Shown: piece by piece, positions 1 through 64,000 of the stretch
How the letters are laid out: each line of letters starts with the position of its first letter
Position numbering within the stretch: the first letter of the stretch is position 1
DNA from: Eledone cirrhosa
Lineage: Eukaryota
Direction: 5' to 3'
Assembly (NCBI GenBank): GCA_964016885.1
Contig: OZ024743.1
Span: 261,516,001-261,580,000 of the forward strand
DNA: 64,000 nucleotides
The notes under the pieces: model-generated
The model's input: the letters and a program-made list of their open reading frames with translations, nothing else
The model's database searches: none
Told to the model about the DNA's origin: nothing
Program-made: the position numbers and the translations under genes

Positions 1-340
1 TGGGATTTCCCTGTGAACACACTGGCAGAACAATCAAGGCCAACAGATTTGATATAATTGTGAAAGGCCATAAAGAAAAAACATGCTTTTTAATTGACAT
101 GAGCATTTCATCATATCATAACATCTCCTTCAACGCTCAATAAATATAAAGACCTGACAATTGAAATTAAGAAAATGTGACAGCTTAAAGTCTGTACAAT
201 ACCAGTGGTAGTTGGTGTACATGGAATGATAAAAAAAAGGAACTGAAAAATATTTGGACCAGATATCTGGAAAGTCATCTCTGCAAGAGATACAGAAAAT
301 AGTGCAGATTGCTGTCTGAGAAGGGCATTATCAATTTAAA
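1..340 (+). mobile_element. Degraded 3' end of R4/Dong-like non-LTR retrotransposon (restriction-like endonuclease domain)
   Basis: Frameshifted translation WDFP..TIKANR.DIIVK..KEKTCFLIDMSI..KYKDL..EI.KM*.LK..TIPVVVG..G..LQEIQKIV..LRRALSI* matches the REL (PD..D) C-terminus of R4/Dong elements. Confidence 0.75.
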
Positions 341-572
341 TACCTTGCAAAAGCATTTACTGTGGTTTATACCCTTATGGTGTTATAACTGATTGTAAAA
401 TGTGTGTATGACCTAATTTTTTCTCAGGTGCAGGTGTTAGGTTGCCACTTGGCATGATTTGGGAAAGAAATGAAATTCAAATTTTTTTGTTACAGTGTTA
501 TTAGCCTATTATTATGAAAGGCAAAGTTAACCTCGGCGGGATTTGAACTCAGACCGTAAAAGGCCGTAACTC

Positions 573-2240
573 CACCGTGTAACAAAAAATTTTTTTTTCG
601 CTGTTCCTGGCTTGTAATCACTTTTTTTTGTGTTGCTTAGGTCCCAAATAAATAAAAAAAAGTGCTATTAAACAGTTAAAAGTTTGGGTTTGTAAAAATT
701 CTAAGCTATTCACTAGAATTATTTGTATGCTGGATTTTACGTTGTATGTAAGTTTAATTTGCTTATGTTAAATGATTTTTTTAATATATGTTTCAGGTTA
801 AATTAAAATTATAAAAGTGCAATAAAGTATAAAATTGTTAAAAAGTTGATTAAAGAGATTTATTGATACTGGATTTTCGCACCCTGAATAAAGGGTAAGT
901 TGTGTTTTAAGCATTTGTCTCCAGGATGAAGCAGTGGAACTTGGTCAAGGAGGAAGTGCAGGTGACAAGTCAGAGAAGTCGACACAAACCTTTCTCAGGC
1001 TTTTACACTCTTAGGGATGGCCTCTGCTTCTGCCATGACGTGCCTGGACTGTTTGACATTATTGGGGTGCCGTTTGTGCCCAAGGAGTGGCGGTTATTTA
1101 TAGACAAGTTGAAGCCACCACAAGTTTGAAGGCTGCCCTCCTCCACAATGGAAACAAGTTCCCGACACTGCCCCTAGCTCATTCAGTCTGCCTGAAGGAA
1201 GATTACTACAGTGTAAAAGTTCTCTTGGAAGCTCTGCAATACAACCAGTACAATTGGGAAATCATTGGAGACTTCAAGATGGTGGCTTTCCTGCTTGGAC
1301 TCCAAGGAGTCTTTATCAAATTCCAATGCTTCCTCTGCCTTTGGGACAGCAGAGCCACCTCTGACCACTACAAAAGAAAGAACTGGTAGCAGTGAGCAGA
1401 ATTTGTAGTTGGGACCCGGAACGTCATGTGGGAGCCACTGGTTGATCCCAGGATTGGGGTTGATGAAGCAGTTTGTGAAGGCTCTCAACCAAGAATCAGC
1501 CGCTTTTAAGTACCTTCTTGAGTTCTTCCCCAAGTTATCTGAGGCCAAAATCAAAGGTGGAATTTTTGTTAGACCTCAGATAAAGAAGGTGTTTGAGTCT
1601 ACCGAGTTCTCCAATAAGCTCAATAGGGTTGAGAGAACAGCATGGAACTGTTTCAAGGCAGTTGTTAAGGGCTTCCTGGGCAACTACAGAGCAACTGGTG
1701 CAGGATCTGATAAAGGCTTTTGGCGCCATGGGATGCAGGATCTCGCTTAAACTCATATGCTGGACGCTCACCTGGAAAAATTCCAGGACAATATGGGCGC
1801 CTACTCAGAAGAACAAGGCGAACAATTCCACCAAGACGTGAAAGAGATAGAGTGGAGGTACCAGGGCCACTGAAAAATGATGGGGGACTATATCTGGGGG
1901 CTAGTACAGGAATGCGACCTGGACTACAACCACAAATCCAGGAAATCCAGTCATTTCTGACGTGTATAAGTTGCTTTACAAGTGTTATTTGCTTTTACTT
2001 GTTTGCTTTTGATAAGCTTGTGTAATAAAATAAATATATACTCTGTTGATTTAATTATATGAACTGATAAATTTTAAAAAAATGTGTTTTTTCTTGAAAA
2101 ATATGAAAATTTCGAAATATCAAACTCCTGACCACAAACCAAACTTCTGATTAAATAATAGTGTTTTTTTATAATAATGGGATATAACAAACCAGGAAAT
2201 GACACTTAGAACCGGGGAACAAGAAATATGTTACACAGTG
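573..2240 (+). mobile_element. Chapaev3-like (CMC) DNA transposon, internally deleted, transposase pseudogene
   Basis: Termini CACCGTGTAACA...TGTTACACAGTG. Transposase fragments EWRLFID, LLHNGN, GDFKMVAFLLGLQG, CFLCLWDSRA, GLMKQFVKAL, SEEQGE.FHQD, with stops and frameshifts. Near-identical inverted copy at 47817-49786. Confidence 0.85.
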
Positions 2241-2449
2241 TAATAAGTAAGGTAAATACTTTCAGAGTAAGGACTAAAGGTATGCTAATCATTGTCATAC
2301 ATAAGTATGCACTTACAAGTATGGATGCATGCATTAGCAAAATTTTGGAGTATGAAATATATACACACATGTACCTGGACTGATACAGAGCTCACAAAGA
2401 CAAGATGGTGTAAAGCAGAACAAAGAGGAGGCACAAAGTAACAAAAGTA

Positions 2450-2490
2450 GTCACTGAAGAGGTCACAGAATGTAACAAAAGAGCTTTGAC
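2450..2490 (+). ncRNA. Degenerate minimal type I hammerhead ribozyme motif
   Basis: GTCA-CTGAAGA-G-GTCACA gaa TGTAAC-(G>A)AAA-GAGCTT-TGAC. Stem I GTCA/TGAC; G12 apparently lost by CpG decay. Confidence 0.5.
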
Positions 2491-2594
2491 AATCAACAAC
2501 TAAACAACAATCCAGTTATTAAATTAATCGATGGGAAATTATAATAAGGAATTGAAACTGGTGCAGGTTTTTATTGGCAGCATGACCCTCCCAA

Positions 2595-2909
2595 GGTATA
2601 ATATCATACACTTTGGCTGTTAGCACACTTCTTACTATATATCTTAATTAATTACCAATACGAATGCTAATTATTATGTCTATTTCAGAATGATACTAAA
2701 AGCAAATGGGTATATATACCCATCAAATACATGTTTCATTGTGGTTGATTGGATGATGTACATATCTTCTGATGAGGGCCCAATTAGAACCAAAAATTGA
2801 TTAAAGATGTTTATCATTTTTTCAATTTACAGAGAAATTCATATTTTCTGGCATGTCTACATAGATATGTGTATATACACATTGATGCAGTCTACGTTAC
2901 ACACTGTAC
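2595..2909 (+). mobile_element. One unit of ~330-bp hammerhead-containing repeat (retrozyme / Penelope pLTR-like)
   Basis: Homologous, circularly permuted, to 57483-57740 (-) and 57741-58359 (+). Hammerhead at 2762-2810. Confidence 0.7.
2762..2810 (+). ncRNA. Minimal type I hammerhead ribozyme (decayed)
   Basis: ATATCTT-CTGATGA-G-GGCCC AATTA GAACC-(G>A)AA-AATTGATT-A-AAGATGT. 7-bp stem I, near-palindromic stem III, UUA cleavage triplet. Confidence 0.7.
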
Positions 2910-3228
2910 TAAACCCATGCTAGCGTGGAAGATAGACATTAAATGATGATGATTTATACAGATATAACTTTTATATCATCATCACTGTTTAATGTCCATT
3001 TTTCCATGCTAACAGAGGTTAGATAAGTTGTCCTATTGTGAGTTAGGCCAGGTTACCATATCTTGCTCATACAGAACTGATTTTGGTTTGGTTTCTACAA
3101 CTGGATGCTGTTCCTAACACCAACCACATTTACAGTGAGTACTGGGGGATTTTTGTTGTGATACATACATGACCATTTTACAGTGAGGGCTGGGTACTTT
3201 TTGTCATGACAACCTTATATATATATAT

Positions 3229-3558
3229 GCGCGGGGACATGGAAATAGTTGGGCTGGATACCCAATCGTGCGGTTAAACCACTGGGAGTGAAGGACCCCT
3301 AGCCTTTGTCAGGGCATTCTTCTAGAAGGCAACTCAGGAAACTGGGATAACTCTGACATAAAACCTGCGGCTCTGTGGTTACTGATGATGTTCTTTTCTT
3401 CTTTTCGGGTTATAGCTACTGTCGCTCAGAGAGTTGGATTGGCTCAGTGCAGTCTTTCCTCACTTTAAAAATAACCTTCACGCTCAGGCATTGTGTGATA
3501 GCATTAATTAATGTTACATTGTGCAATGGTCATACTCGATAACGAGGGGGCAGCCATC
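3229..3558 (+). repeat. Higher-GC insertion within a (TA)n tract, resembling an RTE-type 5'UTR fragment
   Basis: Flanked on both sides by (TA)n. GTCAGGGCA..TCTAG..GGATAACTCTGA..AAACC resembles RTE 5' regions (recalled similarity only). Confidence 0.3.
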
Positions 3559-3572
3559 ATATATATATATAT

Positions 3573-3925
3573 AGCATGGGTTAGACGGGTTGTCCTGTTG
3601 TGGGCAGTGTCCGGTCAGCTTACCTTGTCTTGCTCATACAGGAACTGATTCTGGCTTGATTTCTACAGCCGGATGCCCTTCCTAACACCAACCTCATTTA
3701 CAGTGAGTGCTGGGTGCTTTTTTGCCGTGGCACCTCCACAACCACTTTGCAGTGGAATGATAGGGACCCCAGTCCCTATCATCTCATTTCTACAGCTGAG
3801 TAAACTGGAGCAATGTGAAATAAAGTGTCTTGCTCAAGGAAACAACACATCACCCGGTCTGAGAATTGAACTCACAACCTTTCGATTGCAAGCCCAATGC
3901 TCTAACCACTAAGCCATGCACCTTC
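3573..3925 (-). mobile_element. tRNA-derived CORE-type SINE with RTE-derived tail
   Basis: Minus strand reads tRNA-like head TGGCTTAGTGGTTAGAGC..GAGTTCAATTC, CORE-like CCTTGAGCAAGACACTTT, and tail GTTGGTGTTAGGAAGGGCATCC shared with the RTE 3'UTR at 60280. Near-identical to 12602-12934. Confidence 0.75.
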
Positions 3926-4450
3926 ACATCTATGCATATGTATAATCAATAAAATCATTTCCAGTTGTAGTAATGCTAGTCCAGACTTTTCACAAAGGTA
4001 CAAAACACAACCACAAGTGGAAACTATAACCTTATCCAACAGTGCAACCATACTTCCAATCAACAACTGCTCCCTAAATAAGAAAACTCTTTTTTAGCCA
4101 TTAGGAACCTGGCAAAAGAGATACTAAAAAAAACTTCTATCATAGAATGCCGACCTCTGTTATTACCCCTGTGCACAAACTTTCCTCACTACTGTCACTA
4201 ACAAACTCAAAACAAGCCCCCTGAAATAGTCAAAACCAGCCACTACTCGTTTCTGCTCAATGCACAAAAATTGAAGGTCCAATTCATTGAGGATTGGGTT
4301 GACAACCATCCACACCACATCCCTTTCTTCATCCCGAGACTCATCTAGACAACTTCCACTTGAAAGCTGAAGCGATAGTGAGAAATTCTTCAACAGATCC
4401 TGTCAGCAGAAGGAAGGACGGAACTGCCACTTTCCTGCATTATTTTTTTT

Positions 4451-4660
4451 ATGGTAGATGGAAATAACATATTCTCCTATGGCTACTGTGACTCAGTCTC
4501 CATGCAAAACAAAGCCAATGATTTTATAGTAGTTGGGCTCTATAGGCCACCCCAAACGCCCATAGTATGCTTCAAAGAATGCCTCAACAACATTGTTTTA
4601 TACAAGTGCCATTCTGTTAATATACTAATGATGGGAGACTTCAATCTACCGTGGTGATTG
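4451..4660 (+). mobile_element. LINE apurinic-type endonuclease fragment (CR1/L2/Jockey-like)
   Basis: Motifs VVGLYRPP and ILMMGDFNLP. Confidence 0.65.
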
Positions 4661-5631
4661 GTCTACAGCTTGAAACCAGTGGCCACATTGGTGACAAAAA
4701 GCTCCCAGGCCACACTGTAAATGTGGTTGGCATTAGGAAGGGCATCCAGTTGTAGAATCCAAGCCAGAAAGTTCTGTCTCACAACAGGACAACTTATTTA
4801 ACCCATGCTTGTGTGGAAAAAAAAAAAAAAAATACGGATGTTAAGCGAGTGAGGCTGCCTGTATATATATTTGGTGTGTATGTCTATATATAAATATATT
4901 ATCGTTTAAAGTCTTTTCCACACTTGCCATGTTAGGTTACATTTTGAGAAAAGTCAGATGAGATGATCGTGTCAAGCTGTTTCTATATCACGTCCATCTA
5001 CAAGATGGACTGGTGTCTTTTTGTTGTATCACCAACACGACCTTACAAGGTGAACTAGGTACTTTTTGTTGTATCAAGAACACAACTGCCTTCTAACACA
5101 GACTGGGTGCTTTGTTGTCATCAGCACAATCTCTTTACAATGATGGTAGAACAGGCATGCAGCATATTCAGCTTTCCATACTTGTATGCACGAGTTGGAC
5201 AGGTGGTGTATCAGTGTGGAGGGGTATTAAGGTGTGTGGGCCTGGGGGAGGAAGAAGATTAGTGCAGGTAAGTGTCCTCTAGATGTTTGCTTCATCCTAT
5301 GTACATGGGTCTTCTGCAGTACAGCATGTTGCCAGAGATTTTGACCTTGTCATTACCTTTGAAAAGTTTGTGCAATGTCAGCTATCACTTCATCACAAAT
5401 TTTCCTGGATATTCATCTTCCAGTTTCCTTCAACTTTAAGCAACCTATATATATATATATATATATATATAATCCTCATTTTTACATCTTGTGTATGTAT
5501 ATATATATTACCCAGTATCACCAGCACATCAAACCTGTCAGTTACCACCCATGATTTATCTGTCTACATGAAAACAAAAACTTTCAAGTAAATTGATTGC
5601 CATTTAAAATTGTGCTAATTTCTCTCTCTAA

Positions 5632-5823
5632 ACCTTTAGCATTTACATTACTCTATATTTACTATTGTATTTTCATGGTAACGGCTTTATCTCACATAAT
5701 ATTGAATCTATGAGATTCTGATATTTATTTTGAGAACAATACCTTAACATCAGTATCAGTGGCCGGTTAGTCGGTTTGAACAGAAAATGTGAGAGAATTC
5801 TGGCCGGATTAAATGCTAAAGGG
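5632..5823. mobile_element. piggyBac-type MITE
   Basis: Ends (A)CCTTTAGCATTT...AAATGCTAAAGGG. Homologous to 21583-21791 and, inverted, to 19828-20015. Confidence 0.75.
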
Positions 5824-8800
5824 TTAGGCTACATAGCTTTCGAAAGGAAAATAATTTTAAGGTTTTAACATGATGTTGGGAAAACCCAAATAAAGTTTAA
5901 ATGCACACCTTTAATTAAAATGCTTATGATTCTTAATATATTCATCTAGTTTATAACCCATATTAAAAAATAAATGCAAAATGGACTCAATAGTAGTAAA
6001 AAAAAAAAAAAAGTTTCTACCGCTCTTATATAGAATATATAAATATACCCACTAAAAATCCCACAATGCTATTAATATATCTAAATCAGTTTATTTCATG
6101 ATAAAAGTTTAAAGTACACAACAAATTGTTTACTCAAAAAATAAACAAGATATAAAATGTTCAATTATTCAGCACAAAAGCTTCTTTCGTAAGATTTAGC
6201 AAGACTGCTCACTGAAGGCTCCCAGCTTCAGTCATTGTGTATATCACAATGTCTATATTACCCTCAAAAATATTTTCTGTTCTTTACTTTTCTAGAAACC
6301 AATGTGAGTAGATATTATAGCCAAGCATGTCCTCTTAATTCAGGAATAGTTTGTCTGCCAATAAAAACAATGTAGTACTATCTATTGAAATATGAATTTT
6401 TTATAACTCGTTATCTTGGGAGTAATCATCTGTGCACAATCCAGGGAATTAACTGCATATATAACAAAAGCAGAGACATTCTTTATGCTAAGCCTTTGTC
6501 CTGAAATAAACTGATTTAGTAATATGTGGTTTTAATATATTAATACCATTCATATATTTTTTAAAATCTAAATAGCAGGTTAATAAATTTATCAGAGTAG
6601 AAATCATTAAAATGTGTAAATGTGGTTGGTGTTAGGAAGGGCATCCAGCCGTAGAAGGTCTGCCAGATAGTCCTATACGAGCGAGACAGTCACCCGACCA
6701 ACTTTGCCTCAAGTGGCACAATTCCCGTCTAACCCATGCTAGCATGGAAGATGGACTTTAAACAATGACGATACTACAAATATACATAAGTGTAGGTTTA
6801 AATTTTATGGTGCCAAAGTGCACATTGGGCTTCCGAATTTCAACACAAGTGGATACATTAGCATATAGGTATATGCTGTATTTCCAAAACTTGAGCTGAA
6901 AAGGAAAAGAAAATTGATAGTATATTGGAAACAGCATCCAAAATATACTCAAGGATAGATCCAACTGGAATGTGTTGGTCAGTGTAAACACTGGTTCAGT
7001 TTAAATTTGATTTCTAATTAATGAAAATAAACTTTTGATTAAATTTATAAAATAATCAAGAATTGAAATGTTTAGCAAAATATTTTTTTTATTAATATTT
7101 ATTGGGAATATTAAGCTGATGTTTAGAATACAACTTAATAAAAAAAAAAAATAAAAAAGCGGCTCTTACATAAAACAGTGAATTTTAACCTAGTCAAATC
7201 GTGTTATACATGTAATATAACAAGATATTGGTCAAGATTAAGATAACAGCAGTTTTGGAAAGGATAGATGGGAGGTTGGTATCAAAAAGGTTAAGAGAAA
7301 TACATTTCCTTAAAAGATTTGCAGATGATTCTAATGATACTAAGCATATACACTGAACTATGAATGGCCCAATCAACCAAAGCATGGACTGGTATGGATA
7401 TTAGTGGTATGAGTAACCTTCCATTGGCTGTGATGGTAATAAAACCATTGAGCCTACACTTCTTAAAACAACTAAATGAAGTGATTTGTCTTTCAGTTGT
7501 TGCTACCAGCAGGTGTAATAATATATTACACTTTACCCTATCTGAGGTACTTCTAGATATCCACTGCAAAACATTTTAGAAAAATAAAACATCCTGTTTA
7601 TATCATTCAAAATCCTAAATTTCTTAGTAAAATGAAACATTTCAATATCAAAATCCTCGTTTCTTTCAACAAATTAAGACAATGATTCTCAAAAACTATT
7701 CAGAATACTTTCATAATGTTTTGTTTCAAATAAACATGGCATTACATCTTGAAAAGTAAATGGAATGCTGAGAAGTTTACACCTCTTTTCCTCCAAAAAT
7801 CATGGCAATAGAAAATGAATTTGTTTCAATAATTACTACCATTATTTTTTTACAGCAATTAAATTGAACAGAGAAAGCAGATGTTAGATGATGAGAGAAA
7901 GTGTTATAGTCAGGGTAGGAACGGCAGGAAGACATTTGGGGATCTGGCACCTCTGCTGACAACAAAGGCTTCCCCAACAGAATGAACAAATGGTAGACAA
8001 TATGATCCCTGCATGCAAACTGAAAAGGCTAGAAAGAAATGAAGTGAGTATACTCTGATAGCTCATGCTATGTCATTCGTGCACATCTGAGCTGAGACAA
8101 AAGCTCAGCATAAGAAGAATTAGATGTAGTGTGCAAGAGAAAATTGCATTGGTACAGAAAATGACAGCTGTATAAAGAAATGCAAAGGGCTGCTAAAATT
8201 GGTGACATGCTGTACTGGAGAAGACTGCTACATAAATGCAACGCGACATCCCCTCCCTCTACTAGCACTCCACACCATCACTATAGTTGTGTCAAAGACA
8301 TAACCTTAGTGATGGTGCCACAATAAAATGCACTCGATAGAACATAGTATATGTAAACGAGATGCAGATCCCAAGCCCATTTGTGAGGTCAGTAGCCATG
8401 CTTGAATACCTGTCCAACCTTTGCTAGCAAAGAAAACAGACATTAAAAGATAGACAAACAACCCAGTTAAATATTTTCACATCTTACTGTGATGACATCT
8501 ATAACCTAGCAAGCTATAAGTTTTAGTATTAAGTCCATAACTCAGTTTTAACCACTTCATATTTGCTAAATGTATAAGGCAACTAGAGCCTCAGTCACTT
8601 GTGGTCAATATAGTAGCCATATAATCCTAAAAGTTACATTAGACACTATAGTCTGATATACAAAAAAGATGGGATGACCACAACCAAACAATTGAAATGC
8701 AATCCATTATAATTGTATGATGGATACAGCCAAGATTGTACAACTACTCAAATCTAAAACAAAACAAAAGAAAGATGTACCTCACTCATTTCCAACAGTT

Positions 8801-10735
8801 CATTCAATCAACATGAAATTAACATACAAGTAGCTAAACATTCCATTGACACTAGTACCCTTAATGTAGTTCTAAAGGAAATTCCGTATGACATGGCTGG
8901 TCCCTTGAATTACAGCTACAACTCATTTCTTTCAGCTGATTAGACAAGGGGGCAACATGAAATAAATAATGCACCTCAGCAAAAGTAAATTCAAACCTCC
9001 AAATTGAAGGTTATATATTTTGGCAGGTTTACTTTGAGGTTTACTTTGGCAAATGAATGGTAATCCATTGGACAAAGATTATATATATATATATTACATA
9101 TATTTTTATATGCTTGCCTGGTGAGTTATATATATATATATATATATATGCCTGGTTCAGAGATTAGACAAGAGGGTTTGTATGGTAAGAGACTAAGACA
9201 AAACAATATGTTACAATTGTTAAAACTAGAGTAGTTTATTGAATGTGCAAATTAGATCTGGGGAAAGTACTTTTGAATGTTCAGGCTTGAATTTGAAGTG
9301 ATTTTCTTATTGCTGCCAAGTCAGTAGAAGAAAGGTTAGAGTAAACAGCTGTCACTTATGGAAATCTAATGCAATTATATTTCAATATTTTGGCAGTTAG
9401 CTTTAATTAATGATGATACAGATAAGATTAAATGTTCTGGCAAAATACTAAAAATACCATAATACAATTCCTGTAGAACAAAGACAGCTACATTATATTC
9501 ATTTCAATACCAGTAAACTACTGTGATTGATTATACCAATTATATCCACCACTGCTTTTTACAGAAGTACTTACATTACAAACACTGTTAGCTAACTGAT
9601 TAATTCTTATTAAATCAAGCCTGCAGACTTAATTGGAATTACACCACATATCTTTGAAGAGATATACCATAGCTGTGTGCCTAATAATTTTGCAGCACCT
9701 TTATGGTTGACTGCTTTCCTTCCAATATAAATGAAGTACAAGACAAAAACAGTAAATTAACTATAAACATCCTATAATGGTTTAACAGAAAAATCTAGAA
9801 ATAGATTTGTTAATTCAAGTGAACAGATTATTTTTAACATTTGCAATAGACTAAACTAAGAGTTTAATTTTCATACTTCCCAAGAATGTCTCACTAAATG
9901 TGGTTTTGTGCAATACAGGATGTTAAGAGTTACAACAAAACTTGTTCTTTGACAGGGATACCAGCCACCTATCTATCACCTGCCAGATTATGTTACACTA
10001 TAGAGAGGCAGCTACTTATCTCTCAACTATATTACAATATATGCCACCCAAAACCTCTTGATACCAAATAGAAAAAAAAAAACAAAAAAAAAAAAACAAA
10101 TGATGAATGAACAAACGTGCCAATTGATGACAAGACTAATAATGTAGGAATTACATATTCACTAGACAATATCTAAAATGTTAAAGACCTGAAGACAAAG
10201 AAAGGGAACATTAATCAGATTTTATTTTGTGGAAAAATGATTATAAAGTACATAAATGAGAGTAGCTTAAAAATGATTCTAAAATGACTAAAATGAAATT
10301 GGTGCAGTGGTGGTTTGGTAGGTTGGTTTTCCTTTTTATTCTTCATTCTTTCCCATTTCACTTTTCCTTAATATGTATGTTTTGTGTGAGTGCGTATGTG
10401 TGTGTATATATATATATAAATGTATGTGAGAGTTCAATTTTTTTTTTTTTTTACTTTTACACCAAGTGGTGCCGTACGTTAACCGGCAGTTCATGGATGC
10501 TAATCACTGTGTCGCCAGCAGACAAACAGACACGAAAATACGAAGTGATAGGAGAAAGGAGGTAGAGAGAGACAAACAATGACTAGCAGCAATAATAGCA
10601 GCTTCCCATTTACAAAGGGGGAGGGGGAAGAGGAAGGGACAAAAAGAAATATGGGCTGCCGGCACAGTGGAAGAGGAGGAGGTGGAGCCAATAGACAACT
10701 CAACATGTACAGTATGATGAAACATGATCACTAGT

Positions 10736-10804
10736 TCAGCAATCTGTTCCACCACCAGTCTGTTGCTGGAACACATCTATTGTGTCGTTATCTTCCATTT
10801 CCAG
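10736..10804 (-). CDS. SUMO: SUMO2/3-like, last coding exon (LEMEDNDTIDVFQQQTGG-GTDC*)
   Basis: Acceptor tttttcAG at 10806-10805, phase 0. Canonical SUMO2/3 C-terminus QQQTGG. TGA at 10738-10736. Confidence 0.97.
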   Translation of the reverse strand: MEMEDNDTIDVFQQQTGGGTDC

Positions 10805-12477
10805 CTGAAAAAGTACAAAAAAAATTTGTTTTTCATTATAATGTACACACACACACACACTGTATGCACCATGGAACACACAGGCTCTGAAAAGACAATT
10901 AACAGTACCATTGTTTCAAGCAATTGGGCCCCATAACATTTTAAAACCCCAAATTTTATTTTTCCAATTCTTGGTACACCTTCGATGTGAGGCCCAGTTA
11001 GTCAAACTTAGAGAAAACAATTTTAAAGAGGAATCAGAAGTTGTGTGCATGAGAGAAGTCTGCATTAGTATAGACATCTGATGACCTATGGATGATGCTT
11101 ACCGAGTAAAGTGCAAGGGAAGACCTGGGTGGAGGTGGTGAGAGCTGATTTTCCAGTGTTCAAAGAGTATGAAAGCTTCAAAGCTATTTTTTTTTTTTTT
11201 TTTTTTTTCATAGAGATCATTTAGATAATTTGTTGATTTTTAAATGCATGAAGTTTCACCAGTGTCAAGATATAGTGTAATTGATTTTCAATGTCCATTT
11301 CAGCACCACCATAAAAATTGACAGTCTAGTACACTGCTGGCCCAGTGAAATTGAACAAGGAAAAAGTAATCTGATTGGCCGTGAAGCCAATGCTCAAATA
11401 CCATGCAACCAGGTTTTGGTTATCACCATCTGTAGCAAACTTTACTCAACATTCCCATTAATGCAATAATTACCCGTCACACAATTGTTCATGTTAGTAT
11501 GCTTGTTTAAGTTTAACAATATCATATCCTGTCAAGTTTTTCTACAACCAGATGCCAACCTATGGTCTACAAGCCATACTGCAGGACATTATGGAGGATA
11601 CATCTTCACAAGCATTAACATGATGTTTGTGGTAATTAGCACACAACACACTAATTGGTACTTAACTCATTCTACAGAAGGAATATGCAATGGGGTGTTA
11701 TATTTGCAGAGAGAGAAAATGTCACAAAACGTTTACTTCTGGCATGAACCATTTCAAGAATGTTTTTGCCAAATGGTAATTCATTTGAGACACGTGCACA
11801 GCGATATAAAGAAATATTAGTACTATTAATGCAACACAGTGTATGTGTATGTAATCAATACCATCCTAGCAGTACCTAATTGGAGCCACCGATCTCTACA
11901 GAATGAGAAACGTGCAATTACAACACCAGTTATGAAGGGCTGGGGGATAAGTATGTCGTGTGTGAGAGTGTATAGTTCAAGGAAACAACAGTACAAAAAG
12001 TCTTATTAGTTTCACACTTTATATTGAAAAGGGGAAAAACAGTTAGATATGTCAGGCTTTAGCCCTTCTTAAGGAGTACGAAAATAGAGGCAGGATAACA
12101 AAGAATAAATACAGAAAATAAAGAGTAAAGACAAACCGTTAAGTAGTCTCAGTAACAATTTTGAAAGTGAAATTGTGTATTAGTGTCAATGTTATGTGCA
12201 TGTTTAAACGTTCTTTTTAAAGTTTATTGTGCAATGTTTGTGTGTGCTATGCGTATATTGTATGGTATATGGTAGTGAACTTGTATGTGTGTGCGTGCGT
12301 AAAGTATCTGGCAATGCAATATGCTACACAGCTATACCCATCGATATCAAACCAACACTCAAAAGATTCATTTTACTTAGCTCAACTTGGAACCACAAAA
12401 TACAAAAGTTTACATCATGAAATATGAAAGGTTATTTTATGTGTTGAGTATAAGAAAGATTATCTAGCTATATTAAA

Positions 12478-13053
12478 CCCTTTTCAGTATCTAAACCATT
12501 TTGTGACTGTTTCTAATGAAATAGAGTGTACTTCAATTAATTATTGAAGAATTATGTGCAATTTACTAAAATTAATTATCTCATAACTATCTATATGGTT
12601 CATTTCATTTCATTTTACGTCCGCTTTTTCCCTGCTTGCAAAGGTGGGACGGGAACCGATTCTGGCTTGATTTCTACAGTTGGATGCCCTTCCTAACACC
12701 AACCTCATTTACATTGAGTGCTGGGTGCTTTTTTGCCGTGGTACCTCCACGACCACTTTGCAGTGGAATGATAGGGACTCCAGTCCCTATCATCTCATTT
12801 CTACAGCTGAGTAAACTGGAGCAATGTGAAATAAAGTGTCTTGCTCAAGGAAACAACATCACCCGGTCTGAGAATTGAACTCACAACTTTTCGATTGTAA
12901 GGCCAATGCTCTAACCACTAAGCAATGTGCCTCCATGGTTCTTATATAAAATTATGTTGGAAGATTTAAGTTTAAATAGGAAACCTTTAAAATGTGTGGT
13001 TTTGTTTCATAGAACCAGCAATGGCTCTTTATTTGGCTTGGTATCAAAAAGGG
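12478..13053. mobile_element. Older piggyBac-type MITE interrupted by a SINE
   Basis: CCCTTTT...AAAAGGG termini with TTAA on the right. Related fragments near 13742 and 17108. Confidence 0.55.
12602..12934 (-). mobile_element. tRNA-derived CORE-type SINE with RTE tail, with TSD
   Basis: TSD ATGGTTC at 12595-12601 and 12935-12941. (AAATG)n-like tail. Same family as 3573-3925. Confidence 0.8.
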
Positions 13054-13209
13054 TTAATTATTTCATACCATAAATGTAGATATCTATCCATGCCAGTTTA
13101 ATTTCAGAATATCCACATTTACTCAAATTACAGCAGAGGTAATTTTGATCAAATTCACTTAATCAGTCCAATGGCCCCCCACAAATTTTGTTACAGAACT
13201 CGATTTTTT

Positions 13210-13635
13210 TAAAGAAAATTGTATAACCTGTCGATCCGTCCCGCTTTACGGCAGTGAAATGTGGACTGGACTACTGACAGTGCTATGCAAGACACTTGAC
13301 GGAGGTTACATGAGGATTTGAGAATGGCTCTCAACATTTCTTGGAAACAGAAGCTGTCAAATAAGGAACTATACAGATTACTACTACCAGTCTCAAAAAA
13401 AGTTGCCTGCAGACGAATGAAACTGGCTGGGCACTGCATCCGTCATCCAGAAGAGATAGCATCACAACTTGTGCTCTGGAAACTGGCAGAAGACAGGCCA
13501 TCTCATTCATTGATTACCCTGCTGAGAGATGCCAACATTGATAAGATCAATGAACTGAGAAATGACATGCTCGATCGACCGGGCGATTGGAGAAGGCGTG
13601 CTAAATCTTTGCAAGTGTAAACTCGGCCGAAGAAG
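13210..13635 (+). mobile_element. RTE/RTEX LINE 3' fragment
   Basis: LRMALNISWKQKLSNKELY..RRMKLAGHCIRHPEE..LVLW, typical RTE ORF2 C-terminus. Confidence 0.75.
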
Positions 13636-14271
13636 ATAACCCAAACTTATATTTCATCATTAAACTAATTTTACTAAGACATTAAGTAAAACATTGTTTT
13701 AGAGAGGGATTAAAATGTGAGAAGAAAAAAAAAATGAATATAACCCATTTGACACCAACCAGGTTGTGGTTCTATGAAACAAATCCATCTATTTTAATTA
13801 AATTCTTCCATGTTTTGTTAAGTTATATTACAAATATAAGTAATGAAATAATTCTAGTAAACCCCTAAAATAAAAAAAAAAGAATTGAAATAGATTTATC
13901 TCCTAAAACCCACTTTGGGAAACAATGAATAAGACAACTATGCTAATCATTCTATGTAGAATATATTACTAAGCTTGTGTCAATCTAGAAATATAAATTT
14001 TAAGCTATGAGATACCATTCCCACTTGTAATTTAGTAGTCACAATTTTTTCTGATGCCATTTGAGTAAAATTACAAATGACATGAATAAGCAAATAAATT
14101 TTCAGGTATAAAGAAACAGGAAGGGAAAAATCTTGGAGCTTAATGTTAGTTGCATTACTAAATTCCTCTAAATTTTGGATTTTCAAAATTATTTTAAAAT
14201 CATAGGTAGTTTTCCATTAGAAATATGAAAATGAAAGGATTAAATGATTCAGAGCAAACCAATTTACTTAC

Positions 14272-14343
14272 TTGTGAAGGTGTATCTTTTTCTCCAATTG
14301 CCTGCCCATCAAACATGAACCGCACCGAGCCTGGTCGAACACC
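14272..14343 (-). CDS. SUMO: SUMO2/3-like, coding exon 3 (GVRPGSVRFMFDGQAIGEKDTPSQ)
   Basis: ttccAG acceptor, GTAAGT donor, 72 nt, phase 0/0, RFxFDG motif. Confidence 0.97.
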
Positions 14344-16176
14344 CTGGAAATATTTGAAAAATACTGTGAATATATTGTTTTTATCCACATGTAGATGCTT
14401 GACAACATAAAAAAAACAAAAGGCTAACTTACACTTAAGATAGTATAAACCACTGAGCCACCATTAATTTGTGACCCCACAAATATAATTTCTAACAAAC
14501 CTACAACAGTATCTCACTAGTATAGTTATCTATTTTAGTTTGTGTAGTTCTAGCAGCAGGTCAGATCAAATTGAAGGATGTGTATAATGTGGGGGAGAAG
14601 CAGTAGTGTTTAGTGAAGGACGAGCATGTACAGAAATTATGTGATAGGGGAATGGTCAATTGAACATTAATATCAGGAATAGGCTGCTCCATCCAGTGTT
14701 GAAAAGTGATGGGGACATGAAGACTAGCAATGAAATCGGTTTCACCCTCCTCAACATTATCATTGAACATCTGTTTTCCTAGCTAGCAAAGGCTGGATGG
14801 GACACCAGAGACCAAATCAGTATTTAAATCAGAGCTACTGACCTCTCAGACAAGAGGGGAGAATGCATCTCACATACCTTCGCAAACTTTATAGAATATA
14901 CAAGGTGCATTTTATCGTGGCATCAGCTCTAGGGAAGTTCTCATATCTTTGACAACTGTAGTCCTCCTAACCCTTATATCAATCTACAATGCAATATGAA
15001 CAAGGCCCACAAAATGCTAATCCCAATTAGATTTCTTTCCACTAGTACTCTTGAGAAAAAGATTTATCTTTTAACAGGGCTTAAACCAGAGAAACTTGTT
15101 AAGCACAAAAATGAGTAATTCCTGAATATCTGCTAATACTGATTACTTTCCAGAGTCGGATTTAATTAACTAGAGGTAATTGGTTATTGTATAACAATCT
15201 AGTTAATTGCTACTATCCTGTATAAAAGCATAAGGATCTTATCAAGTTATGTAACTTCACAATACTGATAGCAAACATTAAACAATCCAGTTTATCATGT
15301 TGACTATCTGATAATTCAAGTGGATAAATAGTTATACTAAAACATCTAATTACATGGTCTAACAGAAAAATAGGTGAAACCAAAACAATTTCTGATTCAG
15401 CAGGAAGTACAAAACCAAAATTTTATGGAAAATTGGCATTACAAAAATTTCAGCATTTTTCTGCAATTCAATTTTCTATATTTCTGTTAATCTAGAATAC
15501 ACCATTGTAACTTAATTGATTTCTCAAGCTCCATATATTGTATACTCTTATGAATATATAGTTTCAAATAACGATTCCTTGTAACCATATTTCCAATAAT
15601 ATACACTATTTCAATTAATGAAGAATTTTTAGAGATTTATTATCCTTATTAATAATTCCATTACTAAGTAGCATATGTTTTAAAGGGTCAGCTGTCAACA
15701 ATTGGATTGTTAAATCTGCTCTGTTCAAGACACCCAACTGCATAATTTGTACACAACAGGGTAGTTATAGTAAAGACAGAGCATGCAAGTCATCCCTCAT
15801 GACACAAACATGGGATAGTTCATTGTCACTTCATAGGAGGGGGGGGGGAGACGAACATGTGCCTTATCAGACACACGCACCAGGAACGTTCAGTCATCCT
15901 CACGGTTATATAAAATTATGACGGTAGATTTTCATTTAAATAGGAACTTTTTAAAAAAAGGTAGTTTTATTTCATAAAATCTAAGCAGACTTTGGTATCA
16001 TTTCTAATGATTATTTTTAAAACTTGAAAATAATTGGCAGTCTTTCATTAGAAAATGGCAAATGGACTATATTTATATATCTTAACTATAATAAAGGAAG
16101 GTCTGCAGGATTGCGTCCAGAATATATTTTTTTTACCCTGTTTGTAAAATAAGTTGGATTACTTTGAATAAATAAT

Positions 16177-16335
16177 TGTTTCTACTTTTTGGCACAAGTC
16201 CAGCAATTAACAAGCGCATTACTGGTACTTTATTTTATCGACCCCATAAGGATGAAAGGCAAAATTAACCTTGGCGGGATTTGAACTCAGAATGGCAAGG
16301 GCCGTAACTATGCGTCAAAGCATGGCGTCCGACCC
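16177..16335 (-). mobile_element. tRNA-derived SINE (same family as 62229-62426)
   Basis: Reverse complement of B-box GAGTTCAAATCC, TTTGCCTTTCATCC and GGGTCGATAAAATAAAGTACCAGT. Further copies or fragments near 514, 21180, 37465, 38400, 38920, 41950 and 63905. Confidence 0.75.
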
Positions 16336-17107
16336 TAATGAATGAATATTGCATAATTTATGTACTAAATTTCATGGCTGTTGATTAAATATATTTTATA
16401 GCTTAATCTTTAAAATTATCAAATGTCAACACTTCCGGCTAGCAGCCGTTATATTATAACACTTATAATCGCATATATTTCCGTCACTAATTTTCTCCTA
16501 ATGCAGTATATATAATGGGGTTTTTTTAATATATCATGGATTACTGATTACAGAAGACAGTGTAACATAGGCTTTGTTCAATTTCTGTGTATATATTGTC
16601 AATTATGATTTTATTTGATGTATCATATTTCCATGCATATATATTTGTGTATAATATCAATATACACACTACACATGATAGCAGAAAACCACCCGAAGAG
16701 TGGTTTTTCTTCTAGTAAATTTAATGTTCATTATCCAAACTAGCAGGAATGGAACTAACCTGAACTGGTTCGATCAATGCAGCAACTTGCTAGTGAAATT
16801 AAATGGCTGGGCATGGCATGTATGGCCCTTTAAATGACAGGTACAGTTCACAAACAAATTCTGTCTCCCCAATTTCATTCACAAGGCAAAGTTATAGTAA
16901 ATGACACTTGTCTAAGATGCCACACAATTGGATCAAACACGAGATTTGAGTGTGAAGCAAACATCTTAACCTATCAGTCATCATCACTGTTTATGTCCAT
17001 GCTGGCATGGGTTAGACGAGTTGTCTTGTTGTGGACAATGCTAGGTCACGTGACCATACACATAAGATGTTCTGTAGACACAGTTCTTAATTTCAACATA
17101 GCATGAA

Positions 17108-17580
17108 CCCTTTTGATACTGATCCTTACAAGACCACCTGAAATGACCTATTCATATTTATGAGAATAACAAATCTTGCAACTGTTTGTGATTCATGAGT
17201 AGTGATTGTGAATTTGAAAGCTTAAGGAAAGGAAAAGCTGAAAATTCATAAGACACTAACAACAAACAAGTACATGGTAATGTAGACTGATCCCTTTTGA
17301 ACTGTTCAAATTAGATATAAATCCTAACAGATAAAAGATTATCAATTGATGAATTGATGGTAAGATATAATGCTAGGCAAGCCCACTATGTCTGGAAAAT
17401 CAGCAAGTTGTGTACTGAGTACTGCTGTAGACTTAATTTTGATTATGGAGAAGAATATGATGCCGCCTGCAAATTATCACTTCCCTATCCTAACCAAGAT
17501 TGTATGTATTTCGACCGTTTTTTTCATTTTGGTAAAACTTGCAATGCTACAGTGAGTGCAAATAAAGCGCTGCGAATGTG

Positions 17581-17620
<40 letters not shown>

Positions 17621-17800
17621 AAGAATTTAAAAAGGGATATTATCCAATGGCAGAAAGAAAATTTGCTAGCAACTGCGTACAAAAGACTAATTTCCTATCC
17701 ACTAGTACTAAACCAAATGTGGATGGAAACAGCACACAATTAGTTAACAAAGATAAGTTTCATGGTGGTGTAGATTTGATGAATCAGATGGTGGCAATAT
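17108..17800 (+). mobile_element. Highly degraded piggyBac transposase core remnant
   Basis: CCCTTTTGATAC start. DP....K, LSIDELMV.YN.R, YFDRFF, and NK..GGVDLMNQM motifs of PGBD-type DDD transposases. Confidence 0.6.
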
Positions 17801-18341
17801 CTGGGTTGGTATATAATATAAATATTTTAAATGTTTGGCACCACTTGCAGTTTCAAGCAAAACAGTAGAGGACAAGTTATTAAAAAAACTTCTGTTGGAC
17901 AGAAAGCAAAATCCTGCATGATTTATTCGATCTACATAAAACTGATAGGAGCGGAAGAGGGTCAATGATCACAAAAATAAAACTCCCAGTAGACAGTTAA
18001 TTTTCCCACACTACATTCAAAACGAGACATTTTACACCTTTCCATGAAGAATGTATTTTAATGTGTATATGTCATTTTTTAAAATTTGAATTTACCTATG
18101 GGACATTAGATGACTCTTTGCAAGATTGAGTGTAAATTTTATTTCATTTTGTAATTTTCTTCAAATTCCATTATATTACCTTCACAGTGCACCTGTTTTA
18201 TATGCACTCAAGTCCAATAATGTACACAATTCTTCTATATATACCCAGTTGAATATTGGCCAATAATTCATTTTACATAGTGATATTCAAACAATATTTA
18301 CCTGAAATTAAAGGAATTTTGTGTTCCAAAGAGCACATTAA

Positions 18342-20015
18342 CCAGTTAGCATTTAACCCTTTAGCATTCAAAGCGACAAAAACCGACAAGATTATGTCCC
18401 CTTTCATTTATTCAAACCGACAAAAACCGACATTTAATACCACACGGAGATTTCCTTCTAAAAATAAACATTGACATCATCGAAATCTCGTCAATTCGAG
18501 ATTACTGCGAGATAAAGCCCTTACGTGCGAAAATTAACTCTTAGTATAGTTAAAGAACTTGCGATAACACGTGTTTTTAACGTTGAAAGTGTAACATGGC
18601 TTCCGAAAGTAGCGACAACGAATTTGAAGGTTTTACGTCCGACGACATTCGAGATCAAAAAGAAACAGAAGATAATATCAGTGATTTATCTTCAAACGAA
18701 TCAGATATATTTATTTCTGATATAACTGATAATGATGATAGTTACTTTGAAAGTGAAAGAGAAGATTTGACTGACACCATTGAAAAAACAGCAACGTGGT
18801 TGAAAGAAACAACATCGATACATGTTTTGGATTTTACTGAAAATATTGGACCACAACACACATTACCACCCGATGCTAAAGCACTGGATTATTATTTTTT
18901 ATTTTTACCACAATTTTTCTTCGAAGTTGTGGCAAATCGCTATGCACAACAACAAATTTCTAATATCGGAAAACCCGATCTGTTATGGCGTCCGACAGAT
19001 TCTGCCGAAATGAAAGCGTTTTTTACCATAAATATTATGTTTGGTATTAAACAATTTCCACGACTGGAATTATTGGAGTACTGATATAAGGTTTGGTGAC
19101 CCTTATATATCTAGTATTATGGCAAAAACGAGATTCATTAAATTAAACCAGTATTTGCATCTGGTTGATACTTCAAATACCCCTGGTAGAAATGAATCAA
19201 ATTACGACCCACTGTACAAAGTACGACCATTAATTGAAATATTGTCAGAAAAATTTAAAAGTGTGTATAAACTTATATATTGGGAACTTTCTGTTACGTA
19301 ATTTTACACCATACATTTACAGAGTACATTGCCAATATTATTTTGACCGGTGAAAAGGTTTTATACATTTTTTTCAATGAAAATATTTGCCTGGAATGTA
19401 GAGAAAAACTAAAACAGTGTACTGATTACACCTGCATTTTTAATTAATTCACCTGTTCGGAAAACTGCTAGAATTGATGGAAATCAGCATCTAGGTCATT
19501 ATTGGATTTTTTTGCAACAAATCTAACAGATAAGGCAGATAAAGTTTAAATTTTTGTGTTTATCCATAAAGTTATTACTTTTACACCTGTTAATTAATTT
19601 CACCAGCCCATAAAAGTAAATTTAACAAAAAAAAAAAATCAGGTAAAAATATATAATTATAAATTATAGTTATTTAAACATCTGACAAAATTTCAAGCCT
19701 GCACATAGAAAATTAAAGTAATTACAAACAAATAAAATTGATAACCCTCTTGAGTATAATTAAGTGAAAATAATGCGAATAGATGAACATGACATTTGAC
19801 AATTCAATGTGAATGCTAAAGGGTTAAACAGGCCATATCCAGCCTGAATTCTCACTTTCTGTTCAAATTGGTTGTAACCAGCCAATCATAACAATGTTAA
19901 GGTATTGTCCTCAAAATATATATAATATCAAAATCTCAGATTCGATATTATGCGAGATAAAGCCTTTACCGTGAAAATACAATAGTAAATATAGAGTAAT
20001 GTAAATGTTGAAGGG
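18342..20015. mobile_element. piggyBac MITE (outer) split by insertion of the 18357-19823 element
   Basis: TTAA-CCAGTTAGCAT[TTAA]...ACAGGCCATATCCAGCC...GTTGAAGGG-TTAA. The rejoined halves match the reverse complement of MITE 21583-21791. Confidence 0.75.
18357..19823 (+). mobile_element. piggyBac transposon, internal-deletion derivative encoding the transposase N-terminus
   Basis: TTAA TSDs at 18353 and 19824. 14-bp TIR CCCTTTAGCATTCA/TGAATGCTAAAGGG. ORFs 18596-19084 and 19041-19301 give acidic N-terminus, NRYA, W.PT..EMKAF, YWS, RF..L..YLHL.D, DPLYKVRPLI. Confidence 0.9.
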
Positions 20016-20178
20016 TTAATAAATAAAACAGTTATAGTTGTTTCTAGAAACCAGTCTAAATTTTTGCTTGTTTCAGAATTTAATTGAAATATGGTGTATT
20101 TTAGTGAGAAATATAGAAATAAAAAGGTAAAACCAAAATAGAAAAATAAAGAAAAGTGTTAAGACTACAAATACTTAC

Positions 20179-20310
20179 AGCTCTTTCAACGTAGGCACCC
20201 ATTAACTTCCTTAACGCTGTGTGCTTTCTGATTTTAAAATGAACTACACTACCATCCTGGCCAACAACTTTCAAATTGACATGTTCGCTGTCCATTTTTA
20301 CCTCATCAAC
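20179..20310 (-). CDS. SUMO: SUMO2/3-like, coding exon 2 ([44 protein letters not shown])
   Basis: Polypyrimidine tract plus ttccAG acceptor, GTAAGT donor, 132 nt, phase 0/0, motif NLKV.GQDGS.V.FKI. Confidence 0.97.
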
Positions 20311-20711
20311 CTGGAAAGACAGAAAAGAAAAATTCAAACTTAAAATTTGTCAATACAAGTAAGTTTTACTATTTACATACTTATTACTAAACTAACAAAA
20401 AGTTAGCACCAATCTTCATTGCCAGCAATGAGATGCCTACCCTCTATAAACATGAGGCCATGGGAATATTCCAAATGTGAAGAGACAGCTCAAAATATTC
20501 CAACTATTCCTGAAGGGATAAGCCAAAATATAAAAAGCTCCTTATTTCAGCACCATCTAAAAGAAAAATTGCAAAATAACTAATCAGTTTGGAACAGTTA
20601 TGGACGAAGGGAGTAGAATGGGTTATATCAAAAGTACGCAACATTTGAGGAGTCTTGAATGGTGCGCAACATTCGTCGGGAGATTCTTGGCAATTCAAGT
20701 TAGTACTAATG

Positions 20712-20819
<108 letters not shown>

Positions 20820-21582
20820 CATTTCAAAAGATTGATAACACCAGACAAAGGTGATGTTTTGGAATAGAAAAAATAATCTAAGCAGGGATTAAATCCAAAG
20901 GAGGGTTAACAACAAAGCATTAAGTTAAAGAAAAAGAGAGTAAAGGGGCTTATATTGCAAAACATACACTTCAAAGGTTTTTGCACAAAGGAAATTTAAT
21001 GTTATACATGCCAAATCTAAGCTGACCAATATTGCTTTGGTGATATATGATAGGGGTAAATATGAAAACATTTGAACAGGAGTGGGTACTTCCTTTAATA
21101 AATTTATGGCCCAGTTATTTACAGTAAAAACAATTATTTCTAAGACACAACCAATGGTGTAAATGAAATTAAACCCAGCACTTGACCGATGCTTATTTTA
21201 TCGACCCCCAGGATTCAAACTAAGAACAAAGTCGGAATAAAAACAGCAAAACATATTTTGTCCAACACTGACAATTCTGCCAATCTGGTCATATAAAAGT
21301 CTTTAATGAATAAACTAAATTTCATGTGTACTGAATTTGTATTCTTGAATCAACAATTTTAGTTGGGTGGATTTACCAATACAAACTTAATGAAAAATAG
21401 GTGTTAACATTTTAATGCCATAGTTGATGTTTTAAGGGACTCAAATCTTACAAGCTAATTACTTGTATAGGAAAATAAAACTCTTGAAATGAATCAAGGT
21501 TTTACTTCAAATGAAACTATCATATCCCTCCTCAATTTTTATTTATTTATTATAGCCTACAATCACTCCTGTGTTATTTTAA

Positions 21583-21791
21583 CTCTTTAGCATTCACATT
21601 ACTCTATATTTACTATTGTATTTTCAGAGAAAAGGCTTTACTTCACATAAATATCTCACATAATATCAAGTCTATGAGATTGATAGTATTTATTTTGAGA
21701 CCAATACCTTAAAGTTAGTATGAGGGGCCGGTTTGAATAGAAAACGGTGAGAGAATTCTGGCTGGATATAGCCGGTTTAAATGCTAATGGA
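21583..21791. mobile_element. piggyBac-type MITE
   Basis: TTAA flanks at 21579 and 21792. Termini CTCTTTAGCATT/AATGCTAATGGA. Confidence 0.8.
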
Positions 21792-24700
21792 TTAAGTGGT
21801 GTAAGGAGAGTTATGGTTTCTAGCATGTCATGTCAACTTATAGACCATGTATGTTGTCCAAAACCCAATCATATCAAATAGTTCTTTTGCTTGCTTTAGC
21901 TAGTTATACACCAACTTTGTGTTTTATTTGTAGATTTTAAAATATCGATGAGTGAAATAATCATAAACAAACTACTTCAAAAGATATGAAATTAAGTAAA
22001 CAATTTTTTTTCTTCTGTATGATTCCAAGCTTGCATGAAAAATACAAAGGTGGACTCGAAAACAAGCTCTTAGAGAGAGGGGGGGGGGGGGGAGACCATG
22101 ATGCAATTTGATGGATAAGTATCTTAAGTTGGTCAAAGTGAAGTGGCAAAATTCATGTGCTGATGTTAATGAAACTAATAAAATACATTTTATAAAATAA
22201 CATGAAGTTTTAGATAATGTAAAATTCAATTACTGAAGAAATATGGTTCACGAACATGCGTTCTGATGTGATGTAAATAGAGTCACTGATGCCACATTGA
22301 AGAGTGGGGGATGATAAAGCTTCAGTAACAGTGCAGCACCAGGGACCATTTACATCATTTCCATGAACACTCGTTCATGAACCTAATTTCTTTGTTATAT
22401 TTATGATTTGTATAAAAGACATTTTATTAGGTTCACTGCCTTACTTTTTGTTTGTGTAACGACATCAATTCTTCTAAGTTGCTTTAACTTGTCTTCTGAC
22501 CTAAAATAAGATTGAACCTTAAAATTTCACATTTGGAACCATTAAGTCAAAGTCCCATACGACCATTTCTGAATCACTGACTTCTCTGCATGGAACACCG
22601 AAGAGATCTGATGTCTCTTGCAACATCCCTGTATTGAAAAACATCTTAGGACATCAACAGATACTAATTTTGATTGATACATTACTGATCCACTAAATCA
22701 AGCAACTTATATTATAACGATGTATTTTTATAATATATAGTGCTATTTCTACAAAACTGGAGTTGGTTGAAACATTTTATTAAGCCTTAAAAGTATCGTA
22801 AATATATATAACACCAACATGTAATGTCTAAAATGTTTACACATTTCAAATGTTAAAAAGTATGGGCAAACCGAGAGAGAAAGGGATATCCTAACATGTG
22901 AAATGACAGAAAGTTAACCGTTTATGAAAATATATTTCATTGAGATTATTTAAGAAAAAAAAAAAGGGCCCTACAAACAAACCAGTAAATGAGAGATATG
23001 ACCAGCTAAGCGCATTAAAACCCTAAGAGACCAAAATCTATGCCCAATTATGGCATAATTTGAAAACAATAACAGTTGGCCTTCCAACAACATATTTTAC
23101 AAAATGATCATGCAAACAATATATTGGATGATGAGACATTAGAAAATTAAATGAATGTAAAATTATATTCATATTTGTACGGTTTCTAAAATTGCCTTAA
23201 CTAAAACGTTTTTTAAAGCAGACTTTACAAAGCAAAAATAAAACAAAATTTAAAAACACTTTATTAAAAAAATATATACCAGAATGAAATATCCAAATCT
23301 GCTTTTGAACTTACAGCAATATATTACAGCATAAGGATTTTGGATGGACAGGGGAATTTCAGAAACGGAAATACTCTCTAATTCTTTAGGTAGGCCAAAG
23401 CGGGGTCACTGACAGCAACTCTAGATTCAACGAGAAAGTTACACAATATGGATTAGGGTAACAATTCCAACTAGAAATTGGACACATTTTAAAAAAAATA
23501 AATAAAACATATAAATATAAAACACGTACGACTAACCTCCAAAAAGATATGAATTATAATAACCGAGCCAAGACAGAAGTAGACCGGAAATGATTATCAA
23601 TAAAAAAAATCTAGTCTCGAAGTATATTCATTATCTCATCATCGTATTTCGTCGATTTATAAAGAGACACTAACAAAGTCAATCTTGTTAACTAAATTAG
23701 ACAGATATTAAGACCAAACAATATTGTCTTCTATACTTAAATTTAAAATATAGTAAGACTACGAGAAATGAGACCCATTTTAAGATAATTGGTAAAATTA
23801 TTCTCCGTTAATTTCTATTTAAAGATTGAGACATGATAAAAAATATCTCAATGCTCTCTATTATATATAAGTCTAATCCTAACCAAGGGAAATTACACTT
23901 ACGAAATGGTTCAGACAGAAACCAAGATAGATGACAAATAAAAAGATTGCTCTCAAGACAAGGCCTCAATAGGGTCAAAGAAAATTGAAGGAAAGGAGGA
24001 GACAATCACAGTTCCCCAAATAAATAACCAAAAAGAAAAAGACAAGAAATATTTCATTTGAAATAGGATGTGAAACATTTTTCCAATTTTTTTTTTTTTA
24101 CCACCACGAAGATAAAAGAAATTATGAGAGGGTTTACTACAAAAATCTGCAAAGTAAATTTGGTTAATAATTTTTAAAAATATTGTTGACGACCTGTCCC
24201 CAGCATGGCCAAAGCCGAATGACTGAAACCACAGCCGAATGGCTATTAAACAGAATGAAAAGTTTACCTTGTGTCACTTTTAATCAAATATACATACGTT
24301 TCGGCTTGAATATACAGTAATGTTATATACATTCCTAGATAATAACAACAATAACGAAGCAATGAGACATAAAAAGGTAGAGTGAAGAGGGAAAGCACGT
24401 GTTAGTGAGAAGCAGTGGTGGGGGAAATAAAAAGAAAGTACTGCCGGTTCTTTTGCAAGATATTTTACAGTGGCTGGCTGCAAAGCCGATCGTACGAAAT
24501 ATTTAGATGAGGTTGTGAGAAAGTATGAGTGGACGGTACAAAAGAAAAATTGTAATTATATACGTTGTATGTTGCCAGTATTGCCAATAAAAAGAGACAC
24601 ACACCATATGATTTTCACTTTATTTTTTTTTTTTTTTTTTGTAAAACGACAAGATGGAGTAGAAGATTAAGACCGAATAAGAGAAGACACAAAAGAAAAA

Positions 24701-24964
24701 AGATAGTCTTGAGGTCTAAGAATGCGCGACGAAAGAAATTTGACGAACTAACGAATAACTAGTAATAAAGATAAAGTGAAAAATCATACGTGCGTGTTTG
24801 TTTTTATTGGCAATACTGGCACCATGACAATCCTCAAATATAACAATGTAGTTATATACTAACAATTTGTTGTAATAAAATAAAATAGGAAGCAAAATAA
24901 TGGTGGGGGAATAAACAAAAGAAAAGTGGAGAGGAGAGGATAGTTTTGCATCACCCACCAACGA

Positions 24965-26690
24965 TGGTGTGTAACTGAGTGACCTGTGAGGATCGATGGG
25001 GGAGGTCAAAGCAGAATCAGACCCCTTCCAGAAGCAACAGTCTCCAATTGATTCGGCTGGATCCCGAAGTGAGACCAACCGAACTCATGAATGTTGTTCA
25101 AATATTTTGTTTAGCTTTGGGTCTACTGCCGGTTGGTTTTGCCTGTAAAATCAGCTCAGCGATTCCTACCTTAGACATTTTAACATGTCCGGAGTATTGG
25201 AGATGTGCTTTCTCAATTCGGATAAGTAACGGCTCTACCTGGAGCAATTCTCTGATCTTTGAAATACGCCCCTATCGATTAACATTACTCCAAAGACCCC
25301 TCTGGGGAATCCCATTTCGACCGCTTGTATTCGTGATCGTATTCTTTTGGTCATTACAAGGTCCCGTGACCATAGGTAAGGGTTGGCACAAGTACTACTG
25401 AAGATCGCGAGTTTTTACACCCATCTCCCTTCTGATGACAATGTTGCAGTTGGTTCATTACTGCACCAGCTCCTGCAATTCTTGCCTTCCATCACTTGTA
25501 AATACTTCACTTGCTTCAGTGGTACTCCACTCAAGAGTGCACTGTGCAGGTTCCCTTGAGATGAGTGTCTCAGTCTTTGCAGCCATCGAAGATTACCTTC
25601 GACGAATTAAGTAGCACCATATCACCTGCAAATTCCAGCCGACTGATCCTACACCCGCTGGCGCATGTCAATACTTTTCATGAAGTTTCTGAAAGGAGAG
25701 GTGACAATACGCACTCTTGGCGGAGACCGACGCCCGCATTGATTGGTTTTAACTTAGCACTTAGGCATTCATATACTGACGTCAGGGAAACAGGAAGCTG
25801 CCCTTTGATCTCCTAATCCTGCAGAACCTTGACCAACAAAGTCCCGTGGCACGCAACCGTATGCCTTTTTGAGCATACACCTTTAGCAATACTACGTGAT
25901 TTCTCAGACATGGCGCAGTGTGAATATTAGGTCGGCTGTGCTACGCCCGGGACGAAAACCAGTTCATCAGCTAGCTTGAACTCAACAATATCTATATATC
26001 TTTTTGCCAGATATTTAGTAGACTTTACTGTGGAAACTTAAAAAGCTTCCTCTATAATTAGAGTAATCTCTCGTCTACCTGTTGGAAAAATGAAATATTA
26101 CTTCGAAATGCCATTGGTTAGATTTTTTTCTATAGATCCAGGCTACCCGGTACATATGAGTCAGCCAGAGAATACCTTCTCTAAGGCTTTTAACACCTTG
26201 GGCCGAATTTCACACTACCAAGAGGCCTTGCCGCACCTGAAATCTTTAATTGCTCAGGTGACCCCAGACGCGTTCTTCATAGCAAGCGTGAAGGGGAATT
26301 TATTACGAAATCGGCGGATAATCTGCCAGAATACTTTATTTGTTTCAGTCAGATTACAGCTCAACCCCAAAGTCCTACCTCCTCTGTTGCGACTTTTCGC
26401 GCCTGCTTTTACCGCAAGAACAAGGAAGAAGACATTTCCAAGCCACGCTTTGTAAGCCTCTTTGCTCGGATGGCATTTCTAAACTTCCGATTGAACCAGC
26501 AGGTCCTCTTGCTACTCTGCGCCACATCAAGCAGCTATCGCCCGCAGCATTTAACAGCTGAAGCAGAAACTGGTTCAATCACGAGGTTAAAGATTTCCAT
26601 CCGAGCAAAGGAGGAGGTTTACAAAGCTTCGAAGTACATACAGGCGCGAAAAGTTGCAGCAGAGACATTAAAAGGCGTCCAAAGTTAATA
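24965..26690 (-). mobile_element. RTE-clade LINE, degraded RT and C-terminus
   Basis: Minus strand DYSNYRG, VGLRQECVLSPL, ISRLEFAGDMVLL (FADD equivalent), LQYSGHV, KPTGSRP. Confidence 0.8.
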
Positions 26691-26792
26691 CATGGGAGGA
26701 CTTTGGGTTTATGATGGAATCAACTTTAGATGAGCAAATAAAGTATCTAAATAAATACGAGTGAGTACTAAAACATTGAGATAGGATGACCA

Positions 26793-26793
26793 G

Positions 26794-26872
<79 letters not shown>
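26793..26872. repeat. (TA)n microsatellite
   Basis: Directly visible. Confidence 0.95.
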
Positions 26873-26879
<7 letters not shown>

Positions 26880-28373
26880 TATAGTGATGAAGTGAGAGAA
26901 AGGACAAACAGGCAAGGATCATGTAGTTAATACAAGTGTGGAAGATAAGATTAAATGGACAGTAATAGGAAGATGAAAAAAAAAACTAAGAGAAAGGGAA
27001 CGATTAATAAAAGCAAGAGGGGGGGAAATAAGGCGAGAACGGTAGAAAAAAAATAGAAATAGAATAAGAGAAAGTAGGAAGCCGGTTATGGGAGATAGGA
27101 TTGAGATAGTAATAGTAGAGTGAAGGGAGGAGTTGAGTGTAAGAGAATAAATGAGAGTAGAGGTGGAGTGAAGGATAGTTTCGAAGAAGAGGCGGTTGAG
27201 TGTAGTGTAGGCAGACGGAGGAGGAAGTGGAAAGAGTGACAAAGAGCGGGAGGAGGTGAATGGTTGAAGTTGGATCTCACTGGAATATCCAATGCTGAAT
27301 ACAACACAAAGGCGGCCACCAAGACATGAGTAAATAAACGACATTTCATTGTAAAGGTAGCGATTATTTGGGGGGGGGGGGTTATAAGGGCCGAAATGAG
27401 AACTACTACCGGTTCCTTTAGAACACAGAGTGTAGGAAGGAGCCATAGCACACTCCTTAACTTCTTTTCTCCCCTTTCTTGTTTAGTCACACCAACTCAC
27501 GTTCATGTTTGTTTTATAATATAAGAAATTTTACAAATATTTTTTTGAAAAGTATAAATCGTTTTCTCTTAAACAAAAACAAGGAGAGGGAATGTCAGGA
27601 AAACGATATCTTGTAACTGAAATCAAGACAAAGGCTGACTGGATACATAAATGGAGCAATTAGTCGTTTGGTTATAATTAACAAAGCAATGCATAAATGT
27701 TCGAAGCGACTTGGAGCCGTTAATGATTTTATGTATGCAGAGGAGAGAGAGATAGAAGTACAATGTGTCAGAAAGAGAAATAGGATGGGAAAACTCCTCC
27801 ATTGGATGGAGGAAGCTAAATAATACTTTATGCTGTTTATTTATTTATTTTTTTTACGTTTTTTTGCTGCCATTTAAAAAAAATTTGAGATAATGAGTGA
27901 TGAGAAAGATATTAAAATTCTGAAATAACCAAACAAGCGTAATTTACAGGCATGAAGATGACAAGAAGCACATTTAATAAGAAATATATATATATATATA
28001 TATATTTAACAATTATATTTGCTTTAAATATATTTGTTTAAAATTATTACTGAATATAACATTAGCAACAAATTATATAGTACGACAAAATTATTAAAAC
28101 GATCTTTTTCAACCAGTAGAAATACAAAGATTTAAACAAACACATTGATAGATGTATGTATGTATATATACATACACATGGCTATATATAGAGATACAGG
28201 CACAAGCGGCTATATATATATATATGTATGTATATACACACACGCGGCTACACTTCTACTTCGGCAGATGTATAGATATCGATACACAAAGAGAGATGAT
28301 TCTTCTTTTTTTACAGGTATGAGGGTATAATAAATATAACAGAGTTGGGAAGAAGAAACTTTCATATATCTAC

Positions 28374-28391
28374 CTTCTTATCATCAGGCAT
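28374..28391 (-). CDS. SUMO: SUMO2/3-like, coding exon 1 (MPDDKK)
   Basis: atcATG CCT GAT GAT AAG AAG|GTAGAT, phase 0, joins exon 2 in frame. A short M.D.KK first exon is typical of SUMO genes, and promoter motifs lie just upstream. Confidence 0.85.
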
Positions 28392-28458
28392 GATGCACCA
28401 CCAGCAATGGGTTTGGCGGATTAAACTTCTTTTTCACTAAAGAGAGAGACTGCGTACA

Positions 28459-28467
28459 AAAATGGCG
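28459..28467 (-). promoter_or_regulatory. YY1-type motif near the SUMO transcription start
   Basis: AAAATGGCG (CGCCATTTT) about 70 nt upstream of the ATG. Confidence 0.55.
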
Positions 28468-28518
28468 CACTCTACTTAATGTTATTCTTTTGCCCGACAC
28501 TTTAATGTTAACTCAAAT

Positions 28519-28528
28519 CTGATTGGTT
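28519..28528 (-). promoter_or_regulatory. CCAAT box (NF-Y consensus)
   Basis: AACCAATCAG on the minus strand about 130 nt upstream of the SUMO ATG. Confidence 0.55.
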
Positions 28529-30246
28529 CATTTGCTTGACCTTAAACTGCCCTTTTAAAATGTAGCTATTCAATTTTTTAAAACAAACATTTTATAAAAA
28601 TAGTTGTTATATATTTAATGCTATAGCTGTCTTTTTCTGACTAAAAACAACAATTCGAAATTTATTTTGTGGAATAAATTCGCTGCTGCTTGCTTGTAGT
28701 GACATATCCAATCAACGTGCCCGTTATGGCTTCCATTAATGTTTAGCTTTTTTGAAGACAAAAATTGAACAAAATTACAACTCTTAAATTTTGTTTGTCT
28801 GTTTTTTCCATATGAAGTCAATTATGTTCATAGATTAATTATATTTATATAAGTAATAACTACTAAATTTTGTTTATCTTTTACATATAAAATCATTTAT
28901 GTTCATTGAATAATTATATTTATATAAGTAATAACTAAAAAAGAATTGTATAAATATGTCCATTATTTTTATACTTTAATATTTTTTTAATACTTTACAA
29001 ATAAAAATTACTGTGGAAAATATAATATTGTGAATATTCACAGTAATGCTTGATAAGCAGGAGGAAAAGGTTATGTAGATATTTCGTTTTGTTAATAAAT
29101 GTGTGTGAGTAATTAAAATAAAGGTTGCTTATTTAGTCGTGCAGGTTCTAGGTCTGAAAATTGAGAGTTCCGCAACGATGGACAGCAACAGTAAGAAAAA
29201 AAATTTACATTTATAGTTCTCAAACTGAAAAATTCTAATTCCTTTCATTGTTTGCAATCGTTATTGGTGCAACTCAAAAGTAAAAACAAAACAAAAAATA
29301 TCCTAAACTAGACTAATTAAAGAATGTAATTAAGAGAGAGGGAGGGGACGGGTGTAATGCTAAATTACGCAATAACATAGGAATCCATTATATATATATA
29401 TATAATATAATAATGTAATATATATATATATATCTGTTGGTTGTTATCTCCCTTTGCTGGTAGTAGCTATATAAATAGTAAGCTATGAGGTATGAACAGT
29501 ATAATGATTTTTTAAAAGTTGTCTAAACAATAAAATAAAGAATGTGACTAGATTTATTAAATTCCTAGCAATAGCCGCGAAATTTTCATTAAACCACCCC
29601 TTATCGCCTTAATAAAAGGACATACTGTACGATATAGGCCTAGATATACTGTGCCTGAAAAAAAAAGGAATAGGGCGAGTTGGAATGCCTTTGAACATGG
29701 TTCCATTAGGTCAGGGTTGAATTTGGGGACAAGCAACAACCCATACAATACACAATGCAGTGGCGAACACCGTAGAAAGTATAGATGCAAAAAGCCCCAG
29801 CGAAGTGATATATTAACCTTTTATCGAACGAAGTGAAGGAACTTTACCTAGTTCCTCGGCCTGTTAGAAATGGCAGCCGGACTATTCTCAAAGTACCCTA
29901 CTATCGTCGTAGTAAATATTTTTTTTTTAATATATAGGACAATGATATCCCCGTTATATAAAAAAATGAGATGGTCACGCTTGGACTGCCTTTGATCATT
30001 CTGGGCAAATCAACTACAGTCTAGTGTCGATTCCCGGTCATATTTATTACACATCACTTTGTAATGTTAATTACCTTCGGAAAAGATTTTAACGCCCTAT
30101 AATCTCTCATATTACTCCCCACTTCTTGCTGAACTCAGTCGAACTCGATCAATTATTGTTATAAAGGCAAAAAATAGTTGTTCAAGCAAAATCAAACATC
30201 TCGATTTATTTATTTATTTTACACTGTGTGCGATAAATAAAATAAA

Positions 30247-30366
30247 TAATCGTTAAATTTGTGCTCCAACATTATTTTGACGCACTCTCCAGTTGAATGC
30301 ACATAAAACCATTAATCGTTAAATTTGTGCTCCAACATTATTTTGCCGCGCCCTTCGGTTGAATGA
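30247..30366. repeat. Tandem duplication, period 66 bp
   Basis: TAATCGTTAAATTTGTGCTCCAACATTATTTTG at 30247 and 30313. Confidence 0.85.
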
Positions 30367-30742
30367 ACCTAAAAAAAAACTACTTTTCAGTCCTCGACCA
30401 CACGGGAATCGACTCTTATTTATTTATCTTCCATGTACTCTATCGTTTGGTGTGTTGTTTTCCGTTTACTTTTCGCATATATATATAATAGGTAATTAAA
30501 TTATTTAATTTTTCAAAATACCACGACGACATGAGATAAATTTTGTAGAAAATAAATATTTCCTGTCTCTTTCAATATTCAATGATTAATTTGTACTCGT
30601 TGATGAGTCATTGTGTAACAGAAATTGGAAAATCTTCCACAATAATTTCATTCAAAACATTCTTTTTCCGCTTTTTTTATTTGACTACTCCATAACATGG
30701 CACCACCAATAAAAAAAAGACTCACATTCGTCAGATTTCAGA

Positions 30743-30777
<35 letters not shown>

Positions 30778-30883
30778 GTATAGAATAAGTGCTCAAGTTC
30801 TATCTTTTTATTTTATTACGAATTGTTCATATCTCCTTATTAGTTTGGTTCACTAGCATTCATAAATCCATGATCCATGTCTG

Positions 30884-30920
30884 CTAACGTTTCGAGACTT
30901 TCACAACACCCTCTTCAGAA
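30884..30920 (-). ncRNA. Minimal hammerhead ribozyme motif with intact core (Penelope pLTR-type)
   Basis: Minus strand TT-CTGAAGA-GGG tgttgtgaaagt CTC-GAAACGTT-AG with palindromic stem III and AATAAA downstream. Stem I is weak. Confidence 0.55.
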
Positions 30921-31124
30921 TAAAAATAGTGGCGTATTATTCACGGCCATTGCATGGGTCACAAGGGATGAAAGTACCAGTAGAAGCATGGACGCCAGAT
31001 TGTTAGAATAGTTAATATCTAAAGTCAAACTGTTTTTTTATAATAAATTTCATGTATGCTGTATTTGTGTTAATCTTTAGCTAATGATTTAATATTAGTA
31101 AATGTGGGCGTGCTTATTCCATGA

Positions 31125-31530
31125 CGCAAAAATGCACCCAGTCTACTTAGGTAGGTGGTCATGCTGGTGACACGACACAAAAAATGTACCAAGCCCATTT
31201 TGATAGGTGGTTGTGCCAGCACAAAGACAAAAAAGCACCCAGTCCATCCTGTAAGGTGGTCATTCTGGTGACACTTCAAAAAGAACTCAGTCTACCCTAT
31301 AAGGTGGTCATCTTGGTTCCATGACAAAAAAAAAAGCACCCAGTCCACCCTGTAAATTGGTCGTTCTAGTGATATGACAAAAAGCACCCAGTCCATCTTG
31401 TAAGGTGGTTGATATTAGGAAATGTATCCAGCCGTAGAAAGCCAGGCCCAAAACATTGAGTAAGGCATGGTTACCTGAACTGGCTGGCCTCATAACATGA
31501 CAGCTTGTCTAATCTATGCAAGCATGGTTC
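31125..31530 (+). repeat. ~45-bp tandem array from the RTE 3'UTR followed by RTE tail
   Basis: 6-7 degenerate units of AAAAAGCACCCAGTCCAYCCTGTAAGGTGGTCA. The same unit occurs at 60190-60290 and, inverted, at 4990-5140 and 3120-3210. Confidence 0.75.
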
Positions 31531-32344
31531 TATGATACATGACTGTTAGTTTTACAGTGCTTATGTTTATCTAGAAACCTAAAAATGTATTAGCTTAATG
31601 ATAAGAAATTTAGTTATAGTAATAAACCCCTTCAAATTCATGATTATTTTCAAAATTAGATAAAATCCATAGGCAATGTCTTTCATTAGAAATATGGTAA
31701 TAAAAGGTTTGAAAGACAAACACAAGATATGCTGGAACAGGTAGAGAATGGTCAATAGAGAGACACTGATATACAATACTGTCCTACATGAAGGCATGTA
31801 GCCTAATGATATGAGAATTGGACTTAACAATCATTATGTTGTGGGTTCAATTCCTGGACTGGGCTGTGTTTTCTTCTTGAGCAAAACAGTTGATTTCATG
31901 TTTCAGTATACTCAGCTGAAAATGAGCACCTGCAATAGCTGGAGGTTTAACCCTGCAATGAACTGTCACCCTGTCCAGGGAGAGTCATGTAGTCTTAATC
32001 ATTTAAAATCAAGCAAATCAGAATAGACACCAGCACTAGCTAGGGATTTAGTCCTGCAATAGATTGGCATCCTGTCCGTGAGGGAGTCTTGTACTCTCAG
32101 TCACTTAATGCCAAAAAACACAGAGTACCCCTGGCCTAATTAATGAGCCTCTTAACTTGAGAAAGGCTTTAGACTTTTGACAGATTACAACACCAAAGTG
32201 ACTGTCATAAAATAGCCTCATTTAAAATATTGATCCACTAGTGTAGTTTAATCATTTCATTACCATATTTCTAATGAAACACTACTTATAGTTTTGAAAT
32301 AATTTTGAGGGATTTAGTAATATAGCACACACACACGCACATCC

Positions 32345-32375
<31 letters not shown>

Positions 32376-32626
32376 CAAAAAGTAAATGGAAACATCAAAG
32401 CAAACAACACAGTACAATGAAGAAATATTAGTTTAATGCTTGATATAGTAGAAAAAGAGTCTTTACACTAGTCCATCATCAGGAGATGGCATGAAAAATA
32501 AAAGATGAAATGAGGAAATAGAAAGATAAAGAGTAAGAAGAGGAAGGAAATGGAAAAACATTTTTTGAGCAGATGTGTATTCAGTCAGCTATTTTATATA
32601 TATATATATATATAATGTAAGGTAGC

Positions 32627-32854
32627 ATGACTCAAGCACTCCACACCCACATTAAAGAACACCTCAACTTACACGCATCCTTATTCAAAAAAGACATTGA
32701 CAAATGCAGAAACACCAACAAAAATATAACAGTCAATATTGAAGCCAGAGACAGAAATGTGGGCAATTTAAGAATTAAGGAAGCCTTGCTGATACGTAGA
32801 CTCAACCCACAAATAAATAATAGATTAAAACTCAGCACACAATACTTGACATAA
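32627..32854 (+). mobile_element. Penelope-like GIY-YIG endonuclease C-terminal fragment
   Basis: T..L..HIKEH and LRIKEALLIRRLNPQIN motifs. Confidence 0.7.
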
Positions 32855-33019
32855 AAGGACACACCCACACACATGCAACCTAAAAAACATCTCATACAAG
32901 AAAATTGATTCCATGAAATATTACATTGGCAAATGACATCATACTTGAACTTTTTGTGAATAACATCATCATTTAAAGGTCAATGCTTTAGGTGTCAGGG
33001 TCTACACATGGCAAGAGAC

Positions 33020-34520
33020 CACAAGGAGCCAATTTGCTACCAGTGTAAGTGAGCATGCCACATCACCAGCAATTGCAACAAGGGAAATGGTAAAAAGGGG
33101 GAGCACTGTGCCAATAGCTACTCCTGCAAGCAAACAGGGGCACTCCTGCAGTTGCTGCCCGTAGTGGAGGTTCTGGTGGCGGGGGAGGTATCAGAAGCCC
33201 TTGTGGACATGGGTTGCACAATGACATTAGTGACTCCAGAGAGGGTTAAAAACTGGAGAGGAATGAGCAGCATGAGGGCAATTAATGGTAGAGAGATCAG
33301 ATGTAGAAGCAGCAGAGATGGTGGTATGGAGAAACAAGAATAAGGCTGCGAATGATTGTGATCAACCATGTGGTGGATGGAGTTGATGCGGTGATGGGCA
33401 TGGATATAATCATCTGTTTAGGAGGTGTTAGAGTTATAGGATGGGGTAATATGTGGTGATGCATGGGCACCATGTACCATGAGTGTGCATACGGAGAGAT
33501 GGGAGAGGCCTGAAGGAAAATGTGTTGCACACACCATTAAAGATAAGGACTTTCAGGCTACATTTGAAGGTTAGCGATGGACAGTTGGAAGGGAGAGGCC
33601 CCAACATTGAGTAATAACGTGAGCTGCTATTAGCAAACTCAGAAAGGAGATACCAGAAACGAGTTCGGGGGAGAGGTAGAAAGATGGATTGAGGACGGTT
33701 TTTTTAATCCCCTGGAAAGAGGAAAAGAGCGGAGTGTTATCACTAATAGCAATGGTGTAACCAACAAAAAACAAGGTCAGACCAGTACTGGACTTTTTGA
33801 GAGTTGAACAAACACATATCATGCCACATGGGCTGTGAGGTAACAGACGTCTGCGGAGAAACTTTGCAAGAGTGGAGACAGATGATGACGGGAGCTTCCA
33901 CAATCATCCACTTGAAGTCAGCATATCTGCAGCTACACATGGCCGAGGAACTATAGAAGTACCAGCTAGTAAGATATAAAGTCAGACATACAGTTTGAAC
34001 AGACTGGAGTTTGGGCTGAATTCAGCACCAAAGATCACAGATCATTGCGACAGTTCTCAAGGCCATCCTAGGAAAGGTGGACATGGTGGAAAGGGCCACC
34101 AACTCCTACATTGATGACATCTTAGCAGACAAGACTGGTGTCAGCAACAGAGCTCATAGGCCAGCTAAAGAGGTTTGGATTAACCATGAAACCACCAGAG
34201 GCAATGGAAGGAGGAGCTGCATTGAGACTGAAGCTGCGAAGAGACAAGGTGGGCATATTGGCATTTCAGAGGCGAAATGAAATCCTGGAACTGGGCATCA
34301 GCATGAACTGATGAGAAATGTTCTCAATGTGTAGGAAAGTAATGGGCCATTATTCACTTGCGGGGTGGCTCTGAATAGCATGTAGCCACATCCAGAGATG
34401 TGCTAACTGCGTGAGCAGGAGAGACAGAGTGGGAAAGAGGACAGTGGGCATGATGCGGGAATCCTGGAGAAGGTAAAGCCAGAGGACCAAGTAAAAGGAA
34501 GCTGGTATGTACCCAAATTA
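33020..34520 (+). mobile_element. Gypsy LTR retrotransposon pol remnant (protease and RT)
   Basis: ALVDMG (aspartic protease), KVRPVLDF..LNKH, IIHLKSAYLQL, RL.FGLNSAPKI, SYIDDIL, with many lesions. Confidence 0.8.
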
Positions 34521-34539
34521 AAGAACAGGACCATATGGA

Positions 34540-35930
34540 TACATACAAACAAGGAAAACCATAAAAAACATCACAAGCCAATCTAGCAACATCTTTATCA
34601 ATGGCTTGACTGTTTCACCAGTATCTGACGAGGACTGCTACAGATACTTAGGGATACAGGAAAATATAGCCTTTGATAGAATATGTAACAAGGAAAAAGT
34701 AACCAGGGAATATAACTACCAAATAAGAAAAATATAGTCTTCAGAACTCTATGTGCACAATAAATCAGTAGCTCACAACATACTTGCTGTGCCTGTGCTG
34801 ATACCAACATCTGGACTATGAGATTTGAGTCATTGATGTTAAATCCCAAAACGTTCTAACCAGCATCAGAAATTCCATATCAACAGTGACATTGACTGCC
34901 TCTACTTAAAACATAAACAGAGAAACAAAGAATTTGAGCATTGCATCATATCCTTCTGACAACATCTATGAACCACCAAGCATAGAAGCCATTCAATAGA
35001 ACAAGGTTGTTTACATGAGGCAGATAAAATAACGAGAGTTGGGAAGGAGCTCCTTGAGAAATATTCCCTGCATGAAAACCAAAAAATTACAACCAGAGAA
35101 ATTGCACCAAATTGCAACAAATCCATAGATGAAAACTGCATACTTATCAGTAAAATATCATGCATGGCTATGTTATCAGAAAGATTCAAAATGAGAGTAA
35201 TATAGATAAGCAAAGTAGTCTATCTTGGACCAACAGCCGGTATATTAGCTCTCAATTTGAAGGATATGCTTTTGCAATCCCAAAACAATAACTGATGCAC
35301 AAAAGAGATAGAGATGCAGGCAAAACACTTAAATCTGACAACAGATAAATACTCTGCAAAATAAACATTAAGGATGTCACCCATACCATAAGCAACTGTC
35401 CAAAGATATCATAATACTATCTATCTATGAGACATGATGTAGTGGCCAAATAACTATATAATGCAATCCATAGAAAGGATCGTCCTGAGAATAAACATAA
35501 AAAGTTACAGTGATATGGCAGACATACACATACATATGAAAGACTACTGGTGGAATGTTCTAGTCTAAACCCCAATAAAATGCAAACACAACAAACCAGA
35601 CATAGTAATATGGGATAGAGAAAAGAAAGCATTTACATTAGTGGAGATCATCTGCCTAGCAGATTTTAATATAAAGATTAGCAAAAAGGAGACCATTTAT
35701 GCTGAACTAATGAGAAATCTGCAGATATTCCAGCCTGATTATACCTTTAGATTTGTACCTGTGACCATTGGGGTTGTTGGGTATGTTACTAACTGCCTCA
35801 GCGCAAATATTGAGAAATTTGGTTTCACAGAACCAGAAAGAGTATGACTAGTTAGAAAGTTGCAAGTACAGTCCATTAATGGAACTTTAAGAATATAAAA
35901 TGATGTAAAACATTTGAGAAATTCAGCATA
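34540..35930 (+). mobile_element. R4/Dong-like non-LTR element, degraded C-terminal half
   Basis: H.IS.C, RHDVVAK, KPDIVIWD, VEIIC.AD, KE..YAEL, FVPVTIGVVG (zinc knuckle plus REL). Confidence 0.7.
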
Positions 35931-36199
35931 TAACTGCATATACATGTTGATAGATACAGAAACATATGCATGTGTACACATATAACTCAAAACATACAGA
36001 TCCACACATGCAATAACATCCATACCTGCATACACACACACCAACATATATGTATTTCTGAAGTTCATGTCTAAATTCCAATGAAAGAGTTTTGTTCCTA
36101 TGTTAGAAACCAATTCTCTCTATTGATGAAAATTTATAAAATAATAAAACCAGAAGAACATACATGATGGTGATGACTTCAATACAAAGATACATTAAA

Positions 36200-37413
36200 T
36201 TAAAGGTTGGGTCCTCCCAGTGTGCATGCACATTGGTGTCTGGTCTGGCAGATCCGTCCATAGTGACCACAGGAAAATTTCCTTGTTTTGCTTTGCTCCA
36301 TCCTGACCCAGCCCTTCTCCTGGCTTACACGATGGTTTGCCTCAAATATGCTGGTGGCCTGCTGGATGGTGTGGCACCAAGCATCGCAGCCAGCAGTAAG
36401 GCAGGTCCATTGCTGGGGGTTGATGTTATATGTTTTCATGGTCTTTTTTAACATTTTTTATACTGCTTCTTGGGTGCACCGCTGTTTCAACTGTCAGAAG
36501 CAATTCTCTGTAGAGCACAATCTTTGGCAGGTGATGGTCTGCCATTCTAGCTATATCTTCATAAGAGTGGCCTCGATACTGGTGGTGTTGGCTCTCTCGA
36601 GGACCCCTGTGTTGGTGAAATAGTCACTCCAGCAGATTTTTAGTATGGTGCATAGACAGCATTAGTGGAATCTCTCCAGGTGATTGGTGTGACAGCGATA
36701 CAAGACCTGTCTCAGAGACGATTAAAAAGGTGGAAGTTTTGTCTGTTTTTAGGGTGTTATTTCTCCACACCCTTGTGAAAATTCTCCCAAAGGCGCTGCT
36801 GGCTTTGGCTAACATTCTGTCCAATTCTTTGTCAATTCTAGTGTCAGTGGAAATGACACTCCTAAGATAGCAGAACGTCTGCACAGTGTTCAGCTTGGCC
36901 TGCTTAATAGAGATATTTAGTGGATGGTATACATCTTGGGGAGCAGCAGGCTGGTGGAGGATTCCAGGCTTCTTCAAGCTACCTCCAGGCCAAAGAGATC
37001 AGAAACGTTTGCAAAGCATGAAGTTAGGCGTTGCATGGCTCTCTCATTGCACACAAGTGCGGCACCGTCAGCAAACAGGAGCTCTCAGATCAGTTTTTAG
37101 TGTTCTTGGTGTGTGCCTACAACCGTCTCAGGTTGAAGAGGTTTCCATCAGTGCAAAGTCTAATGTAGACCCCCTCGTTCTCCCGCAGATCTTTCATGGT
37201 TTGTTTCAGCAACATGTTGAAAAATAAGAACAGAGTTGGAGCGAGAATGCAACCCTGCTTCACACTGATAGTGATTTGGAAGGGCTGAGACAAGTCATTT
37301 CCAAGTCTGACCCTACCAACCTGTCCATCATGGAGCTGGGAAATCATGGTAAGGAACTTTGGTGGGCAGCCCTGCTTTTCCAGAATTTGCCACTGTCCTT
37401 TTCTGCTCACCAA
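36200..37413 (-). mobile_element. RTE-clade LINE RT fragment
   Basis: GCPPKFL.MI.QLHDG, VKQGCILAPTLF, GNLFNLRRL, LFADGA, FCYL.S.IS, KASSAFGR. Confidence 0.85.
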
Positions 37414-39199
37414 TTTGCTTGTTATGAGTAGTGTATGTACTCAACTGAATAAAATCCAGTTTATTACTGGTACGTATTTTATCCACCAAGATGGATGAAA
37501 AGTAAACTCAGCCTTGGTGATTTTGGAACTTAGAACACAAACATATGCAACTATATACAGCACATGGTTTTAGTATGGCACCCTGCCATTTCTGCCAGTC
37601 TATTGACTTCTTAACAGAAGAAAAATTATGATATCTAACTTTTTTGTTTTATAGGCTTAGTCCAAGAATGAAGGTAGCAACCATGACCCTCTCAAAGAAA
37701 CTATGATTAGTGGAAGAAAGGTTATCCTCAGACCATGTCTGAATACTTGCAACACAACAGACTGTGCTAAATGCACCCAAGGACCAGGTGGAGGTGTTAA
37801 AATAGGTGAACAGGGCTGGATTAACGATTAAGTAAAATAAATACATGTTTAGAACATCAAGGGATGAGGAGTACCATGAAAATTTACATAGGGTGGTTGA
37901 GGTAGAGGACATCATAATCTTTTAAGTGCTTAGGCCCTGAAAAGGATTTAATCTGGCCTTGCAGGAAACAGATTGTTTCCCACACAAACATGGGAGTGCT
38001 CCCTCCAATGGGCTTTCACACAGTTTCTGTGGACCAAATTCCACTCTTTAGGCTTTGGTCCACCAGATACTATAGTAGAAGACACTTTCCTAAGGTGCTG
38101 TACACTGGGATTGAACCTGAAACCATGTAGTTATAAAATTAACTTCTTAACCACACAGCCAAAATTGTGCTTCATGACAAGACTGCAAAGTTTAGGAGAG
38201 GAAGAAGCAAAATTGATTAAATCAACCACAGAAAGATAAATTGCAAAGACAATCCCAAGGGGAATTGAACTTAAAATATAAGGTATATAACTAAATACTG
38301 CAAAGTATTTTGTGTGGCACTTTATCGTTACTGCAGCTCTGTTGGTTTCCTTAATTGGCGCAAAATCACATATTTTTATTGGATGGATACAGTGAAATTA
38401 ATCAACTTCAGTATTTGACTGGTACCCAGAAGGATGCAACTTAAAACTGGCAGGATTTGAACTCAGAAAGTAAAGTATGTTACTATTTATTTATTTAAAT
38501 GTTTATATATCGCTAGTAATGTATAATGGTTTAGGAGAGATATCTAATACCTTTTACAGTTAAAAAACAAAAACAAGGTCGACAGGGAAATAAAAAAAAA
38601 AGAGAGAGAAGGCTACTGGGAAGCAAAAGAGGCATAAAGAAGATTTTTTTTTAAAGTAAAAAACATGGGCAGCTATAAAACAACTAAACGTTTCTGTTGT
38701 TGAATTTTTTCGTAGCTTCCATGTACTGAAAGAGCTTGTTTATAGTTGGTAGATCTTTGACAATATATCGTATCTCCAAGCTCAGTAGTTTTTTAATGAT
38801 CAACTTCACAATGTTCTCTTTCTCAGACTGATAGTTGTTGCATATGAACAAAATACTGCAAAGCCTCTTTGTCTGGTACTCGGTCGTTTCTGCCACTTAA
38901 CTACCATCTTAATATTGATTTCTAACTAAAGCACAAGGCCAGCAATTTTGATTAGATCAACCCCAGTACTTGACTGGTACTTTATTATACCCCCACCCCA
39001 TTTTCTACCAAGTCTGTACATCCACTATCCTAATAATAACAGTAGCGGTTTCTTGTCTTACAACATTTTTAATGAAGGTTGCCAAATCTACTTTTATCAA
39101 GGGAGGTAACTGTGAATATTCAAGGGAAACTAATCTTTACGGTATTGAAACAATTGGACGTCTCCTTTTATTATAGATCTTCTTTGTAAGTTCTGGTAG

Positions 39200-39480
39200 A
39201 GTCGTATGGGCGTCGTAGTGTCTGTCATACGATTCTTGGGCATCTTTTAAATCTGACGGGGACCATCCCCTCTCCAGGTTTGAACACAGCTAATTTCTCC
39301 CTCTTCCAAAGGGGGGTGAGAAAGAGATATAGAGGAAGAAATGACCCAGTACTGGACTGGTACTTTTTATCGACATGAGAAGGATAAACGACAAGGTTGG
39401 CCTCGACGGGATTTGAACGCAGCGAGCCTGACTGAATACCGCAAAACATTCTATCCGATATTCTAACAACTCTGCTAATT
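39200..39480 (-). mobile_element. Composite (extended-tail) tRNA SINE
   Basis: Inverted homolog of 39553-39870 and 57857-58130 (SINE head plus TTCTTCCTCTATATCTC..GGAGAGGGAT..AAAATG). Confidence 0.65.
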
Positions 39481-39527
39481 GCGTAGTTCATGTTAAGCTA
39501 AAAATGTATTAAGTTATTCTCCTCCTA

Positions 39528-40282
39528 AGTTCGGTGCGCTGAGTTATGTCCCTGGTGGCGAATTGGCAGAGACGTTAGAAAGCTTTACGGTGTCCGTTCC
39601 GGCTCTCTGCTCTCTGAGTTCAAATCACGCCGAGGTCAACTTTGCCTTTCGTCCCATCGAGGTCGATAAAAAAAGTACCAATCTAGTATTGGGTCGATTC
39701 TTCCTCTATATATCTTTCTCATTTCATCTCTCTTACTTTCTATCTTTCTTTGGAAGAAATCTGCTGTACTCATGTCTGGAGAGGGATAGGCTCCGCCAGG
39801 TTAAAATGTCCAAGAAACGCTGTATGTCAACACGACTCAATCAGGAGTTACGGGACCATACATACACACCCAAAGGCAAAAACTTAGATACTGATATCTT
39901 CTGCAACCACCAAACAAACTAATATTCCATTGTCTTATATAATAGCTGTGTCGTGGAATATCATAATATTCCACGACACAACTTTGCAGTATTCAGTCAG
40001 GCTCTCTGCGTTCAAATCCCGTCGAGGTCAAATCTTGCTTTTTATCCTTTTGAGGTCGATAAAAAAAAAGTACCAGTCCAGTACCGAGCCGTTTCTTCCT
40101 CTATATCTCTTTCTCATTTCCTCTTTTCCTATTGGAAGAATATCGTGATATTCCACGACACAGCCGTTATAGAAGACAATGGAATATTAGTTAACTTGTT
40201 TTGCTTGGAAGCATGTGACCGGATATCAGTATCTTAGTTTTGCCTTTAAGTACACAGGGACATAACTCAACGCACCGAAACT
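39528..40282. mobile_element. Palindromic MITE carrying two SINE insertions (about 39553-39870 and 39980-40137)
   Basis: Termini TTCGGTGCGCTGAGTTATGTCCCTG / CAGGGACATAACTCAACGCACCGAA. Inner arms 39872-39960 and 40150-40247 are reverse complements. Confidence 0.7.
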
Positions 40283-40566
40283 ATTAATGTATTTTCTTTA
40301 GAATTTTCGTTTTGTTTTTGTTGTCAGTTCTGTAACACAAAACAACGAGAGAACCTCTAATAGGTCAAATAGCGCACTAGAAATAGCTGCTAGATCTCTC
40401 TTAAGTCACACTTGAAAAAATGAAAGGACACATTAGATGATATAGTTCTAAATGTTCGATTTTGCTTTTAGTAGAACATTTTTTGTGGACGTAGACAGGG
40501 CGTCTTCCGCTAAAGCACACCTAGTGTGCTTATAACTAATGTGTCTTCATGTATCAATATTAAAGA

Positions 40567-40740
40567 ACTACTGTATATACTCGAATATAAGGCGAAGAAT
40601 TTGTGAAGAAAAATTCGATGGTCAAATGGGGTCGACTCATATTCGGGGTCAATATTTTGACGATTTCCACCAACTTCAAATTGTATGTAAACAAGGTGCT
40701 AAAATAACTGGAGTGATTAATTTACTATGAAACACTGTTT
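40567..40740. mobile_element. Probable Tc1/mariner(pogo)-type MITE end, host of the foldback insertion
   Basis: TA-CTGTATATACTCGAATATAAG resembles the common CCGTATATACTCG.GTATAAG terminus. The other end was not found. Confidence 0.4.
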
Positions 40741-41512
40741 GGCGATATCCAATTTTAGCTGTCTAAATGCCGCTTACTTGCTGCAGTTGCTGCTTACTTC
40801 AATGTATGAGGCTATTCCAACAAATTTACATTCCTCTTTTTTTTAGCCGTTAAAAGAAATATAGATTTTTTTTTTTTTTGCGATTTATTTGCCACTGGGG
40901 CATAGATTTCTTTATTTGCCCCTTTTTTGTTTGTTTGTTTTTTGCGATTTATTAGCCTTTTGGGGTCACACACACCCCCGTAGAAAGTGTGCGACCTTTC
41001 TGCCAGGGAGTACAGAGGGGGGGGGGGGGTGCTCCCTTCTTCTCTTACCTGTACAAGCCGATATAGAGAGATGGCCCACTTACACGGGCCATTATTGCTA
41101 CTTTCACCCGAAAAAGGCACTCAGTCCCAGCCAATTCCATGAAAGATGGGTGAAAGTAGCAATAATGGCCCGTGTAAGTGGGCCATCTCTCTATATCGGC
41201 TTGTACAGGTAAGAGAAGAAGGGAGCATCCCCCTCTCTCTGTGCTCCCTGGCAGAAAGGTCGCACACTTTCTACGGGGGTGTGTGTGACCCCAAAAGGCT
41301 AATAAATCGCAAAAAAACAAACAAACAAAAAAGGGGCAAATAAAGAAATCTATGCCCCAGTGGCAAATAAATCGCAAAAAAATAAAAATAAATAAATCTA
41401 TATTTCTTTTAACGGCTAAAACAAAGGGGAATGTAAATTTGTTGGAATAGCCTCATACATTGAAGTAAGCAGCAACTAAGCGGCATTTAGACAGCTAAAA
41501 TTGGATATCGCC
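40741..41512. mobile_element. Foldback element (Merlin- or MULE-like), ~365-bp inverted arms, 8-bp TSD
   Basis: Arms 40741-41109 and 41148-41512, spacer 38 bp. GGCGATATCC...GGATATCGCC termini. TSD CACTGTTT at 40733-40740 and 41513-41520. Confidence 0.92.
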
Positions 41513-42086
41513 CACTGTTTTTCTACATTTACTTTGTGCATTCCTTTGAAAATATTTCCAACAAATTTTAGAAACGACTACCGAACTGTGTGGACGTGTT
41601 TTCTTGGGGCTCTGCAACAACCACGTGTTGCTACCAAAAGAATAAAAATTGTTTAAATGAGTCCAGTATTATAATTATGGTGTTTCGCATGGAACCTTAT
41701 AGATATAACAGAGAGAAGTATACAGTCCAAGTGAAAAAAAGAAAAGACAGCATATAATCTAATGAGAAGATTAAAGAAAATAAGAGAAAAAACTGAAATG
41801 AAACAGAAAGTTGAAAGGAAAAGGCAGAAAAGGGTCATTGAAATAATTATTCATTTAGAAAGGCTATCTACCTAAAATTTTAAATTTATTACATACATTT
41901 CTTAATATAAATAAATATGTTGTATAAAAAGAGATATAATAATTGTTTCTACTATTGGCACAAGGCCAACAATTAATCAGTACATTACTGGTACTTTATT
42001 TTATCGACCCCATAAGGATGAAAGGCAAAGTTAACCTCGGTGAGATATAATAATACAATGTTTTACAGAACGAAAGCACAAACAAA

Positions 42087-42589
42087 TCTATATATGTAAA
42101 AGATAGATGTTTATTGGTTGGTTGGTCAGTTGGTTGAATCACACGAAAACTATACATACACACATCTAAAGAGAGATACAATTAAAGTGTTAGATATTCA
42201 GAGAGAGAGAGTAACGTCATAGAAAAATTGTTACTATTTGAAATTAACCTACTACCCCCCTCCCCCCAGCTTTTATCCATTTACTACTTATAGACCGTAC
42301 TAACGAAGCAATACATTAGAAACAATGGTATGCGGTATATTGGTGTTTCAGATGACGTCCTTTGGAACTGAAAAAGATCTTACTAACAATGCTTATTTCA
42401 CATTTAAAATCCAAGGCCAATGCTACCATTTAATCGGCAGTTTACTCCCCCAGCCTAATAAGGAAGTTTTATTATTTTTTTTTGTCTTTCTCACACACAC
42501 ACACATTACTGTCTCACCTCATACCAGACAACACATCCAATCCAGTCGTTTTCTCTGTTCTCCCGGGCGAAGCCGGGTACCTCAGCTAG
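42087..42589 (+). mobile_element. Non-autonomous Helitron with a RepHel fragment
   Basis: A|TCTATATATGTAAAA 5' end. FQMTSFG..FTFKIQGQCYHLIGSLLP motif. 3' hairpin CCCGG-GCGAAG-CCGGG then CTAG|T. Confidence 0.9.
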
Positions 42590-42759
42590 TATAATATAAA
42601 GGAAAGGGAGAGGGGAAAACAGAAAAAAAGGAAGGAAAAGAAAGAGAATAGAAAAAAACAACACAAAAACGATTAACACACACATCTGGGATCACATATA
42701 ACAAAAGGCAGGCGAAAGGGGTGGATAACCGAGCCGCTACCACAGTAACAGATAATAAG

Positions 42760-43075
42760 TATCGCGAGGAGCACTGGGAAACCTCGCTAATGATTTTTTA
42801 GGCAAGCCAGCACGCTCACGGCGTTACGTTGGGTGATGGCGAGGTTGATGCGCTGGAACAACCAAGCGCCCTCGCGAGCTTGACCAGTTTACTCTGTTAG
42901 GCGAGCCGCCAGTGAAGATAGGAATCATGCAGTCAGTAGCCCGGCTCCCTCAAACGTCTCGACGCTCGAACGTCACAGGCTGGAAAATGTAGTTGGCTGA
43001 CAGATCACGGTATTTTCGGATTTTGTGTAGAAAGTGTTTTCTATGCTGGCCAGCTAAAACCTTTCCTCGCTGAAT
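42760..43075 (-). mobile_element. CRE-like non-LTR element C-terminal (REL) fragment
   Basis: Minus strand KIRKYRDLSANYIFQPV and QRINLAITQRNAVSVL. Confidence 0.65.
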
Positions 43076-43458
43076 TGCATCAAGTTCATTTGTTAATCAT
43101 GCTTTTCTAGTAAGAAAATACTGATTTCAACAAGAACTTTTTGGCTAAAACCACTAACTATAACAAATATGTTTGTTTCGAGAGAAGGAGTGAAAACCTC
43201 TATGCGGTTACTTGACCTGTTGGAAATAGCAGCCAAATTCCTTTCAGCCACATACCTTCTTGAATTAGGAAAGGACTCTTTGGTCGGTTGCTTTAAGCCC
43301 CAGTTTAATGACAATCCGGAACTAAAAGGGGGTGAGTTCCGAAATGAAATATATATCAGGATTGAGTGATCGAAGTTTCAGTTCGACATTTTATTCGTAA
43401 TCACGCGCAACAAGTGTTTCGTGAATGCATTATATTTATTTCTCCTGCACTGTTTTTG

Positions 43459-43725
43459 ATACATCTCAAAATTCTTTCTTTAATTTCAGCTTCCTCAATA
43501 TTTTAACATCTCACGGCTCTATTTTTTTCACTTAGCACTTTTATCGAACTTACTGTTTCAAATGTTTACACACACACACAACATCCATCTCAACATTTTT
43601 TAGTTTGGTACATCTCAAAATTCCTCTTCCAGTTTTCAACTTCCTCTCTTCAGCGTTTTAGTGTCTCGTTGTTCGATTTTTGCAGCTATTGAATTTTACT
43701 GTTTTTATATTTAAACACACATAAC
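43459..43725. repeat. Degenerate tandem duplication, period ~150 bp
   Basis: TACATCTCAAAATTC at 43459 and 43609, followed by homologous TTACTGTTT..ACACAC. Confidence 0.7.
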
Positions 43726-44039
43726 ATTCAGACTTAAATTTAAATCTAAATTATTTTAAGGTCATCAGGAAACCCGCATGGTTAAAGGATTTATCACTTC
43801 CTATCAGCTTTCACCCCCACCCCCTCTCCGCCTCATTCCAAGAAAGCTAATTTGCATCCCCCTATCTCTCCCCTCCCATCCACCACTCCCATAACAGCTA
43901 GCTTGCTTCCAACGTCACCTTCCCGCAACCGAGTCCCACTGTCAGAGTCAATGCTGATCACCCCGTTCCCACTTGTATCTCTATCATTAACCTACTCCCC
44001 CCCCCCCGTCTTCCCCCTATCTGAATCCTAATTCTAAAG

Positions 44040-46690
44040 TCGACTCCTCAGGTGTTGTTAATTCACCACTGCTCCCAAACCAGTCGATACCTAAAAACAA
44101 TCGCACGTTACTCCTGCCGCCTAAACTACCACAGGGGCTGCGTTGGCATTACTAAGGTTCACGCTGAAAGTCTCTCAAACTGGACATATAACCAATGCCA
44201 CTTCAGCTCCGATTCCTGTTGCAGGTCCGAACCTAACTGACGTTCAGATTTCTGTTGAGGACTTTTCTGCTGCCCTCCGTGACTTGTCTAAGTTGAAACT
44301 CATCAACAGGATCACAAAGGGAGTTTGGTTATGTTTCGCCCGTGTTCTCTCCAAGCTGCTGAAGAATGTATGCCTATCTAACGGCATCTTGAATTGGCAG
44401 AAATTATTCTTGTTCCCTTTAGTCTTTCTCCATGTGTCCAATGTGAAATCCGAATCCCTCACATCTTCCCTAAAACAGCAGTTTCAGTTGTTTGATTCAA
44501 CCTCAATTACTGCTCATCTCAGGTCAGCAATCAACTCAGCTCCAATCAATGGTCGATCTCCGAACTTAAAAAAGGCTGTCAATGCTAAATTCATTGAATT
44601 TGAGATTAAAGGAGCTGTTCACCGCCTCTCCTCTCATCCCTCGCCCAGTGCCCTACAGAGTCACTCAACTAACTGAGAGCAAAACATCCTCTGGCTCTGA
44701 CACTGGCACAAACCACCAGGTTATTTGCAACTTGGCTTTACCCCAGCTATTGTTAGGAAGGCAATAATATCCTTTCTGGTGCAGGGATTGATGGTCTTTG
44801 ACCTCAGCACGTCAAGGATAATATCTCCTCGTCAACTGGAGATGTCGGCCTTGAGCTCTTAGAGAACCTCACCCATTTCGTCTACCTGTTCTCATCTAAG
44901 AATGTCCTTGTTTATATCTGCCCCCTATTCTTTGGAGCTAAACTGTTTGGTCTCACAAAACCCAACGGTGACCTCCACCCCATAGCAGTTGGGTGCACTC
45001 TGCGACGGTTCACTGTGAAGGTATGTCTGTCTTCGATTTCAGACAGCCTGTCGGCCAAATTTTCCCCTATTCAGCTATGTGGTGGGTACCAAGCTGAGGT
45101 TGTGAGGCTGCTGCTCACGCCACCAGAGTATTTAACAACTTGCCTTCCGAAAATCCCAAGGTCATTCTCAAGCTACATCTTAGGAATGCTTTTAATTCCA
45201 TCAGTTGGGATGTCACCCTCTGTTCAGTAAAGGAGGGGGCCTGCAGCTTTACCACTTTGCTTGGCAAGCCTACCAGGAGCCCTCCTACCTCATCTTCAGT
45301 GACCATCTCCTATCTGTCACAAGGGTCGAACAGGGTGACCCGCTCGGACCTGCATCTGATTGTCTGGTATCTGGATGATTCTTGCATAGGGGGTCCTCCA
45401 GACAAGGTCCTTGCAACTACGAAGATGATGATTGAGGAGCTGGGCCGTAGAGGCCTTCATGTCAACAGATCCAAATGCGAGCTCTGGCTCCTCAACCACC
45501 CAGCTTCACATCAAGAGACTGTTGACCTGTTCATGGAGTCTTTCTCCTCCATTGTGATTCCTCCCCCATCGGCATGGTGGTCCCTTCGGGCCACAGTTAC
45601 TGACCAAGCTTTCGAGTCCATCTTTTAATCTAAATTAGTTAACCTGAAGCAACTTTTAAAAAACCACAAAGTCATTGAGCCTCACCAAGTTTTTTCATTC
45701 TCCGGAATTATCTGTCAATCCCTATATAATATTTCCTTAAAGTTAGCCCCTCTTACAAATTCTTGTGTTTCCAACACTTCGACGATCTACTATTCAGTGA
45801 ACTTGAGGGTTTGGTCAGTGTCCGGCCAAGCTGCCTTACCCAAATGGTTTGGAGATCTCGGTTTGCGTAAGTGTACTTCTTTGTCCCTACCCTGCTTTCT
45901 TTCCTCCATCCACACCTGCTCCCTTTGGTAGGTGACATCCTCTCCTTCCCAACTTGAACTAGTTCCACCAAAGAGTTAAATGAAGCTTTACTACTGTGGA
46001 GAGAGCTGGGTTTGTCAGTCTCAGTTACTGATGAGAATAGACGGAAGCAGAGAGTATGGGACAATCTGTGTTCGAGGGAAACTTTCAACTCTCTCTGATC
46101 TTTCCAATCAATTTTTCTAGGTGCCGCTTACTTTCTGCTAGCACAAAGTACTCAGGGACTGATTGATGCCCTGCCTGTGGCCAACATTGGTGGCCTTCTC
46201 AGTCAGGAGAACTCCACATCTCCATTGCACTTCATGTGGGAGCACATCTGTGGGAGTCTGAAATGCCACTGTGATAGGTCCCTTGACTCCACAGGTTTAC
46301 ATGGTTTGTCCTGCCACCTGAATGCTGGTCGTTTTGCCCGTCACACCAAGCTAAACCTGATCATCAAATGGGCCCTGGCTTGGGTAAATATCCCCACAGT
46401 TCTGGAACCGGCTGGTTAATCCAGAAGTGATGGGAAGGGACCAGACAGTCTTACCCTTTGTCTCTGGGTGAGAGGTAGGTGTCTCATCAGGGACGTCACA
46501 GTCAGTGACTCTTTTGCTCCTTCTCACATCATGAACGCCACGGTGAATGTGGGAGTCACTGCTTCCACTGCCAAACAATAAAATTTAGAAATACCAGGAC
46601 TTATCAAATAATTATTTTTTCCAGCTTGTGGTGTTCGATGAAGTTGGGCTGCTGACAGCGAAGTTCTTGTCTTCACTGTCAGCACACCTT
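44040..46690 (+). mobile_element. CRE-clade non-LTR retrotransposon, degraded (RT, zinc knuckle, REL)
   Basis: KPNGDLHPIAVGCTLRR, KLHLRNAFNSI, GVEQGDPLGP, WYLDD, C.C....GLHGLSC...GRFARH, DGKGPD..T...W..G...DVTV.DSFA. Confidence 0.85.
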
Positions 46691-46699
46691 ACTGACTTC

Positions 46700-49600
46700 T
46701 AGATTTTCTCTGAAAGACCATAAATACAACTTTTTAGACAACCCCTCTATTAGACTTATAAGCCCTTCTACATCTGATATAGGTCAAATTAGCAAGTGTA
46801 TCCTTGACCGTATCACCTATATTGAAAGACAGAATTGGCTTGATACGGACCAAGTTGTTGACTGGTTCATTAGCATTAATGATAAGAATTGTCTTACATT
46901 TATACAATTTGACATCGATAGTTACTACGCCTCTATATTCCCTATTTTACTTAATAAAGCCCTTTTCTTAGCTAGTACTTATACTGATTTATCTAGAAAG
47001 GAAATAGACATTATATTGACTGCTATATGTACTATAATTGAGTTCAATGGTAGTTATTGGGCTAGGGCTAATGGACCAAATAACCGTGACATCACTATGG
47101 GGTCAAGTGACTCTGCTCAGGTTACTGACCTCGTAGGAATTTACCTTTTACACAAGCTTAAGGAGGATTTACCCTATCTACAAGGAGGCTTATACAGAGA
47201 CGATGCTCTATTTACTATAGAATTTCTTAAGAAGCATTTCCATATATTTTTTTAAAGCTTTGGTCTTTCTATCACGATTGAACCTAACAATAAGGTCGTC
47301 AATTTCCTTAAGACTACTTTAGACCTTAATACAGGACTATATCGTCCTTACCATAAACCCAGTGAGATCTTAACTTGTATTAATTGCCTTTCTAACCACC
47401 CCACTCTGTTTTTAAATCTATTGTAAAGTCGATTTTACACAGAATCTCTAGGATAATGAGAATCTCAGATAATGAGAATATATTTAACGAAATTGCCTGG
47501 TACTATAATGAGGCTCTTTCTAAATCAGGCCATAAAGATAAAATTTATTACTTACCTTCTATTCCATCCACCAACAATTATGTAATAATAATGCAATCGC
47601 ACAGAGTTGTATCTCTAGTAAGAATAGATTTAAAAACACTGATAGAAAAAACTGTCCTCCTTATAATGGCTTGCTATCTACTCCTAGCAATAAATTTAGA
47701 ATTAGCTTTAATGGGTACTTTAACCAAATGCCTTCCTTTAATACTAAGATTTCATCTACCACTACTCTTAATAATTGAAAAAATACTCTAAACTTACCTA
47801 TAAACCCATCTAATAACACCGTGTAACATATTTTTTGTTCCCTGGTTCTAAGTGTCATTTCCTGGTTTGTTATATCCCATTATTATTTTAAAAAACCACT
47901 ATTATTTAATCAGAAGTTTGGGTTTGTGGTCAGGAGTTTGATATTTCGAAATTTTCATAATTTTCAAGAAAAAACATTTTTTTAAAATTTATCAGTTCAT
48001 ATAATTAAATCAACAGAGTATATATTTATTTTATTACACAAGCTTATCAAAAGCAAACAAGTAAAAACAAATAACACTTATAAAGCAACTTATACATGTC
48101 AGAAATGACTGGATTTCCTGGATTTGCGGTTGTAGTCCAGGTCACATTCCCGCACTAGCCCCCAGATATAGTCCCCCATCATTTTTTCATTGTAGTGGCC
48201 CTGGTACCTCCGCTCTATCTCTTTCACATCTTGGTGGAATCGTTCGCCTTGTTCTTCTGAGTAGGCGCCCATATTGTCCTTGAATTTTTCCAGGTGAGCG
48301 TCCAGCATATGGAGTTTAAGTGACATCCTGTATCCCATGGCGCCAAAAGCCTTTATCAGATCCTGCACCAGTTGCTGGTAGTTTTCAGCTCTGTAGTTGC
48401 CCAGGAAGCCCTTAACAACAGCCTTGAAACAGTTCTATGCTGTTCTCTCAATCCTATTGAGCTTATTGGAGAACTCGGTAGACTCAAACACCTTCTTTAT
48501 CTGAGGTCCAACAAAAATTCCACCTTTGATTTTGGCCTCAGATAACTTGGGGAAGAACTCAAGAAGGTACTTAAAAGCGGCTGATTCTTGGTTGAGAGCC
48601 TTCACAAACTGCTTCATCAACCCCAACTTAATGTGCAGTGGCGGCATGAGCACAATCCTGGGATCAACCAGTGGCTCCCACATGACGTTCCGAGTCCCAA
48701 CTACAAATTCTGTTCGCTGCTCCCAGTTCTTTCTTTTGTAGTGGTCAGAGGTAGCTCTGCTGTCCCAAAGGCAGAGGAAGCATTGGAATTTGATAAAGCC
48801 TCCTTGGAGTCCAAGCAGGAAAGCCACCATCTTGAAGTCTCCAATGATTTCCCAATTGTACTGGTTGTATTGCAGAACTTCCAAGAGGACTTTCACACTG
48901 TAGTAATCTTCCTTCAGGCAGACTGAATGAGCTAGGGGCAGTGTCGGGAACTTGTTTCCATTGTGGAGGAAGACAGCCTTCAAACTTGTGGTGGAGCTGT
49001 CTATAAATAACCGCCACTCCTTGGGCACAAACGCACCCCAAGAACATCAAACAGTCCAGACACGCAATGGCAAAAGCAGAGGCCATCCATAAGAGTGTAA
49101 AAGCCTGAGAAAGGTTTGTGTCAATTTCTCTGGACCAAGTTCCACTGCTTCATCCTGGAGACGAATAGCTCTGCATTGGACTTGGCCAGACCCATATCCC
49201 TGACCAAGTCATTGACTTCTTTTGGGTTTGGGAAGTAAGGAACCTTTTCTGGTACCTCAGGCAGGTAATCCAAGTCCTCAGCATCCATCTCCTCCTCTTC
49301 ATCAGAATACTTGTCTTGGAAAATAAATTTGATATGCAATACAAAATAAATATTGGAAAGGGAAATACATATTTAAATAATATAAAAAAACATTAAACAT
49401 ACTAATGAAAATTTGTGCTTAAAACACAACTTACCCTTTATTCAGGATGCGAAAACCTAGTATCAATAAATCTCTTTAATCCACTTTTTAACAATTTTAT
49501 ACTTTATTGCACTTTTATAATTTTCTTTAGGTATTACTCTTTATTTTATAATTTTAATTTAACCTGAAACATATATAAAAAAAAGTAATTTAACATAAGC

Positions 49601-51740
49601 AAATTAAACTTACATACAACGTAAAATCCAGCATACAAATAATTCTAGTGAATAGCTTAGAATTTTTACAAACCCAAACTTTTAACTGTTTAATAGCACT
49701 TTTTTTATTTATTTGGGACCTAAGCAACACAAAAAAAGTGATTACAAGCCAGGAACAGAGAAAAAACATTTTTTTGTTACACAGTGTAATGCTAGTACTA
49801 TGCGCCGTAAAAGATCACGTAATATAACCTGGCTTAATCCTCCGTTCTCACTTAATGTTGCTTCTAACATATCTAGAATGTTCTTCTCTATCTTGTGTAA
49901 TAATTTCCTTCCTGACCACAAATACTATAAATTATTTAACAAAAATAACGTCAAGATTTCTTTCTCTACTACTCCTAACTTGGTGGATTATATTGCTTTT
50001 AGTAACCATAAGAAATAAAAAAAAACATAGGACCTCCCTTTCTGATGATTTACCTCTACCTATTAACCGTTTACATATGAATAATTGTAACTTTAATTCT
50101 TATCCTGTTAACTCTCCTATCTCCTCACCTACATATGACATGCCTTCTAGTACTATCCCTTTGCCTACATTATCTACTACCTATAACCCTAACTGTAATT
50201 GCAGAAATCCTAATAGCTGCCCTCTGAATGGTCATTGCCTTACTAATAATGTGGTACATAGATGCACTGTAAAAACCTATAGTGACACTAAAACATACAT
50301 TGGAGTTACTGCTAACCCTTTCAAAACTCATTTGAATTCTCATACACATTCATTTAAGAATAGTAATTTAAAATCTTCTACTTCCTTAGCTAGACATATA
50401 AATACACTAAAACTCTCTAATATTGAATATTCTTTAGTTTGGGATATTTTAGCCAAATCCTCTCCCTACAAAGGTCGTAAAGGTCATTGCTATATATGTT
50501 TATCCAAAGAGTATTTCATAACTATGTCTAAACCCCGCAATATAAACGACCATAACAGGATTGTTATTAACTGCCATCATCGTTTGGCATACTCGTTTGC
50601 TAACAGGATTTTTGATCCCACTTAAATTCCATTAGTTTAATTGATTATCCCCCACTCTTTTACTATTTATTTTTTACCCACCACTCCATGTATCTTACCC
50701 TCACATTTTAACTTGTTATTTGTTTCTTCCTTATTTAATTTACCTCTTACTTATCTTTTATTTTACTTTATTCCTTCCCGTATTATATTAATACTATTTT
50801 TCTTTTTATATATATTTTTTTAATGCATAACCTAGATTCTTTATCTTTTATATTCCCTTCCTTAGTTAATGGTTCATTTTCCCCTTCTAACTACTCTTTC
50901 TTTTCACTTTTAATATAACCTTCTCTTATGTATTATTATTTAATAGGCATGCTTCTCCTTTTATTTCTATTTATTTGTCTTTTTCTTTTCTTTTTTTGCT
51001 TTAACCTCCATATATCCACACCATTCTCCACAATATTAGATTATATTAATAATCTTACACCATCTTCTTTATTAACCCCTCCTATTTAATCTTTTTAACT
51101 TAAATCTCTTTGCATATTATTTTATTTCCCTTTATTTTACTACTGATATTTTTTTTATTATCCCATTTCCTCTAACCCCTTCGACCTTAGTTCTTATCTT
51201 TAAACCTATTTTTACCCTATTTAATTTAATCTTGTTTAATTATTTTCAATTATTTTTAATTCACTTTCTATAGCTTCCATCTATATTATCTTTTTTCTTA
51301 GAGTGAACTTTTACTGCTTTGACTTATCTCCTGCCTTTCTATACTATTTAACTATATTCTTTATATACCTTTTCTCTTAAATCATTAATTTTGAATTTTT
51401 TCTATAATTTTCTCATTTTTTTCTTTTTAACATTTTTCTAAATAAATCTTAAATTAGCCATCAAATATACATTTCTACTCATATATCTCCCTTTATTCTT
51501 AGTTACACCTCTTGTTATACACACTTCCGCTTACATTTGAATTTCTTCATTTGTTTTTCAAACCGTCATATTCCTTAAATTTTTAACCGATCTTCATACC
51601 CATATTACTAATATGTGGACAGCTTCTATCCAAGTATTGCATTTATTGTATGCCTTATTTTATAGTGGTATGTTTTTCTTTTAGAATTTTTATGTTTAAT
51701 GTTTTCTTTTTGGCTCTGATGAGGTGACCATATCAAACAT
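46700..51740 (+). mobile_element. Penelope-like element (RT, GIY-YIG, T-rich 3' region with hammerhead remnant), interrupted by a Chapaev3 insertion
   Basis: LKDHK..RLI.P..IG.ISK.ILD, FDIDSYY, TMGS.D.A, GLYRDD, SNHP. After the insertion RKRSRNITWLNPPFS, CNC..CP..C, TYIG, F.T....H..SF, C.IC..E. CTGATGAGG at 51716. Confidence 0.85.
47817..49786 (-). mobile_element. Chapaev3-like (CMC) DNA transposon with TAA TSD, transposase pseudogene
   Basis: TAA|CACCGTGTAACA ... TGTTACACAGTG|TAA. ORFs 49121-49339, 48435-49028 and 48099-48368 give PPLHIKLGLMKQFVKAL, MSLKLH, SEEQGERFHQD. CAC/GTG ends with a TWA TSD are diagnostic for Chapaev3. Confidence 0.9.
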
Positions 51741-51866
51741 TTCTTTTTATTGTTCATTTATCGATTTTAGGATCGATAATTACCTCATGTATGTACACAT
51801 TACTGATTTAGTTTCCGAAAAAATTTGTCAGCCAAAAATCTGATGTTGTTTTCTCTGATATTTAAT

Positions 51867-51977
<111 letters not shown>

Positions 51978-53039
51978 TTCATACATGTACATATGTGTGT
52001 GTGCACTTGTGTATGTAAGTATCTATGTATGAATGTACATATGTATAAATAACTGGCAGCTTCTGGTTCTGGAATTGGTGATACAAGCTGAGGAATGTTG
52101 AGAAGATAAGGAGGATGGAAGAAAAGAGTAAGTACCCTGACAAAACAGTTCCAACCTCAGAAGAAAGGGCAACAAGAAGTGGGTGGGGGTGGGGAGACGA
52201 AGGAGGAAGAGAAGAAGATGTCTGCAATTGAATGAATACTTAAATAAATAGCGTTCTGCTAAATCTAAAAAAGTGTCCAAAAATTTAAATTAAAAATCTG
52301 TGAGCGTCTTTTATATAAAAGAATTTGCTATTAGTGGTACTCTTGCTCCATAACACATATAGATGAGGTATTGCTCACAGTATGTTTGTGGAATGGGGTG
52401 TAGTGTGGTGTAGTATGGCATTTTCCCCCATGATGACAGAGGCATATATTGCTGAACAATTCTCACTTCATTTCATTTCAAAATCTTGTTGGGTTTTTAA
52501 ACAAACATGAAACAAAGCAGAGCTAAGTTAAACTGTCCACTTTCATTGTATTTTATTATATTATTTCATTTTTCAGTCAGCTTTTAAAGTCCATCTTCCT
52601 AACTATTGTTACAATGAATCTGGCAACATGCCCTAATGACTCCAAATAAAATATGACTGCATGAGTTAGATGTCAGGTCCATAAGCTATAATGTAGGCAA
52701 GCCATCTAGGAGAACAATCATGCTGAATAAAAACTGATACAGACAACCTCTCTTGTGCTGTTGGTATGAAAAACACTCCCAGTGCACATTGTAAAGTAGT
52801 TGGTGATAGGAAGGGCATCCATCCTGTAAAACTTTGCCAAAAATATTCAAAGTACAACACATAAATCTCTCACTAATTGTGTATACAAGACTAACACTAG
52901 TCATATCAGTGCTGCACACATTAGTGGGGTGGCTAACTTAGCCATATGTGAGAACCCCTTAACCATCACCAAGCAATCGCACATCCTTATTCCTTTCCAG
53001 ACACGAAGAACTCTTACCAAAGGACCTAATCACCACTGT

Positions 53040-55585
53040 TAGGTAAGACATCTCAGGGCTGTTACACTCAATATGGGCACACTGAAAGGTAGATCAGGTG
53101 AAACTGCCTGAGAGGTGACGAGTGGATGTATGCTGTGTTTAGGAGGTGAGAGGGAGAGGCGGCTCTGCAAGACTTCTCACAGGCAAACAACATAGATACA
53201 AGCTTTTCTGGGAAGGTAATGATGATGGGGCAGGTGGAGTAGGCATTCTACTAACTAAGAAGTGGATAGATAAGGTAATTGAAGTAGTTAATGTAAACAA
53301 TAGAATTATCAAACTCAGCATAATTATAGGCAATGATGACAAATATATCTAGCCAGGCACTACCAAGTGCAAGACTGAGTAAAGAACAAAAGGACCAGTT
53401 CTATGAGGAACTTTTACAGACGACCTCAGTTAATGATGACAGAAACCTCATCACCATAACAAGCAACTTCAATGGTCATTTTTGACAGAACAAGTATAGC
53501 TACACAGGTGTACATGGTGGCTATGACTTGAGAAATGAAGAGGGAATGAAGCAACTGGAAGTCTGTGATATGAATGAACTGATCATTTGCAACACTAACT
53601 TCAGGAAACCGACCAGCCAGCCAGCGACCTGATTACCCATGAATCAGATGAACACATAAGGTGGATTAATTTTGTACTTGTTAGGAAATGAGGTAGCCAG
53701 ATGGTTATGAATGTTACGACATTCCGTGGAGAAGAATGCATGTAAGTTAGTTATTACCAACACCAGAATAAGCACAAGACAGAAAAAAAAACAGGAAAAT
53801 CTGAAGGTGTGTTTGGAAGCTAAAAGACATTGTTAAGTATAGTTTCATGAAAGCTTTATGTGAGGCATATGATAAGGATGACGAGTTAAACATATATGAA
53901 ATAGAGGACAGTTCAAAGTTCCTACAAGACAACCTACTACAGACTACTGATGAAACTTGTGGTTGAAGCAGAGCACTGGCCAGAGAGAGGATGACCTGGT
54001 GGTAGAACAGCACAGAGGATAGAGCTGTAGTGACCTACATTCCGAGGGCTCATGGATAAATTCTCCGTGTGTTGCTTGGCTCAATTCAGCCAATCGCCGC
54101 CAGTGTAGGAGAATGTGTGTCGACTTCCGCCCAGAGGGAAAAATTCCTGCGCCGATTCATAAATCTTTCTCTTGCTGCTTGAACTCTGAAAGGTCAACAC
54201 ACAGTCATGTAACGGTGAGAATTTCACTTTGGCCTTAACTCTTAATAATGTTTGTTCTTTACTTTGACATGTCCACTCAACTTAACTCTTTGTAATTAGT
54301 TGTAAATAAAACATGTAAAAAATGTTAACGAAGACTTTACGACTAATTCCACAAACATTCACTAATCTCATATTTAACAAATCCACACCTTTCCTGTTAC
54401 AACAAAAACACATCATCAAAATTATTCGTGTTTATATATAATTGCTAAAGAGCCATTAAAGCCAAAAGACAGGTATAGAAAAACTGGAAAAATAGGAGCA
54501 ACAGTGACTAGTACAAGGTAGCTAAGAGAGAAGCTAGATGACAAGTATATAATGCATGCAAAGAGGCTGAAAGAAGAAGGCTTACCAATGTATGTCTTAA
54601 CATGTGATAATCAAAGATGTGCGGTGTTCTACATTCGAAAGCAGTGTGTCAGTATGAATCAGGTTGTTGTTGACAAAAGGTGTGTTCAAAATGACACTGG
54701 TGTATTTAGAATCACTGATACTCAAAAGAAAGAGGCCTGGAAATGCTACTATCAGAGGTTAATGAATGTGGAGAATCTGTGGGAGGAAAGGTGACTACAT
54801 CCAACTGACCAAAACAGAGGGATCATCTGAGATAGTCACTGAGCTACTGAAAGCATTTGAGGAAGTAGGAGTTGAACTAGTCACCTGCATTATCAATCAG
54901 ATAATACTGGACGGGCTCATTTCTAATGACTGGTGCAGCAGCATAAACATTAATTGCTACAAAGAAAAAGGTGATCCTAGAAAGGATCAACAGCAGAGGA
55001 ATAAAACTAACAGATCAAGTTATGAAAATGACAGAAAGAGTTCTAGCACAACTAATTATGGAAAGAGTCAAATTAGATGAGATGCAGTTAGGTTTTATGC
55101 AGGGAGGAGCTACACAGATGCCCTCTTTTTAGTAAGACGACTACAAGAGAAGTTCTTAGCTAAGAGTAAGACTCTTTTGTTGATCTAGAGAAAGCCTTTG
55201 GCAGAGTACCCCGTTCTGTCATCTGCTGGGATAACAGGCAGACTGACAGGAAGGGAAGACTTTGTATGTAGTAGATGTTCAGAGTCAATTGATAGTAATA
55301 GTGTCACTGATATAAACCTTTTCCAATCACATGAAGGATCAATAGAAGTGGTTGATAGCTTCTGCTACCTAAGTGATATAATTAGCAGTGAAGGAGGGTA
55401 CTCTGAGAGCATAGTAGCCAGAAGAAGGATAGTATGGAAGAGCTTTAGGGAAATACAACCTATGTTGGCAACAAAAGGTTTCTCCCTATGAATGAAAGGC
55501 CAGCTATATGATGCCTGTGTGCAAAATGCAACGCTGCATTTTAGTGAAACATGAGCAGTGATTGCAGAGAATGTAGCTGGAGTCA
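53040..55585 (+). mobile_element. RTE-clade LINE, degraded ORF (APE endonuclease, RT start, C-terminus), interrupted by a solo LTR
   Basis: LNMGTLKGR, GGVGILL, .FNGH, NT.FRK, RGIKL, GFM.G..TTDA, VDLEKA, FCYLSD..S..GG. Confidence 0.8.
54026..54448 (+). mobile_element. Probable solo LTR
   Basis: 5-bp TSD AGAGC at 54021-54025 and 54449-54453 splits the RTE reading frame. Starts TGTAG, ends TGCTAA (decayed CA), internal AATAAA. Confidence 0.65.
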
Positions 55586-55929
55586 CATCTTCAGTGGGGA
55601 TTAGCCTCCCCAGATGGAGAGGTTTAATTAGCTATTTAGTACACCATACCAATGGACATAGGTGAGTGTAGTAGTAACCTAGACTTTCAGTGACATATGA
55701 CTTGATATCAAAGAGGAAGTAAGCCAGTCCTGACCATCCACGGAGAACACATTAACACTTATTCAAATTGAAAAAATGAACAGGTCAGAAGCATTCAACC
55801 AGGATGCTTTCATAGAGAAAGCAAAGACTGAATTACAAACAATAAATAAATAAATTGAACTAGATAAACAAAATAAAAAAGCTCAACTTAAAATTTCAAT
55901 GCAGGTTCGTAGACTGGGAATTTAATATA

Positions 55930-56752
55930 TCTAATATATATTTGTGAAATGGGTGGTGGTTGAAATTCAGATGTGCACGGTTAAATGGTAGTAGATGTGG
56001 TCGGACGGACATGAAAATTTACACACCTATGTAAAAAGTGCCAAAGAAGCAAATAGACGAGGTTTCAAATCTTTAACTTGAAAAATGTGGTCCCTAGGGT
56101 CCCCAAACGGTCTATTTACTATCGCGTTCGGTGAGTTATTTCCCCCTGTTCTAATACTTGGCTGAGTTATTTACAATTTCATACAAATTTTTAAACTCAT
56201 CAACGTTCTTTCGCTGTTAACATACAGTACCAATAATTTGAAAAATATTATTGAAAGTTTATTATAAAGAAGCAGTTTCAGGAAAAAGTGTAAACTATCA
56301 TACAAACCTTCATAATATGCATTTTTAAACTTGCATATCATCGACATTGCTATTTCGTTGTTAATAAACTATCATCCTTCTACATTTAACGATCATACAG
56401 TACCGTTTTATGAAATCGATTCTGCAGTACAGTCACTGTTTTCCATCAAAAGAAATAAAACCCTTAAATTGCGAAGAAGGGACGCGTGTTTTTATTTTAA
56501 TTCTAATACATGTTAACCACCACTAACAGTAAGTAGTATTTTTCAAATTGCATATCATCGACATTGCTATTTCGCTGTTAATAAACAACGCTTTTCACGT
56601 CGCTCCACTTCTCATTGTACGCCATCCAGCCCCAAGTGCATATTTCTATTTTTTTCCAGAAACTGCTTCTTTATAATAAACTTTCAATAATATTTTTCAA
56701 ATTATTAACTTAATAAAAAGTGGCCCCGTGTGCAACCGGGCTCAGCTGCTAG
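55930..56752 (+). mobile_element. Non-autonomous Helitron-like element with internal inverted and direct repeats
   Basis: A|TCTAATATATA 5' end. 3' hairpin CCCG..CGGG then CTAG|T. Inverted repeat 56232-56287/56651-56706. Confidence 0.75.
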
Positions 56753-56783
<31 letters not shown>

Positions 56784-56845
56784 GCACACATATATATATA
56801 TAAAGGAAAATAGACAAAATGGTGATGACTATATGTGAGTATGTA

Positions 56846-56877
<32 letters not shown>

Positions 56878-57339
56878 CCTCCGGTGAGTGCGAACAATAA
56901 CTAAAATAAGTTATTGGGATAAAAAGAATTGGGTGGAGAAAGAGAGACAGGTGAACAAACAAGAATGGTGGGGCAATGTAAAGAGAGGAAAAATGAGAAA
57001 ATCAAGTCAGTGAATCATTTGAACATAAGAACTTGCGAATCATTGATGAGAAGACGAAAGACCATCCGTACCGTGCGAAAAGTGAGCGAGAAAAGAGTTT
57101 CGTACGGTGCCGGATGTTGTTCTTTTCTCGCTCACTTTTCGCACGGTACGGATGGTCTTTCGTCTTCTCATCAATGATTCGCAAGTTCTTATGTTCAAAT
57201 GATTCACTGACTTGATTTTCTCATTTTTCCTCTCTTTACGTTGCCCCACCATTCTTGTTTGTTCACCTGTCTCTCTTTCTCCACCCAATTCTTTTTATCC
57301 CAATAACTTATTTTAGTTATTGTTCGCACTCGCCGGAGA
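56878..57339. mobile_element. Near-perfect palindromic MITE (~218-bp arms) inserted at TA
   Basis: Arms 56879-57096 and 57121-57338, 24-bp spacer. TA flanks, left end in a (TA)n tract. Confidence 0.9.
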
Positions 57340-57656
57340 TATCTGATCTTTAATGCGAAGAAATACCTATGACGGCTAATAGATCACGGATGAAGGATAG
57401 TCTCGGCTTCTCTTTCTAATTTTTACTTCATATGTATCACATTCGCAACAACACAGCACACCATTTTTCATTTATATATATATACATAGTAACAAGTGCA
57501 CTAGCAGCCAAAGTGTTTGATAAAGTTATACCTGTATGAATACAGTATGTAACTGAGACTACACCAATGTGTATGAATATATATATATCTAATATATAGG
57601 CATGTAAACATGCCAGAAAATATGAATTTCCCCATAAACTGAAAAAAAACCGATAG

Positions 57657-57705
57657 ATATCTTTAATCGCTTTTTGGATCTTATTGAACCTTCATCAGAA
57701 GACAT
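57657..57705 (-). ncRNA. Minimal type I hammerhead ribozyme (decayed)
   Basis: ATGTCTT-CTGATGA-A-GGTTC AATAA GATCC-(G>A)AA-AAGCGATT-A-AAGATAT. Confidence 0.7.
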
Positions 57706-57856
57706 GTATATGATCCAATCAACCATGAGGAAATATGTATCAATTTAATCTGAAAATTGATTAAAGATGTTTATCATTTTTTCAATTTATGGGGAAATTC
57801 GTATTTTATGGCATGTTTACATGCCTACATATTAGATATGTGTATATATTTATCCA

Positions 57857-58130
57857 TAGGCAGAGTTGTTTGAACATCGACTATCTACTCTCTGAGTTCA
57901 AATCTTGTCACGGTCAACTTGCCTTTCATCCTTTCAAGGTCGATAAAAAAGTACCAGTCAAAAACTAGGGTCGATTCTTCCTCTATATCTCTTCCTCACT
58001 TCCTCTCTTTCACTATCTGTATTCAGACCAGGAGAGGGATGGGCTCTGCCAGGTTTAAAAATGCCCTAGAAATGCCAAATGTCAATATGGCGCCTCTACG
58101 ACTCCTTCAGGAGTTAGGGGACCATACCAG
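57857..58130 (+). mobile_element. Composite tRNA SINE with TSD
   Basis: B-box GAGTTCAAATC. TSD TTTATCCA at 57849-57856 and 58134-58141. Confidence 0.75.
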
Positions 58131-58399
58131 ATGTTTATCCACATTGGTGCTGTCTTAGTTACGCACACTGTATTTATACAGGTATAACATTATCATACAC
58201 TTTGGCTGATAATACCTTTCTTAATATATATCTTAATTAATTACCAAGATGAGAAGTAATTATATCCAAATTAGTATATATATTTCAGAATAATGCTGAA
58301 AGCAAATGGGTATGTATACCCATCTAATACATATTTCCTTGTGGTTGATTGGATAATATCGGGAAGAGATAGAAGAAGTCTAGAAAGAAAGATCTGTCT

Positions 58400-58790
58400 A
58401 TATCAGAAACAATGCGTCTATTTTTTCTATTGGATCTTGTTTTATCTATTTTAATAAGGTAATAGAAACTTGGGAGCCTACTGTTCCTTGTGGTGTAGTT
58501 ATGTTTAATTCTATTTGGGAGTCCTCTGTGGCTCAGATATTTGACTAGCTGGTGTCAATGGAGATTTCTAGCTGGCCAGGTTTCATGTCATTGACTTTTC
58601 TGTATAATGTAGTGTTGCTAAGATTTTTGACTGCCAGTTGTGTCTAAGTATTTTAGTTGACAATGCAGAATTCTTTCCCTCATCAGATAGCAGGTATATG
58701 AGGTTTTTAGAAGTTAGATTTTGGAGGGTAATGAGCTGAGATCTTGAGAGTTTGCGAAAGGGTTTAGAATGCCTCTGCAAAACTTTGGAA
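58400..58790 (-). mobile_element. Penelope-like RT N-terminal fragment
   Basis: Minus strand NLIYLLSDEG (DKG-motif region) and RLPSFYYLIKIDK..RRIVS (PxFYxLPKIHK..RPIVS). Confidence 0.65.
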
Positions 58791-59069
58791 TTAGAGTATT
58801 TATGTCTTAATAACTGACTGTATCATCTCCTATATTGACATCCACAAGGTGTTCTCTGTCATCATATGCATCACATTCCTGCTTAAGGGTTCCATTTACA
58901 AGCAGATTACGGGACAGCTAATGAGGTCAAGTCTCTCAGGCTTACTGGAGGCCATCACATACATGTACCAAATGAAGCATAGTACCCTTACCACTGGCTG
59001 ATCCTGCTTCTTCACTATGATGGTACCCCAAAATATGATAATTATATATACTGTATATATATATATATA

Positions 59070-60429
59070 TGCCCATGGGAACTTCTATACGCAGATGATC
59101 TAACGCTCATAGCTGAATCAATGGCTAAACTAGAGAAGAAATTCCAAACATGGAAGCATGGCCTAGAATCAAAAGGCTTTAAAATTAACCTGTCTAAGAC
59201 TAAAGTTCTAGTTTGTAGGAAGGAAAATAGGGCACTGGTCCCATCTGGGAAATGGCCATGCTCAGTATGTAGGATAGGAGTAGGCAGAAACTCCATTTTA
59301 TGTCCCAAATACAAAGTATGGGTGCATAAAAGATGTAGTTGGATCACAGGTAAGCTAACTAAGAATATAGATTTTATATGTGGCCGGTGCTCAGGTGCAA
59401 TAAGTAGCAGCAAGTGCCCACAGAATACTAGCTCATTCCATTGTACAGATGGTTCTATAGAAATAGTGGACACCTTCTATTACCTGGGTGACAAAATCAG
59501 CAGTGGTGGAGGGTGCTCTGAAAGTACAGTAGCTAGAGTCAGAACGGGATGGAAAAAGTTCAGAGAGCTTATACCACTATTGGCCGCTAAAGGGTTCTCT
59601 CTAAAAATGAAAGGCAGGCTGTATGATGCCTGCATATGAACAGCAATGTTACATGGCAGTGAGACTTGAGCATTGTGTGCAGAGGATATATGCAGACTGG
59701 AGAGGAACGGAGCTTGCATGCTCCATTGGATGTGTAATAGTAATATACGTGAACGGCAAAGCATAAATGAACTAAGAGAGAAATTAGGAATAAGAGGAAT
59801 CAGATGTTGTTTACTCGAGAGAAGACTACGTTGGTACGGTCACGTGATGGGCATGAAAGACGACAGCTGTATAAAAAAGTGCAGGGCAATAAAAATAGAC
59901 GGTAGCCACGGAGTAGGCAGACCCAGAAAAACCTGGGACGACTTGATAAATTCCGACCTCACACACTTACACCTCTCCAAGACAATGTCACTGGACCGAG
60001 ATCTTTGGCGCTACACAGTAATACAGAAGACCCGCCTTGCCTAAGTACAAAGCGAAACCTACAGTCAGTAGGCACCTCTAACAAAAATACACCCCCGTCA
60101 CACCACCCCCACCCCATCCACACCACCCCTTTCGATGTAAAGTTATGTTGGTACCACAACATCCAGTCCGGAATAAATGAGGTCGTGTAGGTGTCACGAA
60201 AAAAAAAACACACAGTCCACACTGTAATGTGGCCATGTAGGTAACACGGTAAAAACCTCCCAGTCCACACTGTAAACGTGGTTGGTGTTAGGAAGGGCAT
60301 CCAGCCGTAGAAAACCCACCAGACAGTCCTATACGAGCAAGACAACCAATCTTGCCTCAAGTGGGAAAACTCCCGTCCAAACCCATGCAAGCGTGGAAGA
60401 TGGACATTAAACGATGATGATGATGATGA

Positions 60430-60432
<3 letters not shown>
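59070..60432 (+). mobile_element. RTE-clade LINE, 5'-truncated, with PHD-like finger, 3'UTR and (GAT)n tail, inserted in (TA)n
   Basis: PWELLYADDL, K.NLSKTK, CSVC..C..WVHKRC..CGRC, FYYLGD, RRLRWYGHV, GRPRKTW, then 3'UTR and GAT repeats. Confidence 0.92.
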
Positions 60433-60501
<69 letters not shown>

Positions 60502-60919
60502 GTGTGTGTGTATATATGCATATATATATATGTATGTATGGTATGTATGTACATGCACACACGCACACACATATGTGTGTATCTGTTTGTGAAAAGACAA
60601 CATAGTACAATGAAGAAATATATTAGTTTAACACTTGATATATTGTAGGAAAAGAGTCTTTATGTTTCAAACACTAGTCCTTTATCAGATGATAGAATGA
60701 GAAATAAAAGATGAAATATAAAGACAGAGAGTGAGAAGAGAAAAGAATGAAAAAAGATTTTGGGGGAGAAAAAGTGTGTAATGCCCATTTTCATTGATAT
60801 AAAAGATGTTAAAAGGTATTTAAATATTGCTTAACATAATTTTCAAAATTTATTTAGAATATCTAAAATTAGGAAAGTAATAAAGAAATAATAGAAAAAT
60901 GTATTCTACAAAAATTATA

Positions 60920-61520
60920 AATCATTTACAGAACTTCAGTATATACAATGTATTTAACTTTTTTCTTTGGAACATATATGAAAAGGTTGTGGGGCTTCCT
61001 ACTCTGGAACAATCTACATACAAGAAACTGCCATCCTCTTGGTGGACACCGGCAACCTGCAGTGTTTGATTTTGAGACCTAATGGTCATTGTGTAACTGA
61101 CTCTCACTGGGAATTGTAATTGTTTGAAACAAAAAGGGACATTTGTTGGCATGAGCAGTATTCTAGGTATAAATACAATGTCTCCCTTACCACGTCCAAT
61201 TATCTTGGCTTTGATAATGTGAGGTTGTAGCTCAGATACAAAACATGATGACTGTGCCCTTCTTCAATTCAAAGTTGTGTGACAGCATAATGAATGGTTC
61301 CAGACTGTTGAGAAATTCACCAAGTTAATGAATAGCCTCGTCCTTGTTGACAACTTTGTCGATAGATTTTTTTTATAGATCTGGCTACCTTCAGAGATCA
61401 TTTGTTAAAGATTTTTGTTGATGGCATTTACTGTAATGTTTTGGGGACAGGGATTGTTCTTTCACACAGCCACTCCTCATTGGAATGGTAGATTTTAAAA
61501 CTGGGGAACACTTGATTAAT
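60920..61520 (-). mobile_element. Helitron Pif1-like helicase fragments
   Basis: FIPRILL.PTNVPF.FK.LQFPVRVSY.MTI..SQ.QTL..G, YV..SRV, ILSP.N..V..IN. Confidence 0.8.
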
Positions 61521-62228
61521 TAAGTTTACAATGCTTTCCACAACAGTAGAAAATGATGAAGGATCAAAACATCCTTCAGTATCAAGGGATTGTTTTTCTA
61601 TAAATTCAGTTGACAGAGAGGTGTTTCTCTGTAACTCTCTCCCCGCTTCAGTTTTTGGGAAAATGAGTCATTGGCGAGTGATTTGGATGTCAGATCGGTT
61701 GAAAACAAATGAAAAAACTAGAAAACAAAAAATACCACAGAAATCTCCAAGGCTGGGAAAATCTGAGGATCAACCTCCTGCCTCTACTACTGATGTAGCG
61801 ACTGAATTGGAAGTTGGACACTTCATCGGACATATTTCATTTTTGTAACACAATCATGGCAGCATCAGAACAATGTTGATATATTTGTACACATAATTTG
61901 TAGGTTCCCCCCTCGCCACTTCATTCCGTTTTGGGGGAGGGGAGCCTATTGCAAGCATGCTGGAGGTCACATTAGTTGAAAAAACCTAGAAATAAAATTT
62001 TTTTTCGTGATCCCCAGTAGGTGCTTTTCTATAAATTTAAAAGGCTGAAAGGTGTTTATCTGTAACTGCCTCCATTTTCGGAAAAGGAAGTTGTTGGCGA
62101 GTGATTCAGAATAACAACAACAATCACCTGTCATTATAGTGAAATACTTTTTTTAAAGCCTGTGTTGCATTGTTGGACACACAGAAACACATACACAAAA
62201 ATACATACATTATTTTTTGTTAGTTAGA

Positions 62229-62426
62229 TGGCGGTGGAATGGCAGTATCGGTAGAGGGAGGCCGGACACCATGCTTTGACGCATAGAGTTACGCCCCTTG
62301 CCATTCTGAGTTCAAATCCCGCCGATGTTAACTTTGCCTTTCATCCTTACAGGGTCAATAAAATAAAGTACCAGTAATGCACTGGGTAATTGCTGGCCTT
62401 GTGCCAAAAGTAGAAAAACAATTATA
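62229..62426 (+). mobile_element. Full-length tRNA-derived SINE with 15-bp TSD
   Basis: A-box TGGCAGTATCGG, B-box GAGTTCAAATCC. TSD TTTTTGTTAGTTAGA at 62214-62228 and 62427-62441. Confidence 0.85.
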
Positions 62427-62657
62427 TTTTTGTTAGTTAGAGAGAAGGGGGGGGGGGGGAATAAATTGACAGCAAGCTTGCTTGAGGTCAGATTAGTTGA
62501 AAACACATGAAAAACTTTAATTATTATCCATTTTATTCAGTGTTATTCGAAGTACAAACTAACTTCATTTTTATAACTATATATATATATTATATGTATG
62601 TATACAAATATATTTATATATAATGTATATGTATATGTATTATATACATTTATATAT

Positions 62658-62693
<36 letters not shown>

Positions 62694-63339
62694 CATACTC
62701 ATATAGATATATGTAAGTATGATTCATATATATGTGTGTGTATGTGTGAGTGTGTGTACATGCAAATAAAGAAACATCCAAAGGGAAAAACAACACAAGA
62801 GAACAATACAATATAATGATGGTATATAGTTTAATGCTTGATATATTTGAGGAAAAGTGTTAATGTTTTGGACACCAATCCTTCATCGGAAGTTAAAAAA
62901 AGAGGGAAGAGAGAAGAAAAAAAGACAATTGAGAGCAAAAAAAACAAAAAAAAACAAAACGGGGAAAGAGTAGATTCGAGAAAAGGTACATGTTAATCAG
63001 CCATATTGGAAATATTTATGTGTGTGTGTGTGTAGGGGTGAATATATACACACACAAACACACACACACATATATATATATATAAGAGAGTGTTGAAGTT
63101 TGCTTGAAGCATTGTGGAATAATAAAATTGGTCGTTTTGGAAGTCTCAACAATGCAGATGGGTAAATCTCAGGGCAACAGAATCAGGTGGTGATGAGAGA
63201 GATGCAGGAGGAAATGTAGAATGAGACTATAAGGTGTAAACGAACGTAGGAAAGAGTGTAAAAAGAATAACATGAGATAAAGTTACCTTGGAAGTGATTT
63301 AATTGTCCCTATATTTCGGATTTCGCATCTATCAACTGG

Positions 63340-63905
63340 GGGTTTTCCAAGGGGGAAAGTTTTTAGTCAGAGAGGAACAATACGTGGTCCCTGTTGTCCA
63401 CCGTTTGTCACTCAATCTCGCAACATTCTCAACATGCTAAGAAGTGTGCACCTGCAGACAAATCTGCGGAACGCGGCGTTCCCGACACCAAGTATGATTA
63501 ACGCCTCATCCGCCTCAGCCAACCAGCTACCGCAGGCACCGATCGGGCAGCCGTGGATCAACACCATGGACGATGGGTATTGCGCCTTAAACAAACCAAC
63601 CAGCGGCGCATACTTGTCGACCTTCTCCACTGCCTCTCGGCTGAGGCCCAAGCCCTGTTTGAGACGTATCGTCACATCCAGCACTACAAACAGATCAGAC
63701 TGACTCAGAACAAGGTCCGGTATCAACTGACGCCCCTCTACGAAAAAGACCAGTTCCACTCCGACTGCCCACATGAGGCGCTCAGCCTCGCCCGCGATCC
63801 ACCTATGCACAGCGTTGTGTCTCTCCAGTCAGGGGCGCTTGAGCGCCGGGCACGCTCTGCTCAGGTACGAGAGAGATTCGACCCTCACTCTGCATATATA
63901 TAAGG
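63340..63905 (-). mobile_element. R2/NeSL-like non-LTR element C-terminus (zinc knuckle plus REL)
   Basis: C...ES..Y....CP, RHNAV, PDLV..VVLDVTI, EKVDKY, PIGACG.W. Confidence 0.8.
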
Positions 63906-64000
63906 TGGCAAATTGTTAGAGCATCGGATAGAATGCTCTGAAGTATTTGTTCCGACTCTCTACTCTCTGAGTTCAAATCCCGCTGAGGTCAACTTTACCT

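Follow-up and report, generated by a model that had tools for sequence, protein, structure and literature searches.

The window (the whole 64,000-nucleotide stretch of DNA analysed here) carries three copies, termed A, B and C, of a non-coding repeat that is 356 nt long and contains a type I hammerhead motif, and these are, as read from their sequence, old and decayed insertions (Table 1). When the window was compared with itself, A matched both C and B, with identities of 76-83% and E values from 1e-6 to 1e-41, in line with the homology reported for the three copies in an earlier note on this DNA. Positions in the unit are numbered from u1, the first base after the predicted cut, and in this numbering the copies are circularly permuted, as had been proposed, each passing from its own starting point through u356. 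The period of the unit, previously put at ~330 nt, was measured as 356 nt, the interval at which the pattern recurs in an alignment of 67 copies centred on the hammerhead.

Table 1. Positions of the unit copies and associated features in the window.
Feature	Position	Strand	Details
Copy A	2594-2971	+	u133-u356-u144 (1.03 units); 83% identity to family consensus
Hammerhead of copy A	2753-2817	+	Core start 2769; predicted cut after 2803
Broken Penelope-like element, separate from the unit	46656-~51860	+	Reverse transcriptase 46656-47791; endonuclease 49828-50622
Short (TA)n tract	57473-57485		Arm B ends inside; based on sequence and flank listing
Copy B	57482-57740	-	u280-u356-u184 arm; 86% identity to consensus
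Hammerhead of copy B	57650-57714	-	Core start 57698; predicted cut after 57664
Copy C, first part	57741-57856	+	u334-u94; only the 3' half of the hammerhead core
Insertion splitting copy C	57857-58130		274-base common dispersed repeat
Copy C, second part	58131-58359	+	u84-u312; 86% identity to consensus

Copy A, which had been thought to end at 2909, was found to run ~60 bases further, to just over one unit; it is interrupted by ~44 foreign bases (2908-2951) and stops at the first of two preferred 3' sites described below. Copies B and C meet head to head at the junction 57740/57741, and copy B ends at the second preferred 3' site in a (TA)n tract that is likely the target site of this arm. 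The extent given previously for copy C (57741-58359 on the plus strand, u334-u356-u312) was upheld, the outer end being truncated 10 bases short of the next core with the first core half absent, but its continuity was not, as the inserted repeat lies inside it. This repeat is flanked by a short duplication of u84-u94, matches 94 of the collected sequences (the window included) and entered copy C later. The core decay described before, to CCAAAA in A and B and to CTGAAA in C, was seen again. As an A takes the place of G12 in both A (at 2792) and B (at 57675), and C has only half a core, no copy in the window is predicted to cut.

The Penelope-like element in the window is split by a 2-kb repeat (47810-49786) that is ~90% like the sequence at 573-2247 and gave no Pfam match. 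It has a CxCX5C linker with flanking CxxC and CxH motifs, as in the Hydra clade of EN+ Penelope-like elements (PLEs), which the accessible part of the literature describes as bearing these motifs and targeting (TA)n; an assignment to Neptune was dropped on account of the same motifs. A hammerhead-like motif at ~51712-51830 has ~95 nt between its core halves and a GUC triplet, and (TA)n ends the element ~40 nt past this motif. The end of the element is unrelated to the unit, with no sequence similarity between them, and the element is not established as the mobiliser. The view that the unit was mobilised by the Penelope elements of this window was thus retained in part: a Penelope-mobilised, non-autonomous ribozyme element is the best reading, but the window's own element has a different end.

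To characterize the family, copy A was used as the query against the same genome, which comprises 3.0 Gb in 1796 contigs; this search gave 2080 first-look candidates. Scoring 40 of these yielded 52 matches, the best 39 non-self matches being 76-85% identical to copy A. Two internal motifs had 104 and 197 exact matches genome-wide (0 in reversed controls), from which a dispersed family of an estimated few thousand copies is inferred. The unit is non-coding, with a GC content of 33% and a longest ATG frame on the circle of 71 codons. A set of 205 distinct main pieces was collected, partly through hammerhead-anchored searches and hence biased to longer copies; their identity to the consensus had a median of 83.6% and a maximum of 94.6%. 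The dispersed pieces span ~0.3-1.8 units, have ragged 5' ends and show a partial tandem as their only long terminal repeat. The tandem and permuted copies anticipated by the earlier note were found: 74/205 pieces are longer than one unit, a length of 1.5 units is attained by 11 and of two units by a single one, and two cut sites are crossed by 20/205, in one of which both cores are intact. Two intact cores are present at the locus L061 (G000:C3:106670093-106670468).

A genome-wide search for long tandem arrays returned only one exact hammerhead-to-hammerhead dimer, and clustered matches spaced by 2.4, 4.4 and 10-12 kb were rejected as arrays, being duplicated segments. No young copies were found among the pieces collected. 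The median nearest-neighbour identity was 84%, and pairs more than 95% identical all share their flanks as duplicates, so the family looks extinct. An older subfamily is represented by a locus with three tandem hammerheads spaced 369 and 349 nt apart (L257, G000:C3:75401199-75402049), whose relatives are only 65-75% alike. Scars of RNA editing were not found (A>G 338/10693 vs T>C 497/15297, P = 0.72), and scans of metagenome contigs and of viral contigs for the hammerhead motif gave 0 matches in each.

The consensus folds as a type I hammerhead, with a complete core and three helices both in the consensus and in intact copies. In stem I, a 3x1 internal loop separates the first 7 bp from 6 further bp. 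Stem II, which had been drawn otherwise before and is corrected here, has 5 bp with a 6-nt loop in the main subfamily; the type I assignment and the complete core stood. Two pairs of stem III close a palindromic loop, and the cut is predicted after UUA. The motif had also been set beside minimal hammerheads, a likeness that its geometry does not bear out: according to Cervera and de la Pena (2014, PMC4209133), helix II of minimal PLE hammerheads spans 7-8 bp and helix I spans 4-5 bp, and the unit, with 5 bp and with 7+6 bp around an internal loop, lies outside that range and is, judging by its predicted helices, canonical. Within the part of that source available, the motif resembles both the minimal PLE and the canonical metazoan type I hammerheads in its G10.1-C11.1 pair, its palindromic stem III region and its predicted need for a dimer. 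The stem III palindrome forms a duplex of -6.1 kcal/mol in trans and no hairpin alone, and such trans-only pairing is the dimer-dependent design given there for canonical metazoan type I motifs.

Complete cores were present elsewhere in the genome, as the intact CCGAAA copies looked for after the earlier note: one pattern had 31 exact matches and a looser one 112, with 0 in reversed controls, and three of the 30 sequences fetched among the 31 were other hammerhead families. Among 83 cores not selected for the ribozyme, 17 were intact and 66 broken, and the core dinucleotide was CG in 34, TG in 15, CA in 11 and another in 23. Scoring against the Rfam hammerhead models, which had been suggested as a check, found no hammerhead either in the window, at E values up to 1, or in an intact copy, where E values up to 10 were admitted.

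Covariation was analysed in 81 gap-free copies, with indel-bearing and near-duplicate copies left out of the 110 listed. Over this set 85.6% of cells were paired. The covariation score was matched in 0/500 shuffles, as were the 37 two-sided cells, while the number of pairs with two-sided change was attained by 140/500. Between subfamilies U-A is replaced by C-G in stem I (21/120 copies) and in stem II (19/120), and G-U by A-U in stem II (27/120). As traced through these subfamilies, the covariation signal consists of a few inherited subfamily changes, and so of few independent events. Stem I extends into a rod of ~45 pairs, the outer part of which has no compensation. The circular consensus gave a folding z of -3.9, the minus strand being nearly equal at -3.7; folding of single copies was weak in A (z -1.0), B (-2.2) and the copy at L118 (-1.4), and reached -4.8 in that at L102. 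The ribozyme is considered likely to have once been active, and the cutting step of the mechanism proposed below is based on this fold and on how it was conserved from one subfamily to another. Seven further loci (L042, L046, L057, L143, L145, L154 and L156) hold other hammerhead families with different palindromic stems III; an endonuclease-like frame ends ahead of the one at L042, and several of the seven are in head-to-head pairs.

The ends of the copies were estimated independently of the ribozyme from an anchor at u22-43, which had 197 matches; 90 loci were examined (30 plus 60 of 100 listed), giving 92 anchors. The 5' ends were evenly spread and 75/92 anchored copies read through the cut site, with no pile-up of 5' ends there (a start at u1 in 2/92). 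Among 325 pieces, a start at u356/u1 was seen in 6, which is not above the neighbouring peaks. A cluster of 5' ends at u14-17 was considered as a special start and rejected, since it lies at a T run and within a constant truncation rate. The 3' ends, by comparison, fell at u139-153 in 32 anchored copies and at u174-185 in 29, together 61/92, with peaks near u146-150 and u184 that are ~34 nt apart and lie on TA-like patches of the unit. A dinucleotide microsatellite directly followed 89/132 of the ends in these two ranges, as against 14/57 of other ends and 994/5360 random positions (18.5%). An inverted, head-to-head arm was found in 60/205 copies, the B/C pair being the example in the window. 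Both arms lie at preferred sites in 21 of these 60 loci (in the other 39 they do not), and 17 of the 21 use one site per arm (P = 0.004 against 50:50, the site ranges being drawn from the same data). Because of these end patterns, mobilisation of the unit by a Penelope-type enzyme is considered very likely.

Penelope-type endonuclease is abundant in the genome, with 65831 candidates, and no partner element sharing sequence with the unit was found among 30 plus 20 endonuclease loci of one clade. The protein probes used for Penelope ORFs represented one clade and one short fragment. No recurring flank and no attached Penelope ORF were found among the 205 pieces, in flanks of mostly 0.8-1.5 kb, in accordance with the expectation that the unit is not always tied to such an ORF. 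Junction flanks shared between copies were considered as a hidden ORF and rejected: in the 14 pairs on the 5' side they are duplicated segments or other repeats met at differing positions of the unit, and the 3' side gave the same outcome. PLE proteins matched at seven unit-bearing loci. At one of these, L181, the unit is merely inserted in the terminal microsatellite of the PLE, and a unit near a PLE at L312 was checked and is not linked to it. At L237/L319 (G000:C3, near 108476300) a unit copy ends at u160 and is followed, after ~16 bases, by a Penelope reverse transcriptase fragment of ~370 nt on the same strand. This single junction is ambiguous, and it could be that the fragment is a later insertion or reflects a template switch between two RNAs. 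In copies longer than one unit the upstream sequence is the unit again, so that the 74 such pieces close on themselves with no ORF between the repeats; together with the lack of an attached Penelope ORF in the flanks searched, this gives no evidence that the unit is merely a pLTR. Elsewhere in the genome, a young Penelope-type family with copies 91-97% alike was observed at L299-L310 (for example G000:C2:345563000-345576800), and is a candidate live enzyme source. The layout of its 3' region is not a simple type I one: ~85 nt separate a pair of CUGANGA-like motifs, and the GAAA lies at a distance.

One interpretation of these data, and in our judgement the probable one, is that the unit is a non-autonomous retrozyme, for which a Penelope-type reverse transcriptase-endonuclease acting in trans carried out the copying into (TA)n microsatellites. 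In such a scheme, a copy bearing two hammerheads would be transcribed, and its two palindromic stems III would pair to form a double hammerhead that releases a 356-nt monomer by cutting after UUA. The ~45-bp rod around stem I would hold the monomer ends together and thereby permit closure into a circle. The Penelope enzyme would then break a (TA)n tract on both strands, and cDNA synthesis would start from the two DNA ends at internal sites near u150 and u184; copying would pass the cut site and go on for about two turns at most. The cDNAs would finally be joined as one arm or as two head-to-head arms.

The behaviour assumed for the enzyme has precedents. PLEs are reported to form partial tandems, to carry an inverted, 5'-truncated copy and to bear, on one side, a tail of 30-40 bp (Craig et al. 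2021, PMC8557442), and the anole Poseidon element PAc was shown in vitro to use two internal start sites for reverse transcription and to extend both target strands (Frangieh et al. 2024, PMC11167929). As far as the available parts of these two sources go, the unit is like EN+ PLEs (especially Hydra) and PAc in its partial tandems, 5' truncation and inverted arm, in two 3' end points 30-40 bp apart, in (TA)n targets and in a hammerhead upstream of the reverse transcription starts. Unlike EN+ PLEs it has no ORF, closes on itself after 356 nt and carries a hammerhead with a long stem I and a short stem II. The PAc start sites are described without homology to the target, whereas the end points of the unit fall at TA-like patches (PMC11167929).

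The circle would be the weakest step of the retrozyme scheme; read-through of the cut site fits a circle and an uncut linear transcript equally. An alternative accepts the same element and the same Penelope enzyme but dispenses with the circle: a partial-tandem source would be read through into a linear transcript that serves uncut as the template, or the reverse transcriptase would jump between linear RNAs. The hammerhead would then be a passenger or come into play late. Unprocessed RNA was the main template of PAc in vitro, according to the accessible text of PMC11167929. Against the linear alternative stand the paired stems, which were maintained across the subfamily changes, and the consideration that 5' truncation shrinks copies, so that sources longer than one unit would need regenerating. 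Nor does the rarity of two-unit copies speak for a linear template, as truncation at ~0.7% per base predicts only 1-2 of them in 92 even from a circle. On balance the linear route is regarded as a plausible but lesser prospect, and a circular template is held to be slightly more likely than not.

Two further explanations were weighed. The unit could be the pLTR of an autonomous Penelope-like element with a short-tandem end, the dispersed copies being its 5'-truncated ends and the ORF-bearing copies being rare, decayed or of a clade that was not probed. Every insertion mark is indeed PLE-like, the narrow range of the protein probes and the short flanks leave room for such an element, and the unit copy at L237 directly precedes a reverse transcriptase fragment on the same strand. 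On the other hand, it is the unit itself that lies upstream in copies longer than one unit, the shared junction flanks resolve into duplications or other repeats at varying unit positions, and the two closest of the seven loci with PLE matches are the microsatellite insertion at L181 and the isolated scrap at L237. The canonical hammerhead also differs from the minimal PLE shape in the described part of PMC4209133, and a pLTR origin is judged unlikely. In the other explanation a LINE moved the unit, which would be no more than an ordinary repeat, SINE-like or derived from a satellite, and the hammerhead-like motif would have arisen by chance or be a relic. This would agree with the lack of an Rfam match in the sequences scored and with the 66/83 broken cores. 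It does not sit well with a complete core whose three helices are correctly ordered and show two-sided changes, or with permuted copies that have two internal 3' end sites and paired arms; priming at the 3' end of a LINE is not known to yield copies of this kind. This explanation is considered very improbable.

As to known systems, animal non-LTR retrozymes have been defined, with circles shown in coral, mussel and axolotl and PLEs named as likely mobilisers (Cervera and de la Pena 2020, PMC7229834), and retrozymes have been argued to be non-autonomous PLE derivatives, 24/57 Xenopus families being matched to Repbase elements, nearly all of them PLEs (Li, Clavereau and Pollet 2026, bioRxiv 10.64898/2026.07.22.740005). 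Compared with the accessible portions of these two accounts, the present family is alike in its non-coding unit of 150-450 bp (here 356) and low GC (here 33%), in its canonical type I hammerhead, whose palindromic helix III is very short as in axolotl HHR_Amex1, and in occurring alongside PLEs, by which mobilisation has been proposed. The known retrozymes form dimers to long arrays, whereas the present copies are dispersed old pieces of ~0.3-1.8 units. Under the definition of an active retrozyme as two consecutive complete hammerheads, as it appears in the part of Li et al. available, the window copies would not be counted as active. The Xenopus families are often matched to Repbase PLEs, whereas no homologous pLTR was found for the 356-nt unit in the loci searched. 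A literature search found no publication on the 356-nt family, which may already stand in Repbase or Dfam, both outside the scope of that search. The class of animal retrozymes and its Penelope link are already published, and the 356-nt family is one more member.

The value of the family is limited by its apparent extinction and by the class being published. Within these bounds, the two end sites 34 nt apart, used one per arm, offer genomic support for the movement of retrozyme RNAs by Penelope enzymes, which is mostly proposed in the accessible text of PMC7229834 and bioRxiv 10.64898/2026.07.22.740005, and the unit is a handy substrate on which the copying of circles by a Penelope enzyme could be examined. 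A more far-reaching and rather speculative reading, to which we give limited credence, is that the family was a long-lived, viroid-like circular RNA lineage and not a shortened terminus of any Penelope element that the genome contains today. The double hammerhead of such a lineage would have stayed functional across three or more subfamilies. A dimer of a Penelope enzyme, probably of the Hydra clade, would have used the two broken DNA ends simultaneously to copy a single 356-nt circle, with one start near u150 and the other near u184. If this were true, one step would account for the partial tandems and the inverted arms as well as for the Penelope 'tail', and the unit would be a minimal RNA substrate for the test.

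Some other features were recorded in the course of the analysis. A long, near-perfect palindrome at 56983-57199 of the window, centred at ~57108 and 280 bases from arm B, gave spurious Rfam miRNA matches and is possibly the head-to-head junction of another element. At 3638-3926 and 12649-12935 there are two copies of a repeat, 94% alike, that have a tRNA-like part on the minus strand and are likely a SINE. Elsewhere in the genome, an open frame of at least 369 codons lies 370 bases from a unit copy (L002:2-1108), and reads like what we take to be a cadherin ectodomain.
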